Shown here: in pieces, positions 1 through 64,000 of the stretch | Layout of the letters: each line of letters starts with the position of its first letter | How positions within the stretch are numbered: position 1 is the stretch's first letter | NCBI GenBank assembly: GCA_963728565.1 | Contig: CAVSLC010000005.1 | Location: 128,001-192,000, forward strand | Source of the DNA: an uncultured delta proteobacterium | Lineage (GTDB): Bacteria; Desulfobacterota; Binatia; UBA9968 | Length of the DNA: 64,000 nucleotides | Direction of reading: 5' to 3' | Position numbers and translations under genes: made by a program | The notes under the pieces: model-generated | What the model saw: the letters and a program-made list of their open reading frames with translations, nothing else | The model's database searches: none | Told to the model about the DNA's origin: nothing

Positions 1-363
1 ATTGAAGTCAGTGTGCCTCTTCACTTCGTCGGCAAGGGCGCAGGGGTTGTGCGAGGCGGGATACTTCAACCCATCGTGCGCGAGATTCAAGTAGAATGTT
101 TGCCGCTGGATATCCCTCAGTTCTTCAACGTAGACGTCAGTGGGCTGGATATCGGAGACTCCGTTCATATAGAAGATTTGCCGATGCCGGAGGGCGTCAC
201 GGCTGTTTACGAGTCAAATTTTGCCCTAGTAACCGTCGCGACACCCACTGTGGAGGAGGAGCCGACCGCGGCTGCTGCCACAGGCGGAAGCGGCGCCGGT
301 AGCATCTCCGGAGGAAAAAAAGGAAGAGGCGTAATTGCTACCTGGAAGATTTTCACGGATTAG
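1..363 (+). CDS. rplY: 50S ribosomal protein L25/general stress protein Ctc, C-terminal part (5' truncated by window edge)
   Basis: VPLHFVGKGAGVVRGGIL...VECLPLDIP...VDVSGLDIGDSVHIEDL is the TL5/Ctc C-domain; lies upstream of pth. The acidic tail AEAAPVASPEEKKEEA* ends at 334 in another frame (probable 1-nt indel near 283). Confidence 0.92.
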   Translation: MEVSVPLHFVGKGAGVVRGGILQPIVREIQVECLPLDIPQFFNVDVSGLDIGDSVHIEDLPMPEGVTAVYESNFALVTVATPTVEEEPTAAAATGGSGAGSISGGKKGRGVIATWKIFTD

Positions 364-372
364 AACCGACGT

Positions 373-939
373 GTGAAGTTGATAGTTGGGCTGGGAAATC
401 CGGGTAGGAAGTACGATCAAACCCGACACAATATAGGGTTTCGCGTCGTCGATGATATAGCTAAACAGAATAGGGTTGCGATCAGAAACAGAGCTTGTGA
501 TTCTCTGGTAGGTGAGTTGATCGTTATGGGTGAACGGGTATTACTTGCCAAGCCTCAGACCTACATGAATCTAAGTGGTCAGGCTGTCAAAGCACTGCTC
601 AAAGACACTCGATCTTCACCCGAAAACCTGGTCGTTATATACGACGAATTGGATTTACCGTTTGGTCGCATACGCGTTCGGCAAAAGGGTAGTGCTGCTG
701 GCCATCGGGGCGCGATGTCGATCATGGAAAGCCTGGCAGGGGCGCCATTCTACCGCGTTCGAGTAGGGATCGGACGGCCGCCAGAGGGCGTTGAGCCAGC
801 GGATTTTGTATTGGAACCCTTTTTTCGCGACGAGGTCGACCAATTGGATGCGCTTGTTGCCCGCGCCGCCAAAGCAGCATTGTCTATTATTCAAGAAGGC
901 GGTCAGCGCGCAATGGAAAAATTTAACCGAGTCGACTAA
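373..939 (+). CDS. pth: peptidyl-tRNA hydrolase
   Basis: LIVGLGNPG..Y..TRHNIGF, KPQTYMNLSG and RVRVGIGRP motifs. Confidence 0.97.
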   Translation: MKLIVGLGNPGRKYDQTRHNIGFRVVDDIAKQNRVAIRNRACDSLVGELIVMGERVLLAKPQTYMNLSGQAVKALLKDTRSSPENLVVIYDELDLPFGRIRVRQKGSAAGHRGAMSIMESLAGAPFYRVRVGIGRPPEGVEPADFVLEPFFRDEVDQLDALVARAAKAALSIIQEGGQRAMEKFNRVD

Positions 940-1003
940 GTATTCGGCTAACGCTACATCGAATTTTAAACGGGAAACGGAGCTTTATCATTTGAGGGGA
1001 AAT

Positions 1004-1393
1004 ATGACTGTGACAAACTATGAAACCCTTTTCATTGTCCATCCGGAAAAGGGACCGCGGATCAAAGAATTAATTGAAAGATTCAAAAAGGTTATCGAGG
1101 GGCAAGAGGGAGTCGTCTCTCAAGTCGAAGAATGGGGATTGCGAGATCTTGCATACCGTATTCAGAAACAGGGGAAGGGCTATTATACCTTGCTTCAGTA
1201 TCGCGCATCCGGACGGGCGGTGGAGGAATTAGAACGCAATCTGCGGCTCACCGATGGTATCTTGCGTTACTTAACCGTGCGCGATGACGAAGCTAATCAG
1301 GCTGCCGCTCAAGCTCCTGCCGTCGATGGGCCGGAGCAGGGCGATAATCCGCCGCCTGCGACAGATGCGACGACGACAGATACTCCGGTGTAA
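1004..1393 (+). CDS. rpsF: 30S ribosomal protein S6
   Basis: YETLFIVHP...EEWGLRDLAYRIQK...GYY...LRYL; ATG at 1004 after GAGGGG RBS. Confidence 0.95.
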   Translation: MTVTNYETLFIVHPEKGPRIKELIERFKKVIEGQEGVVSQVEEWGLRDLAYRIQKQGKGYYTLLQYRASGRAVEELERNLRLTDGILRYLTVRDDEANQAAAQAPAVDGPEQGDNPPPATDATTTDTPV

Positions 1394-1686
1394 CGAATCG
1401 GCCTCGAGTGTGCCTGTGGCTGGGTATAAGGTATTGCAGCGATTATCTGTCGAGCCCAAACTTCATTGAGACCGCCCGGAAATGAGATTAATCCTTGATG
1501 AGTGCCGCTCGGGGGAGCTTGAGACCTGATAGAGTTACTGAAGAAAGCCGTCGGATAAGCTCCTCGAGGTGGTTTGACACGCAAAATTGGACGATTGTAG
1601 CAGCGTCGCGAGTTCTACTTGCCGCGGCTACCGGAAGCATATTGTTGGAAGACTAAGAAATCATAAGGAAGAAGGTAGAATAGCTT

Positions 1687-1983
1687 ATGGCTCAGAGGGA
1701 ATCTGGCGCGAGAGTCAACCGCGATCGCATGGATGACGATAAAGGCGGTGGTTCACGTCGGCGGCCGATGTTTCGGCGAAAAGTATGTCGCTTCTGTGCG
1801 GACAAGACACTCAGAATTGACTATAAGGATGTTCGGACTATTGCTTCCTTTGTAACGGAACGCGGGAAAATGACTCCCAGCCGCATAACAGGAAACTGTG
1901 CTCGTCACCAGAGATTGCTAACAACCGCAATCAAGCGAGCGCGCAGTGTCGCGTTGCTGCCGTTTACGACTGCAAAAAGCTAA
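1687..1983 (+). CDS. rpsR: 30S ribosomal protein S18
   Basis: [39 protein letters not shown]. Confidence 0.97.
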
Positions 1984-2953
1984 GAAAACGATTCTAATTC
2001 GATCGCGGCTGGAGATCATTGCCAGGGGTTTTCTCGCTACGGCTTTCACGGCAATGCTTTTCTTAGGCGGCGTGACAGCTCCACCGTTCGCCTTCGCGCT
2101 CTTCCCCCTAGTGCCGCAGCCGGTACTCTGGTTCGGGATAAAGTATGGTCTTATGCGAGGGATGAGCGTCGCAGTCCTTGCTCTGGTGATTTTGCTGTTA
2201 TGGGGCGGAGAGCAACTCGGGTATGTTTTTTCAATGTTCGTTCTGCTGATCGGGCTATTGTTTTTCTTTCTCGGCCGCATCCGAGTACTCGAAACGTTAG
2301 TCTTTTCAACCGCGGCCTTAGTGTTTACTGCCTTCAGCGCTTTGTTATTTATTCTATATGGCTCCTGGCAAGCGATCTTTCACGATGTGAGTCAAAGCCT
2401 CAATAGTAGCCTCACGTCTGCTGTTGAGATGCATGAGAAAATGGGGTTCCCGGAGGAAAGCATTGCGGTTCTGAAGGAACGCGCTGCCGAGATCGCCGGG
2501 ACGATTCTCCAGCTTCTCCCGGCGGCTGCTTTCGTCAGTCTCAGCCTAGTAGTATTATTCAATGTGGTTTTGTTATGCCGTCGATTCCCTGAAAAAAGGC
2601 CGCATTGGCTGACGCTTGTCAGCCTACGAGAGTGGAAAGCGCCTGATTTTCTGGTTTGGGGTGTGATCGTCTCTGGCTTCATTATGTTTATCCCCGGATT
2701 GGAATCGGTTAAGACGCTCGCAGCCAATTTTCTGCTGGTTTTTGGCGCATGCTACTTTTTCCAGGGACTGGCAATTATCGCGTTTTATTTCAACAAAAAT
2801 AATGTGCCCCGATTTGTTCGCGGGGTGGTTTACTTGTTTATCGTTTTTCAGCAGATATTCACATTATTAGTGGTCGGCCTTGGTTTATTCGACTTGTGGG
2901 TTGATTTTCGCCGGTTGAGAAAGCGGGATCTAAATCCCAGTCAGGCATCGTAA
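1946..2953 (+). CDS. YybS/DUF2232 family membrane protein
   Basis: Multi-TM protein with YFFQGLAI and [10 protein letters not shown] motifs, between rpsR and rplI; true start probably slightly downstream. Confidence 0.85.
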
Positions 2954-2963
2954 GGGAGGGGAT

Positions 2964-3410
2964 ATGGAAGTCATTTTAAAAGAAGACGTCGCCAACGTCG
3001 GCAAAATCGGTGAAGTGGTGCGTGTTCGCGACGGCTATGCGAGAAATTACCTTCTGCCTCGCGGCCTCGTCTTATTGGCCAATAAGAAAAATCTGAAGAC
3101 ATTCGAGCATCACAAGAAAGTTGTCGCTGATCAAAAACAAAAGATCACAAGGGAGGCGCAGTCGGTGGGACAGAGCATTAGCGCCGTTTCACTGACCATT
3201 CGCATGCGAGTCGGCGAGGAAGGGAAGCTCTTCGGTTCGGTGACCAATATCCAGATCGAAAAAGCTTTGAAGGCGCAAGGACTCATCGTCGACCGACGCA
3301 AGATCCAATTGGAAGAGCCGATCAAGGTCGCCGGCGACTATGAGGTGCCCATCCGTATGACCGCCGATCTTACAGTTCCGCTAAAGGTATCCGTCATACC
3401 GGAAGAATAG
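2964..3410 (+). CDS. rplI: 50S ribosomal protein L9
   Basis: MEVILKEDV..VG..GEVV.V.DGYARNYLLP; GKLFGSVT. Confidence 0.97.
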   Translation: MEVILKEDVANVGKIGEVVRVRDGYARNYLLPRGLVLLANKKNLKTFEHHKKVVADQKQKITREAQSVGQSISAVSLTIRMRVGEEGKLFGSVTNIQIEKALKAQGLIVDRRKIQLEEPIKVAGDYEVPIRMTADLTVPLKVSVIPEE

Positions 3411-3546
3411 GCGGTGTGGGCAACCGAGCTCGAGCCGATACGCGATGACATCGTGCGCGCCTGGTTTAGCCGGTCACATCGATCCCATCTGAGTTGTTGA
3501 AATCTTCAGCCGCAACGGTAGCCGCGACTTTGACTCACGGCTGAAG

Positions 3547-4410
3547 ATGGTGATTTCGACGGCCATAGGCTCCAAGCGCGAGCTAGATCGCAGCCGACTT
3601 CTGATTTTTCTGGCCGCTTTGCTCTGGAGTCTGGCCGGGGTTTTCATCAAGCTCCTCGAGATCCACGCATTGACGATTGTTTTCTACCGAAGTTTCTTTG
3701 CGTCACTTGTTTTCGTCCCTTTTCTAAAATCCTCGAAGTTTCAGTTCAACGCGCCGATCATCGTTTCAGTGATCAGCTATACGGCCGCTATTACCGCCTT
3801 TGTGTCCGCAAATAAGTTGACGACGGCCGCCAATGCCATCGTTCTGCAGTACACGGCTCCAGTTCTGGTTTATATATTTTCTCGTTTGGTGCTGGGCGAA
3901 AAGATTTCGTATCCCAATGCCCTGGCATTGGCGGTTAGCATGGTCGGCGTCGGATTTATTTCCTTCGATAACGCCGGTCAGCCGGAGATGTCCGGGGTTC
4001 TGCTAGCTCTTTTGAGCGGGGTTCTGTTCGCCATTTACATGGTGAATCTGCAGCGAGTAAAAGAATTCAGCGCAACTTATCTGACCTGGTTGAACAATCT
4101 CGTCTGCGCGCTGCTGGTCTTGCCGTTCGTAAAACAGCCGTTGGCGCTTTCAATCGATCAACTTCTGATCGTGGCGATCATGGGAGCTGTGCAGCTGGGA
4201 CTCCCGTACTTTCTTTTTTCCAGGGGGTTACAGAGAATTCCACTGCAGGAAGCGGCGCTGATCGCATTGATTGAACCCGTACTAAATCCTGTCTGGGTGG
4301 CGCTGACCGTTGGCGAAATTCCGTCGTTCGCCACCTTGCTAGGGGGTAGCATGATTCTCGTCGCTCTGGCAGTTCGTTATCTGGGTCCGCTTCTAAGTAG
4401 ATCACGGTAA
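3547..4410 (+). CDS. EamA/DMT family transporter
   Basis: About 10 TM segments; TTAANAIVLQYTAP and ALIEPVLNPVWV motifs. Confidence 0.9.
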   Translation: MVISTAIGSKRELDRSRLLIFLAALLWSLAGVFIKLLEIHALTIVFYRSFFASLVFVPFLKSSKFQFNAPIIVSVISYTAAITAFVSANKLTTAANAIVLQYTAPVLVYIFSRLVLGEKISYPNALALAVSMVGVGFISFDNAGQPEMSGVLLALLSGVLFAIYMVNLQRVKEFSATYLTWLNNLVCALLVLPFVKQPLALSIDQLLIVAIMGAVQLGLPYFLFSRGLQRIPLQEAALIALIEPVLNPVWVALTVGEIPSFATLLGGSMILVALAVRYLGPLLSRSR

Positions 4411-4495
4411 CCGGTCAAAGTTTTGACGGTGCTGGCTTAGATCCTAAGTCGTTCTGTGATACGGTTGCTTAACTTTACACTCTGACACAAGGAGG

Positions 4496-5308
4496 ATGAG
4501 ATCTATGAATTGGGGAATGGAGAATCGATTAGCTCGAATTATCAAGCCGGCGGATAAGCGCGCGGTTATGCTCGCCGTAGACCATGGTTACTTTCTCGGT
4601 CCTACCAGCGGCTTGGAAGATCCGCGGCAAACAATTGAACCACTCATGCCGCACGCCGACTCGATCATGTTGACTCGCGGTGTGCTAAGAACGTCCGTCG
4701 ATCCCAACTTCGACAAGCCTGTTGTTCTCCGGGTTTCCGGCGGCGCTAGCATCCTTAAAGAACTTTCCAACGAAGACATCACGGTCTCAATCGACGATTG
4801 CATTCGTCTCAACGTATCGGCGATGGCGCTTTCGATCTTTGTCGGATCGGAGTTCGAGAAGGAGACGCTGGTGAGTCTGGCCAAACTGGTGGATGAGGGA
4901 GAGAAGTTTGGCATTCCGGTGCTCGCAGTAACGGCGGTAGGCAAGGACATGGCGCGTGATGTTCGCTACTTAGGCTTGGCCTGCCGCATTGCCGCGGAGC
5001 TTGGCGCTCACATCGTCAAAACCTATTACTGTGACGAATTCGAGCAGTTAATCGAGAGCTGCCCAATCCCGGTGATCGTAGCTGGTGGCAAAAAGACGCC
5101 AGAGCTTGAAGCTTTGGAACTAACCTACAATTCCGTTAAGGGCGGCGCCGTCGGGGTTGACATGGGGCGAAATATTTTCCAGTCCGATTGCCCCGTGGGG
5201 ATGATCCAAGCGGTGCGGGCGATCGTACATGACAACGTTTCGGTCAAAGAAGCATACAAGATTTATGAGGGCGCCAAAGGAGCCATCGCGAAGCGGGCAG
5301 CCGGCTAA
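4496..5308 (+). CDS. lsrF: LsrF-like class I aldolase/thiolase (DhnA family)
   Basis: MNWGMENRL, MLAVDHGYFLGPTSGLE, AELGAHIVKTYY (Schiff-base Lys), GVDMGRNIFQS. Confidence 0.88.
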   Translation: MRSMNWGMENRLARIIKPADKRAVMLAVDHGYFLGPTSGLEDPRQTIEPLMPHADSIMLTRGVLRTSVDPNFDKPVVLRVSGGASILKELSNEDITVSIDDCIRLNVSAMALSIFVGSEFEKETLVSLAKLVDEGEKFGIPVLAVTAVGKDMARDVRYLGLACRIAAELGAHIVKTYYCDEFEQLIESCPIPVIVAGGKKTPELEALELTYNSVKGGAVGVDMGRNIFQSDCPVGMIQAVRAIVHDNVSVKEAYKIYEGAKGAIAKRAAG

Positions 5309-5496
5309 AGTATTTTAGGAGCTCTACGTATCTCCGCCTGAATTGAGCACCACCTCGAGCATTCTCGCGCGTTCTTGGTCAGAAGACCAAGAACTTTTGC
5401 TCGGGAAACAATTCGGGCGGGCAGCTTTGTGATAACCGTATGTCCTCATCACATAAGCATCTGAATAACTCTAAGCAGAAACCTCGCCGCAGCAGC

Positions 5497-6522
5497 ATGC
5501 GAGTGGCCATGTATTACAGTAATCACGACGTGCGGCTTGAAGAGATGCGCGTTCCGAAGATCGGATCCGGTGAGTTACTGGTGCGCATTCGCGCCAGCGG
5601 CATTTGCGGCAGCGATCTGATGGAATGGTACCGCATCAAAAAAGCGCCGCTTGTCCTGGGGCACGAGATTACCGGGGACGTCATCGAAGTCGGCACCGGT
5701 GTTGGAAACTTCCGTGTTGGGGACCGAGTCTTCTCCTCGCATCATGTGCCGTGCGGGAAGTGCCGGTATTGTCATGCCGGTCATCAGTCGGTATGCGAAA
5801 TGCTCCGCACCACGCATTTCGATCCGGGCGGCTTCTCTGAATTCGTCCGTGTGCCCAGGATCAATGTAGATCTGGGGACGCTTCTTTTACCTGACGAGAT
5901 AAGCTTTGATGAAGGATCATTTATCGAACCGCTCGCTTGTGTGGTCCGTGCGCAACGATTCGCTCGACTTGCAACCGGCCAAACTGTGCTAGTGATCGGC
6001 AGCGGGATTTCGGGTTTGTTGCACATCCAGCTTGCGCGTGCTCGCGGCGCGCATCGAATCATAGCCACCGACGTCAGTGATTTTCGGTTGACGGCAGCGG
6101 CACGGTTTGGAGCGCATGCAACGATTCACGGTGCCGAGCAGGTTCCGGATCGATTACGTGAGCTGAACGAAGGCCGGTTAGCTGATGTGGTAATCGTCTG
6201 CACGGCCGCCATGCCCGCCATTCAACAAGCTATACAATCCGTTGATCGCGGTGGTACGCTGCTATTCTTTGCGCCAACGGCGGCTGGAGTTGATGTGCCG
6301 ATACCCTTGTTTGAATTTTGGCGAGATGAAATTTCCGTCGTCACTTCGTATGCCGGCAGTGGCGATGATTTGCTTGAATCGCTGGAACTTATCCGAACTC
6401 GTCAAGTGCGGGTTGGAGAGATGATCACGCATCGATTGCCGTTGTCGCAGGCGGGTTTAGGATTTCAACTTACCGCCAGCGGCTCGGAATCGATCAAAGT
6501 GATTCTCGATCCTTTGATTTGA
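5497..6522 (+). CDS. Zn-dependent alcohol dehydrogenase (sorbitol/threonine DH-like)
   Basis: GICGSD, GHE, CGKCRYC..C and GSGISG motifs. Confidence 0.9.
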   Translation: MRVAMYYSNHDVRLEEMRVPKIGSGELLVRIRASGICGSDLMEWYRIKKAPLVLGHEITGDVIEVGTGVGNFRVGDRVFSSHHVPCGKCRYCHAGHQSVCEMLRTTHFDPGGFSEFVRVPRINVDLGTLLLPDEISFDEGSFIEPLACVVRAQRFARLATGQTVLVIGSGISGLLHIQLARARGAHRIIATDVSDFRLTAAARFGAHATIHGAEQVPDRLRELNEGRLADVVIVCTAAMPAIQQAIQSVDRGGTLLFFAPTAAGVDVPIPLFEFWRDEISVVTSYAGSGDDLLESLELIRTRQVRVGEMITHRLPLSQAGLGFQLTASGSESIKVILDPLI

Positions 6523-6539
6523 GCGGCGCGTGCTTCCGG

Positions 6540-7541
6540 TCATTTCGTCACCCCTAACTCTTTGCGAGCTTTGTTTAGAAAAGAAAAATCGACGATATCG
6601 GAAACAGGGATCGGTTTTGTCACGTTGGCGTTTTCGCGGGCGAGGTCAATGAGCACTTGGACGGATTCCGGCCGAACATAGGCGTCCTTGGTTAACACCC
6701 GGCTCACGTGCCGGAACATTTCTCCGGCCATTCTTCTATCGTTTATGTTCCATTGCTTCATCAGAATATTGGTCACCGCATCGCTATTATTTCTGTCCCA
6801 GATAAACTGCAGGCCGCGTACTGTGGCGCGCACCATTCGATAAACCTCGTCGGGGTTCTCACGGATCCTCTTGTGTGAAGTCCCGAAGCCATTTTGGGCA
6901 AACTCCACAATATCGCCAAGAAATAGCAGCTCATTGTAGCCCTTCTCAAGTGCCACGATGTTCTCCGGGACGGAAAGCAGCGAGGCGTCGACGACGCCGG
7001 ACTCGAGAACCGCGAAGCGGCTGGCTGCGTTCCCTGACATCTGCAAAACCGAGACATCTTTACCAGGCTCGAGTCCGATTTGTTTCAATGCTTGATTGGC
7101 GAGAAGTGTGGCTGAGCCTCCCGGCGAGCTTCCGGCAATTTTTTTGCCCTTCAACTGTTTGACGTCTTTGATATTTTTTTGACCAACGAGAAACAACAGT
7201 GGCTTAGAGACGGTGAAGAGCAAAACCTTCATCGGCTGATCCCGAACCGCCGCGCCGATGGTGCCGGTCACAGCGCCGTTGTAGTCGACGTCTCCATTCA
7301 ACACGGCCGTGCTTGCCAGGTTCGCGGGCATAAAGATGATTTCCAAATCGATCCCTTCATCCTTAAAAAATCCACGGTGGAGCGCCGTATAAATAGCCAG
7401 GAAGGAGACATTGGTGGAAGAACTGCCCATTCGCACTTTCTTCAACTGAGACTGGGCATGGCCAGCAGAAGGAAAATGAACAGCACCCAGCGCCACGGCG
7501 AACATTAAAACGACTCTTGTCATGGGTTGGAAAAGTTTCAT
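6540..7541 (-). CDS. ABC-type substrate-binding protein, NMT1/THI5/SsuA-like
   Basis: Signal peptide; GFFKDEGIDLE, LKGKKIAGSSPG; paralog of 15552..16598. Confidence 0.85.
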   Translation of the reverse strand: MKLFQPMTRVVLMFAVALGAVHFPSAGHAQSQLKKVRMGSSSTNVSFLAIYTALHRGFFKDEGIDLEIIFMPANLASTAVLNGDVDYNGAVTGTIGAAVRDQPMKVLLFTVSKPLLFLVGQKNIKDVKQLKGKKIAGSSPGGSATLLANQALKQIGLEPGKDVSVLQMSGNAASRFAVLESGVVDASLLSVPENIVALEKGYNELLFLGDIVEFAQNGFGTSHKRIRENPDEVYRMVRATVRGLQFIWDRNNSDAVTNILMKQWNINDRRMAGEMFRHVSRVLTKDAYVRPESVQVLIDLARENANVTKPIPVSDIVDFSFLNKARKELGVTK

Positions 7542-7574
7542 AGCTGCATCCTTGCTTAGGTTGGTCTCTGAGGA

Positions 7575-9485
7575 TCAATCCAGTTGACTCCATTGTTTGA
7601 ACTCTTCAAGCCCCAAGCGGGTTAGTGTGTCCACATAGGGCCGACCGGTTCTTTCATGCCGCCCGGATAAACGATAGTACTCGAAAATGAGCTCGGGCAA
7701 CCATTTCGCAATGGTGAAGCCCTTGTACTTGCCGTCAGGAATTGGCTCGAGAAAGCGCGGTCCCACGTCTTGCCAATCATGGTCGGCAATCCACCCGCGC
7801 TGAGTGCCGAAAACGCTTTGAAGGATGATGCTGCGGTGACCGACGTCAATGGTTTCGTCGAGGCTGACGTTCCACCCTGTGGTCGCATTGAGCGCGTCCA
7901 CCATGCTTTTCACGCCGTCCGGCGGTTTGTCGTTTAAGGCGAACCAGCAACCACCCATGACTCCACAGGCCTGGCGAATTTGCTCCGTTAGAAGATGCGA
8001 ATTCGTCCAGCCATCGGGCTGAGTCGGATCGAGCGGACCCCACCTCTCTCGATATAACAGATCAGCGGGCGGCTCTGTGCCGCCAGCACCCTGCGGTTTC
8101 ATGCCGCCGCTTGCCACCAGTTCGCGCAACATTTGGCTGAGCAGTGGCCGCCATTCATGTTGCGCCGGTGTCCCGCCCTTTGTGTGCACCACCCAATTTT
8201 TTGCTTCGCCCCCCAGTGCTTCGGCAAGTTCTTTAGGTCCATCAGCGAGAATATTGCCGAGCCATGTTTCGCGGCGCGCGCAGCGTTCCAGCAGAGTTTC
8301 GGCTGCGCGCAAATTGCCCCATTCCAATTTCAAACCGTCGGTACGATCTGGCCCAAGAACACCCTTTTCCCAGGCCTCGAAGGCTAGTCCGGCGCCGCAG
8401 GCGAAATGGCTGCACTCGATTCCCAAATCGTTGATGCGCTCTGATAGATAGAGCACGTCGTTACCCTTGAAACCAAGATTGTAGAAAGTGTCCATCCATT
8501 CGCTGCCCGCGTTGAAGTGTCCGATTGCGCCTTTGAAGCGGCCTTCGCCGACTTTCACGTCCCAGGGGCACATGCGCGGGCACTGGAAGCAGGGCCTCAA
8601 GACGACTTGGTTCTGATCCAGGCCCTTGGCCTCATCGGTGATGACGGTACTGCGCCAATTAAGTTTCGTAATCGCGCCCCAATCCTCGCCGTGGCCGACG
8701 CTGGTCAGACGTTTTTGTACTGTCGTTGTGCGCGCCGCGATTGCTTTGCGCCAGCGCAGTCCGGCTTCGATCAGCGTATTCTTGTCGTGCACCCGGGGAC
8801 GCTTGGTGCCCCACGCGACAATGGCCTTAAGTTTTTTCGAGCCCATCACAGCGCCCAGGCCATGGGCTGCGTTATGATTGTAGTCATTGACGAACATAGC
8901 GGCACGAATCAGACTTTCGCCGGCCGGTCCGATACACCCCACCCGCGCGTCCTGATGACCGGATTCGTCTCGGAGCAAGTCTTCGGTGTCGCGCGACCCT
9001 TTACCCCACACGCGCCCCGCATCGCGCAATTCAACCTTGTCTTCGCCGATATAAAGATAGGTCGGCGCCTGGGCTGCACCGGTGATGATGACACCGTCAT
9101 AGCCGGCTGCTTTAAGTGATGTGCCGAAATAGCCGCTGGTTGCGCCTCGACCTAGGGTGTAGCGAGTTGCCGGGCTGAGATAAACGAAGCACATTTTCGT
9201 GCCCCCCGGGGTAAAGCCGGTTCCGGTAATGGGTCCGGTCATGCCAACGATGACGTTGCGGGCATCATAGGGATCGATATTGATCGGCAATTCGTTAAGG
9301 AGAACGTACTCAGCGAAGAGTTGACCGCCCCAGTATTTTCGCAATATCGGCTCTTCCGGAAGATGCAAATCGATCAGTTCTCCCGTGCTGAGATTGACGC
9401 GCAGGATCTTACCCATATACCCGCCGGGCAAGCGCGTCCGGCGTTGGACCGGAAAAAAGTTTCTATAGTCGGAGCTCTCACTCAT
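7575..9485 (-). CDS. aldehyde:ferredoxin oxidoreductase (AOR/WOR, tungstopterin) family protein, intact copy
   Basis: GYMGKILRVNLS, LKAAGYDG, CIGPAGE, GLGAVMGSKKLKAI and CxxCxxxC (CFQCPRMC) motifs. Confidence 0.9.
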   Translation of the reverse strand: MSESSDYRNFFPVQRRTRLPGGYMGKILRVNLSTGELIDLHLPEEPILRKYWGGQLFAEYVLLNELPINIDPYDARNVIVGMTGPITGTGFTPGGTKMCFVYLSPATRYTLGRGATSGYFGTSLKAAGYDGVIITGAAQAPTYLYIGEDKVELRDAGRVWGKGSRDTEDLLRDESGHQDARVGCIGPAGESLIRAAMFVNDYNHNAAHGLGAVMGSKKLKAIVAWGTKRPRVHDKNTLIEAGLRWRKAIAARTTTVQKRLTSVGHGEDWGAITKLNWRSTVITDEAKGLDQNQVVLRPCFQCPRMCPWDVKVGEGRFKGAIGHFNAGSEWMDTFYNLGFKGNDVLYLSERINDLGIECSHFACGAGLAFEAWEKGVLGPDRTDGLKLEWGNLRAAETLLERCARRETWLGNILADGPKELAEALGGEAKNWVVHTKGGTPAQHEWRPLLSQMLRELVASGGMKPQGAGGTEPPADLLYRERWGPLDPTQPDGWTNSHLLTEQIRQACGVMGGCWFALNDKPPDGVKSMVDALNATTGWNVSLDETIDVGHRSIILQSVFGTQRGWIADHDWQDVGPRFLEPIPDGKYKGFTIAKWLPELIFEYYRLSGRHERTGRPYVDTLTRLGLEEFKQWSQLD

Positions 9486-9536
9486 TGATGCCTCACTCGG
9501 GCTTATAGTTTGAAATTGCCTAAAACGTTCAAGCCG

Positions 9537-9918
9537 TTAAGTCCAATCTCCGCGCAAGCATGAAAGTGATTCCTGTGAGACCGTTCTCGGCGGGCTCCCA
9601 ACCTTGCTCGGGTTTGTCACCGGTAAAAAAACGCGCGCGCTGGCGACGTAATATCGATCCATTCGCGTCGGCAGATTGGCGATGAAGTGGATATCCAGAT
9701 AATCGCTGCCCTTGCTGACATCCTCCCAACTCTTACCGCGGTCGAAGCTGCGCACCATACCGCCATGTTCGATGGAAGATAGACGATGCTAGTGTTGTCC
9801 GGATGGATGAAGATATTGCCAATGCGGCCGTTATGGGGCGGCTGTGGACACCACCAATTTTTCGCCAAATTATCAGTCCAGCCTGCGTTCCCGCGTAACC
9901 ACGAACTCCTTCGTTCAT
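9537..9918 (-). pseudogene. remnant of BNR/WD40-like beta-propeller gene
   Basis: Fragments MNEGVRGYAGTQAGLIIWR / PQPPH..NIFIHPD / VRSFDRGKSWEDVSKGSDYLDIH match 13592..14647, with a large internal deletion and frameshifts. Confidence 0.8.
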
Positions 9919-10098
9919 CGGACCTCTCCTTGTCTGCCGGTGATTGTTCACCGACAGTGATAGTCAATGCATTGGGACTGACCCTTGGTTTCTTCAAACC
10001 GTTCGAGCAGTTCAAAAGTTTTCAAATGACCTCGGAAAAATATTGAGGTCCTGTTTGAACGGATTTCACGATTTGAATGACTTGGACTGTTTCTCCGC

Positions 10099-10827
10099 TT
10101 AAGGAAAGAGCTCCATCCTTCCGGTTCCGCCTTGCCGATCCCAGGTGGATTCCAAGCGCGTGAAAAATTCCCAAGCGCGCCGGGAACGGCGTTCGAAATC
10201 AATTTCGGCGTTAAAGCCACGGCATTCTTCTGCGCTGAAATGATCGATAGGACCGAGGGTCAAGGCCTGCATGGTCTTTTTGCTATCGTCTTCTAAAATC
10301 ATCGAGGCAAACAAAACTTCGGCGAGACTCTTGCCGGCAACTACGATACCATGCCCGCGCATAAGCACGGCGCGATGATCGCCCATCGTCTTCAACAGAT
10401 TGTCGCCACGTTGGGGCGTCGTCACCAGATGAGCTTCTTTGTAGAGTGGCACGCCTTCGCCGAAGATCGTCCCTTGCAAAGTGACCGGGTGAAACTCACG
10501 GCGAGCTATGCTGAACAATGTGGCATAAGGCGTATGGAGATGAGCCACGGCTAATGCGTCCGTGCGGGCACCATGCAGCGCCGTATGAATCGGCCACTCG
10601 ACCGGAGGCAGTGTCTTGCCGTCGAGCGGTTTGCCATCCAGGTGAATGGGAATCATGTCACCCGCCTGAAAATGTGGTTTGTCCGAACCTGATCCGGGTG
10701 TGACAAAGATCGTCTTGGTCTCGCGTTGATAAACACTGACGTGGCCGAACAGGCCAATTAGCCCCTGCATCGCGAAGATGCGCGTACACGTGGCAAGCTG
10801 CTCGCGTAAGTCTTTCTCCGGTGTCAT
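10099..10827 (-). CDS. class II aldolase/adducin family protein
   Basis: GHVS, PVEWPIH, AVAHLHTPY and LMRGHG zinc-binding motifs. Confidence 0.9.
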   Translation of the reverse strand: MTPEKDLREQLATCTRIFAMQGLIGLFGHVSVYQRETKTIFVTPGSGSDKPHFQAGDMIPIHLDGKPLDGKTLPPVEWPIHTALHGARTDALAVAHLHTPYATLFSIARREFHPVTLQGTIFGEGVPLYKEAHLVTTPQRGDNLLKTMGDHRAVLMRGHGIVVAGKSLAEVLFASMILEDDSKKTMQALTLGPIDHFSAEECRGFNAEIDFERRSRRAWEFFTRLESTWDRQGGTGRMELFP

Positions 10828-11840
10828 CGACTGGGTCTCCTTTGTACGGCTTCCAATTCCTTCTTTACTTCTTCAACGAGTTGCAGATGTAATAACCGCT
10901 CCGGAGGGACATCTTCTTTGATCTGCAGCGGGACCTTTATGTCGTACTCAAGAAAGTTTCTTATTCCTTGAGCCGTGGGAAGCCCCGGAACACCCTGCGG
11001 TAAGGCACGGGCATAGTTTTTCGTTCCTTCGACAATCATCGGACGAGTAGCTTTGCCTAGTTGAAGGTTTTTAATACCGAGATTTACCGCTTCCTCAGGT
11101 TGGTCGCGCACGAACATAAGCCCGCGAATCGCTGCTTTGAGCCAGCGCTTTATTTGACCTGGGTCTTCGCGAATTTTTCTATCGAGAGTAACAAAACCCT
11201 GAAACGGCATGGGAAAGAGATCACCGAGAAAACCCAAAGAAACCAGTCCCTCTTTTTGAGCAAACACGAGGCCGCCGGGATCTACGGCGCTGGCGTGGGC
11301 GGCGCCTGACTTGAGTGCGAGAATTCGACTGTTGGTGTCCGAGCCCATGGCGATGCGGGTAATATCTCTGCTGGAGACTCCGCCGCGCTCCGCAAACATC
11401 GTGATCATGCGGTCCTGCGTATCGCCTGAACTCCCCACCGCGACCTTTTTGCCCTTCAGGTCGGCGGCGGTCTTAATGCTTGGATCCGCAATCAGGTAAA
11501 ACGTAACTTTTTCTGTTTGAAAAAAAATGCCCTTGACCGGGGCGCCCTTGAGCGCCGCGCGCATACCGCTGCCGCCACCTCCGCTAAAATCGATATCGCC
11601 GCTCAACAGCGCCGCAGTGGCAAGTGGTCCCGAGATCACGACCGTTTCGTTCTCAAGGCCCTCATCGCGGAAGAAGCCTTTGCCGTCAGCTACGTAGATG
11701 GAAAGATAGTTAAGGTTGGCCTGCGGAATGGCGGTTCTTATTTTCTCGGCCCAAACCTCGGACGTAAATGGGATCATTAATACAACCGTGAAAATCCATT
11801 TGTACGCGATGGAAGAACTGCTGAAGGTGGATGTTCTCAT
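10824..11840 (-). CDS. ABC-type substrate-binding protein, NMT1/THI5/SsuA-like
   Basis: Signal peptide; KGFFRDEGLE, DLKGKKVAV. Confidence 0.85.
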   Translation of the reverse strand: MRTSTFSSSSIAYKWIFTVVLMIPFTSEVWAEKIRTAIPQANLNYLSIYVADGKGFFRDEGLENETVVISGPLATAALLSGDIDFSGGGGSGMRAALKGAPVKGIFFQTEKVTFYLIADPSIKTAADLKGKKVAVGSSGDTQDRMITMFAERGGVSSRDITRIAMGSDTNSRILALKSGAAHASAVDPGGLVFAQKEGLVSLGFLGDLFPMPFQGFVTLDRKIREDPGQIKRWLKAAIRGLMFVRDQPEEAVNLGIKNLQLGKATRPMIVEGTKNYARALPQGVPGLPTAQGIRNFLEYDIKVPLQIKEDVPPERLLHLQLVEEVKKELEAVQRRPSR

Positions 11841-11907
11841 GTTTGATGGTCCCTATGTTTGCGCTTCTTGAATTTAGCGGGCGGGCTCGCGTCAGCGGTC
11901 GTGACGC

Positions 11908-12715
11908 TCACGAGAAATAACGATAGATCAGCCGCCGCGGATGGATGATAGCCAAAAAGAGAGCGCGCAACTTGCCCCTGATACCGCAGCGCGTTGTGAA
12001 CAGATCTTTCAGCATCAAGCCGAGCGGTATCTTGTGTTTCGGAAACCTCTGCTCGCCGATATGGCGCAGCCCGTATCGTTCCTGGTTTTCTTTGAGGACG
12101 TAAATCACGTTGCCGCCGCCGGCTTCTTTGTCGCCATACGTGTAACCGCCAACGGTTTCCGCCTGCTTCTTTGCCTTCACGGTAATCTCTTCCGTGAGAC
12201 CGAAATCCAACGCTTGCGTTGGGCAGGCTTGGACACAAAATGGGTGCTTGTCTTCGCTGATTCGGTCGCTGCACATGGTGCATTTGCTGGCTTTATGCGT
12301 AATGTCATCGTTGGTAATGACATCCCATGGACAAGCGTGAATGCAGTACTCGCACCCGATGCAGACTTCCTGATTGATTACTACCGGGCCTTCTTCGTAC
12401 TTGGTGATCGCTTCCACCGGGCACACCGCCGCACAGGCGGCGAACTCGCAATGCATACAACTGTTTCGTGCCCACAGCGGCGAGAGCCCCTCGAGCACAG
12501 GCGGCTCCATAGTTATCCAGTTGGTGCTGGAGAGAGCATAGAGGTTGGTGCGGTCGTGATCGTTCCAATCCTTACAAGCCTGGACACAGTGACGGCAGCC
12601 GATGCATTGGGTCGCATCGAATAGAATGCTTCTTGCTTTGCCATCGCGGAGCCTCGCCGTCGGCACCAGGCTGCCGTATTGTTGAGTTCAGAGTATCGGT
12701 CGGACTGTTCGCCAT
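11908..12715 (-). CDS. 4Fe-4S dicluster protein (FdnH/HybA/DmsB-like electron-transfer subunit)
   Basis: Four Cys clusters (CIGCRHCVQAC, CMHCEFAACAAVCP, CIGCEYCIHACP, KCTMC..PFCVQACP). The ATG with strong RBS at 12715 is out of frame with the 12666 ORF (probable indel). Confidence 0.88.
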
Positions 12716-12849
12716 GAGCTTCCTTTTTAACTTATCGCTGATCATGCACCGGATGTATCACTTCTTTTTATGTCGTCATAACTGCGGCGAAGATGAATAC
12801 TGGAAATGCAGAAAAGGGAAGGTAGTGACTATGTTTGCTAGCAATACAA

Positions 12850-13365
12850 CAACCTGCATGAATGCGCTGACGGCAGAGCGCGGCTATCTGACTGAGAAGA
12901 CTTTGAGTCAAGCTGATAAGAAGCGATGGAGCTTTTAGGCCGACGCGTCCTGATTTCTATAAGGGTCCTTACAATGCAGATGTCTTACATGTCGGCATAG
13001 AGGCGCGCCAGGCCGTTCCGCAGGGCAATTTAAACACTCAGTGCAGTCACATTCGGCACGCTTGCTGAGATACAGTACTACCAGATTCAACGGCACAACC
13101 AGTGCGATGGCTGCTCTGTACAAGACAGTGTACGCATGAGTGGACGGCGGATCTTAGTGGTCGGCTGCGTCAAGACCTAATAGAGAAACGACGAAAGGAA
13201 ATGAGAGAGGCGAAGTTTTCCACAAAGATGTATCAGAGAAACGGCATTGAGGGAACACACAGCGAATTGGTGCGCGGTCACGGGCTTAGACGGACGAAAT
13301 ACCGGGACTAAGCCGAGTCATCTTATCGCATTACTTCACGGGGGCTTGCAATGAGAAACGATAGT
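12850..13365 (+). mobile_element. degenerate IS1182/IS5-like DDE transposase remnant
   Basis: Fragments ...QCDGC..., RNGIEGTHSELVRGHGLRRTKYRG(L)SRV.LSHYFTGA match the C-terminal DDE_6 signature; multiple frameshifts; boundaries approximate. Confidence 0.7.
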
Positions 13366-13591
13366 TAGATTTGCGGGCTTCCAAATGAGCATGGCCGCTC
13401 TGAACACCTTTTCAGGGCTAAGAACAGTTCATGTTCGTGAGTTAGGAGAAAAAGTCGATGAAATTTGTTTTATTCTCAAACTTTGCATTTGAATCGCAAG
13501 CATTCTGCGCGTTGATCAAAAGCAAGAAATCGGGTTTGCAGCAGAATCAAATGCGTTCGTTCGCAGGCCTCCTCCGCCTGTTCTTGGCTGC

Positions 13592-14647
13592 TTAAAGATC
13601 CGAGGCAACACAGAGCACGCGATCCGCCGGCAGCTCCAGGGGCAATCGTTCCCAAGTGTCTCTTTGATCTTTGCTGACCAGGATATCTCCACTGCCTTTC
13701 TGTGAAGCGTCTGCTGAACGGCCGCGGGAAACGGCGCCTAAACCCGCATAGACGATTGAAGGATCCTCCGGATGTTGCGTAAGCGCTCAGACCATCTGCT
13801 TCATGTCTTGCGGTAGCCACTGTCCGACACCGACGCGTTCCCAAGTATCTGCCAGGCTGCGACTGCGAAAAACGGCTCCCTGGGCCTTCTCCGGTCGATC
13901 CCAATAGCCCGGAGATTTGTCCGCTGTCGCCACTAGCATGACGGGTGGAGTTCCAGGTAGGAACACAAAATCGTGAAAATAGTCTCGCGTGAATCCGTTC
14001 TCAGCGCGCCTCCAGCCATTGCCCGGATCAGTGCTGCTGAAAAATCCCCTGGCAGTGGCAAGGAAGTAGAGATCGTTGCGACCCGGCGCGCTGCTGATGT
14101 GGTGAATGTCGAGGTAGTCAATTCCACCGCTTACATCCTGCCATGACTTGCCCCGATCAAAGCTGCGAATTACTCCGCCGTGTTCCAGACAAACATGGAG
14201 CAGATTCGGATCATCCGGATGCACGAAGATATGTCGCACGTGCTCTCTGTGCGGTGGCAGCGGATAAGTCCATTGCTTCTTGATCTCCGGCGGTAAGTCG
14301 TGGACGCCCGTCAGCTCTTCCCAGCTTCGCCCGCCATCTTCGCTCCTGTGGAGATGGATGGGTTCGGTGCCAACGTAAACGACTTTTTCATCCGTTGGAT
14401 CGACGGTTACTGCCCTGATATTGCCCTCGAAGACTCGCCCCCAGCTCTTGCCGGCGTCTTCCGTGCGGTAAACTCCATCACGAGTGAGCTCTAAGTAGAC
14501 AACGTTCGGCTGTTGCCGCGGCCCATCCATGGAATCGATGGTTCCTGTCTCAAATGAAACCGACACTTTGTCGCAGGAACCATTGCGCGAACGCCAGATA
14601 AATAATCCCTCCTGGGTACCGGCGTAAATACGGATGCGACTTGCCAT
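13592..14647 (-). pseudogene. BNR/WD40/YVTN-like beta-propeller protein with one in-frame TGA (13787-13789)
   Basis: Repeated SxDGGxSW Asp-boxes; the frame continues past MV*AL to ...DRVLCVASDL-TAA at 13592. Confidence 0.8.
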
Positions 14648-14732
14648 GGCTGCTCCTTCTTTTGGTGCGTGGATGTTTTCGGAACCTACTCTAAATACAC
14701 TTCCTGTGTCGGTAATCGCTGTGGCTTTGCTC

Positions 14733-15464
14733 TCATGGAAGCAAGGGGCACGCTCCCGTGCCTGGCTGGCGGTCCCATTGAGCCTCCACCTCCGCGAAGT
14801 AGTCCCAGGTTCGATGCGATCTACGCTGCAAACCGTCTTCGCCGTCGAAAGCGTTGCATTCCTCCAAGCTAATGAACCCAACCTCGCCGAGGCTCGCTGC
14901 TTGGAGAGTTTTTTGTGCGTCGTCCTCAAAGATCAGCGAAGAGAACAGCGCCTCTTCAATGTCCCTGCCAACTATGACGACGCCATGGCCACGGAGGAGC
15001 GCTGCCCGCTTATCGCGAATCACATCCACCAGACCGAGGCCCTGATCCGGAGTTTTTATCAACTGAGCCGTCTCATAAAGAGGCACTCCGCGGGCAAAAA
15101 GAGCTCCTTGCAAGGTGACCGGGCGAAACTCGCGGATGGCAATGGCGAAGAGTGTCGCGAACGGCGAATGCAGATGAGCCACCGCCAGAGCGTCGGATCG
15201 CGCCGCATGCAGGGCGGTATGGATGGGCCATTCCACAGGAATTCCTCCCTCGCCTTCCTCCAGAATTTTTCCTGAGTGGTCGAGCACGAATATGCTCTCT
15301 GCACGTGTCTTTGCTCTGTTGCAGCCCATGCCGGGAGAGAGCAGGACGCGGCGAGTGGCGGGCAGGTACATGCTGATGTGCCCGAATAGCGTCAATAACC
15401 CTTGCATGGCAAAAATCCGGGTGCAGGTCGCGAGTTTTTCTCTAGCTGCGCTATCATCGCTCAT
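14733..15464 (-). CDS. class II aldolase/adducin family protein (paralog of 10099..10827)
   Basis: REKLATCTRIFAMQGL, PVEWPIHTALH, LLRGHG. Confidence 0.9.
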   Translation of the reverse strand: MSDDSAAREKLATCTRIFAMQGLLTLFGHISMYLPATRRVLLSPGMGCNRAKTRAESIFVLDHSGKILEEGEGGIPVEWPIHTALHAARSDALAVAHLHSPFATLFAIAIREFRPVTLQGALFARGVPLYETAQLIKTPDQGLGLVDVIRDKRAALLRGHGVVIVGRDIEEALFSSLIFEDDAQKTLQAASLGEVGFISLEECNAFDGEDGLQRRSHRTWDYFAEVEAQWDRQPGTGACPLLP

Positions 15465-15551
15465 GAAAAGTATTTCTCCTTCCGGTGACTGTGGCCGGGT
15501 TTTTTTGATGGCCGACAGCTTGTCGTCATGGGTCCAAATCTCGACTCTCAT

Positions 15552-16598
15552 TTATCGCGCCGCCGCTATGTCCTTCCTGGCTTTGTCGACAAAGCGAAAA
15601 TCGGCGATCTCGGAGACCGTAATCGGCCGAGTCACCTTGGCATTTTCCCGAACCATGTCCACCAAAAACTGAACGGATTCCGTCTTGACTGAGGCGTCTT
15701 TCGTCAGCACCCGGGTGAGATGCCTGAACATCTCGGCCGCCATAGCGCGATTGCCGATCTTCCATTGACGCATGACAATATTCATAACCTCGTCATAGTT
15801 CTGCTTGTCCCAGACAAACGCGAGCCCGCGCAGCGACGCGCGCACCATTTTATAAACCTCGTCGGGGTTTTCACGGATTTTTTTCTCTGCGGCGCCGAAC
15901 CCGTTTTGGGGAAACTCGGCGAAGTCTCCAAGAAAAATGAGCTCGTTATATCCTTTTTGTTGCGCAACGATATTATAGGGCAGCTCGAGCACCGCGGCGT
16001 CTACGACGCCGCTCTCCAAGGCGGCAAACCGGCCGGCCCCGGTCCCTCCCATAGGATTAAGCTCGACATCGCGATCGGGGTCGAGGCCGACTTTGCCGAG
16101 AACCAGCCTAGACAGCATCGTGGCTACCGCGCCTGGAGAGCTGCCGGCGAGTTTTTTCCCTTTCAGCTGGGCGGGTTCCTTGATCTCGTTCTTGCTGATA
16201 AAGAACATGAGCGGGCGTTCAGTCGTGAAAATTAGGGCGCGCATCGACCGCCCCTGAATTTGCGCCGTGATCACGCCGCTGATAGCGCCGTTGTAGTCCA
16301 GATCTCCTGAAAGAACCGCGGTGCTCGCCAAGTTGGCCGGCATCACAATTAACTCCAGATCTATTCCTTCTTGCCGGTAGAAGCCTTTCTCCAGCGCGGC
16401 ATAGAAAGCCAAATAACCTATGTGCGAGGAAGGAAGCGACATGCGAACCTTCTTGAGCTCTGTTTGGGCGAAAGAAGTTCCTGAACCAGTGATGGTTAAC
16501 GTTACGATGGCAAGCGGCATGATCACCTTTAGCGAACAAACCACTCGCCGCACTGCTCTGATTTGCAGTAACATCGTAAGCCTCCTTGGGTCTGTCAA
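15552..16598 (-). CDS. ABC-type substrate-binding protein, NMT1/THI5/SsuA-like
   Basis: Close paralog of 6540..7541 (MPANLASTAVL.GD.DYNGA; RENPDEVY.MVRA). Confidence 0.85.
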   Translation of the reverse strand: MTDPRRLTMLLQIRAVRRVVCSLKVIMPLAIVTLTITGSGTSFAQTELKKVRMSLPSSHIGYLAFYAALEKGFYRQEGIDLELIVMPANLASTAVLSGDLDYNGAISGVITAQIQGRSMRALIFTTERPLMFFISKNEIKEPAQLKGKKLAGSSPGAVATMLSRLVLGKVGLDPDRDVELNPMGGTGAGRFAALESGVVDAAVLELPYNIVAQQKGYNELIFLGDFAEFPQNGFGAAEKKIRENPDEVYKMVRASLRGLAFVWDKQNYDEVMNIVMRQWKIGNRAMAAEMFRHLTRVLTKDASVKTESVQFLVDMVRENAKVTRPITVSEIADFRFVDKARKDIAAAR

Positions 16599-16602
16599 GA
16601 AT

Positions 16603-18535
16603 TCAGTCTAAGTGACTCCAGGACGCGAACTCATCCAAACCTAGCTGGATCAGTGTATCCCGGAAAGGACGCCCCGTCTTCTCGTGCCTCCCGGAAATCC
16701 GGTAATACTCGTGCACCAGATCCGGAAGCCATTGTGCTATGGTAAAGCCTTTGAATTTGCCGTCAGGAATCGGTTCTAAAAACCTCGGCCCTACATCCTT
16801 CCAATCATGCTCGGCTGTCCATCCCCGCTGAGTCCCGAAAATGCTCTGCAGGATGATGCTTCGGTGGCCGGCCTCCAGAGTCTCATCCAGAGTGACGTCC
16901 CAACCGGTCGTAGCATTAAGCGAGTCCACGAGACTATGAAGTCCGTCGGGCTGTTTGTAACTGAGCGCAAACCAGCAACCTCCCATCAGCCCGCAAGCCT
17001 GGCGGATCTTTTCTGCGAGCAGGTGAGAGCGCGCCCAGCCGTCGGGCAAAGTCGGGTCGAGCGGTCCCCACTGCTCCCGGCTTGCCAGATCCGGCGGCGG
17101 TGAATTGTCTCCCGAACCTGTTCCACCCCCTTGCGGTTTCATGCCGCCGGTCGCGGTTAGTTCACTCAGCATGCTGCTCAGTAACGGTCGCCAGTCGTGC
17201 TGCGCCGGGGTCCCTCCCTTGACGTGTACGACCCAGTTCAGCGCTACTCCGCCGAGAGCCTGATGCGAGCTCATATGGCCTATCAGCCAACAAGTTCCCT
17301 AACCAGCGGATCCTGCGAGCGCAGCGGTAGAGCAGAATCTCCGTAGCTTCGAGGTTCCCCCACGTCAATTCCAAACCGTCCGTCCGATCAGTTCCCAGGA
17401 GGCCCTTCTCCCAGGCTTCAAACGCCAGACCAGCGCTGTTGGCAAAATGACTGCACTCGATTCCTAAATCATTGATTCGTTCAGAGAGATAGAGCACGTC
17501 ATTTCCTTTGAACCCGAGGTTGTAGAAGGTGTCCATCCATTGCTTCCGGCATTGAAGTGGCCGACCTTTCCCCTGTGCACTCCCTCTCCGATTTCCACAT
17601 CCCAGGGGCATAAACGAGGGCATTGAAAGCAAGGGCGGAGAGTGACACGGTTCTGATCAAATCCCTTGTTCTCATCCGCGATGAGGGTGCTACGCCAGTT
17701 ATATTTGGTGAGTGCTCCCCAGTCCTCCCCATGACCGACACTTTTCTTGCGCTTGGCTACCGTATAGATGCGTGGAGTCAGCGCTACCTTCCAACGTTCC
17801 CCCGCGTCAATCAAAGCGAGCTTATCGAACAACTGCGGGCGCTTGGTTCCCCAGGCTACAATGGCCTTGAGTTTTTTCGATCCCATGACCGCGCGCAAGC
17901 CATGCGCCGCGCTGTGATTGTAATCGTTTACCAACATGGCCGCCCGAACCAAGTGTTCGCCTGCTGGCCCTATGCAGCCGATCTTCGCATCGCGATGGCC
18001 GGCCTCGGAGCGCAGACTTTCCTCCGTGGCCCGGGTGCCTTTGCCCCAAACGTGAGAGGCGTCGCGCAACTCCAGTCGGTCCTCACCCACATATGAAATA
18101 AACCGGCTGCTGCGCAGCGCCGGTGATGATTAGACCGTCATAACCCGCCGCCTTGAGTGTCGTCGCTAAAAAACCACTCGTCGCTCCCCGCCCCAATGTG
18201 TAACTTGTGGCCGGGCTCAAATAAACAAAATTTATTTTGGTGCCACCGGGAGATAAATCCGGTTCCGGTAATCGGACCCGTGATTCCCACGATGACGCTT
18301 TGAGCATCATAAGCATCGGTGCCGATCTAGAGTTCGTGAAGTAAAATGTATTCGGCCAGGAGTTGCCCGCCCCAGAGTTTGCGCAATACCGGCTCCTCAG
18401 GAAGGTTCTCGTAAAGCAGCTCACCTTTGCTCAGGTCCACTCTGAGTATTTTTCCCATATAACCACGGGAAGACGGGTGTGCCGCTGCGCTGGAAAAATA
18501 TTCTGATGCGCTCTGATGCTTTGAGCGACTTTCAT
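16603..18535 (-). pseudogene. second AOR/WOR-family gene, disrupted by several frameshifts and an in-frame stop
   Basis: ORF pieces 18083-18424, 17464-18090, 17162-17632 and 16603-17274 align successively to 7575..9485. Confidence 0.88.
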
Positions 18536-18879
18536 AGGAAGTTTCCGCTAAGCGTCAAACGCTTACAAATGGCGGTCTGAAGACGCATAGGCTGCATAGC
18601 TTCGTGGATTGAGAGAGGTTTCCGCATCCGGCCGGCAAGCGGAAGGGTGGCCAGTTTATGTGTACCTTTAGCTTTCGCTAAATATGACTAGCCTGTAGCG
18701 TAGCGTTCCAAAGTTGTCAACGACTCTTCCCAACTCTCAGTGGTGAGCAGCGTTAGTAGGAGGCAGCTGAGATAACAATCGACCATCATTGGATAAGCAT
18801 TTTGTATGGACACAAGATCACAACTCTTTTTTGAGATATCGAGATTGCCGCCAGCTTGGCGACGCGCTGCAGTATCGTC

Positions 18880-19237
18880 CTGCGAGAAATAACGATAGAT
18901 AAGGCGCCTCGGATGAATGAGGGCTAAGTAAAGAGCGCGCAACTTGCACTTGATACCGCAACGCGTTGTGAACAGATCTTTCAGCATCAAGCCGAGCGGT
19001 ATCTTGTGCTCGAAAACTTCTGCGCGCCGATATTGTGGAGCCCCTATTGTTCCTTTTTTTCTTTGAAGCACAAACTACGTTGCCGCCCCGCTTCTTTGTC
19101 GCCGTAAGTGTAAACACCAGCGGTTTCCGCTTGCTTCTTTGCTTTTACGGTAATCTCATCCGTTAAACCGAATCTAACGCTTCGGTGGGGGCAGGCTTGG
19201 ACACAAACGGTTGCTTGTTCTTCGCTGATTCGATCGC
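18880..19237 (-). pseudogene. 3' remnant of the 4Fe-4S subunit gene
   Basis: Nucleotide and peptide match to 11908..12270 (HKIPLGLMLKDLFTTRCGI..RRLIYRYFS); frameshifted, 5' half missing. Confidence 0.85.
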
Positions 19238-19451
19238 CGTCAACTATTGGCGGGCGTACGAAAAGCGGTACAGGCGATTAGAAACGTCGAATCGAACACT
19301 GAACGAAAGTGGAAAACAATTTTTGGCTAGTGAGAAGGGATGACGCAAGAGATACTTCCGATTCGGCTTGCCGGAGCATGGCGTTGCGCGCATCCTCGGC
19401 AAGCCGAATCGGTCGACGTTAGTCCAAGAAAATTAACCCTTGTCCAACAAT

Positions 19452-20045
19452 TTAAACATCATCACGGCGGCGAACGGTGCCGGAGGCATCACGCGGAAGC
19501 GGCTTGTCGGTTTCCGCGAAATCGGCGCTGGCCTCGCCGGCAGAGGACACATCCTGAGCTCCGGTTCTCTCCAGTATGTCTTTAGCGCGGCTGGTCCATT
19601 CAGAATTGTCACAATGAACCGAGACTAGAATCCCGCCGTCCTTGATTCGACCTTCATACCTCTTGGCCTCGTATTCGGGGATACCCGCGCCGACCAGAGC
19701 GCCGGTCAGGCCGCCCACCGCCCCGCCGACTCCAGCGCCGGCAAGTGCAGCCATGATGGGACCGGCCGCAATGAACGGACCGACGCCCGGGATTGCGATC
19801 GCGCCTATGCCAGCTAACCAGCCCAAGACGCCGCCGGCTACTGCTCCTGTGCCCGCGCCACTCGCCGCGCCTTCAGGAGCTTTGGTGCCCTTTCTATGCG
19901 CAAAATCCTTGGTGCCTTCGTTCTCTGGAAACAGGACCGAAATGTCTTCATTCCTATAACCGGCGCTTTGCAGAGCGCTAATTCCGTTCTCTAGAGCCGT
20001 TTCATTCGGGTATATTCCGAATGCCGCAGTATTTTTGCCTGCCAT
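19452..20045 (-). CDS. general-stress/DUF3341-like glycine-rich membrane protein
   Basis: GAGTGAVAGGVLGWLAGIGAIAIPGVGPFIAAGP...GIPEYEAKRYEGR. Confidence 0.8.
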   Translation of the reverse strand: MAGKNTAAFGIYPNETALENGISALQSAGYRNEDISVLFPENEGTKDFAHRKGTKAPEGAASGAGTGAVAGGVLGWLAGIGAIAIPGVGPFIAAGPIMAALAGAGVGGAVGGLTGALVGAGIPEYEAKRYEGRIKDGGILVSVHCDNSEWTSRAKDILERTGAQDVSSAGEASADFAETDKPLPRDASGTVRRRDDV

Positions 20046-20084
20046 AATATTTACTCCTTTCCGTTTTTCGCTGTCATAGCGAAG

Positions 20085-20100
20085 AGCGAATCACGTGCCA
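20085..20100 (-). promoter_or_regulatory. sigma-54 (-24/-12) promoter for the stress gene
   Basis: TGGCACGTGATTCGCT on the minus strand, 40 nt upstream of the ATG. Confidence 0.6.
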
Positions 20101-20332
20101 AGCACCGCGGGGTAAACGTGCAGGCAATGGACGCGCGTTTGTGAACCCATGTCCCAAAGAGGAGAAACATACTCTTAGATAGAGCCCACAACTGGGACAG
20201 AATCTCAAGCTGATGTGAAGCGTAACAATCGTTGGATGACTTTCGTCGTCAGAGCGCACAACCTGCGTGCTCGGACGCGAACCCGGACAGCTCGTTGCTT
20301 CCTCTTCTATCTCTGATTATGATCTGGCATCT

Positions 20333-21571
20333 ATGGCGCAAACCTTTTTTAAAGTGCTAGCTCCGCAAGAGGCGTTACGTTTGCTGGTCCAGGTAAATCC
20401 CGTAGGCACAGAGCATGTTGCAACGGTTACAGCGCGCGGCCGGGTGCTCTGCGAGGATCTTCGTTCTGGGGTTGACTTGCCGCATTTTAGGCGCGCCGCA
20501 ATGGATGGCTATGCTGTTCGTTCCAAAGATACCTTCGGCGCGAGTCAGAGCCTGCCGGCTTATTTGAAACTGGTCGGGGTTGTTGAAATGGGCAAAGAGG
20601 CGATCCAGCCGGTGCAGGCGGGCGAAGCGATTCGCATTTCAACCGGCGGCATGATGCCGCCGGGAAGCGATGCCGTAGTCATGGTCGAGTATACCAACGA
20701 AGTTGAAGGCGGCCTGGTGGAGGTTCAGCGCGGTGTGTCGCCGGCGCAGAATGTCATTCAAGTCGGCGATGACATCAAAAAGGGCGAGACGGTTTTTCAA
20801 TGCGGCCGACGATTCAAGGCGCATGACATAGGCGCACTGACGGGCATCGGCATGTCTTCGGTGCCTGTGTTCAAGCGACCGCGGGTTGCGCTTATTTCCA
20901 CAGGCGACGAAATCGTCGACGCTGATGTGACACCGTTGCCAGGGCAGGTGCGCAATATCAATCAGCACTCACTGGCCGGTTTGATTACCGAGTGCGGCGC
21001 CGAATTGAAAGATTTGGGAGTCACCCCTGATGATCGGCAGCGGCTCACAACCGCGTTAACGCAAGCTTTGGATTGGGCCGACCTCGTGCTGTTGTCCGGA
21101 GGCAGCTCGATGGGCGCAAAAGATATTGCCCTTGAAACAATTCTTTCGTTTCCGGATTCGGAGTTTATCTTTCACGGCATATCGGTGGCACCAGGTAAAC
21201 CGACGATTTTTGCCAGGGCCTGCGGTAAGCCGATCATGGGACTGCCCGGATATCCGGTTTCCGCTTTGGTAATCTTTGATCTTTTCGCTGCGCCCCTGAT
21301 CCGCAGATTAGGCGGCGAAGTGATTGCGTCACACGCTCGCTTTGCTAGAACAGCCAAAGCAACCTTGAAGACCAACATTGCCTCCCAGGTCGGCCGTGAA
21401 GATTACATTCGCGTAGCTCTCGAGCAAGAATCTCAAGGACTTTTAGCGACTCCGCTACCGAATAAATCCGGCGCGATTTTCACTCTTGTGAAAGCCGACG
21501 GCATGGTGCGAATTGATCTCAACCAAGACGGTCTGGAAGCCGGAGAAGAGGTCGAAGTCATTTTGTTCTAG
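20333..21571 (+). CDS. moeA: molybdopterin molybdotransferase MoeA
   Basis: AAMDGYAV, ISTGGMMP.G.DAVVMVE, STGDE, PGKPT, GLPGYPVS. Confidence 0.93.
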   Translation: MAQTFFKVLAPQEALRLLVQVNPVGTEHVATVTARGRVLCEDLRSGVDLPHFRRAAMDGYAVRSKDTFGASQSLPAYLKLVGVVEMGKEAIQPVQAGEAIRISTGGMMPPGSDAVVMVEYTNEVEGGLVEVQRGVSPAQNVIQVGDDIKKGETVFQCGRRFKAHDIGALTGIGMSSVPVFKRPRVALISTGDEIVDADVTPLPGQVRNINQHSLAGLITECGAELKDLGVTPDDRQRLTTALTQALDWADLVLLSGGSSMGAKDIALETILSFPDSEFIFHGISVAPGKPTIFARACGKPIMGLPGYPVSALVIFDLFAAPLIRRLGGEVIASHARFARTAKATLKTNIASQVGREDYIRVALEQESQGLLATPLPNKSGAIFTLVKADGMVRIDLNQDGLEAGEEVEVILF

Positions 21572-21682
21572 CTCTGCTGACCGCCCCCGTTTTTGTTACG
21601 AGTTGCGGGTGTCATCGTAAGCCTGATTTTCCGGAACAGAATTGTTGCAAACACGTTAGAGGATTGGATTGCCAGGAGAGTG

Positions 21683-23611
21683 ATGGCTCGCAAACGTTAT
21701 CTTAAGAAAACTCCGTTGAAGGAAGCTCAAGAACTCTTCCTGGCCAAAGTCGAGCCGTCACGCATTGGCAATGAATTTATTACGGTAGAAGAGGCTCTCG
21801 ACCGAATCACTGCAGAGCCAGTCTTCGCCAAGATTTCCTCGCCGCACTACCATGCTGCCGCCATGGACGGCATCTGCGTGCGCGCCGAAGATACTTTTGG
21901 CGCTACTGAATTCAATCCCAAAAAACTCCTTAGCGCGAGCAGCGACTCGCCAGGTCCGGACGCGTTCGCTTACGTCGATACCGGCAACTCGCTGCCACCA
22001 TGGGCGAATGCGGTAATCATGATCGAGAAAGTTCGTCAGCTCAAAGATGGGTCGTTGGAGATTTTTGAATCTGTCGGCCCCTGGAATCACGTCCGTTTGG
22101 TGGGCGAAGATGTGGTCGCGACTGAATTGCTTTTGTCGCGCTATCATCGGCTTCGTCCCTATGATCTTGGCGCTTTGCTGGCCTCCGGGCATATTCGGGT
22201 AGAGGTGAAATGCCGGCCCAAGGTCGGGATCATTCCAACCGGTGATGAGTTGATCGCTCCCGGCGAGCAACCCCAGCCCGGAGCCGTTATAGAATTCAAT
22301 TCAACAGTTCTCGCGGCGTTTGTGCGCGAATGGGGTGCAACACCGATCAAATATCCTCGCGTTAAGGACCAATCCGAGCTGCTCGAACAAGCTGTGCGCC
22401 GGGCGGCCGCTGAATGTGATCTGGTGACCATCATCGCCGGTTCTTCCGCGGGGGAACATGACTTGACGGCGGAGGTCGTGGCTGATGCGGGCGAACTCTG
22501 GGCCCATGGAATCGACATCATGCCGGGGAAGCCAGCAGTCTTGGGAGCAGTCGGCGGCAAGCCGGTAATCGGTGTTCCCGGCTACCCTGTTTCCGCCATT
22601 GTTATCGCGCGGGAAATCTTGCGGCCGGCGCTGGAGAAGTTTCTTGGAGCCGCGGCGCCATCTTATCCGCGTGTTCATGCGGTGGTGCCGAAAAAGATCG
22701 CCTCGCACCTCGGTCTGGAAGAATTCATCCGGGTGTCGATGGGGCGGGTAGGAAACAAGCTGGTGGCAGTCCCGCTTGCCAGAGGCGCAGGGGTGATTAC
22801 AACCATGGTTCATGCCGATGGATTATTACGGATTCCAAGTCTCGTCGAAGGATTAAACGAAGGTGAAGAAGTTGAGATCGATTTGCTTCGGCCTCGAGAA
22901 GATATCGAAAACACGATTCTCTGCACCGGCAGTCACGATCTTGCCATCGGTGTAATCGAAGATCAACTTAAGCAGCATCATCCGGAACTCAAGATCGCCG
23001 CTGCGAATGTTGGCAGCCTTGGCGGTTTGCTTGCGCTGCAGCGCGGCGAGACCCATTTGGCCGGCACACATCTGCTCGACCCGGAGACCGGCGTTTACAA
23101 TATTGCTGATATCAGACGAACGATTCCTAAACTGCCGGTGACGCTTGTGCACCTTGCGCAGCGCGAACAAGGGATAGTCGTTGCTCGCGGTAATCCTAAA
23201 TCGGTCGGCAGCCTGAGCGATCTCACCTCTGGAATTCGATTCGTCAATCGGCAAGCGGGATCCGGGACTCGCGTGCTGTTAGACTTTGAGCTCAAGAGAC
23301 TGGGGATTAGTCCGAGCTCAATAAATGGCTATGAACGGGAAGAGTTCACGCATATGTCTGTAGGGGTTGCGATCGCCAGTGGCCTGGCGGACGCTGGTCT
23401 CGCGGTGCGGGCTGCTGCGCAAGCGCTGGGGCTCGACTTTATACCGATCGCCAGTGAACAGTACGACTTGCTGTTTTCCCGCCCCTTTTTCGAATCGGAG
23501 CGCGGCCAGCGGCTGATGTCGGTGCTTCGATCCGGTGCATTCAAAAACGCTGTGGCCGCTCTGGGCGGATATGATAGTAGCGCTTCCGGTAAGGTACTCT
23601 ACCAACAATAG
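21683..23611 (+). CDS. moeA: MoeA fused to a C-terminal periplasmic-binding (LysR-substrate/PBP) domain
   Basis: MoeA domains plus GSHD..., VGSLGGL.AL, FVNRQ.GSGTR.LLD. Confidence 0.92.
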   Translation: MARKRYLKKTPLKEAQELFLAKVEPSRIGNEFITVEEALDRITAEPVFAKISSPHYHAAAMDGICVRAEDTFGATEFNPKKLLSASSDSPGPDAFAYVDTGNSLPPWANAVIMIEKVRQLKDGSLEIFESVGPWNHVRLVGEDVVATELLLSRYHRLRPYDLGALLASGHIRVEVKCRPKVGIIPTGDELIAPGEQPQPGAVIEFNSTVLAAFVREWGATPIKYPRVKDQSELLEQAVRRAAAECDLVTIIAGSSAGEHDLTAEVVADAGELWAHGIDIMPGKPAVLGAVGGKPVIGVPGYPVSAIVIAREILRPALEKFLGAAAPSYPRVHAVVPKKIASHLGLEEFIRVSMGRVGNKLVAVPLARGAGVITTMVHADGLLRIPSLVEGLNEGEEVEIDLLRPREDIENTILCTGSHDLAIGVIEDQLKQHHPELKIAAANVGSLGGLLALQRGETHLAGTHLLDPETGVYNIADIRRTIPKLPVTLVHLAQREQGIVVARGNPKSVGSLSDLTSGIRFVNRQAGSGTRVLLDFELKRLGISPSSINGYEREEFTHMSVGVAIASGLADAGLAVRAAAQALGLDFIPIASEQYDLLFSRPFFESERGQRLMSVLRSGAFKNAVAALGGYDSSASGKVLYQQ

Positions 23612-23856
23612 CTATGGTGATTTTAGGTCGGTTCGCACAAATCGACCGTGTGCTGGACCGGTAACCCTCAGTGCCTATGGCGTTCACTAAGACGCAATGG
23701 CGCTTAAGAGACGTCACTAAATAACTGATCGGTTCCTGATACCGTTTCCTTACTGACGACCTCTGCGTCGCGCCGTCGCAGATTGTCCAGATTTGTCCAC
23801 CCCCGCCTTCGCAGTCTTGTTCGCGATCGTAAATCGCTTTTTATCTCAAATACTTA

Positions 23857-23895
23857 GGCTGCTGACGCAATGGCATTGCCATTGCGTCAGCAGCC
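23857..23895. promoter_or_regulatory. perfect palindrome (19-bp arms) containing a sigma-54-like motif on both strands
   Basis: GGCTGCTGACGCAATGGCA-T-TGCCATTGCGTCAGCAGCC; TGGCA-N6-TTGC spacing matches -24/-12. Confidence 0.6.
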
Positions 23896-23916
23896 CCCGG
23901 GAGTTTCTTCAGATTC

Positions 23917-24147
23917 ATGGACCAGAAGTTCGAGAGTATTCGTTTACTGACGCTCGACGAGGCTGCGGCACTGCTTCAGGTCTCCAAGCGCACTCTCCAC
24001 CGGATGATCAAAATCAACGAGCTGCCGGCGTTCAAGGTCGGCGGTCAGTGGCGGGTGCGAGAGAGTCAACTTAGGCAATGGGTTGAACATCGAGAATCCA
24101 GCGGGTCCGAACGAGAAAGAAAAGACGATTTCGGAGAGAATCGTTAA
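23917..24147 (+). CDS. excisionase/BldC-like HTH_17 DNA-binding protein
   Basis: LLTLDEAAALLQVSKRTLHRMIK..ELPAFKVGGQWRV. Confidence 0.9.
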   Translation: MDQKFESIRLLTLDEAAALLQVSKRTLHRMIKINELPAFKVGGQWRVRESQLRQWVEHRESSGSERERKDDFGENR

Positions 24148-24317
24148 TCTCTCACCAGACCTGGATGCTTTACTCGTAGAAATCCAACGAAGATGAATAT
24201 GTCGTAATCGGCCGGGAGATGTATCGCTCTCGCGCGTCTTGGACGTGACAGAATCGGTCGGTAGATCTTTGCTGGCAGATAAACACCGTAAGAACTGACG
24301 TTGCAGACGTAGTAGAG

Positions 24318-27300
24318 ATGCCCAAACTTAAGAGCTTGGCCACCCCCAGAAGCTTCGCGCGACCGAAACCTTCCGCCGCCCTGCAAGGCTTGTGGGAATT
24401 TCTGCCTTCCGGCGAATCATTGCCGGCCCCCGTCTGGCAAACCCGGCACCGATTTTTACTTCGACTTACGTGGCTTCATGCGTTGCTGATCGCAGTGATT
24501 GCGGTCGTATTTGGTGATAGCTGGGAATTTACCCTTGCGGCCCTCGTTCGCGATGGCACAGTGCTCCGTACGACCGCGGAAGCGATGATAGTGGGTCTTT
24601 TCGCGAGCGTTGCCGCTCTAACCACCGGCCGTGCTCTTCCGTCTGTAGCGGTTGGTTTTGGCCTTATAAGCGCCTCCGCAATTCTCGTTCAACTCTCCGG
24701 TGGCGCCATCGAGTTTCACTTTCACTTTTTTGTGGTGCTTGCCTTTTTGGCGCTATATCAGGATCGGATTTCGTACCTCCTGGTTCTTGTCTATCTGGTG
24801 ATTTACCACGTTCTTGTCGGTGCGATGTGGCCTCACCACGTTTATAACCATCCGGCGGCTTTGGCTGCTCCGTTGAAGTGGGCCGCCATCCATTCTTTTT
24901 TTTTCATCGCGGCGGCGGTCGGCAACATGTCCGCCTGGCGCTTCAATCAGAAGGCATTCGCGGAAAGCACCTTAATCCTCAATTCTGCGGGCGAAGGAAT
25001 TTTTGGAATTGACCTGCAGCAAAGAATTCTCTTCATGAATTCGGCAGCGGCGGAACTCCTGAATTGTCAAGCGGACGAAGTGCTTGGAAAAACGACGCAG
25101 CAGATACTGCGCCACACGCGCGCAGACGGCAGTGAGTTTTCCAACCAGCCCTCGTCCATTGTCGCTTCGTTAAGAGACGGTGCCAAGCACCAGGCCGCCG
25201 ATGAGCTATTTTGGCGCATTGACGGCACGAGCTTTCCGGTCGAATACAAGTGCGCTCCAATTTTTGAGCGAAACGCGTTGGCGGGAACAATAGTAACGTT
25301 TAGCGATATCAGCAAGCTAAAGAGCAGAGAGACGGCCTTGCGCGAGAGCGAAGAGCGGTTTCGTCAGATTGCCGAAAACGTCAAAGAGGTTTTTTGGATT
25401 ACGGACCCGTCGAATAACGAAAAGCTTTACATCAGCCCCGCATATCGCGAAATTTGGGGACGCGATCCAGCCAAGATCGGTTCTTTATCTAAATCCTGGC
25501 TGGGCCTGCTTCATAAAGATGATCGCACTCGGGTACTTGAAGCGGTAAGCACGAAGCAGTTTACGGGGCAGTACAGCGAGGAGTATCGGATCGTCCGCGA
25601 TGACGGCTCTGTACGTTGGATCAAGGATCGCGCTTTCCCGGTGCGGAGCGAGTCTGGAGAGATTTACCGCATGGTCGGGTTAGCGGCAGATATCACCGAA
25701 CCTAAGCAGGCACAGCAAGATTTGCTGGACCGGTACACTGAGCTGGCGGTTCTGCACGATGTGAGCCAAGCGATCTTGAGCGCTACAGATCTGGAGCCTG
25801 TTTTGGAAAACATTGTCGATCGAGTGCTCGCCACTCTCTCGCTCGACATTGGTAATATTCGCTTGTTTGAGCCTATCGGCGGTACGCCAATCGGAATTTA
25901 TCGAGGCTATGGCAATCAAGAGAATACCCGCGTTTACGCCGACATGAAGAACTCCAGAAGCGATGCTCTTTCAATGCGGATCATCGAGTCGGGAAAAAGT
26001 CTAGTACTGGAAAATCTCGCCGCAGGGGACGGGCTACTTGCCTTTACAAAGGAACAGGTGTGCTCGGCTATTGTGGTGCCGATCATCCTGGAACGAGAGA
26101 CGCTCGGAATGATGGAGGTGGGAAGCCGCAGGCCCTCAACGTTCAGGCCCCAAGACGTTCGTCTGCTGAATGCGATCGGCAACCAAGTGGGCCTCGCCAT
26201 TCAGAAGGCCCGGCTTCTCCACGACACCGAGCGGCGCGCCAATGAACAGGGAGCTCTCAATCTTATCGCCAAAGCTATCAGCCAGTCGCTTCGTACCGAT
26301 GAACTTCTGAAGATTGCGTTGGAAAAAGTCTTCGAAGTGACCGGACGCGAGCGCCTATCAATAAGGCTCAAGAATTCCGCTAATAACGGCATGACCTTGG
26401 CGGCGCACCGGGGGTTTTTGCCGGAGGAGACCGAAGAACTGGTTCGGCCGTCAACCGACTCCATCATCCGTGACGTGTTTGCAAGCGGGCAGCCGCTAGT
26501 TATTAACAATTCTCCCGCAATCGGGAACTCCGAAGAACTGTTACCGCAAAAAAATCCGGCCGGCATGATTCCGATAAAAGCTGGCACTCATGTGGTGGGT
26601 ATCTTGGCGGTATCTGCCGCCCGGCCGGTTCCTTTCGAACTGCGCGAATTGGAACTATTGGAGGCTATCGGAAACATGATCGGTGTGGCGCTCGAAAAGG
26701 CGCGACTGTTCAGTGAAACCGAGGCACGTTATCGAGAACTCAAGACGCTGCAGGCGATTAGTGCCACTATTCTCGAAACTCTTGATGTAACAGTCATGAT
26801 GGAGCGAATCCTTGACAAGGCATTTGAGGTCGGCAGGTTCGATTGCGGCGTGATTCGCCTGCTCGACCGCGACCCTAATAGGTTAAGACTGGTGGCCAGC
26901 CGTGGACATCGCGACCATGAAGGCATCGTCAACCACTATGAAACCAGTGGGCAAAAGTCCACCGCAAGAATTATCGCCGAGGTAATGGCCAGCAAGCAGA
27001 CCAAGGTTAAGGACCTGAGTGCATCAGACGGCATGCGCACGTTTAGACGAGAAGGAGTGTGCACGGTCGTGGCTATTCCGCTCCACACCCAGAACGACGT
27101 GCTGGGGATTATTCAGCTCGGTAGCCGGGCAATCAGAGAGTTTCAGGAGAGTGAGTTGCGAGTTTTCGACGCCATCGGCGGCCAGGCTGGAATCGCCATT
27201 CAAAAGGCTCGGCTCTACGAAGAAAGCCAACAGGCACAGGCGGCGCTGAGAGAGAAGGCTGCGCAGTTGACTCTCTCCAATACAGATCTTCAGCATTCAA

Positions 27301-28076
27301 CCGAGGAGGTAAAATCGGCGAAAGAGAAACTTGAACGGGTGAACAGTTTGCTAACCGTCCAGGCGGCTGAACTGGCTCGCTCCAATACCGAGTTGGAGCA
27401 ATTTGCCTATGTGGCATCGCACGATTTACAAGAGCCGTTAAGAATGGTCGCGAGCTATGTGCAACTGCTTGCCCGGCGCTACAAGGACAAACTCGACAGC
27501 GAGGCCGAAGAATTCATCGGCTTTGCGGTGGATGGGTCCAAGCGCATGCAGGACCTGATCCAGGCTTTGCTTGCTTACTCGCGTATCGGAACCAAGGGCC
27601 GCCAGTTTGAGCCGACAAACTGTGAGGTTGTTCTTCAAACCGCTCTCAAGAATTTGCAGATCGCCATCGAAGACAGTCAGGCGAGAATAACTCACGACCC
27701 TCTGCCGACCGTCATGGGCGATGCCATTCAACTCGGGCAGCTCTTCCAGAATTTGGTCGGTAACGCGATTAAATTTCGCGGTGAAAAGCCTCCTTCCGTC
27801 CATGTGACGGCGGAGCGGCAGGCTGCCGACTGGCTGTTCTCATTTCGCGACGATGGAATCGGAATTGACTCTCAGTATGCGCAGCGGATCTTCGTGATCT
27901 TTCAGCGCTTGCATACCAAGGAGGAATATCCCGGTACGGGGATCGGTCTCGCGCTGTGCAAAAAGATCGTTGAACGACACAACGGGCGAATCTGGGTGGA
28001 GTCAGAGCCGCACAAGGGCTCGACCTTTCGCTTTACGTTGCCGGGGGAATCCGCTGAAGGAGATAAACCCTTATGA
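24318..28076 (+). CDS. membrane-anchored PAS-PAS-GAFx3 sensor histidine kinase (Cph1-type transmitter)
   Basis: TM domain with HFHFF; PAS motifs; three GAF repeats; [15 protein letters not shown]-box; GTGIGL G-box. Confidence 0.92.
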
Positions 28077-28525
28077 GTGTGTATAACGGCTGCATTCAGG
28101 TACTGCTGGTAGAAGACAATCCCGGCGATGTCCGACTGACGAAAGAAGCCTTGAAGGAAGGCAAGCTGCTGAATCAATTGACGGTCGTTGGCGATGGAGT
28201 GGAGGCGCTCTCATTTCTTCGCAAGCAGGGTATATACGCCGACGCGCCTCAACCGGAACTGATTCTTCTGGATTTGAATTTGCCGAAAAAGGACGGCAGG
28301 GAGGTTCTAGCCGAAATCAAAGCCGATCCCAAGCTTCGGCGAATTCCTGTTGTTGTACTTACAACATCTTCCTCGGAAGAGGACATACTCAAAATCTACG
28401 ATTTGCATGCCAACTGCTACATCACAAAACCGGTGGATCTCGAACAATTTATGGGAGTGGTGAAGTCCATCGAAGATTTCTGGGTGAGCGTTGTCAAATT
28501 GCCGTCGCACGAGGCGGCTAAGTGA
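28073..28525 (+). CDS. single-domain response regulator (Rcp1-like)
   Basis: [28 protein letters not shown]. Confidence 0.93.
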
Positions 28526-30159
28526 GCAGCGCGCCTATTCATGTACTGTTGATCGAAGACAATCCGGGCGACGCCCGACTTCTACGCGCGCTCTTGCAAG
28601 AGACGGGAAGCCCGCAATTCGAACTGGTTCACGCGGAACGGTTTAGCGACGCCTTAACGCGGCTGAGCGAGCGGCGATTTGACGTAGTGTTATTGGATCT
28701 TTCGCTTCCCGACGCGCAGGGTATCGAGACGATCAGCCGTTTGGGCGCCCAGGCGGAAGGCACGCCGATTGTAATTTTGACCGGTCTCAATGATGAGGAG
28801 ATTGCCATCAGAGCGCTGCAACAGGGAGCGCAAGATTATCTCGTCAAGGGGCAGGCGGACGGTCAGTTGTTGGCGCGTGCTCTGCGATACTCGATTGAGC
28901 GACATAAAGCCGAAGAGAGTCTGAAAGCACGAAATCGAGAACTGATGGTGCTGAGGAAAATCAGCGAGGCCATATTGGCATCATTGGACCTCAATTCAGT
29001 GCTCGAACACATTCTTGAGCAGGCGATTTTTATAGGTTCGTTCGACCTGGGTAATATCCGACTGCTTCAATCCAACGGTGATACGCTTCAGGTGGTGGTT
29101 GTTCGTGGCTACCGGGATCCGGAAAACGTCGCGAGCCACCGCGCAATCTCCCGCAACAGCGCCACCGCGCAATCCTCTCATTTCAAGGACCAACTATTTC
29201 AGCGGCCGTGCGTGGAGGAATCGGTGCAAAGCTGCGGCGGTTTAAGAACTTTCAAAAAGGAGGGGGTGCAATCGTTCGTCCAGGTGCCGGTTCGCGCCGA
29301 TGGCGCGGTCCTGGGAATTATTCAATTGGCAACGCGAACGCCGCGCAAGTTCAAAAACGAGGAAGTGAGTCTGTGGGATACCATCGGCAATCATGTGGGA
29401 GTTGCGGTGCAGCGAGCGCAGCTTTATGAGGAGACCAAGCGGCAAGCGCGCGAGCTCGAGAAGGCAAGCAAGCTGCAAGCCGACTTCTCGGCAATGATCG
29501 CTCATGATCTGCGGTCCCCGCTGATGAACATTACCGGAGTAACGGAGGTAATGTTGGACGGGATGTTCGGCCCTGTGACCGAGGAGCAAAAAAAATGGTT
29601 GTTACGGGTTCAAGCCAACAGTCACAATCTGATTGACCTAGTGAGCGACTTTCTTGATCTGTCCAAACTAGAGTCTGGCTACGTCAATGTCAGCAAGCAG
29701 GTCGTCAGTGTCACCGACCTGGTTCGAAAAAGCATCGAGAGCTTCCAGATGGTGGCGCAGAACAAAAAAGTGACCGTTGCGGAGGCGATCGATGCGTCGC
29801 TACCATCGATTCTGGCCGATCCGCAGCGCCTGGAGCAAGTCTTAAGTAATCTAATCAGTAACGCCATCAAATTTACTGGCGACGGCGGAGAGGTAAAGGT
29901 CGGGGCAGATTTCGCTAAGACGAGGAGCATTCGGGTTTGGGTTCAGGATAGCGGCGAAGGCATTCCCAGCGAGGAGATAGGTGAGCTTTTCCAAAAATAT
30001 CGACAGGGAGGGAATGCCAACAATTCCAATCACAAGGGTACCGGGCTCGGCCTAGTGATCTGCAAAATGATTGTAGAAGCCCACGGCGGGACAATATGGG
30101 CCGAGAGCGAACAGGGCCACGGGAGCATCTTTTCTTTCTCGCTGCCGATTGACGCTTAA
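28522..30159 (+). CDS. hybrid REC-GAF-histidine kinase
   Basis: N-terminal REC domain, [12 protein letters not shown]-box, NAIKF, GTGLGL. Confidence 0.92.
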
Positions 30160-30182
30160 GCCATCGCGCCTCACATTTAAAG

Positions 30183-31736
30183 TCACACCGGCATCAGGCC
30201 ATGTTTCTTCCTTGGTCGCTCTTCTCTTTTGTTGCGTAGTATCTCTAGAGAACGAATCAGCCGCCGGCGGGTCTCCGCCGGACGAACGGCTGCGTGCGCA
30301 AACTGTTTGGACAAGGCTTCAAAGGGGCCGCTAAAGCGCTCCTGGAACTCGGCGATCTTCTCTCTGCGCGTTTGCTCCGGATCCGCTGATCGTTCGATTT
30401 CTCTTTTATAAAGAACGTTGACCGCTCCGCCGCCACCCATCACCGCGAGCTCGACGCCTGGCCAAACGAACAACTGATCGGCGCCCATTTCACGGGTACA
30501 GAGCGCCTGTTTGGCGCCCCCATAGCCCTTGCGTAAGACAACAGTGATCTTTGGCACCGTCGCCTCGGCATATGCGTAAAGCATCTTAGCGCCGTGGCGA
30601 ATGATGCCTTTTTCTTCCTGTTGTCTTCCGGGAAAAAATCCCGGTACGTCCATCAGTGTGATGATAGGAACATTGAAGGCATCGCAGAAACGAATGAAAC
30701 GAGCGGCTTTATCGGATGCGTCGACATCCAAACTGCCGGCGAGAAACATTGGCTGATTGGCGACGAACCCGACCGGGTGCCCGTCCAACCTGCCGAAGCC
30801 GATCACCAGATTGCGCGCGAATTTCGCTTTCAACTCGAGAAAATCATTATCATCGACGATCGCTTTGATGACTTGTAGAATATTGTAGGCGCGGCGCATA
30901 TCATCTGGGACGATTTGGTTGAGCGAATCGAGGCTGCGCTCCGGATTATCGCTGTTGGATTTGTGCGGCGGCGGCGATTCAAAATTGGCTGGCAAGAAAC
31001 CGAGCAGCCGGCGAACTGTCGCGAGACATTCTTGATCGCTTTTGACCACCAAGTCCGCGACGCCTGAGACTTCGGAGTGAATCTTGGCGCCACCTAACTC
31101 TTCCATGGTGACGGTCTCGCCGAGAACTTCTTTGATCACGGCCGGACCGGTGATGAACATCTGGCTGGAATTCTGGACCATTAAAATGAAATCCGTAAGC
31201 GCCGGCGAATAGGAGCCGACGCCAATACACGGCCCCATAATTGCGGAGATCTGCGGGATGCAGCCTGATGCGATACTGTTCTCGAAAAAGATCTTGCCGA
31301 TGGCGGAAGTGACCGAAAGTCCCTCCTGAATTCGTGCTCCCGCGGAGTCATTAAGACCGATCAGAGGAACGCCCAGTCTGCGCGCCGTCTGAATCACGTA
31401 GGCGATCTTTTCCGCGTGGGCGCTGCCAACACTTCCGGCCATGATGGATCGATCCTGTGAGAAAACATAAACCGGGCGGCCGTCGATCTTTCCGAAACCG
31501 GTCACTACGCCGTCGGACGGCTGTTTTCGCTCTGCCATGCCGAAGTCTGTACATTGCGTTTCCGCCAGCATGAACTCCTCGACGAACGTGCCGGGATCAA
31601 GAAGCGTCTCGACTCGTTCTCGCGCGGTGAGCCTGTCCTCGTCGGGTTGTTTGCCGGCCGCTTTTGCAGCGCCTTCGATGGCTTTTTTTTCTAACGCGGT
31701 AAGTTTTTTTTCGAGATCGTCTCTGGAATTAGCCAT
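30183..31736 (-). CDS. acyl-CoA carboxyltransferase (MmdA/PccB-like), decarboxylase alpha subunit
   Basis: LTARERV..LLD, DGVVTG.G.IDGR, GARIQEG, ARFIRFCDAFN.P, KKHG.MP. Confidence 0.92.
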   Translation of the reverse strand: MANSRDDLEKKLTALEKKAIEGAAKAAGKQPDEDRLTARERVETLLDPGTFVEEFMLAETQCTDFGMAERKQPSDGVVTGFGKIDGRPVYVFSQDRSIMAGSVGSAHAEKIAYVIQTARRLGVPLIGLNDSAGARIQEGLSVTSAIGKIFFENSIASGCIPQISAIMGPCIGVGSYSPALTDFILMVQNSSQMFITGPAVIKEVLGETVTMEELGGAKIHSEVSGVADLVVKSDQECLATVRRLLGFLPANFESPPPHKSNSDNPERSLDSLNQIVPDDMRRAYNILQVIKAIVDDNDFLELKAKFARNLVIGFGRLDGHPVGFVANQPMFLAGSLDVDASDKAARFIRFCDAFNVPIITLMDVPGFFPGRQQEEKGIIRHGAKMLYAYAEATVPKITVVLRKGYGGAKQALCTREMGADQLFVWPGVELAVMGGGGAVNVLYKREIERSADPEQTRREKIAEFQERFSGPFEALSKQFAHAAVRPAETRRRLIRSLEILRNKREERPRKKHGLMPV

Positions 31737-31747
31737 AATGGTTCCCG

Positions 31748-32896
31748 TCACCCGCCGACGATTCCCATTCCCGTGAGCACCGACAGCATCACCGCGGCTG
31801 CAATGACGGAACCGATCTGCCCACCGGCGTTGGCGCTCATCGCGTGCATCAAGAGATAATTCTTCTTGTTGTACTTCTGACCTTCCGTTTGGGCGACGCG
31901 GGCGGCCATCGGAAATGCTGAAATTCCCGCCGCGCCGATAAGCGGGTTGACCTTGCCGCCGGTAAGTACGCACATCACTTTGCCGAAGAGCACCCCGATG
32001 ACGGTATCCAGGCTAATGGCGATGAGCCCAAGGCCCAGGACGAGCAAAGTCTCCGCGCGCAGAAACTTATCCGCCTCCATTGTGGCGCCAATCGTAAGAC
32101 CCAAAAGGAGGGTGATGATATTGGCGATCTCATTTTCGGAAGCGCTTTTAAGCCGCTCCACGACACCGCTTTCTTTCATGAGATTGCCTAACATGACGGT
32201 ACCGATCAAAGGTGTGCCGATGGGCGCGAGGATTGAAGCGAAAACCGTTACAACGATCGGGAAAAGAATCTTTGTGGTCTTTGAAACCGGCTGCCGGCTC
32301 ACACCCATGACGATTTTTCTTTCTCGATCGGTGGTCAGCAGGCGCATGATCGGCGGTTGGATCAGCGGAACCAAAGACATATAGGAATAAGCAGCGACTG
32401 AAACCGCTCCCAATAAGTGCGGCGCATATTTGGAGCTGACATAAATCGCAGTGGGGCCGTCACAGGCGCCGATGATAGCAACGGCTACGGCGTCGAGCTT
32501 GTCGAAGCCCACCGCCAGAGCAAGTAGCAGAGTCAAAAAAATCCCGAACTGTCCGGCGGCGCCAAGCAAAATGATTTTCGGATTTTCCAACAGCGGCGAA
32601 AAATCCGTCATCGCGCCGATGCCCAGAAAAATGAGCACCGGAAATATCTCGGTCAGGATACCATTCTCGTAAAAGTAGCGGAGGATGCCGTGCTGATCCA
32701 TCAAGCCGGCTAACGGAATATTCACTAAAATGGCGCCGAAGCCGATGGGGAGAAGGAGGAGAGGCTCATATCCTTTGCTGATTCCAAGATAAAGCAGCAG
32801 CGAACCAATCAGGATCATGACCACATGACCTAAAGTCAGATTGGTGATCCCGAGTAAAAGACCTTGCAGGCCGGAAGCGATCGCCGATTCCATCAA
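31748..32896 (-). CDS. oadB: Na+-translocating decarboxylase beta subunit
   Basis: YEPLLLLPIGFG, IIGACDGPTAIY, AYSYMSLVPLIQP, NPLIGAAGISAFPMAAR. Confidence 0.95.
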   Translation of the reverse strand: MMESAIASGLQGLLLGITNLTLGHVVMILIGSLLLYLGISKGYEPLLLLPIGFGAILVNIPLAGLMDQHGILRYFYENGILTEIFPVLIFLGIGAMTDFSPLLENPKIILLGAAGQFGIFLTLLLALAVGFDKLDAVAVAIIGACDGPTAIYVSSKYAPHLLGAVSVAAYSYMSLVPLIQPPIMRLLTTDRERKIVMGVSRQPVSKTTKILFPIVVTVFASILAPIGTPLIGTVMLGNLMKESGVVERLKSASENEIANIITLLLGLTIGATMEADKFLRAETLLVLGLGLIAISLDTVIGVLFGKVMCVLTGGKVNPLIGAAGISAFPMAARVAQTEGQKYNKKNYLLMHAMSANAGGQIGSVIAAAVMLSVLTGMGIVGG

Positions 32897-32901
32897 TCTG
32901 T

Positions 32902-33048
32902 CTAGCCTTTCTTCGGTGCCGTTGCTTCGGGTTTATACGGAAAGATTTTCCTAAGGAGCAGGATAAGCAAGCTCAGGCACCACAACACCAGCATGGTTCC
33001 AGCCATGCCGATGACCGACAGCGTCCATCCGAAAGACCAGATGTCCAT
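32902..33048 (-). CDS. OadG/MmdD-like small membrane subunit (48 aa, absent from ORF track)
   Basis: MDIWSFGWTLSVIGMAGTMLVLWCLSLLILLLRKIFPYKPEATAPKKG; single TM; sits between the biotin carrier and the beta subunit. Confidence 0.8.
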   Translation of the reverse strand: MDIWSFGWTLSVIGMAGTMLVLWCLSLLILLLRKIFPYKPEATAPKKG

Positions 33049-33093
33049 CAGTTGAATTCCTCCAAGATTGCCGGGCGTGTTGATCGGGACGGA

Positions 33094-33309
33094 TTATTCG
33101 ATTTCAGCGAGCAGTTGATCCACTTCAACGGCCTGCCCGGCTGATACCTTCATCTCTTTGAGCACTCCAGAAGCAGGCGCAACGACGGGGATTTCCATCT
33201 TCATCGCTTCCATCACAAGCACTACCTCGTCTTCATCGACGCGGTCTCCGACGTTTTTCTCCACCTTTAAGATTTTCCCCACCATCGGAGCGGTAATCGG
33301 TGTCGCCAA
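33094..33309 (-). CDS. biotin carboxyl carrier protein
   Basis: APMVGKI...EAMKMEIPV biotinylation motif. Confidence 0.93.
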   Translation of the reverse strand: MATPITAPMVGKILKVEKNVGDRVDEDEVVLVMEAMKMEIPVVAPASGVLKEMKVSAGQAVEVDQLLAEIE

Positions 33310-33571
33310 GTTGGTCTCCTTGATTGTTGAAGCAGCTTGAATATTGCCATTTAGTAGAGTTTTAGCGGGATATTGTCAATGCTCCTAATGGCGAAGTTGA
33401 CCATCCGCCAATCACAACGCCGCCCTAGTACCAACTTGTCGGGAAACCGCGACTTTGCTTCGGCCGCGCCAAGATCTCTTGACAAAATACCGCGGCAGAT
33501 CAGGTTTCTCCGCCTTGCTTTTGGCAATTCGATGCGATAGAAACCGAGCATAGTTTTCTGGGAGGGTCTAT

Positions 33572-34666
33572 ATGGCTAAACCGGCTGTTCAACAAGATGT
33601 TTCGATAGATAACATTCCATATTATGAAAAATGGCAGCTTGGGGAGGGAATCCCCGTTGTCAAAACTTTCTTCGTCCAGGACTTGAGAAAGGTTGAATTA
33701 AAACCGTGGGACCGAACCGGTGGCAACGGCGCGTTCATCAACATGGAAGGCGCGGAGGGAACCACCGGCGCCTATGTTTTGGAAATTCCCGCCGGAAAGA
33801 GCCTCAACCCGCAGAGGCATCTCTACGAAGATATGCTTTACGTTCTCAAGGGCCGCGGCGCAACTACCATTTGGAATGACAAAGGAGCGAAGCAAACTTT
33901 CGAATGGCAAGAGGGCAGTCTTTTCGCATTGCCGCTTAATTCCTGGTACCAGCACTTCAACGGCCAGGGCGACGAGCCAGCGCGGTTTTTCTCGGTCAAC
34001 AGCATGGCCATCACCTTTAACCTTTTTCATAATGAAGACTTTATCTTCAATACGCCTCGTGACTTCGTCGATCGTTTCGACGGCGATCCTGAATATTTCA
34101 GTGGCAAGGGCAAAGCCCATCCCGGACGTGTTTGGGATACCAACTTTATTGCTGATGCCCGCAACTTCAAACTTGAAGACTGGAAAGAGCGCGGCGCGGC
34201 TGGCAAGAACGTCATGCTCGAAATGGCCAATGGCTCGATGGCCGCGCATATTTCCGAGTTTCCCGTCGGCACCTATAAGAAAGCCCATCGGCACGGACCA
34301 GGTTTCAATGTTATGATCATCAAAGGTCATGGCTTCTCACTGTTCTGGAGAGAAGGAGAACAGCCGAAGCGCTACGATTGGCAGGACGGCAGTGTTTTTA
34401 CGCCGCCGGCAATGATGTTTCACCAACATTTCAACACCGGCGCCACAGGGGCGCGCTATCTGCCGCCGCGTTTAGGCGGGATCAAGTACAGCTTGGGCGA
34501 AAGCTTCGGCGACATCACCAAGGTCGATAAAGACGTCAAGGCCGGTGGCAACCAGATCGAGTACTATGACGAGGATCCTAAGATCCGAAAAATGTTCGAG
34601 GAGGAACTGGCTAAATCCGGGACAACCACGAAAATGAATCCGGATTTCTATAAGAAGCCGGCCTGA
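33572..34666 (+). CDS. bicupin protein (gentisate-dioxygenase-like fold)
   Basis: Two cupin motifs: QRHLYED..WYQHFN and AHRHGPG..FHQHFN. Confidence 0.8.
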   Translation: MAKPAVQQDVSIDNIPYYEKWQLGEGIPVVKTFFVQDLRKVELKPWDRTGGNGAFINMEGAEGTTGAYVLEIPAGKSLNPQRHLYEDMLYVLKGRGATTIWNDKGAKQTFEWQEGSLFALPLNSWYQHFNGQGDEPARFFSVNSMAITFNLFHNEDFIFNTPRDFVDRFDGDPEYFSGKGKAHPGRVWDTNFIADARNFKLEDWKERGAAGKNVMLEMANGSMAAHISEFPVGTYKKAHRHGPGFNVMIIKGHGFSLFWREGEQPKRYDWQDGSVFTPPAMMFHQHFNTGATGARYLPPRLGGIKYSLGESFGDITKVDKDVKAGGNQIEYYDEDPKIRKMFEEELAKSGTTTKMNPDFYKKPA

Positions 34667-34701
34667 TTGGTTGTTGCCCGCCAGAATTGGCATAAATATC
34701 C

Positions 34702-34742
34702 AAAAGCCCCGCACGGTTTTCACCGTGCGGGGCTTTTTTTTG
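34702..34742 (+). terminator. intrinsic terminator
   Basis: AAAAGCCCCGCACGG-TTTTCA-CCGTGCGGGGCTTTTTTT. Confidence 0.9.
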
Positions 34743-34794
34743 GCGTCGCACTGTGGTTGGTCGCGAGAGTGGTTTTGAATTTAGGTAGCTTTAA

Positions 34795-35385
34795 GTGGAA
34801 ATACTTCTAATCTTGTTTGGTTACTTAATGGGATCGGTACCGGTGGGCTTCATTCTCGGAGCGAGGTCAGGGATTGATGTGAGAGCGGTCGGTAGCGGTA
34901 ATGTCGGCGCGACAAATGTCGCCAGGGTAGTAGGCAAGCGTCAAGGTATCGTGACCCTGATCGCGGACACGGCGAAAGGGTTCCTTCCGGTCATTCTGGC
35001 TATGCAACTCGGCGCGAGCCTGGCCGCAACAGTTTTGGTTGGGGCGGCAGCGTTTCTCGGACACCTCTATCCAATCTTTTTGAAATTCAAGGGAGGAAAA
35101 GGGGTGGCCACGGCGTTGGGTGTTTTCTTGGCTGTAGCTCCAATGGCCACGCTGGTGTCGGTTGCGCTGTTTGCCGTTGCGGTTCTAGCCAGCAGGATCG
35201 TTTCCCTAAGCTCGATTTTAACCGCAATAGCAGCGCCGATAATATTTTGGCTGTTTTCCTACCCGCCGTTAGTAGTCGGAATGGCTGCTTTCATTGCAGT
35301 GGCAATCACATGCCGCCATCGCAGTAACATTCGACGTATGATGAATGGAAGCGAACCTCGCTTCGGATCGGCTAATTCTCAATGA
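34795..35385 (+). CDS. plsY: glycerol-3-phosphate acyltransferase
   Basis: GYLMGSVP, GSGNVGATN, GHLYPIF.KFKGGKGVAT, RHRSNI.R. Confidence 0.95.
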   Translation: MEILLILFGYLMGSVPVGFILGARSGIDVRAVGSGNVGATNVARVVGKRQGIVTLIADTAKGFLPVILAMQLGASLAATVLVGAAAFLGHLYPIFLKFKGGKGVATALGVFLAVAPMATLVSVALFAVAVLASRIVSLSSILTAIAAPIIFWLFSYPPLVVGMAAFIAVAITCRHRSNIRRMMNGSEPRFGSANSQ

Positions 35386-36082
35386 TCACTTCCACCCGGC
35401 GATTCTGCCTTCGACCGTCCTCGGAATCATTACTGGCGATCGGTGCGCGAGTGCCTAACCCTTGCGATGAAATGCGCCCGCCGTTGACGCCATTGCGCTC
35501 CAGTGATTGAGCTACGGTGCTTGCCCGCCGCTCCGATAGCCGCTGGTTGTAAGATTCTTGCGCGGCGCTTTCGCGGCTTGCATGGCCTTCCACGGTGACC
35601 TTACGATTCGGCGCTTCTCGCTGAAGGATATTGGCGATTTGATTTACCCGATCTCGCCCATCCGGGGTTAAGTCAGCGCTATCGAATTGAAAGTTGACGT
35701 TGGGAAGATTGACGGTTACGCCTCGGCTGGTTTCTCGCGCCTCGATGTTACGCTTTTTCAATTCATCAATCAGCGCCTGGTTCTTAGCAATCTCGGCTCG
35801 CTGCTGATCGATCGCCTTTTGCTGCTCCGCTTGTTTGATGTCCTGTCCCTGGAGTTGGTCGCCAATCAGCGCTCCCGTACCCAAACCTAGCGCTCCGCCG
35901 ACCGCCGCGCCGACCCCGGGGCGACCGACCGCCGCGCCGACAATCCCACCGGCAGCCGCGCCGCCGAGCGCACCTATTCCGGCGCCTTTTTCACGGGTGC
36001 TTAATGATCCACCGGAACATCCGGCTGCGGTGATCGACAACGCGATCACCGCAGCCGTCATAAATTTAGGAGAATTATTCAT
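35372..36082 (-). CDS. OmpA-family lipoprotein with N-terminal glycine zipper
   Basis: Lipobox AAGC; TREKGAGIG glycine zipper; FQFDSADL, NQRLSERRA, RQNRRVE. Confidence 0.9.
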   Translation of the reverse strand: MNNSPKFMTAAVIALSITAAGCSGGSLSTREKGAGIGALGGAAAGGIVGAAVGRPGVGAAVGGALGLGTGALIGDQLQGQDIKQAEQQKAIDQQRAEIAKNQALIDELKKRNIEARETSRGVTVNLPNVNFQFDSADLTPDGRDRVNQIANILQREAPNRKVTVEGHASRESAAQESYNQRLSERRASTVAQSLERNGVNGGRISSQGLGTRAPIASNDSEDGRRQNRRVEVIIEN

Positions 36083-36107
36083 CGTAATCTTCTCGATCCA
36101 TGTCATG

Positions 36108-36446
36108 TTAGTATTCACCGGTTTTTTTGAGCTTTTCCAGGTCCTCTCTTTGCCGCTGCAACTCTGCTTGGTTGGCATCGATCTGGCGCTGCTGCTGCGA
36201 CTGTTTTTGCTCTTGGCCTTGTAGTTGATCTCCAACTAAAGCGCCCGAGCCAAGACCCAGCGCGCCACCGATTGCCGCGCCCGCGCCTGGCCGTCCGACA
36301 GCGGCGCCGATGATGCCGCCAACTGCAGCGCCGCCAAGCGCGCCAATCCCGGCGCCCTTTTCGCGCGTCGTCAAACCATTGCTCGAGCAGCCTACAACGG
36401 TCGAGAAAAGACAAAAACCAAAGATAAGCGTGAGTCTGCGTACCAT
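36108..36446 (-). CDS. glycine-zipper lipoprotein
   Basis: Lipobox VVGC; TTREKGAGIGALGGAAVGG; GGGAGG RBS. Confidence 0.85.
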   Translation of the reverse strand: MVRRLTLIFGFCLFSTVVGCSSNGLTTREKGAGIGALGGAAVGGIIGAAVGRPGAGAAIGGALGLGSGALVGDQLQGQEQKQSQQQRQIDANQAELQRQREDLEKLKKTGEY

Positions 36447-36640
36447 ATAACCTCCCAGTGGATCGGGGGATAAAAGACACTCCCGTGGAGTGGAACAAGT
36501 GTAGCAAAAGGCCTTCACCCCGGCAACGCAATCGCAGCACTGGTCAATTATGTGAATATTTAGACTCGTTTATCAGTTTTCTGTTAACACGCTAGTCTGT
36601 TGACATCATAGACCTTATAAGTCTAGAGTTTATCAAAGGA

Positions 36641-37747
36641 GTGCCATTGGAAAGTTTATCTCAGGAAAGAATTCTAGGCGTACTAAAGAAGGTTCAGGAT
36701 CCTGAACTTCACCGGGATATTGTAACTCTTGGAATGGTGAAGGACCTCGTCCTCAATGACGGCAAGGTCAGTTTCACCGTTGAATTAACCACCCCGGCTT
36801 GTCCTTTGCGCGAGACCATCGAAACGGATTGTAAGAAGGCATTGGCGGAAGTTCCCGGAATCAAAGAGCTTGAAATAAGCTTCGGTGCGCAGGTGCGCGG
36901 TAGCAAGGCAGGCGAGGGCCAAACAGATCTGCTTCCGTCGGTTAAAAACGTGGTGCTGGTTGCCGCCGGCAAAGGTGGTGTCGGTAAATCCACCGTGGCG
37001 GCTAATTTGGCCGTGGCTCTGAAAAAGCATGGCGCCGCAACCGGATTACTTGACGCCGATATTTATGGCCCTTCTGTTCCGATTATCATGGGGGTCAAAG
37101 GTGAGCCGTCGAAAGTCGAGGTAAACGGCGCTTTCAAGATCGCTCCGACGATCGCTCATGGCGTACCGGTGATGTCCATTGGTTTTTTCCTCGATTCCGA
37201 ACAGGCGGTTATTTGGCGCGGTCCGATGCTCGGCAAGGCGCTGCACCAACTCATGGCCGACGTTCATTGGGGCGAGTTGGACTACCTCGTCGTTGACATG
37301 CCGCCGGGAACCGGCGATGTGCAAATTACCTTTTCGCAGCAGTTAAAAGTCAGCGGCGCGCTGTTGGTTGCAACGCCGCAAGATGTTGCTCTCGCCGACG
37401 TCATTCGGGCTAAGAGCATGTTCGACAAAGTGATGATCCCAATCGTCGGCATCGTGGAAAACATGAGTTATTTCATCTGCGATGGTTGTAACAAGAACCA
37501 CGAAATTTTTTCCCGTGGCGGCGCTCTCCGGGCGGCGGAGCGGTTTAACATTCCCTACCTCGGCGAAATCCCAATTACTCCCTCGCTCCGAGAAGGAGGC
37601 GATAAGGGCTTACCGATTCTCATTCAAGATCCAAACTCGGAGGTAAGCAAAATTTTTCTAGAGATTGCGGCCAAGTTGGCTGGGCAGCTCTCGATTGCTT
37701 CGGAACGCGCGAAGCAAACTCAAGGTTTGAAAATTGTATCGAGCTAG
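36641..37747 (+). CDS. mrp: Mrp/ApbC/NBP35 Fe-S cluster carrier ATPase
   Basis: N-terminal DUF59 (DPEL..TTPACP); GKGGVGKST; DADIYGPS; DMPPGTGD; ENMSYFIC..C. Confidence 0.95.
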   Translation: MPLESLSQERILGVLKKVQDPELHRDIVTLGMVKDLVLNDGKVSFTVELTTPACPLRETIETDCKKALAEVPGIKELEISFGAQVRGSKAGEGQTDLLPSVKNVVLVAAGKGGVGKSTVAANLAVALKKHGAATGLLDADIYGPSVPIIMGVKGEPSKVEVNGAFKIAPTIAHGVPVMSIGFFLDSEQAVIWRGPMLGKALHQLMADVHWGELDYLVVDMPPGTGDVQITFSQQLKVSGALLVATPQDVALADVIRAKSMFDKVMIPIVGIVENMSYFICDGCNKNHEIFSRGGALRAAERFNIPYLGEIPITPSLREGGDKGLPILIQDPNSEVSKIFLEIAAKLAGQLSIASERAKQTQGLKIVSS

Positions 37748-37793
37748 TCTGATTCCGTATATATTTTGCCGGAAAATCCGGAGGAGTAAAATC

Positions 37794-38093
37794 ATGGTCA
37801 CTAAAGAACAAGTCTACGAAGCGCTTCACGAATGTTACGATCCCGAAATTCCGGTCAATATAGTCGATCTGGGCTTGGTTTATGAGGTCGAAGTGAACGA
37901 CGACAATGTCGCGGTGAAAATGACGCTGACCGCACCCGGATGCGGCATGGGGACGATGATCGCTGCCGATGCCAAAGAAAAGATTCTCGCTTTAGAGGGT
38001 GTTCGTGATGCCAGCGTTGATCTTGTATGGGATCCGCCATGGGATCCGAGCAGAATCAGTGACGAAGCAAAGCAGAGACTCGGAATCGGTTAA
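37794..38093 (+). CDS. SufT/DUF59 Fe-S assembly protein
   Basis: DPEIPVNIVDLGLVY, MTLTAPGC, VWDPPW. Confidence 0.92.
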   Translation: MVTKEQVYEALHECYDPEIPVNIVDLGLVYEVEVNDDNVAVKMTLTAPGCGMGTMIAADAKEKILALEGVRDASVDLVWDPPWDPSRISDEAKQRLGIG

Positions 38094-38178
38094 CAACTGC
38101 TCGCGAGCTCGCTATCCGGCAGCGGTCCGGCTTCCCCCAGTTATCGAAGCTTGATCGCAGGCACTTTCGTTCGTAACG

Positions 38179-39431
38179 ATGAATAGTTTTCCCCGTTTGC
38201 GGGCCGTTGAGGCCTTTCCTGTCCAACAAAACGGCAACAACCTGATCTATCTGAAAGATCCCCTCAATCTAGCCACTCCATTGGGAGTTTCTCCGGTGGG
38301 CTATTTCCTCATGGCTCATTTCGACGGCCGTCATTCTTTTATCGACATCCAAGAAATCTACTCGAAGCAGTTCGGTACGGTCTTGCTCACCGATGAACTT
38401 AAAAATTTTCTCGACATGCTCGATGAGCACTATTACCTCCTCAATGAACGATTCGCCGAGTATCAGAAGAGTGTCATCGAAAGTTTCTGCCGCCGGCCGA
38501 CGCGCGCGCCGGCGCACATGGGTGGAGTATACCCAGATGATGCTGTTGGCCTGAGGGCTCAGCTCGACGGATATTTTACTTCAGCCGATGGTCCCGGACT
38601 GGATGTAACGAAATGGCAGGAGAACGGCCCCGCGGGCGATTGTCGCGCCGCATATCGATTTTCATCGTGGTGGCTCTTCATATGCGTGGGCCTACAAGCG
38701 GCTTCTGGAGAGCGATGGAGCTGACTTGTACATCCTGCTTGGAACTTCTCATTGCGGCGGCGACAATCCTTTTATCCTAACGCTCAAAGATTTTGAAACT
38801 CCGCTCGGCATCGTCGAAACCGACAAAGCGTTTGTTTCAGAGCTACAGAGCATTTGCGAGCAAGATCTGTTCGCGGACGAGTATCTCCATCGCGGTGAGC
38901 ATTCACTCGAGTTCCAGGTTGTCTTCTTGAAGTACCTAGCACAGCGGCGCGCCGAGTTGCTATGTCAACCCGAGAGACCCTTCAAGATTGTACCGATCCT
39001 CGTTTCTTCGTTTCATGCGATGGTGGCGAGCAAAACGCTGCCGGAAAGTACTCCGGCGGTCGGCAGATTTCTCGTCGCGCTCAAGAGCTTGGTTGAAAAC
39101 GAAAGACGAGAAGTGTGTCTGGTCGCTGGCGTGGATCTGGCGCACGTCGGACGCCAGTTCGGCGACGTTGAGCCAATCACGGAGAATTTTCTCAAATGGG
39201 TTGAAGCCGAAGATGATTCGTCTGGTGGAGCGTCTGGCGGCCCGTGACGCGCCGGGATTTTTTCATGAGATCGCAAAAGATCAAGATAAAAGACGAATCT
39301 GCGGGTTCTCACCGCTGTACTCGCTGATTCACCTGCTCAAGGACGGCAACGGACAACGATTAAAATATAGCCAAGCCTTTACTCCCGAAACAGCCTCAGC
39401 GGTTACTTTTACCGGTATGGTATTTGACTGA
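38179..39431 (+). CDS. amrB: AmmeMemoRadiSam system protein B (MEMO1 family), split by two frameshifts
   Basis: APHIDF.RGG, LGTSH, EHSLEFQ, DLAHVG..FGD and RICG in three consecutive frames. Confidence 0.8.
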
Positions 39432-39506
39432 GCCAAGAGGCTGGACACCGTGCCTGCCCCTTGCACCGCTCTCTGCAAGGGCCTCTCTGCCGTACATCTT
39501 TCCGGT

Positions 39507-40265
39507 TCAATGCATATTCATGCCGCCGTCGACGCTAATCGACTGGCCGGTCATGAAGTCGCTGTCATCTGATGCGAGAAAGATCACCGTGCCTACCAGA
39601 TCCTGAGGGTACTGATCGCGCTGGATCGAGCGACGCTTTCTTCGATCTGCCAATTGCTCGGCGGTCATGACGCCTTCCTGGTTTGCGCCGGAAATGGTCA
39701 GACCCGGCATTATTGAATTAACGCAGATGTTGTCGCCGCCGACCTCCCGCGCGAGCGCCCGAGTGAAGCCGATCACGCCAGCTTTGGATGACACATAATG
39801 GAGAAAGAATGGCGAGCCGTTCAAGGTTGTTCCGGAGGAGATATTGATTATCTTTCCTTTGCCCTGTTGTTTCATGGCGGGGTAAACCGCTTTGACGCAG
39901 TGAAACAAGCCTTTCACGTTCACTGCCATGACCCGGTCCCACTCGTCGCTGTCAATTTCCATGAAATTTTTCTTTTTCAGTGCTGAATACAATCCGGCGT
40001 TATTGACTAAGATGTCGATCCGGCCATAGGCCGTAAGCGCGGCTTGGGCCATCGCTTGAGCTTTGTCGAATGAAGTCACATCAACCGGCACTGCTCTCGC
40101 TTCGCCGCCGGACTGTCTGATGTCCGCGGCGACTTTTTCTGCCTCAACTTCTTGAATATCGGCAACCACGACCTTGGCGCCTTCTTTGGCCAAACCGTGG
40201 GCGTATGCTTTGCCGATGCCGACGCCGCCGCCGGTGACGATCGCAACTTTATCTTTTAAGCGCAT
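39507..40265 (-). CDS. SDR family oxidoreductase
   Basis: TGGGVGIG, NNAG, YVSSK. Confidence 0.93.
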   Translation of the reverse strand: MRLKDKVAIVTGGGVGIGKAYAHGLAKEGAKVVVADIQEVEAEKVAADIRQSGGEARAVPVDVTSFDKAQAMAQAALTAYGRIDILVNNAGLYSALKKKNFMEIDSDEWDRVMAVNVKGLFHCVKAVYPAMKQQGKGKIINISSGTTLNGSPFFLHYVSSKAGVIGFTRALAREVGGDNICVNSIMPGLTISGANQEGVMTAEQLADRRKRRSIQRDQYPQDLVGTVIFLASDDSDFMTGQSISVDGGMNMH

Positions 40266-40289
40266 GTGAGTTCCTCCATTTCAATCTCA

Positions 40290-41330
40290 TCAGATCTCCA
40301 GCCGGTAAAAGCGTGCCGGGTTGTCGTGCAGGATTGCCTTTTTGTTTTCCTCGCTGATATCCCTGCGTCCTAAGAACTCCGGTAGGTCGTGACTGAACAT
40401 GTCAGGGAGACGCTCATGGGGAAAATCCGACGGCCACATCAGGCAAGCAGGATTGAATTGCTTGATGACCTGCGGCAGCGCTTGCTCTTCGACTTCACAA
40501 GTAGTCCAAACCTGACCCGATCGAATGATCTCACTGGGCTTTTGCCGGAGCAAAGGCGCCTGGAAACGATACGGCTTCTCCATCTCTTCATCCATGCGGT
40601 CCATCATGTAGGGCAACCAGCCCGAACCGGCTTCGAGGAACGCGACTCTCAGCTTGGGAAAGCGATTGAACACACCTTCAAACACCATGTGCGTGAACTG
40701 GATCAAGATTGCAAAGGGATGTTCCAGCGTATGGACGTGGAGAAACTTGTTGAAAAAATCGAAGCCCATGCCGCGGCTCGGCGCGCCATGCACCGTGAGC
40801 GGCATGTCGAGCTTTTCAGCGGCCTGGTAGATCGGATCGAAATCGCTATGCCCGTAGCCTTTGTTCAGGACCGTCACCGCCGGCAGGAGCCCGGCCACGA
40901 GGCCGAGCCCTTTGGTGCGCTCCAGCTCTTTAGCGGCTTCGACCGGCTCATGCACCGGCAGGAGCGCGACCGCTTTCAGCCGCGAACTTTGTTTGGTGAA
41001 GCGCTCGGCGATCCACGAATTGTAAGCGCGCGCGATCACACAGGACCACTCAGAATTCTGAATCAATCCGAGCGAGAGGCCCCCTGTGGGGTAGAGCACC
41101 GTGGTATGGACGCCAAGTTCGTCGAGAAACTCGAGCCATTTGGGCGCGGGGGTCTCCGGAACCTTGCCGGGCACACCGAATCCGCGGTTCCAACCATCAA
41201 GGGAAGGAAAGTAACTATAAGTTTTGAAGTGCGGACCTTGTCGATAACGACCTTCAAGGAACTCGCGCAGCTCGGCGTCTGTCTCCATCACATGGCCATC
41301 GGCGTCGATGATCGGATAGTTCACGTTCAT
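40290..41330 (-). CDS. amidohydrolase_2 family (LigW/ACMSD-like) protein
   Basis: IIDADGH, RFPKLRVAFLEAG..W, WPSDFPH. Confidence 0.9.
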   Translation of the reverse strand: MNVNYPIIDADGHVMETDAELREFLEGRYRQGPHFKTYSYFPSLDGWNRGFGVPGKVPETPAPKWLEFLDELGVHTTVLYPTGGLSLGLIQNSEWSCVIARAYNSWIAERFTKQSSRLKAVALLPVHEPVEAAKELERTKGLGLVAGLLPAVTVLNKGYGHSDFDPIYQAAEKLDMPLTVHGAPSRGMGFDFFNKFLHVHTLEHPFAILIQFTHMVFEGVFNRFPKLRVAFLEAGSGWLPYMMDRMDEEMEKPYRFQAPLLRQKPSEIIRSGQVWTTCEVEEQALPQVIKQFNPACLMWPSDFPHERLPDMFSHDLPEFLGRRDISEENKKAILHDNPARFYRLEI

Positions 41331-41693
41331 TGCCTCATCTCCTACTAACTGATTAGCCCAACGCGGGCCGCGATTCTAACCGCCGCAAACCCCGGGTTGC
41401 CATCAAGGAGAACTGGAGTTTATCACGAGATCCGACGGCAGAGCCGCAGCCGAAGCCGGAATATGTCGCATACACGCAAAGGCGCAAGACAAGAAAACAA
41501 GAACTTAGCGTCTTAACGACCCGGCGCGAAGAAATCCTTATCCTCACGAGCTACGGCGATCAGAGAATTTGCGCAAGCTGCGAAAACTTCGACGATAGCA
41601 GCACGACGCGCGCGCATCCGGAGTGTGAAATCACAGAAATTGCCGATCCGGTCTTCGTGCGCTTCGCGATTCAAGTAAGCCCTTTCATTATAC

Positions 41694-42464
41694 TTACAAA
41701 AATGAAATGCCACCGTCGACATTCACCGTCTGGCCGGTGATGAAGTCGCTCAGCGGCGAGGCTAGAAACAACATGGCGCCGACCACATCCTGCGGCATCT
41801 GTATGCGCTTCAATGCGCGCAAGCCGGCAGAGGATTCGCGCAGACGAATGACCTCTTGGCTGGGGTTTTCTTCAGACAGCGTATTTCCCGGGGCTAGAAC
41901 ATTGACGTTGATATTGTCATCGCCGACCTCGCGAGCCAACGTCCTGGTAAAGCCGATGGTGGCCGTTTTAGATGTCACGTAGTGAATCCTTCCCGGGCTC
42001 CCCGCGAACACCGTTCCCGAAGCGATATTGATGATCTTGCCGGATTTCTGCGCCCGCATGCTCGGCAGCACGGCGCGGCAGCAGAAAAACAATCCTTTCA
42101 GATTCACCGCCATGAGTCGGTCCCACTCGGCGGGCTCGATGGTCTCTATGCGCCCGCGGTTCATAGGGATAGTTGCGAAGATCGCAGCGTTGTTAATCAA
42201 AACATCGATTCGGCCAAAATGTTGCACTACCGCGGCAGCCATTTCCTTGGTTGATCTCTCGTCGGCAACATCCGTGTGCAGCGCCAGCGCGTGGGCGCCT
42301 GTTTGTTGTACGATTTCCGCGCTGACTTTGTCTGCGGCCGGCCTATCTATGTCCGCCACCACCACGCGCGAGCCTGATTGGCCGAAGCCGAGGCAGTAGG
42401 CTTTGCCGATGCCGTGGCCGCCGCCGGTGACGATAACGACTTTATCCTTGAGTCCTTCGATCAT
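41694..42464 (-). CDS. SDR family oxidoreductase
   Basis: TGGGHGIG, NNAA, YVTSK; paralog of 39507..40265. Confidence 0.93.
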   Translation of the reverse strand: MIEGLKDKVVIVTGGGHGIGKAYCLGFGQSGSRVVVADIDRPAADKVSAEIVQQTGAHALALHTDVADERSTKEMAAAVVQHFGRIDVLINNAAIFATIPMNRGRIETIEPAEWDRLMAVNLKGLFFCCRAVLPSMRAQKSGKIINIASGTVFAGSPGRIHYVTSKTATIGFTRTLAREVGDDNINVNVLAPGNTLSEENPSQEVIRLRESSAGLRALKRIQMPQDVVGAMLFLASPLSDFITGQTVNVDGGISFL

Positions 42465-42488
42465 TGCCGAATATGAGAGTCTTCTCGG

Positions 42489-43583
42489 TTATCCCAATGC
42501 AGGGTTGATCAGCGCTTTGGTCGGGAACATCTCGGGAATTTCACCGCCGACCGCGCGAATGCACTTTTCAATTTCTTTTAATGGAAATGTATGGCTGACC
42601 ATTTCTTGAACCGGGAACTTCGTCTCTTCAATCAGCCGCAGCGCTGCCTCGGTGGCGTCGTTGTCTGCGGTAAAGCAACCCTGCAGCTTGATCTCATTCC
42701 AAACCAGTTTATCCATCAGCATGGGTGTCACTGTGGTGTCACCCGTCAATCCGCCCAGAACCAGTGTCGATTGCCGATGGAGACAATCGACGGACTTTAA
42801 GATTGCGTTAGGATTGCCTGACACATCAACGACTACGTCGCACATCTCGCCATTGGTTTCCTTGCGAATGACCTCGACGACGTCTTCTTCTTCGACATTG
42901 ATGGTACGGGTGGCGCCGAACTTCCTGGCCAACTCGAGCCGCGGTTGGTCGCGGCCGATGCCGCTGATAAAGACTTTCGCGGCGCCGGCGTGGCGCGAGG
43001 CAAATGTGCAGGAGAGCCCTTGCTGTCCGGGACCTTGGATCAAAACATAGTCGCCCATTTTCACGCCGCCGCGGCGGATCGCCCATTGAAAGCCGTTGGC
43101 CATCACCGAGCCGATTAGCGCCGCCGCTTCGGCGGGCAACGCATCGCTTACCTTGGTGGCAAGAACGTCAGGGGCCAGGTAAATGTAATCCGCAAAGCCG
43201 CCAAATAGGTGTGGCGGCTGATCGCATTTGGTTCGGCCGCCGTAGTTGGTCCGCTGACGGCAAAAGCGCTGGTTGTTGCGCCGGCAATCCGAGCAGCGGC
43301 CGCAGCCCAGAGCGCCCTTTAGAATGATGCGGTCGCCTTCTTTGACGTGGTGAATCGCCGCGGCGTTCTTGCCGAGCTTCTCAACCCGACCGAGAATTTC
43401 GTGTCCAAGAATGATTGGATAATCGACCTTGAGCTTACCATGCAGATACTTCACATCGGTGCCGCAAACGCCGCCCATCTCCACTTTTACCAGCCCGCCC
43501 TCGGCAGGGATTTCGGGCATGGGATACTCGCGAAGCTCCAGCTTATCCGGACCGAGAAGCGTTGCGCCTCGAACTGTCGCCAT
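42489..43583 (-). CDS. Zn-dependent alcohol dehydrogenase
   Basis: GVCGTD, GHE, CGRCSDC..C, GPGQQG. Confidence 0.9.
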   Translation of the reverse strand: MATVRGATLLGPDKLELREYPMPEIPAEGGLVKVEMGGVCGTDVKYLHGKLKVDYPIILGHEILGRVEKLGKNAAAIHHVKEGDRIILKGALGCGRCSDCRRNNQRFCRQRTNYGGRTKCDQPPHLFGGFADYIYLAPDVLATKVSDALPAEAAALIGSVMANGFQWAIRRGGVKMGDYVLIQGPGQQGLSCTFASRHAGAAKVFISGIGRDQPRLELARKFGATRTINVEEEDVVEVIRKETNGEMCDVVVDVSGNPNAILKSVDCLHRQSTLVLGGLTGDTTVTPMLMDKLVWNEIKLQGCFTADNDATEAALRLIEETKFPVQEMVSHTFPLKEIEKCIRAVGGEIPEMFPTKALINPALG

Positions 43584-43637
43584 AGGATCCTCCTCAGGTT
43601 TCCGCTGTGTGATACAATCGACTACTCTGTTGGCTCG

Positions 43638-44645
43638 TTATTTGACTTTATATTCCTTAGTTAACTTGTCGATAAAGCCGCTGGCATCGAGTTCTTTGAC
43701 CAGCGATTGGTCGGCGAACCGCTCAGGATCTTCCTTGAGGACCTTCGGATCCTTCTTCCCGACTTCCTGGATCGGCAAGTCATAGTATTCTTTGGCAGGG
43801 TAGGGTTTCAAAGGGAAATCATATTCGCGGAAGTTTTCTTCGATCACTTCCCGGTCTTGGACTTTCATGTATTTGCCGATGACTTTCATGCTGAATTCTT
43901 TGTTGGCTTTATAATAATGCACCCCTTCGATCATGGCTTTGGTGAAATTCACCAGATCGGCGCGATTCTTTGCAAGATAAGGCCGGCGTGACACGAAGAA
44001 GAGACTTGAATAAGGGATGCCGAGCTTGGATGCGTCGGCGATCAGGGAAAATCCGAGCTTGCGCGCTTGCAAGGTCATGGGTGGGGTGAGCATGGCGGCG
44101 TCGGCATTGGCGGTCTCGACGGCGGCAATTCGATTGGCCTGATTGCCGACCTGCAGTAACGCCACATCGGTATCGGGTCTGAGTCCTTCGCGCTGCAAGA
44201 GATAGCGCGCGGCAAAGTCGGCGTTGCTGCCGAAGCGGCTGATCGCGATGCGTTTGACTTCCTTGAGGCTCTTGATGCCTTTCCTGGCGTAAATACGATT
44301 GTCCATGGTGTTGCCAAGCCGGCCGAACATGACCAGTTCCAACGCCGGCGTTGAAATTACTACTTGTGGCGAGAACATGCCGACCTGAGCGTCGTCGGAA
44401 GACAACGCGGCAGCGGCAGATGCGGCGCCTTGGATAAAAATGAGCTGAACTTGATTGCCGTACTTTTCAAACAGTTTGGCTTCCTTGGTAATCCAGAGCG
44501 GTGCGAACTGGCCGACTTCGCTGGTCCAAACGACGTTGATGTTTGCCGCACCTGCAGCGGCGGATTGGCACAGCGCTCCGAGAGCAATTAGGCTCGCGGC
44601 TAAAAAGTGACGGCCATATGTCATTCGCAGCTCCTTTGTTTGCAT
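43638..44645 (-). CDS. ABC-type substrate-binding protein, NMT1/THI5/SsuA-like
   Basis: Signal peptide; LFEKYG, ISRFGSNADF; C-terminal ELDASGFIDKL. Confidence 0.85.
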   Translation of the reverse strand: MQTKELRMTYGRHFLAASLIALGALCQSAAAGAANINVVWTSEVGQFAPLWITKEAKLFEKYGNQVQLIFIQGAASAAAALSSDDAQVGMFSPQVVISTPALELVMFGRLGNTMDNRIYARKGIKSLKEVKRIAISRFGSNADFAARYLLQREGLRPDTDVALLQVGNQANRIAAVETANADAAMLTPPMTLQARKLGFSLIADASKLGIPYSSLFFVSRRPYLAKNRADLVNFTKAMIEGVHYYKANKEFSMKVIGKYMKVQDREVIEENFREYDFPLKPYPAKEYYDLPIQEVGKKDPKVLKEDPERFADQSLVKELDASGFIDKLTKEYKVK

Positions 44646-44724
44646 GCCCGGGCAACAAGATTGACGCTGATGGGTTAATCCTATACTGCGATAGAGACCT
44701 GAGAATCAAGTAAGGGAGGGGAAA

Positions 44725-45700
44725 ATGAGCCGACTCTGGATAGCATTTTTGTTGCTGCTATCGACCAGCGATGTCACAGCGCAACCATTAACCCGGGTGA
44801 TGTCGGGATATGCTGCCACGTCAGGACCGCATGCAGTCCTTTGGCTGGCTCGTGAAGCTGGTCTGTTCGAGAAAAATGGTTTGCGCACTGAGGTCGCTTA
44901 CATACGCAGCGGGTCGACAATGGGCCAGGCGTTGGTCGCCGGAGAGATCCAGTTAGCGCAAATGGGCGGTCCGGCGGCTCTCGCGGCAGGTGTCGCCGGC
45001 TTTGACGTCACGATGGTCGCCGTTGCACTGAATACTACGCCCATCGTGATCATGGGCAAGGTTTCCAAAATGGAAGAGCTCAAGGGCAAAGCAATCGGGG
45101 TGACGCGCTACGGTTCCAACACCGATATATCTGCGCGTTTCGCGATCAGAAAAGCGGGGCTGCAACCGGAAAAAGATGTGGCTCTAGTCCAGTTGGAAGA
45201 CTATGCGGGGATTATGGGCGGCATTCAGTCCGGGCGGATTGCCGCCGGCGCGTTGGCTGATCCGTTTACCGATCATGCCAAGAAGTTGGGCTATAAGGAA
45301 ATCGCCGATATCGCGGCGCTCGGCCTGGAGTTCCCCTTTGTCGGGATTGTCACCAAAAAAACTTTCATCAAGGAACAGCCGGATATCGTCCAGAGATTCG
45401 TGCGCGCCTATACCGAGTCTATCAACTCTATATAAAAACAATCGTGAGCTGGCGAAGCAGGTAACCAGCAAATACACCGGCATCAAAGATCCTGAAATTC
45501 TGAACTCCACGGTGGATTTTTACGCGCCCAAGCTAGCCAGCGTGCCCTATCCGACAATCGGCGGAATACGATTTGTCTTGGACCAGGTCGCGACTCGCGA
45601 TCCCCGCGCCAAGAACTTCAATCCTGAGACTTTCATGGATCTGCGGTTTGTAAAGCAACTCGAGGACAGCGGATTCATCCAGGGATTGAACCGGAAGTAG
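44725..45700 (+). CDS. ABC-type substrate-binding protein, NMT1-like, with frameshift near 45425
   Basis: 44725..45435 continues as YKNNRELAKQV...QLEDSGFIQGL in another frame. Confidence 0.8.
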
Positions 45701-45887
45701 CGAACCGATTTGACGAAAGATATGACAGTTGAAGATATCAGCCGGAAGTAAATAGGACATGCCTTGCAGCACGGAGATCAGCAACAGCACGAAGCTTAAG
45801 AATATCCGGCACCCGTCAAAGCCTTCGTGACCTGCGGTCGTGGTGAGTTCGTATTTGTAGAGCGCCCGTTATTCTCCCAGATCGCGT

Positions 45888-46385
45888 CTACCGCCTGACG
45901 AGTGCCAGGCCCAGTAAGGTTGCGATTGGGCCGATCGTAGCGTTGATCTTTAGCAGCAGAAACCATTTTTGCCAGTCGGCGCGTAAAGCCTCCGGCCACG
46001 AGTCTGTGGTGATTGCTGCCTGATTGGTATTGGAAGCGATCTTGGGGCCATACTTGAACACTTGCAGCGCATGATGAACCAACATCGCGACAAAGAGCAG
46101 CAGCTTGACTGACAGAATCGTCAGATAATATTGTCCCAGGTGAGCGCCGGTCAATTGACTGCGCAGAACCAGGTTCAGTATTCCTGTAACGAATAACAGC
46201 CCGATCGCCGTCCAGGACAGCAATTCAAAAGTTATCCGCCCGCGATTCAGAAGTTTTAAACCGAGCCCTGCCTTTAAATCGTGCACCGCCGGTCCAAAAA
46301 CGATCAGAAAAAAAGCTATTCCGCCGAGCCACATCGCCAGCGCCAGGAGATGCAGCAGGAGATTCACAGAATGTAGTCGGGTCAT
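45888..46385 (-). CDS. CopD/DUF4149-like 4-TM membrane protein
   Basis: LHLLALAMWLGG..FF; K..L motif in TM3. Confidence 0.65.
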   Translation of the reverse strand: MTRLHSVNLLLHLLALAMWLGGIAFFLIVFGPAVHDLKAGLGLKLLNRGRITFELLSWTAIGLLFVTGILNLVLRSQLTGAHLGQYYLTILSVKLLLFVAMLVHHALQVFKYGPKIASNTNQAAITTDSWPEALRADWQKWFLLLKINATIGPIATLLGLALVRR

Positions 46386-46705
46386 GGATTGAAGTAGCGA
46401 GTCACAGCAGTCGCACTGTGATTAACATCGCTCCCTAGGCTTTGCAAACCTGACCCGCCGAGTGGTGGCGGCTGCAACCTGGCGAGTTGTATTCAAAAAG
46501 CTCGATGCAGCTTTCTACCGTATTGTGAGTTTCAAAATTCAGCTCGTCTCGGATGACGATCACAAAGGCTGATGTCCTGTTAACGATCGACCATCGGCCG
46601 TTCTTTATCTTGACAATTTGAAACACCCTCTGTTACGAAATCTCATTCTTTGGAATGGGGAGACGCCAATGCGGCTAATCGGCAAAGCAGCGGTACGGAA
46701 ATTAT

Positions 46706-47707
46706 GTGCAATGCATCATGCTTTCTGTGGCGACGGTGGCATTCTTGCGTCATTCGTCGCCGGGCGATGCCCAGAGTATCGAAGAGACTTATCAACGGGC
46801 GTTGAAGGAGGGCGGCGCGCTCAACGTCTACGGTACTTTAACCCCGGACACCGCGGCTAAAGTTCTGCCGCTATTCGAGAAACGTTTTCCCGGTCTCAAG
46901 ACGGTCAACACCGGAGCAAGTTCCGACAAGATCGTCGCCCGAGCGATTTCCGAGGCGCGCGGCGGCAGAACCATTGGCGATGTTTTTCACATGAATCTGG
47001 AAAACATCATGCAGCTGCATGAGCAAGGCTTGGTGCTGGAGAAGCTGCCGGCGGAAGCCGACGTGTTTCCAAATCATCTCAAGGGCTCCTATTGGATCGC
47101 CACCCGTTTCAACACCTTGGTGGCGGCCTGGAATACGCAACTGGTGAGTAAATCGGACGAGCCTAAGAATTTCGAAGAGTTTGCCGATGCGAAATGGAAA
47201 GGCAAGCTGTTGGCCGAACCTCGTGATGCCGAATTTTTGATCGCCTTTGCCGAACAGAGATATAAAAGCAGCGATAAAGCGATCGAGTTGTTTAAAAAAA
47301 TTGCCGCCAATAATGTCGAGTTTCATAGTGGCCACCCGCAGCTGGCGGAACTGCTGACGGCTGGGCAGGGCGCGGTTTGCTTAACCTGTTACACCCATCA
47401 TCTGCTGCCAAGGATGCACAAGGGAGCGCCGTTGAATTACATGCGTAGTTTCGGCGTCGGTCTAATCAGCGCCACCGCGGTCTTCAAAAACGCGCCTCAC
47501 CCAAACACCGCGTGGTTGTTTCATCGCTGGGCGGCCTCGGACGAAGGACAAAGGGCGTTCGGTATCGAGGGGCGGGTGCCGGCGAATCCGAAAGTCGAGC
47601 CCGCCGAGGCTATCGGGCTCAAAACCGTCTACGGCCTGGGCGAGAAAGAATACCGGGAGTTCTCCAGGTACGAACAGCTTTGGAAGCAGATCTTTAGCTT
47701 GCGCTAG
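46706..47707 (+). CDS. extracellular solute-binding protein (Fe3+/thiamine ABC SBP family)
   Basis: FEKRFPG, AWNT.LV, KWKGKL, APHPN.A.LF..W..SDEGQ; the natural ATG with RBS at 46669 is out of frame. Confidence 0.85.
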   Translation: MQCIMLSVATVAFLRHSSPGDAQSIEETYQRALKEGGALNVYGTLTPDTAAKVLPLFEKRFPGLKTVNTGASSDKIVARAISEARGGRTIGDVFHMNLENIMQLHEQGLVLEKLPAEADVFPNHLKGSYWIATRFNTLVAAWNTQLVSKSDEPKNFEEFADAKWKGKLLAEPRDAEFLIAFAEQRYKSSDKAIELFKKIAANNVEFHSGHPQLAELLTAGQGAVCLTCYTHHLLPRMHKGAPLNYMRSFGVGLISATAVFKNAPHPNTAWLFHRWAASDEGQRAFGIEGRVPANPKVEPAEAIGLKTVYGLGEKEYREFSRYEQLWKQIFSLR

Positions 47708-47739
47708 GATTGCGCAATCCGAGATGTGATCCGCCCGGG

Positions 47740-49419
47740 CTATCTCCATGCGTCGATAGAGACGCTCTTGTCGTAGTTGCAACCCATCACTCGCCAGTAG
47801 CCGTTGGTTTCGCCGCCGACCACCACCACCTTTATCTCATCTAAGCGAAACATCGGTACGAGTTCATCGGCAGCCGCTTTGAGCTTGGTGGCGTAGGGCT
47901 CCTCGCCCTTGAGCGCCCGTGGGTGAATGTAGTTTTGAACAAGTTGATCGTCCCAGTAAATGCCGGCCGCCATGGTGGCATGCTCGTAGATCCATTGAAT
48001 CAACTTATCCTTGGTATCGAAGCCGCCCCTATCAATAAATTGCCGCGCCACGATCGGATCGAGTATGAGAGTGGGCGGTGTGTGTGGGTTTAGACCTTGA
48101 AGCAGATACTGAACATGATCGCGCCAATGTTTTTCTCGAAGTCCCATCTGGAACGACGTGGTGCGACAATGCCTAAATAGGCTGACAACGCTGTCGCTAG
48201 GATCAAAGCCATGCTCGACGTGGAGCGGCATCCAGGGACTTCTTTCCTCATTTTCCGCGTAGGTGATGCTGTTATAGGCGTAGTTATTTCCTTGGGAGCC
48301 CATGTAGGTTTCGCCCGGCACGGATCCGCCTTGCAAATTCTGCGACAGCAGTCCGAAAGCCCTGCCGATGGTGGCGTTGGCGTGGTTGTAAGGTCCCATC
48401 GCGCCAATTCCCCAGTTCATGCCGATCTGATGCCGGACCGGTCCATTCACCACCGCCATGGTGGCGCCGGAAGTGGTGGTGCTCGGTCGGGCCGTGACTT
48501 CTGAGGCCGCAAGGGCCAGGATGACTGGGAGGTATTCAGGTTTGGCGCCGGCCATGACCGCGTTCACCGCAACCTTCTCTACGGTGAACTGCCATGCCTC
48601 CCGGGTGCGTGTCGGGCGCATAGTGCCCACCACTTCATCCGCTTTGCGGCGGGTGCCAGACAGCATCGCTGCCACCCTCTCTTCGGTCGGGACGACGATT
48701 GGCAAATAGTCGGTCCAACCGTTATCCAAGAACAAACGCTGCAGATTACTCTCGTTGTCGGGATCAATCAGCCTCGGCGTTGACCGATCGATCTTGATCT
48801 TCTGCTTCTCCTGATCGCTTAGCGGCTTTGTCAGCGCCTCAACGATTTCTTCCATGAAGGGTTTGCCGGTTACCGGATCGCTGCCGTCGATGTAGGCTTT
48901 CAGTTCGGAAGAGGTCTTGCCCATCACAGGCATCGGTACAAAGGCGAACCTCTGATGCGGCATTCCTTTGGTATAAGCGACGGATCTTACGACCGAAGCG
49001 AAAGGTTTGGCGTGAACACCCACCGTGGGCACGCCATACTGGTTTTCCAGAGTAATACAATGCACGGCGACCGCCGGCGCGCACGTGCTTCAATGCCCGA
49101 CCGCCATAACGGCGGCAGCATCGTGCGCGCGGATTTCGCCAAAGAGCTTTGGATCATCTTCGGTGTAAACACCCGCTTTGCTCGCCAAGATCGTTTTTGC
49201 TTTGGGCAAGTGTTCGGCGAACCAAGCTTGCATCTGTTGCAGCAGTTTGTCGCCATCGACGAAATGAACATCGACCAAATAAATCGTTTTGCCGTTTAGA
49301 CTCTCAAACCGCGGCGCCATACCCAGCTGTTCGATGGTTGGCGGGTACCCCATCGGGTTCAAAGCGCTAACTTTTCCGTCGGCGGACGCAACGAACTCGA
49401 CTGTTTCACTTTGATTCAT
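47740..49419 (-). CDS. putative selenoprotein: UGSC-like UxxC domain fused to a conserved GWTDxLPI domain (559 aa, Sec at TGA 49090-49092)
   Basis: ORFs 49090..49419 and 47740..49065 are in the same frame, joined by VGH-TGA-STCAPAVAVHC; SECIS-like hairpin immediately 3' of the TGA. Confidence 0.85.
49061..49089 (-). promoter_or_regulatory. candidate bacterial SECIS element
   Basis: After UGA: AGCACGUGCGCGC-CGGC-GGUC-GCCG-UGCA; apical loop starts with G at +18. Confidence 0.6.
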
Positions 49420-49804
49420 GTTGAAGCTCTCCTGCGATTTGACGATTTATTTCGCGACCGGACAATGCCCCGGCGGTATCGACGCATTCATTGAACTCAA
49501 CTCACGCTTTATGCCAGCGTCGCTCCGATGGCAATAGCGAAACGCTGACAACTACCGATGAACGGTGATCCAATCCGATTGCGGCGCGAAAATTTTTTCT
49601 AGACAATCCATTGCCGTCTGGTCATCTTGATTTGCTTAGCCTCGGAGATCTGCGAGAGCTGACATGGATTGGAGTAAAAGCAAGCGCGGCAAAGTGGCAT
49701 TGGCGCCGCGATGCGGGCTTTTCCCCTTGAAATGGCCAGGTGCCTATGTTAGCTAAATTTAAGTTTTTCTGCCCATTCCCCAACACAAGGATGGATTGCT
49801 AGAG

Positions 49805-50470
49805 ATGATGCGCTGGTTGCCAGAAGATGTATCGACCTATGGTCACGAAATAGACTCGTTATTTTTTCTTATTTATTACATCACGGCCGCCACTTTCATA
49901 TTGGTCACGGTGTTGATGGTCCTGTTTTTAGTGATGTACCGCGAGAGACCTGGCCGGCGAGCGACCTATAGTCACGGCAACACCACGCTTGAGATCATTT
50001 GGACGATTATTCCCGCCGCTATACTGATCGTGCTCTCGTTCATGAGTGTGAATACCTGGGCAAAGTTGAAAAACACCGTGCCGCCCAGTGACTTCGCCAT
50101 CCAAGTTACCGCCAAGCAGTTTAACTGGGGCATTGCTTACCCGGGCGCCGACGGCAAACTCGGCACCGAGGATGACGTCAAATTCGACAACGATGTCCAT
50201 GTGCCGGTTAATAAGGTCGTCCACGTCCATCTCGGATCTGAAGATGTGATTCACAGCTTTTTCATTCCCAACCTTCGGTTCAAGCAGGATATGGTTCCAG
50301 GACGAACAGTGACGGGTTGGTTTGAAGCGACTAAACCCGGAAGGTATGAACTGCCCTGCGCGGAATTGTGCGGCTTCGGCCACTCCGGTATGAAGGGTTG
50401 GCTGCACGTCCACAGCGCCGAAGATTACGCCAAATGGGCGGCGGAAAATTTGGCCGCCAAGCAGCAGTAA
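49805..50470 (+). CDS. coxB: cytochrome c oxidase subunit II
   Basis: LEIIWT; DVIHSF; CuA motif CAELCGFGHSGM; no heme c domain. Confidence 0.95.
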   Translation: MMRWLPEDVSTYGHEIDSLFFLIYYITAATFILVTVLMVLFLVMYRERPGRRATYSHGNTTLEIIWTIIPAAILIVLSFMSVNTWAKLKNTVPPSDFAIQVTAKQFNWGIAYPGADGKLGTEDDVKFDNDVHVPVNKVVHVHLGSEDVIHSFFIPNLRFKQDMVPGRTVTGWFEATKPGRYELPCAELCGFGHSGMKGWLHVHSAEDYAKWAAENLAAKQQ

Positions 50471-50527
50471 CTTTCCATTCTAGATCGGATTCATCCGAAG
50501 AGCAGATTCACGGAGGATTATATTACG

Positions 50528-52279
50528 ATGAGTCAGACAGTAGCGGCCGGCGCGGCGCACGTAGCCCACGCGCATCATGAAGAGCTTGGCTTTTGGCGCA
50601 CCTACATCTTTTCTACGGATCACAAGATGATCGGCCGGCAGTTCTTGTTTATGGGCCTGTTGATGTTGATCATCGGTGGATTGCTGGCGATGATGATGCG
50701 CTGGCAACTGGCATGGCCGGAAACCGCCGTTCCCGGATTGAGCGCCATTCCCGAGCCTTATATGTACGAAGGCATTATTCCGCCGCAGACCTATAATGCG
50801 CTCTTTACCATGCACGCAACCATCATGATCTTCTTCGTCGTCATGCCGATCATGGTCGGCTGCTACGGCAACTTTCTTATTCCCTTGATGATCGGCACGC
50901 GCGACATGGCTTTTCCACTCTTGAACATGCTTTCGTTCTGGGTCGGCGCCGTGGCCGGTGTCATCATGCTGGCGAGTTTCTTGGTGCCGGGTGGGCCGGC
51001 CGCAGCCGGATGGACCGGCTATGCAACCCTGTCAGCGAGGGCCGCATACACGGGCGTGGATCTAGGCCAGGATCTCTGGATCATTAGTTTGCTCGTGCTC
51101 GGCATATCTTCTCTGATGGGCTCGATCAATTACATCACCACCATTGTCAATATGCGGGCGCCCGGAATGACCTACTTTCGCATGCCGTTGACCGTTTGGT
51201 CGCTTTTCATTACCGCCATTCTGCTTTTGTTGGCTTTGCCGGTCTTGACCGCCGCATTGGCCATGCTGCTCTTCGATCGCACCCTGGGCACCAGTTTCTT
51301 TCTTCCTCAAGGCGGCGGGCAGCCGCTTCTCTGGCAGCATATGTTCTGGTTTTTCGGTCATCCGGAGGTCTACATTCTGGTTCTTCCAGCCATGGGAGTG
51401 ACTTCCGATCTGCTCTCGACTTTTTCGCGCAAACCAATTTTTGGCTACCACGCCATGGCCTTTTCCATGATTGCCATCGCTTTTCTCTCCTGGGTTGTCT
51501 GGGGGCATCATATGTTCATCAGCGGCATGAATCCGCTGCTCGGTACCGCCTTCATGATGACGACTATGGTGATCGCGGTTCCATCGGCGATCAAGGTATT
51601 TAACTGGCTGGGAACTCTTTGGGGCGGAAGCATTCGGCTTACTTCGCCGATGCTGTTTGCTCTTGGTTTTGTTTCTAACTTCCTGATCGGCGGTTTGAGC
51701 GGCATCTTCATGGCGTCGACGCCGGTCGATATTTTCATCCACGATACCTATTACATCGTTGCTCACTTTCACTATGTGGTCGCGGGAATCATTTTCGCGC
51801 TGTTTGCCGCTGTCTATTACTGGTTTCCCAAAATGTTCAGCCGGATGATGAGCGAGCCTTTGGGAAAAATTCATTTTGTTTTGACTTATATCTTCTTCAA
51901 TTTAACTTTCTTTCCGATGCATTTTCTCGGCGTCGGCGGGCATATGCGGCGAATCTATAACCCGACGCAATACGAATTCCTCCAGCCGCTACAGGACTGG
52001 AATGTTTTTATTACCGTGAGCGCCTTGTTGCTGGGGCTTTCTCAGGTGCCGTTCTTGATTAATTTTTGCTGGAGTCTTTTCGCTGGAAAGAAAGCGGAGC
52101 GCAACCCCTGGCAAGCCAACACCCTGGAATGGTCGGCGCCGACACCGCCGCCGCACGGCAATTTCGAAGCCCAGCCGACAGTTTACCGCGGGCCCTACGA
52201 GTATAGCTCGCCCGAGGTCAAAGAGGATTGGCTGCCGCAGGACAAGGCGCTAGCCAAAACGGTCGCTCGGGCGCACTGA
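50528..52279 (+). CDS. coxA: cytochrome c oxidase subunit I (type A1)
   Basis: STDHKMIG, TMHATIM, WFFGHPEVY, WGHHMF, AHFHYV. Confidence 0.97.
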   Translation: MSQTVAAGAAHVAHAHHEELGFWRTYIFSTDHKMIGRQFLFMGLLMLIIGGLLAMMMRWQLAWPETAVPGLSAIPEPYMYEGIIPPQTYNALFTMHATIMIFFVVMPIMVGCYGNFLIPLMIGTRDMAFPLLNMLSFWVGAVAGVIMLASFLVPGGPAAAGWTGYATLSARAAYTGVDLGQDLWIISLLVLGISSLMGSINYITTIVNMRAPGMTYFRMPLTVWSLFITAILLLLALPVLTAALAMLLFDRTLGTSFFLPQGGGQPLLWQHMFWFFGHPEVYILVLPAMGVTSDLLSTFSRKPIFGYHAMAFSMIAIAFLSWVVWGHHMFISGMNPLLGTAFMMTTMVIAVPSAIKVFNWLGTLWGGSIRLTSPMLFALGFVSNFLIGGLSGIFMASTPVDIFIHDTYYIVAHFHYVVAGIIFALFAAVYYWFPKMFSRMMSEPLGKIHFVLTYIFFNLTFFPMHFLGVGGHMRRIYNPTQYEFLQPLQDWNVFITVSALLLGLSQVPFLINFCWSLFAGKKAERNPWQANTLEWSAPTPPPHGNFEAQPTVYRGPYEYSSPEVKEDWLPQDKALAKTVARAH

Positions 52280-52287
52280 GAACGGCA

Positions 52288-53232
52288 ATGAAAGCTGAAG
52301 GGACAAGGAGCGCATCATCCATCTCGGTGTGGCCCCATCGGCTGGCGGTGATCACGGCTTGCGCGACATTTCCGTTATTGTTTATCGGCGGTCTTGTTAC
52401 CAGCAAGGGCGCTGGGTTGGCGGTCCCTGATTGGCCCACCACCTTCGGCTACAACATGTTTCTTTATCCCTGGTCGAAGATGGTCGGCAACATCTTCTAC
52501 GAGCATAGCCACCGACTGGTTGCTTCAGCCGTAGGATTCTTGACCATTGCGTTAGCCGTGTCGCTATGGTTACAGGAGCGCCGCAAATGGTTGCGCTGGC
52601 TGGGAGTGATCGCGCTCGCGCTGGTCGTCGTACAAGGCGTGCTCGGCGGTTTACGGGTAACCTTGTTGGAACAGTCCCTGGCGATTGTTCATGCCTCGTT
52701 GGCTCAAGCTTTCTTTGCGCTTACGGTAAGCCTGGCTCTGTTTACTTCTCCAGAGTGGCGCGAGAAGATCGCCGAACCGCCGCTCGCCGCTTATGGACGT
52801 TTGCGCCGCCTTGCCAGCGTGACAACCGGACTCATCTACCTGCAAGTGTTGTTTGGCGCGCTCCTGCGGCATACCGGGGAGCGACTCGATGCCCATTTGT
52901 TGTTTGCCGCCCTGGTAACGTTGCACGTTATCCTTCTCACCGCCAGGATTATCAAAGACCACAGTGATCATCGTCGGCTTACCCGTCCGGCGCTGTTTCT
53001 CAGTGCAATGTTGTTGCTGCAGCTATTCTTGGGGACGGTCTCGTATCTCGCTAAATTTACCACCATACTAAGAGTACCCGTCGATGCGACGGTGTTTCTT
53101 ACCACGACGCATCTGGCGGCAGGCGCTCTGATGCTCGCGACAAGTCTGATACTGACATTGCGATCTTATCGTTACCCAACCGTCCGGTCTGCCGCGGGAC
53201 AAGAAGTTTTTACGGAGCAGTATTCCCTGTGA
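52288..53232 (+). CDS. ctaA: heme A synthase (COX15/CtaA family)
   Basis: GGLVTS..AGLAVPDWP, EHSHRL, QGVLGGLRV, VHA. Confidence 0.88.
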   Translation: MKAEGTRSASSISVWPHRLAVITACATFPLLFIGGLVTSKGAGLAVPDWPTTFGYNMFLYPWSKMVGNIFYEHSHRLVASAVGFLTIALAVSLWLQERRKWLRWLGVIALALVVVQGVLGGLRVTLLEQSLAIVHASLAQAFFALTVSLALFTSPEWREKIAEPPLAAYGRLRRLASVTTGLIYLQVLFGALLRHTGERLDAHLLFAALVTLHVILLTARIIKDHSDHRRLTRPALFLSAMLLLQLFLGTVSYLAKFTTILRVPVDATVFLTTTHLAAGALMLATSLILTLRSYRYPTVRSAAGQEVFTEQYSL

Positions 53233-54137
53233 TGAACTCGAACGCTCAAACCCTCGACTTGCCGACGGCGCGTGTGATTCGCCGGGTAGCGGATTTCTGC
53301 GAGCTTGCCAAGCCGAGGGTTGTGCTCATGGTGCTGATTACGGCATTTGTCGGTTTTTACGTCGGCTCTTCCGATGTGCCGGATTATTCTCGGCTACTTA
53401 AAATGCTCCTCGGCACTGCGCTGGCGGCTGGCGGTACATTGGCGCTGAACCAGTTTATCGAGCGTCGAAGCGATGCTCTGATGACCCGGACGCGCCACCG
53501 GCCGATTCCGGACGGGCGGGTCACGCCGGTAGAAGCTTTTTGGTTTGGCTTGGCGGTGACTATAGCCGGGCTTGCCTATCTCGCTGTAGCCGTGAATGCC
53601 ATCAGTGCCGCAATTACCGCGCTGATCACGGTGACTTACTTACTCTTCTATACGCCGATGAAGCGAAAGAGCCCGTTGTGCTTGATCGTCGGCGCGATCC
53701 CCGGCGCCCTGCCTCCGGTGATCGGCTGCGTAGCCGCCAGAGGCATCTTGGATGTCGATGCCTGGGTCTTGTTTGCAATTCTATTTCTCTGGCAGGTGCC
53801 GCATACATTAGCGATTGCCTGGTTGTACCGTGACGATTATGCGAAAGCAGGAATTCAATTTCTACCGGTCATTGAGCCTGGAAGCTCCAGCACCAATCGC
53901 CAAATCGTTTCTCACTGCGCTGCTTTGCTGGCCGTCAGTCTGTTGCCGACCCTTCTGGGCTTAGCGGGTGCAGTTTATTTCGTAGTCGCGTTCGTTCTTG
54001 GCGTTGGATTTCTCGTCAGTGGGCTCCGCTTGGCAATGGAATCGACCTTGATTGGCGCTCGCCGGCTATTATACGCTTCATTGATTTATCTGCCGGTGCT
54101 GTTGTTAATGATGGCCCTGGACCGGGTGCCGTCATGA
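53229..54137 (+). CDS. cyoE: protoheme IX farnesyltransferase (heme O synthase)
   Basis: LAKPRV, D.LM.RTRHRP, YTPMKR, GALPP, LWQVPH, DDY. Confidence 0.95.
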   Translation: MMNSNAQTLDLPTARVIRRVADFCELAKPRVVLMVLITAFVGFYVGSSDVPDYSRLLKMLLGTALAAGGTLALNQFIERRSDALMTRTRHRPIPDGRVTPVEAFWFGLAVTIAGLAYLAVAVNAISAAITALITVTYLLFYTPMKRKSPLCLIVGAIPGALPPVIGCVAARGILDVDAWVLFAILFLWQVPHTLAIAWLYRDDYAKAGIQFLPVIEPGSSSTNRQIVSHCAALLAVSLLPTLLGLAGAVYFVVAFVLGVGFLVSGLRLAMESTLIGARRLLYASLIYLPVLLLMMALDRVPS

Positions 54138-54265
54138 GTAAGACGATGAACGGTATTTTTTCAGTAAGAGAAGATCGGGGAAAGAATCGGCGTCTTGGAT
54201 CTGTCTTGGCGTTAGCGCTGGTGCTCTATATCGGCGCGGTTATCGCCTTCATCATTGCATATTGA
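54134..54265 (+). CDS. 43-aa single-TM protein within the cox operon (absent from ORF track)
   Basis: ATGA overlap with the cyoE stop; MSKTMNGIFSVREDRGKNRRLGSVLALALVLYIGAVIAFIIAY. Confidence 0.65.
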   Translation: MSKTMNGIFSVREDRGKNRRLGSVLALALVLYIGAVIAFIIAY

Positions 54266-54330
54266 GAAACCAGATCGGCGAGAGCTGATTGACGAGCGGG
54301 AGCATTTCGTAATCTTAATCCGCGACGATT

Positions 54331-54993
54331 ATGGCAAGAACTTCGACGGCACGACGACTCGACGAAGCGCCGATTGCTCCGGCGACTCGGCTCGAGTTTG
54401 GCGGCGGTGATCCGCCGGCGCCTCCGGTGCAACCCAATGCGCCGATTGCTAGTAATGCTTGGCTCGCAACCGTCATGTTTCTTGGCGCTGAGGCGATGTT
54501 CTTTGCCGGGCTCATCGGCGCGTTCATCGTCTTTCGAATCGGCAGTTCGATATGGCCGCCGCCGTTTCAACCCAGATTGCCGGTCGGTATCACCGGTGTG
54601 AATACAATTGTTTTGCTTGCCAGTGCGGTGACCATGCATATGGCACTCCGCTCGGTTCGTGCCGGAGCGATGCGCCGTCTAAAACGTATGTTGGCCATCA
54701 CCGCCGCGCTCGGCGGTGTGTTCCTGCTGATCCAAGGGTACGAATGGGCTCGGCTGATTCACTTCGGGCTGACGCTTTCGAGCAGTATTTACGGCGGGCT
54801 ATTTTATACTTTGATCGGATTTCACGCATTCCATGTGGCCGGCGCGCTGGCCTGGTTGATTTTGGTGTTTGTGCGAGCCGACCGGGGTTACTTCTCCCGA
54901 CAAAAATACACCGGCGTGCAAGTCTGCGCCATGTATTGGACGTTTGTTGTCGCCTTATGGCCGGTCCTTTACGGTCTGGTGTATTTGTACTGA
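54331..54993 (+). CDS. cytochrome c oxidase subunit III (copy a)
   Basis: FLGAEAMFF, NT.VLLAS, GFHAFHV, YWTFV. Confidence 0.92.
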   Translation: MARTSTARRLDEAPIAPATRLEFGGGDPPAPPVQPNAPIASNAWLATVMFLGAEAMFFAGLIGAFIVFRIGSSIWPPPFQPRLPVGITGVNTIVLLASAVTMHMALRSVRAGAMRRLKRMLAITAALGGVFLLIQGYEWARLIHFGLTLSSSIYGGLFYTLIGFHAFHVAGALAWLILVFVRADRGYFSRQKYTGVQVCAMYWTFVVALWPVLYGLVYLY

Positions 54994-55046
54994 TGGTTTG
55001 TTGACAGCGAAAAGATGATCCGTTAGCTTCGCCTCGTTATCTGACG

Positions 55047-55337
55047 ATGACTGCATCAATGAAAAAGATTCTGCCGCTTGCTTGCCTGGCGCTTTTGGCG
55101 CCGACGCTGGCGCATGCTTGCGCGGTTTGCCTGACCGGCGCAGGTGATGACTCGGTCGCGGAAGCGTTCAACATGAGCGTGTTGTTCTTGATGGCAACCC
55201 CCTATGCCGTTGTCGGCGGGATTGTCAGTTGCCTGATTTATGTCAAGCGTGGCAAGGCCGCGGACGTTAAAACGAAACCGGACGGCGAGCCGGCAATGCC
55301 TTTAGCAACGATTCAGAAGGAGAGTGCAACAAGATGA
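55047..55337 (+). CDS. small exported/membrane protein with CxxC
   Basis: Signal peptide ending AHA, then CAVC, then a C-terminal TM segment. Confidence 0.75.
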   Translation: MTASMKKILPLACLALLAPTLAHACAVCLTGAGDDSVAEAFNMSVLFLMATPYAVVGGIVSCLIYVKRGKAADVKTKPDGEPAMPLATIQKESATR

Positions 55338-55942
55338 GTGAAGCTGCTGCGGCGCATCCCGGAGTTGAACCGGCCGAGTCGCCTTTGACTCCCGACAGCT
55401 GGGGCAAACTGGGCATGTGGAATTTTCTCGCCGGTGATGCGATGTCTTTCGGTGGATTGATCGTCGGCTACGGGATCCTCCGTTATTCGAGTTCCAGTTG
55501 GCCGCCGCCCTCGGAAGTCCTGGGCATTAATTTGACCGCCCTGATGACTTTGTTGCTGATTATCAGCAGTGTGACGATGGTTTTGGCATTGGCCGCGGTC
55601 CAGTCAGGCGACAAGGCCAGGTTCAAGAAGTTTATGGCGTTTACGATCCTCGGCGGCGCGCTCTTTCTCGGCTGTCAAGCCTATGAGTGGACGCACTTGA
55701 TCCATGAGACACTGCCTCACCATAAGCTTTCGTTCTCGAGTCACCTATTTGCCACGACATTCTTCGTTCTGACCGGCTTCCACGGCCTGCATGTAACCGG
55801 TGGTGTCATCTACAACACAGTGGTGCTGACATTGGTCAGCAAGGGCCGATGGGGCGCCAATCACGTCGAGATTGCCGGTCTTTATTGGCATTTCGTCGAC
55901 CTGGTGTGGATTCTGATCTTCACGTTTGTCTACTTACTGTAG
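55334..55942 (+). CDS. cytochrome c oxidase subunit III (copy b)
   Basis: KLGMW.FL..DAMSF, TGFHGLHV, GLYWHFVDLVWI. Confidence 0.93.
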   Translation: MSEAAAAHPGVEPAESPLTPDSWGKLGMWNFLAGDAMSFGGLIVGYGILRYSSSSWPPPSEVLGINLTALMTLLLIISSVTMVLALAAVQSGDKARFKKFMAFTILGGALFLGCQAYEWTHLIHETLPHHKLSFSSHLFATTFFVLTGFHGLHVTGGVIYNTVVLTLVSKGRWGANHVEIAGLYWHFVDLVWILIFTFVYLL

Positions 55943-55959
55943 GTTCTTAGGGGAACGAC

Positions 55960-56238
55960 ATGGCTACGACAACTCATACGCATCCTAATTACATGGGGAT
56001 TTTTTGGGTGCTTCTGGTGCTCACGGTGGTGGAGGTAGGGATTACCTTTTTAGGACTGCCGAAAATGTTGCTGGGTTCTCTGCTCGTGATCCTGGCGGTA
56101 TGGAAAGCCGCACTGGTGGCGATGTATTTCATGCATCTGAAGTTTGAGCGAAAAACTCTGGCAATGATCGCGATTGTGCCGTTTATCCTCTGTCTGTTCT
56201 TGATTTTGATGCTGCTGCCCGATATCGGTCCCGCTTGA
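55960..56238 (+). CDS. cytochrome c oxidase subunit IV family protein
   Basis: LTVVEV...KAALVAMYFMHLKFE. Confidence 0.9.
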   Translation: MATTTHTHPNYMGIFWVLLVLTVVEVGITFLGLPKMLLGSLLVILAVWKAALVAMYFMHLKFERKTLAMIAIVPFILCLFLILMLLPDIGPA

Positions 56239-56663
56239 TTGAAATCACTTCCTTGCCGGCGCTTAACGCGGCGCTAAATTCACTCAGCGCCGTTCTGTTG
56301 TTAACCGGCTATCGGTTTATCAGAGCTGGCAATCAATCAGCGCACCGCGCCAGCATGCTCGCAGCATGCGCTTGCTCGACCCTGTTTTTGATTTCCTATC
56401 TGGTTTACCACTTTCATGTCGGTTCCGTGGCTTTCAAAGGTCAAGGCTTGATCCGGCCAATCTATTTTACGATTCTGATTTCGCATACCATCCTGGCGAC
56501 CGCGGTTGTGCCGCTGGCGATCATCACCTTACTTCGAGGTCTGCAGGAAAATTTCATCAAGCATCGTCGTATCGCCCGATGGACCTTTCCGATATGGATG
56601 TATGTTTCCGTCACCGGCGTAATCGTCTATTGGATGCTTTACTGGTTGGTTCCATCGCGTTGA
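56235..56663 (+). CDS. DUF420 (CtaM-like) membrane protein
   Basis: LPALNA.LN, FLISYL.YH, HRRIARWT.PIW.YVS.TG. Confidence 0.9.
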   Translation: MIEITSLPALNAALNSLSAVLLLTGYRFIRAGNQSAHRASMLAACACSTLFLISYLVYHFHVGSVAFKGQGLIRPIYFTILISHTILATAVVPLAIITLLRGLQENFIKHRRIARWTFPIWMYVSVTGVIVYWMLYWLVPSR

Positions 56664-56785
56664 TTGCTGATCTGGCGGCGGTTGTGTTCCGCGCGGGATC
56701 CGCAGTACAGATGAGCGACATCACTGAGAATGCGCAGTCTGACTTCGCATCAATATCTTTGATCTCGAGATTGTGGAGGGTTTTC

Positions 56786-57586
56786 GTGAAAACTATTGGA
56801 ATCGTCGGTTGCGGCGCCATCGGTCGCGCGCTGGTTGCGGCCAGGGAAAGCGGCAGTTTGCCTGTGCGCATCGCGGGGATTACCAGTCGAAGCGAGCAGC
56901 ATGCGATTGAGTTTCTCTCTAGGTTCAAAAGCCCTCCACCGTACCTGTCGTTGCCCGAGCTGATCGACGCTGCCGATTTGCTCGTCGAAGCGGCCGGCGG
57001 CCCGGTCGTGCCTGGATTGGCAAAGGATGTCTTTGCAGCGGGCAAGGATCTTATGGTGATCAGCGTTGGCGCTCTGCTCGACCATCCGGAGATCATCGAA
57101 ACCTCCCGCCGCACCGGTTGCCGCTTATATATCCCATCTGGAGCCATCGTGGGTTTGGACGGCATCAAATCGGCTTGTGTGGGGCAGATCACGCATGTCA
57201 CGATGACCACGCGCAAGCCGCCTGGCGGACTGGAAGGCGCGCCGCATCTCGTGCAAAACCAGATCTCGCTAGACGGACTGGCTGAAGAAACGGAGGTCTT
57301 CTCCGGCACCGCCCGCGAGGCGTGCAAAGGATTTCCGGCCAACGTGAACGTTTCGGCCGCGGTGAGCCTGGCCGGCATTGGTCCTGATCGAACGCGAATT
57401 CGCATCCTGGCCGTTCCGGGGCTCAAGCGGAATTGCCATGACATCGAAATCGAAGGCGAGTTCGGCCGCATGCTGATGCACATCGAAAATGTTCCCAGCG
57501 AAAATCCGAAAACCGGAAAATTGACTGTGCTGTCGATCATTCGCGCGCTGCGCGACGTCGTAGATCCCGTGCGCATCGGCAACTAG
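56786..57586 (+). CDS. L-aspartate dehydrogenase (NadX/DUF108) family
   Basis: IGIVGCGAIG, VEAAG, SVGAL, PSGAI.GLD, FPANVNV, NPKT. Confidence 0.88.
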   Translation: MKTIGIVGCGAIGRALVAARESGSLPVRIAGITSRSEQHAIEFLSRFKSPPPYLSLPELIDAADLLVEAAGGPVVPGLAKDVFAAGKDLMVISVGALLDHPEIIETSRRTGCRLYIPSGAIVGLDGIKSACVGQITHVTMTTRKPPGGLEGAPHLVQNQISLDGLAEETEVFSGTAREACKGFPANVNVSAAVSLAGIGPDRTRIRILAVPGLKRNCHDIEIEGEFGRMLMHIENVPSENPKTGKLTVLSIIRALRDVVDPVRIGN

Positions 57587-57594
57587 AGTGGCTG

Positions 57595-59190
57595 ATGAAC
57601 AATAGCGATGTCATTGTCGGCATGCTGGAGAAAGCAGGCGTGCGCTGGGTTTTCGGTGTACCCAGCGGTCCGGTCCTTCCGCTGATCGAGTCGTTGCAGC
57701 GAAGTTCCATTGAATTCATTCTGACGGCGAGTGAAACGTCAGCAGGGTTTATGGCATCGGTGGTTGGATACTTGACCGGGCGCCCGGGTGTTTGTGTTTC
57801 TACGGTGGGGCCCGGAGCGACCAACCTTACCACTGGCGTGGGTTGCGCCTGGCTCGATCGGGCGCCGGTGCTGGCGCTGACGTGCAATGTTTCGAGCGCC
57901 TGGCTCGGCCGCCGCATTCAGATGCGCATTGATCATCAAGCCTTATTCAAGCCGATTACCAAGGGAACTTTTTCTTTTAGCGAAGGCCAGGTCAGTCAAT
58001 TATTGGCGCAGGCCTTGGCGATTGCCGGTGACGAACCGCCCGGACCGGTTCATCTGGATTTCCCTGAAGACGTGGCTCTAGCGAGTGGAGCCGAGGAGTG
58101 GAATCACGCGATTGAGGCGAAACTCCTTGCGGATTGTTCCGAATCGATCGCTCAAGCGCTTTCGCAAGCTCTCCATAAATCGCAGCGGCCGCTGGTGGTC
58201 ACCGGACTTACTTTCGCCCGCCATAACAATTCGGACAAGCTGCTGCAGTTTATCGAACGACAAAAGATACCTTTCGTGTCGACGCTCCATGGCAAAGGCT
58301 TTTTACCGGAGAGCCATTTGAATTGGGCGGGCGTCATCGGCCGCGCGCGCCGAACCGACATCAAACGTTTCACCGCTCAGGCCGACTTGATTATTGCGGT
58401 GGGTTACGATCCGATCGAGATGAATTATGAGGAATGGGTTGGCCAAACTCCGGTCATCCATATCAGCACCGAGCCGGCTGAGGATGATGGCAGTATCACA
58501 TTTATCTGGAATCAGTCTTGTAATTTCGATGCGGCGGTTACCGCGATGGCAAAGGCTCCGCCAGTTTCCAACATATGGTCTGTCGAGGATTGGCGCGAAC
58601 ATCGTATGTCATTCGATCGCGCGCTGCGTCCGGCCGGCAGCCGGTTTGCCGCGCATCACGTGTTGGATATTCTGCGTGAGAAGCTCGCATCCGATGGCAT
58701 CCTTGCCTACGATGTCGGCGCGCATACGCATCAAATCGCCAGTCAATGGCGCACCGATTGTCCGAAGTCCTTGCTTGCCACCAATGGCTGGTCCTCCATG
58801 GGCTATGGCATGCCGGCGGCATATGCGGCCAAGCTGGTGTTCCCTAACCGAGAAGTTGTTGCGGTGGTAGGCGACGGCGGCTTTCAGATGACCGCGGGCG
58901 AACTATCGCTTGCGCGCCGCTTGCGCTTGCAAGTGCCGGTGATCGTTCTGAACGACGGCTGGCTGGGTTTGATGAAAGTGAAGCAGGAGCGCAAGCACTA
59001 CCATCTCTCGGGAGTTCATCTCGGTCCGCCGCCCGAGTCGCCGCCACATTATTTCGGTGTGCCATGCCGGCCGGCTAAAACTCCTGATGAATTCAGTCAG
59101 GCGCTGCAATGGGCGTTGACACTGGACGGTCCCAGCATCATCGAAGCTTTCATCGATGTCGAGCCTTACTCCCAGACCGTCTTCGACTGA
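57595..59190 (+). CDS. thiamine pyrophosphate-dependent enzyme (acetolactate synthase-like)
   Basis: GPGATN, PPGPVHLD, SSMGYGMP, GDGGFQM...ND. Confidence 0.92.
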   Translation: MNNSDVIVGMLEKAGVRWVFGVPSGPVLPLIESLQRSSIEFILTASETSAGFMASVVGYLTGRPGVCVSTVGPGATNLTTGVGCAWLDRAPVLALTCNVSSAWLGRRIQMRIDHQALFKPITKGTFSFSEGQVSQLLAQALAIAGDEPPGPVHLDFPEDVALASGAEEWNHAIEAKLLADCSESIAQALSQALHKSQRPLVVTGLTFARHNNSDKLLQFIERQKIPFVSTLHGKGFLPESHLNWAGVIGRARRTDIKRFTAQADLIIAVGYDPIEMNYEEWVGQTPVIHISTEPAEDDGSITFIWNQSCNFDAAVTAMAKAPPVSNIWSVEDWREHRMSFDRALRPAGSRFAAHHVLDILREKLASDGILAYDVGAHTHQIASQWRTDCPKSLLATNGWSSMGYGMPAAYAAKLVFPNREVVAVVGDGGFQMTAGELSLARRLRLQVPVIVLNDGWLGLMKVKQERKHYHLSGVHLGPPPESPPHYFGVPCRPAKTPDEFSQALQWALTLDGPSIIEAFIDVEPYSQTVFD

Positions 59191-59447
59191 ACTCAATCCT
59201 CGTATAAAAATCAGCAACTACTACCAAGCGACGGGTCCGGTGGCGCAAGGGCATAGAACCCATAGTATCCAATTCCAATTCCTTATGGTGCATGGTTCAG
59301 GGTTCATAATTTTCGCGTCACCTGCAGCATCGGCTGCGGTTTCTAACCGGGGATCGGCCACGGACGCATTGCTTTGGCGCCTCAGAGTTAGCGGGCTTCT
59401 CGCTGTCACTTCGACCGACGGAGCCTGGCCTGAAAGCAGATGCATCG

Positions 59448-60662
59448 ATGGATGAATCATTCGTCAGACGGGATCGCTTTCGCTGGGCGATTCTCGCGTT
59501 GATCAGCGCTTCTCACGTGATCGGCGCGGCGGCGCAATACGGCATCAATACTTTAGCGCCTTTCTACAAAGAAGAACTGAGTTTGTCGCGCGCGCAAGTC
59601 GGTCTATTTTTCTCGGCGTTTTACCTGGCGATGACCGGCGCTTCCTTCGGCACAGGATGGCTCGCCGACCGGCTCGGCGTGCGCAAGACGTCCTTGCAGG
59701 GACATCTGATTCTAGGCCTGTGCACCCTTGCGGCTGCGCTTGCGCCTTCCTTCACTTGGGCCTTCGCCAGCTTTTTTCTTGCCGGGTTTGGCTATAGTTT
59801 TCTTAATCCGGCATCGACCAAAGGCGTGATGTCGTGGTTTCATCGCGATCAACGGGCCACGGCAATGGGCATCAAGCAGACTGGAGTACCGGCGGGCGGT
59901 GTCGTGACCGCGATGCTCGCGCCTGCGCTGGTCTTGCTCATCGGCTGGCGCGGCGCGCTGGCTGCGCTGGGCATGATCAATTTTCTATTCGGCTTTTTGT
60001 TCTGGTTTTTCTGGCGCGACCCGGTAGGAAATTCGCTCAAACAAGATTTTCCGGAGCGTGCGGCGGATGATGCGACAGCGCCGCTCGACATCTGGAGTCT
60101 TCTTCCAGTCAGCTGCGGCACCGCCATTTACCTGGTCGGGCAAATGGCTTTGATCACCTATACACCGCTCTATTTGAAAGATGCGATGGGCTTTTCCCCG
60201 TACTGGGCGAGCCAGGCTTTGGCCCTAACACAGGCCGGCGGCATGGTAGGACGCATCGGTTGGGGCGTTGCCAGCGACCGGCTGTTTGACGGCCGGCGCA
60301 AAATCGTTTTGGTTGTCATCGGCGTATCGTCGGCACTTCTGATTCTGGCGTTGAGCCTGATGACGCCGGAATCGTCGACTTACCTGTTGCTACCTCTATT
60401 GTTTTTAGCGGGCGTCTGCCTGGTCGGGTACCAAGGCGTTTCCTACGCGCTTATCGGCGAGATCGCCGGCAAAGCCAGAACCGGGGCGGGTTTGGGCCTG
60501 ATGATCACGATCAACGCGGGATGCGCGACTCTCGGCACACCGATCTTCGGCTACATCGTCGATCGCACCGGATCGTATGCCATCGCATGGCAGGTGCTGG
60601 GGGCGTTTCTTACGGTGGGTATTATCGGATTGGTTACTTTGCTAAAGGATCCACGGGAGTGA
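59448..60662 (+). CDS. MFS transporter
   Basis: GWLADRLGVRK motif A; about 12 TM segments. Confidence 0.92.
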   Translation: MDESFVRRDRFRWAILALISASHVIGAAAQYGINTLAPFYKEELSLSRAQVGLFFSAFYLAMTGASFGTGWLADRLGVRKTSLQGHLILGLCTLAAALAPSFTWAFASFFLAGFGYSFLNPASTKGVMSWFHRDQRATAMGIKQTGVPAGGVVTAMLAPALVLLIGWRGALAALGMINFLFGFLFWFFWRDPVGNSLKQDFPERAADDATAPLDIWSLLPVSCGTAIYLVGQMALITYTPLYLKDAMGFSPYWASQALALTQAGGMVGRIGWGVASDRLFDGRRKIVLVVIGVSSALLILALSLMTPESSTYLLLPLLFLAGVCLVGYQGVSYALIGEIAGKARTGAGLGLMITINAGCATLGTPIFGYIVDRTGSYAIAWQVLGAFLTVGIIGLVTLLKDPRE

Positions 60663-60805
60663 ATACTGTTGAAACGTCAGATCGTTCAACACGGACTCAG
60701 TAGGCTTACAGCACCCTGGGGTCTACCAGGTCTCTATATTTAGGCGAGCAGGCTATGTGTGTCACGGCCCGCGGTGGTAATGTTGTGTCCGGTGCTTTGT
60801 CGAAC

Positions 60806-61495
60806 TCATCTGATAAAGAGTGCGGCTCCCGCCGCCTTGGTTGCGGTGAAAACACCCAGCTTCGTCACTGTATAGTGGCCAGAAGCGTAGACAGGGCCTT
60901 CATTCAAGCGGTATCCGAAGCCCATCGTTAGGTGAAGCTGACTGCGATATTCCATATCCATGAGGTGATCGATCTCGACGTAATAGCCCTCGAAAAGACC
61001 GGCTGGAGTGTCAAATTGAGAAAACGATGGCGGCTTTAAAAGATGGGTGACACGGCCGCCACGCTTAAGTTTGCCGGTTTCAAGATTGTACATTTTGTAT
61101 CCTGTCTCGCTCCTCATGACGGATGAATTGATGTTGGCCGGCATGATTGGCAGCGCCGGTTCGTAGAGGATGTAACTGTCGTTCTTAACCAAATCGAGTC
61201 GCTCCATCATCAGCGCACCGTCTGATCCTCGCACCACGTGAATGGCCGCGTAATCTCCGAAGATAAGCTTCCATCTTTTTTCGTTTGAAAGATCAGGTTG
61301 GGATATCAGCGAGACCACTCGGCCACGGTCCTTGCCTTCGGTGATTTTGAATTGCTTCTGCCAACTAGCAAGCGGGATAAGCTCGCGGACAGTTGCCTCG
61401 TTCGACATCGGAAACGACCATGCGACCTTGGCGCTGGCGAACGTCACTAAGAAACAAACTACGAGATTTATAACCAAACAGGGAAAGCGTCGCAT
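60806..61495 (-). CDS. hypothetical exported protein
   Basis: Long open frame with an N-terminal signal peptide; no recognised domain. Confidence 0.65.
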   Translation of the reverse strand: MRRFPCLVINLVVCFLVTFASAKVAWSFPMSNEATVRELIPLASWQKQFKITEGKDRGRVVSLISQPDLSNEKRWKLIFGDYAAIHVVRGSDGALMMERLDLVKNDSYILYEPALPIMPANINSSVMRSETGYKMYNLETGKLKRGGRVTHLLKPPSFSQFDTPAGLFEGYYVEIDHLMDMEYRSQLHLTMGFGYRLNEGPVYASGHYTVTKLGVFTATKAAGAALFIR

Positions 61496-61668
61496 CTTTC
61501 GTTTTTCCTCTATAACGATCTTTATCCACCCTTCAGGAAGCAACTTTAGAGAATTGACTGGATTTCCAGGTTCCTAGTACAAAATGTTGGATTGACCCGC
61601 CAGAGGCTAGAAGCACATCGTGATGCAGCGCCACCTCTTGATAACGTCTTCAAAGCAGTACAAGAAGC

Positions 61669-61696
61669 CGAAAGGCCGGAGTTATCCGGCCTTTCG
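61669..61696. terminator. hairpin, probable terminator of the peptidoglycan-binding gene
   Basis: CGAAAGGCCGGA-GTTA-TCCGGCCTTTCG. Confidence 0.65.
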
Positions 61697-61724
61697 CATC
61701 GTTGATTCGGTCTACTTGGTTGAT

Positions 61725-62201
61725 CTATTTGGCGCTCGATTTGCCAGTGGATCCGGTCGATTTGTCGGTAGATCCGCTTGGCATGCCGCTCGAGCCGGTG
61801 GATTTATCGCCTGCCTTAGTTGATGAACTTAGATTTACTCCTAACGCTGCCGCCGTTTTTTCATCCACGGTACCGGTCAAGGTAAGATTATTGGCCTTTT
61901 GAAATGCTCGAATCGCATCGCGGGTTTGGTCGTCCATCTTTCCGCTCGTCCCCGGCTTATGACCCTTAGCTTTCAAAGCGTCTTGTACCTTTTTAATATC
62001 CTGAGCAGACATTGCAGCGCCTGTTTTACTCTCGGACGCCCTCGGCGGTAACGCTTGATCATCGTTCGGTTTTGTCGGGATTCGGTCCTGGGCCGCGGGT
62101 ACGCTCTTTTTTTCGACGGTTTGTGCCCACAGTGGATTTGCTGCCAAGCCGATTGTTCCTCCAAGGATTACTGCGGTCAGCATTGATCGTTTATTTTTCA
62201 T
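61725..62201 (-). CDS. exported peptidoglycan-binding domain (PG_binding_1) protein
   Basis: IKKVQDALKAKG..G.MDDQTRDAIRAFQKANNL..TG.VDEKT; Ser/Gly/Lys-rich tail. Confidence 0.85.
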   Translation of the reverse strand: MKNKRSMLTAVILGGTIGLAANPLWAQTVEKKSVPAAQDRIPTKPNDDQALPPRASESKTGAAMSAQDIKKVQDALKAKGHKPGTSGKMDDQTRDAIRAFQKANNLTLTGTVDEKTAAALGVNLSSSTKAGDKSTGSSGMPSGSTDKSTGSTGKSSAK

Positions 62202-62423
62202 CTTTATTCCTCATATGCCAGGTTGAAAACGTAGACAATCGGATAGGTGTGCGAAGTAAAACTCCTCCACTTCGCGGGGAATGAGTGAAAAATGGAGAAA
62301 TACAGGAGGTAGTAACGGTTGGCCTAATCCACTTCTGGTATCAAGCTAAGCATGAAAAGGGGCTTGTCAATCGCTCTCTCACGATTGACCGGCAGCTTCT
62401 TAAAACCTCATCCGAACTGAGTT

Positions 62424-62655
62424 GGAGTGTCCTATGCCATCATCGGCGAGATTGCCGGCAAAGCCAGAACCCGGCGCGGGTTTGGGACTGATGATCACGA
62501 TCAATGCCGGCTGTGTAACTCTCGGCACACCGATTTTCGGCTACATCGTCGATCGCACCGGATCGGATGCAATCGCCTGGCAGGTGCTGGGAGCATTTCT
62601 AACGGTGGGTAGTATTATTGGGCTGATAACGTTGCTCAAGGATCCACGGGATTGA
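62424..62655 (+). repeat. diverged direct-repeat copy of the MFS 3' end (60435..60662)
   Basis: Same peptide GLGLMITINAGC.TLGTPIFGYIVDRTGS.AIAWQVLGAFLTVG..LLKDPR. Confidence 0.9.
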
Positions 62656-62723
62656 TCAAGGTTCAGACGATCCAATGGCGCGAGCAGTTGAAGATTCCAG
62701 AGAGATATGACTCGAACGTGCAC

Positions 62724-62759
62724 AAAAAAAGGCGCCTCCCAATGGAGAGGCGCCTTTTT
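62724..62759. terminator. bidirectional intrinsic terminator
   Basis: AAAAAAAGGCGCCTC-CCAATGGA-GAGGCGCCTTTTT. Confidence 0.85.
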
Positions 62760-63100
62760 GCGCTTTTGACGCTAACGTTCAAAACTTTTTTAACTGCCCG
62801 CTGTTCGCATCTTCGAGCATCCTCGGACACACACACTCGCTAATGAGCATTTTGCCGATGAGCGCTTATTTCAGTCGCGGGGCGACTATTTGCCTTCAGG
62901 CAATTTGTTGAAGCGATCGGACAATAGCTCTACCGCGAGAACTTCTTCGTCCGGTAGAATGCTTGGCCCGCAAGCAGCGGGCTTTGATGACCCGGTGGAG
63001 TTTCGTCTTGCATAGCGAAGACCTCCTTTTCCCGTGGGGGCCCTCTGATCTGCAATCCACCTGGCCCCCTGCGCCCGGCGGCGCTCAGTGGATCCACTTA
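62724..63100 (-). ncRNA. candidate ~370-nt structured RNA (possibly carrying a 27-aa sORF)
   Basis: TTGACA promoter at 63130, terminator at 62724, dense hairpins, no long ORF; no known family recognised. Confidence 0.4.
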
Positions 63101-63279
63101 TAATCTGTTACTGGCCGGATGATTTGTCAAGCGAAAAATTTCGTGCGTCAAAATTTTTTTTGGGAATCTTGGACCGCTAAAAAGAATCGGCACTTGAATC
63201 TACTTGATGAGCCGGGGAGGTTTGACATCGAGCGCGTAGAAGCTCAGATTTAACTTCGTCGACTGCCCAAGGAGGGACC

Positions 63280-63855
63280 ATGAAGATATACGCAAGTTTA
63301 GGATTGCTGCTGACGTTAATTTTGATAGCTGAGCCCAATAACCTCCCGGCGGCCAATGAATCGATTTTTGGCTCAGAGGATCGAAGTTTAACGCCGGAGA
63401 GTATCGGCCGCAAATTGCGCGAACTACTGGACCGGTTGAAAGACAATTTCATCTTTGAAATTTCGGCGGAAGACCGGGCGCCTATTTCACTGATGCTGCG
63501 TAATCGCGAACGGCTGGGTTTAACCGCAGATCAGGTTAAACACTTGGAGCAGATTCGCAATGATTTTGCCAAAGAGTCGATTCGAAGCGAGGCAAATCTT
63601 CGCATCGCCGAATTGGATCTGACCAGTTTGCTCGAGGCGCAACCGGTCGACATGCCACGAGTCGAGGCCAAGATCCGCGACATCGAACGGATTCGCGCCG
63701 ATTTACGGATCGCGCGCATTCGTTCTATCGAAAAAGGAAAAGCGCAGTTGAGCGCTGAACAGCGCCGCAAACTACAGGAGTTAGAGGCAGATCAGAATTT
63801 CGCCGGCATTCGGTTCAAGAATGAACCGTCAACATGGTTCAAGGAGTCAAGATAG
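63280..63855 (+). CDS. Spy/CpxP-like periplasmic protein
   Basis: Signal peptide; LGLTADQV..L and LSAEQRRKL LTxxQ motifs. Confidence 0.8.
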   Translation: MKIYASLGLLLTLILIAEPNNLPAANESIFGSEDRSLTPESIGRKLRELLDRLKDNFIFEISAEDRAPISLMLRNRERLGLTADQVKHLEQIRNDFAKESIRSEANLRIAELDLTSLLEAQPVDMPRVEAKIRDIERIRADLRIARIRSIEKGKAQLSAEQRRKLQELEADQNFAGIRFKNEPSTWFKESR

Positions 63856-63902
63856 CTTCGGCGATGGGTCTCGCGCGCTGCGACGGCATTCGGGCAATCG
63901 AC

Positions 63903-64000
63903 TCACTTGACTCCCAGCTCTTTATTGATTTCTCGCTGCAAGGTGAAGTCGAAGACGCTCGCCGCCGGAACCGGCTGCGGCAGGCCGATGATTTGCGCGT
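63903..64000 (-). CDS. C-terminus of another NMT1-like substrate-binding protein (truncated by window edge)
   Basis: ...PVPAASVFDFTLQREINKELGVK* resembles the ends of the other SBPs (DFSFLNKARKELGVTK). Confidence 0.7.
   Translation of the reverse strand, partial: AQIIGLPQPVPAASVFDFTLQREINKELGVK

Follow-up and report, generated by a model that had tools for sequence, protein, structure and literature searches.

One reading frame across two called ORFs

Two neighbouring ORFs lie on the minus strand of the window, the 64,000-nt stretch of DNA from an uncultured delta proteobacterium that was analysed here. The 109-aa ORF (49419..49090) ends ...AAVMAVGH-TGA, and past this TGA the same frame reads AGC ACG TGC (S T C; APAVAVHCITLE) and then enters the 441-aa ORF (49065..47740). 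The first-pass annotation had taken the pair for a hidden 559-aa selenoprotein with an in-frame UGA. Indeed, translation of 49419..47740 with TGA as U gave a single minus-strand frame of 559 residues, in which the one TGA, at codon 110 (U110), was the sole non-standard step and which terminated at TAG (Table 1). The 441-aa ORF had also been thought to have no clear RBS and, in agreement, the stretch upstream of its internal GTG at 49065 is GC-rich coding sequence that lacks a purine-rich Shine-Dalgarno. On sequence grounds, we regard it as confirmed that both ORFs belong to one predicted 559-residue UGSC-family selenoprotein gene with a large uncharacterised domain.

Among the best 120 database matches, 31 are 397–441 aa long and cover 63–79% of the query. 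Because these lengths fit the post-UGA ORF, the earlier suggestion that gene callers split the gene holds. TGA serves as an ordinary stop in 3 of 10 Pfam-confirmed neighbouring genes. Contigs from RNA libraries match the gene, which is no more than a weak hint of expression because transcription cannot be shown from contigs. A promoter and terminator scan returned no terminator and one promoter-like site, which was not above chance.

Table 1. Features of the predicted selenoprotein gene (window coordinates)
Feature	Position	Strand	Details
Complete selenoprotein gene	47740..49419	minus	559 codons from ATG (49419..49417) to TAG (47742..47740), with Sec at codon 110
Shine-Dalgarno-like AGGAG	49429..49433	minus	9 nt 5′ of ATG 49419; read from sequence, putative function
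UGA codon 110, predicted to be read as Sec, motif GH-U-S-T-C	49090..49092	minus	Cys column in homologs
Cys113 codon, likely resolving partner in UxxC	49081..49083	minus	Invariant alignment column; putative redox role
SECIS-like hairpin, +13..+31, GCG(C)CGGC - GGUC loop - GCCGUGC	49062..49080	minus	Loop 49072..49069
UGSC-family domain, residues 20-175, spans UGA	48895..49362	minus	Pfam PF24696
C-terminal domain, ~370 residues (190-559), without family name	47743..48852	minus	No Pfam/NCBIfam match

The COX2, COX1, CtaA and CtaB genes lie divergent to the selenoprotein gene. This arrangement with an aa3 oxidase operon had been pointed out previously and is present, but it is limited to the closest relatives, with COX1 upstream in 3/67 loci, and is without functional weight. 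At 75 loci with sufficient flanking DNA, the longest ORF on each side (67 upstream and 72 downstream) was assigned to Pfam families. No family dominated as a conserved neighbour; upstream, GNAT occurred in 6/67, and downstream, MFS and SBP_bac_6 each occurred in 5/72. Where the flanks are GC-rich, such long ORFs may not be real genes. All-against-all BLAST of the ORFs from 101 loci gave mostly shadow frames of the gene, and the largest clusters of true neighbours comprised 11 and 9 loci.

Codon 110 is Sec or Cys in homologs

Full-length homologs were aligned with the 559-residue protein (19 sequences, collinear, 59–63% identity). The U110 column is Cys in all 19, within an invariant set that comprises H109, C110, S111, C113, P115, H120 and H136. 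In DNA, TGA occupies codon 110 at 18/18 genome loci from several phyla and at 67 of the best 80 metagenome loci, where a further 12 carry Cys and one is unresolved. Cys-form DNA, which came from plasmids and metagenomes, has TGC or TGT at this codon. The expectation that homologs would carry Cys or Sec at this position was thereby borne out. Full-length Cys orthologs were numerous in the database search, and Neorhizobium galegae, a legume symbiont that is not pathogenic, is a cultivable carrier of the Cys form (60% identical), with a GntR/ABC system beside the gene.

The genome, a draft of 28 contigs, has the machinery for Sec insertion. A search for selA, selB, selC and selD, proposed earlier as a check, found selA (607 bits), selB (396 bits), selD (382 bits) and tRNA-Sec (74 bits), all above curated cut-offs, and ARAGORN called the tRNA as SeC(tca). 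The selA, selB and selD genes are clustered on one contig (C28), with tRNA-Sec on another (C25).

A SECIS-like hairpin is conserved with the UGA

A CGGC-GGUC-GCCG hairpin, as reported in the first-pass annotation, is present at 49076..49065 (minus). With the U of UGA numbered +1, its stem begins at +17 and its loop at +21, so that the earlier placement at +18 was about right, and the stem can be extended to +13..+31 (49080..49062) if a single C is allowed to bulge out. Compared with E. coli fdhF, this unpaired C and the GU of the loop come earlier by about one position. A check against published bacterial SECIS criteria, also suggested earlier, came out in favour of the hairpin: its 4-nt loop begins with GG, its stem has 4 bp or more, the UGA-loop spacing is 17 nt and the core MFE is −8.5 kcal/mol. 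The hairpin shares with the bacterial SECIS consensus of the bSECISearch model, as outlined in extracts of PMC13188914, a position within the coding sequence directly downstream of the UGA, a 4-nt apical loop of GG then U, and a 4-bp stem that can be lengthened to 7 bp. It differs in that its sequence is specific to the present protein family and that an Rfam scan of 47600–49900 (E ≤ 1) gave 0 matches.

The MFE of the 66-nt stretch after the UGA did not differ significantly from that of shuffles when taken alone (z 0.48). Since this plain MFE test was uninformative, we used comparative analysis instead. The 13-nt hairpin core with its GGUC loop (+16..+28; CCGGCGGUCGCCG) is fixed, including synonymous sites, in 90/90 Sec forms and drifts in the 12 Cys forms. 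The third-codon sites +18, +21, +24 and +27 are invariant in all 90 Sec forms, whereas +6, +9, +12, +33 and +36 vary. Position +28 is G in 90/90 Sec forms although the encoded residue varies (V/A/E/D/G), and it is A in 12/12 Cys forms. Across 42 distinct Sec forms the mean local hairpin MFE was −10.3 kcal/mol, against −3.1 kcal/mol across 11 distinct Cys forms, and 93.8% of cells were paired across 51 distinct sequences. Because both the TGA and the hairpin recur in 90/90 of the Sec-form homologs examined, the pattern goes beyond chance. Covariation was limited to a double-sided change in 1 of 7 pairs, which also arose in 183/500 shuffles, and when +1..+45 is folded globally, another structure has the lowest MFE (−15.0 versus −10.0 kcal/mol). 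The assignment of the hairpin as a putative SECIS-like element is therefore supported by conservation, pairing and the contrast with Cys forms, and not by covariation. The Sec and Cys forms together clearly illustrate how RNA structure constrains synonymous sites within a coding region.

A UGSC-family domain is linked to a large C-terminal domain

The resemblance to the UGSC (seleno)protein family noted in the first-pass annotation was substantiated by Pfam. Residues 20–175 match PF24696 over profile positions 3–157 of 172 (74.7 bits, E 1.3e-20, gathering score 25). The NCBIfam equivalog model NF041046 scored 56.1 bits, under its cut-off of 125. Since full-length Cys homologs that NCBI/UniRef name 'UGSC family (seleno)protein' also reach just 55–60 bits on NF041046, we place the fused clade outside this equivalog model. 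The motif here is U-S-T-C and not the literal U-G-S-C; the UxxC is kept, and the N-terminal domain shares with the UGSC family a UxxC with Sec first and the occurrence of both Sec and Cys forms. The protein has 559 aa compared with the 147 positions of NF041046, a length due to its C-terminal domain of 370 residues.

According to extracts of the literature, including PMC2398784, the UGSC family was described by Zhang and Gladyshev in 2007/2008 with its function unknown, was classed as redox with a Trx-like fold assumed, and has counted since 2008 among the most abundant environmental selenoproteins, being common in environmental metagenomes. A thioredoxin-like Sec domain had likewise been proposed for the present protein, which the analysis did not establish. 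The structure model of the N-terminal domain (pLDDT ~62–95) predicts a sandwich of five beta-alpha units, with the Sec after strand 3 at the N-terminus of helix 113–126. Its top 50 VIA matches to solved structures were receiver, B12-binding, PurE and Rossmann-type folds (Z 8.2–10.8), with thioredoxin absent among them. The best solved-structure matches of the modelled Sec domain are flavodoxin-like or Rossmann-like. With the Trx-like, Prx-like and DsbA-like UxxC selenoproteins it shares a UxxC that starts a helix (in the model), whereas its predicted topology of five beta-alpha units would set it apart from thioredoxin-fold UxxC selenoproteins. Foldseek, queried with a model of the whole protein (pLDDT 70.1), found nothing at E ≤ 1e-3.

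The proposed fusion of the Sec domain to a large domain was confirmed, as the 370-residue C-terminal domain follows the UGSC domain in the same frame. Searches of Pfam and NCBIfam assigned this domain to no family, with nothing relevant listed at Pfam E ≤ 10, while 4162 cluster representatives match it at E ≤ 1e-3. Its near-invariant residues are polar (D237, T245, E281, N335, N348, R353 and E389), and no Cys is listed among the invariant or near-invariant residues. The AF2 model of the domain is confident (pLDDT 90.8). Class I (Fe-S) fumarate hydratase was matched by Foldseek at E 2.8e-4, although TM was 0.24 and rmsd 15 Å, and by VIA with a Z of 5.5 for 88 residues and of 5.0 for 153 residues at 5.5 Å. 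A wide VIA search gave a best Z of 5.7, for a sub-domain only, with no clear PDB fold match. Because these matches are weak and superpose poorly, we name no fold for the C-terminal domain. A PDB sequence profile search found nothing significant (best E 0.6), and an ESM Atlas search returned just the protein's own family clusters.

The C-terminal domain also occurs alone, or encoded beside a stand-alone UGSC gene. In Halalkalicoccus jeotgali, the UGSC and C-terminal domains are adjacent genes, and in the genome studied here another contig (C6) carries a stand-alone paralog with the literal U-G-S-C (112 bits) adjoining a gene for the C-terminal domain. The C-terminal domain forms an expanded set, with 7–11 matches, in some genomes from the phylum of the window and in a Methylomirabilota MAG. 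A 'UGSC/Unknown_1 fusion' was reported in the Global Ocean Sampling selenoproteome; according to extracts of PMC2398784, it joins UGSC to a conserved domain whose function is unknown and comes from aquatic organisms. The homologs of the present protein come mostly from soil-type metagenomes and MAGs; Unknown_1 may be the present C-terminal domain, in which case the exact fusion would already have been described. The locus had been presented as an uncharacterised selenoenzyme, but the family and this kind of fusion were published in 2007–2008 and full-length Cys orthologs are numerous. A UGSC selenoprotein with a fused domain is thus an already known kind of gene, to which the locus adds one more case.

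Alternative readings of the UGA and of Sec110

If the UGA were a real stop, the 109-aa and 441-aa products would be separate proteins and their resemblance to one gene would be historical. The 441-aa form is called as such, database matches of similar length are frequent among the best 120, and split pairs of UGSC and C-terminal genes exist elsewhere, but the break here falls inside the UGSC domain, exactly at the Cys that is invariant in homologs, whereas natural split forms break between the domains, about 90 residues later than the UGA. With no Shine-Dalgarno for the 441-aa ORF, and with a conserved hairpin and the full Sec machinery present, we consider separate proteins very improbable. 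A sequencing or assembly error, or recent inactivation of a Cys codon to leave a pseudogene, would need only a single base change (TGC to TGA) in what is a 28-contig draft. Against this, the TGA recurs at independent genome loci and in most of the best 80 metagenome loci, the hairpin always accompanies the TGA and is missing in Cys forms, and an independent DNA contig from a soil run covers 47881–49302 including the TGA, with no other letter there among the differences listed. The chance of such an error or inactivation is negligible.

Granting Sec at position 110, the residue could be a metal ligand, or a carrier of selenium, sulfur or metal, together with the invariant H109, C113, H120 and H136, which would make the protein a metalloenzyme or a delivery factor. 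The invariant His/Cys/Sec cluster could bind a metal, the N-terminal model matches flavodoxin-like and Rossmann-like folds rather than thioredoxins, and the sole sequence hint from the PDB was the Cys-rich cluster-binding stretch of CO dehydrogenase (E 0.6, not significant). However, a UxxC at the N-terminus of a helix, as in our model, is the usual geometry of thiol/selenol oxidoreductases, and the protein matched none of the metal-binding families in Pfam or NCBIfam. The classing of the UGSC family as redox in the literature also speaks against a metal site, which we judge unlikely.

A proposed Sec/Cys redox enzyme

A two-domain selenoprotein is highly probable, given that one frame spans both ORFs, Sec pairs with Cys among homologs, the SECIS-like element is conserved, the Sec machinery is present, PF24696 is matched and the two domains are recurrently linked. 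UGA codon 110 would be decoded as Sec by the genome's own SelA, SelB, SelD and tRNA-Sec, directed by the hairpin 13–31 nt after the U of UGA with its GGUC apical loop. We infer that the protein is a Sec/Cys redox enzyme, in which U110 and C113 would alternate between the selenol/thiol and the selenenylsulfide state. Such a redox pair may take part in converting a small molecule that the C-terminal domain binds; we give such a cycle, coupled to a bound small molecule, about an even chance.

In GrdB and PrdB, the selenoprotein B of glycine and proline reductases, the target of the Sec is a small molecule that a partner subunit binds. These proteins offer a functional parallel to a Sec domain that works with a substrate-binding domain, and they are likewise UxxC selenoproteins, the motif being listed for PrdB in extracts of PMC2398784. 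They differ from the present protein, in whose C-terminal domain we recognised no conserved Cys or pyruvoyl-type cleavage site. No GRDB or glycine reductase Pfam family was listed for the whole protein (E ≤ 0.1), for which PF24696 was the only family, or for the C-terminal domain (E ≤ 10).

Implications for annotation and for the UGSC family

Annotations should replace the two called ORFs by a single merged selenoprotein gene, and the same merge applies to many database entries, as the shorter matches among the best 120 look like post-UGA fragments. The locus and its relatives delimit the partner domain as a unit of its own, for which there is a confident model, and display both linkages, fusion and adjacent genes. 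Tentatively, the C-terminal domain may represent a new enzyme family of bacteria and haloarchaea that obligately accompanies a UGSC Sec/Cys domain, fused or adjacent; the pattern could point to substrate-diversified selenium-dependent reductases of small organic molecules, overlooked because gene callers cut the Sec forms. With a defined C-terminal domain, two forms of linkage and a cultivable Cys-form carrier in Neorhizobium galegae, the function of UGSC proteins becomes testable.

An in-frame UGA lies within a single 559-residue gene

The first-pass annotation had proposed that two separately called ORFs form one gene hidden by a selenocysteine (Sec) codon. Past its TGA, the frame of the 109-aa ORF runs on as STCAPAVAVHCITLE into the 441-aa ORF, and with TGA read as U the whole of 49419..47740 translates into 559 residues in which U110 is the single non-standard step. 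An AGGAG is located 9 nt upstream of the ATG; nothing similar precedes the internal GTG. TGA is the stop codon of 3/10 Pfam-confirmed neighbouring genes (COX1, CtaA and CtaB), therefore the genome is not globally recoded. The Pfam UGSC family (PF24696) matched residues 20–175 (74.7 bits; gathering score 25) and spans codon 110 uninterrupted, which places the break inside the domain. The NCBIfam UGSC equivalog (NF041046) matched residues 43–177 with 56 bits, below its cut-off of 125. Since three full-length homologs named 'UGSC family (seleno)protein' by their sources also scored 55–60 bits, the fused clade falls outside this narrower model.

The Sec machinery on which this reading depends was found in the genome (4.53 Mb, 28 contigs, 80.6% complete). 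The genes selA (607.5 bits), selB (395.7) and selD (382.3) are adjacent in a row on contig C28, and tRNA-Sec is on contig C25 (74.2 bits in Rfam; SeC with anticodon tca by ARAGORN). Because selD (locus L009; C28, 38569–39495) carries one in-frame TGA, SelD is probably itself a selenoprotein in this organism.

Features of the gene under study, its neighbours and the split copy in the same genome
Feature	Location	Strand	Remark
Upstream ORF, 109 aa	window 49419..49090	minus	terminates GH-TGA
Downstream ORF, 441 aa	window, ends 47740	minus	in frame with 109-aa ORF
Solute-binding protein, SBP_bac_8-type	window 46706–47707	plus	convergent neighbour of gene
CopD-like gene	window 45888–46385	minus	beyond NMT1-like pair
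NMT1-like binding-protein gene, 236 aa	window 44725–45435	plus	divergent from 43638–44645
NMT1-like binding-protein gene	window 43638–44645	minus	divergent from 44725–45435
Split copy, UGSC ORF, 195 aa	L048 2186–2773 = C6 69685–70272		one in-frame TGA, literal U-G-S-C
Split copy, stand-alone C-terminal domain gene, 357 aa	L048 2952–4025 = C6 70451–71524		178 nt downstream of 195-aa ORF

Homologs carry Sec or Cys at codon 110

In a search of 5.8 billion proteins, 8000 were scored and 6498 of these matched at E ≤ 1e-3. Within the top 120, 31 were 397–441 aa and covered 63–79% of the query, the size that an ORF called from immediately past the UGA would have, and the other 89 were 540–572 aa. Cys occupied the U110 column in 19/19 aligned full-length proteins (59–63% identity), and GH[C/U]S.C.P was invariant in this alignment. 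Codon 110 was TGA at 18/18 loci from species-representative genomes, titled as Binatia, Chloroflexota, Latescibacterota, Methylomirabilota/Rokubacteria, Acidoferrum, Opitutales and a 'Gammaproteobacteria' MAG. The 80 highest-ranking metagenome loci, out of 576 that were confirmed, comprised 67 with TGA, 12 with TGC or TGT and one (L133) without a clear call, a ratio that is not a census since these loci were ranked by likeness to the Sec-form query. The exchange of Cys and Sec anticipated at this position was thus borne out.

A conserved SECIS-like hairpin follows the UGA

With the U of UGA numbered +1, we compared the Sec forms of the window and of 18 genome, 4 further and 67 metagenome loci, 90 sequences in all with 42 distinct 36-mers among them. 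Positions +16 to +28 read CCGGCGGUCGCCG with almost no exception. The synonymous sites +18, +21, +24 and +27 were fixed in 90/90 Sec forms, +6, +9, +12, +33 and +36 varied freely, and G was present at +28 in 90/90 despite the encoded residue varying between V, A, E, D and G. Among 12 Cys forms (10 metagenome loci and two from Neorhizobium; L124 and L141, recognised later, were left out), G occurred at +18 in nine, G at +21 in six and C at +24 in seven, and +28 was A in 12/12. The implied hairpin pairs G13-C31, C14-G30, G15-U/C29, C17-G28, G18-C27, G19-C26 and C20-G25, with C16 bulged and a loop of G21 G22 U23 C24. For the window sequence this hairpin has an energy of −8.5 kcal/mol, and the mean local MFE over +12 to +33 was −10.3 kcal/mol for 42 distinct Sec forms versus −3.1 for 11 distinct Cys forms.

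Across 51 Sec forms of distinct sequence, pairing was seen in 93.8% of cells, versus 17.9–70.3% with partners slid by 1–3 columns. Three of the seven stem pairs were invariant in this set and a double-sided change occurred in only one, no better than in shuffles. As judged by sequence comparison, support for the hairpin therefore comes from conservation and the contrast with Cys forms, not from covariation. The element agrees with all four published bSECIS criteria, as these are quoted in a 2026 review (PMC13188914), and the first-pass suggestion of a SECIS-like hairpin stands. Against it, the unconstrained fold of +1 to +45 favours a different structure, the 66-nt stretch shows no exceptional stability and Rfam gave no match. 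Soil DNA and RNA-library runs contain several short contigs that belong to other organisms and whose similarity to the window is confined to 49060–49101, a 42-nt block of the GH codons, UGA and hairpin, both flanks being unlike; this fits nucleotide-level conservation of the block and is an independent sign. More distant U-G-S-C paralogs have a different hairpin in the same place, with paired changes between two of them (AUCAUGGA-GUA-UCCAUGAU versus GUCGUGGA-GUA-UCCACGAC).

The gene belongs to an expanded, known selenoprotein family

Taken together, UGA 110 is almost certainly decoded as Sec to give one 559-residue product. The selenoprotein reading of the first-pass annotation was correct in this respect, but the gene is of an already known kind, not a new one. 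A UGSC-containing protein of unknown function was reported as a selenoprotein in 2007, and a 2008 Global Ocean Sampling study (PMC2398784) places UGSC among the most abundant selenoprotein families (255 Sec, 21 Cys; motif UxxC), including a 'UGSC/Unknown_1' fusion. Reviews of 2022 and 2026, in their entries for UGSC, still list it without a function.

The two domains also occur as adjacent genes. Plasmid 2 of Halalkalicoccus jeotgali carries a 201-aa gene named 'UGSC family (seleno)protein' and, directly after it, a 332-aa hypothetical gene corresponding to the C-terminal domain. In the split copy on contig C6, the UGSC ORF scored 112 bits on NF041046, covering the model end to end, with a strong hairpin right after its TGA (GUCGUGGA-GUG-UCCACGAC, loop GUG), and is probably another selenoprotein gene missed by callers. 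Matches to the protein at E ≤ 1e-30 were found in 21/201 sampled genomes of the same phylum; two of these genomes (G034 and G171) had seven and eight, and a Methylomirabilota MAG (G204, the genome of L032) had 11, most of the matches in these three genomes having one in-frame TGA. Some paralogs are clustered on a single contig, e.g. G124 contig C3 (L065). Expansion of the family has produced many paralogs in certain lineages.

Domain structure, neighbourhood and possible function

The whole-protein model was mediocre (pLDDT 70.1), with a fairly confident N-terminal domain of five beta-alpha units (residues 45–178) in which U110 begins helix 113–126. Its best solved-structure matches were flavodoxin-like/Rossmann-like three-layer domains (Z 8.2–10.8), comprising receiver domains, B12-binding domains and PurE. 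As thioredoxin was absent from the top 50, the 'thioredoxin-like' label applied by PMC2398784 and the first-pass annotation gains no support from these matches, though it may still apply. No Pfam or NCBIfam family matched the C-terminal 370 residues. Cluster representatives that did match numbered 4162 at E ≤ 1e-3 and 458 at E ≤ 1e-30, with lengths of ~540–570 aa when fused, ~420–450 aa when cut at Sec, ~370 aa alone and ~710 aa in other fusions. A model from a 40-sequence alignment was confident (pLDDT 90.8, pTM 0.88) and had no convincing solved-structure relative by Foldseek (class I fumarate hydratases, TM 0.24) or VIA (best Z 5.7, residues 230–358 only).

We give an even chance to the proposal that U110 and C113 would form a redox centre of the selenenylsulfide type for a reaction taking place in the C-terminal domain, whose invariant or near-invariant residues are polar or structural, with no Cys among them in the 40-sequence alignment. 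The main rival is that the His/Sec/Cys cluster would bind metal or act as a carrier. On a Variovorax boronicumulans plasmid (L152, 2990–6563), a fused homolog (28% identity, annotated hypothetical) directly follows genes for an NAD(P)/FAD-dependent oxidoreductase and a tripartite tricarboxylate transporter (TTT-family) binding protein; this oxidoreductase could possibly donate electrons to the CxxC centre.

No neighbour gene was conserved across the loci compared, and the oxidase operon is upstream in the closest relatives only (3/67). Since a 165-aa ORF (45203–45700) overlaps the 236-aa NMT1-like gene, the latter may be truncated or frameshifted. The convergent binding protein shares 28% identity (E 3e-26) with a binding protein encoded 1.8 kb downstream of the Cys ortholog in Neorhizobium galegae, where genes for GntR and an ABC transporter come next. 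Various types of transporter and solute-binding protein recur near homologs in a loose pattern, and we take them as a lead, and only a lead, toward small-molecule metabolism.
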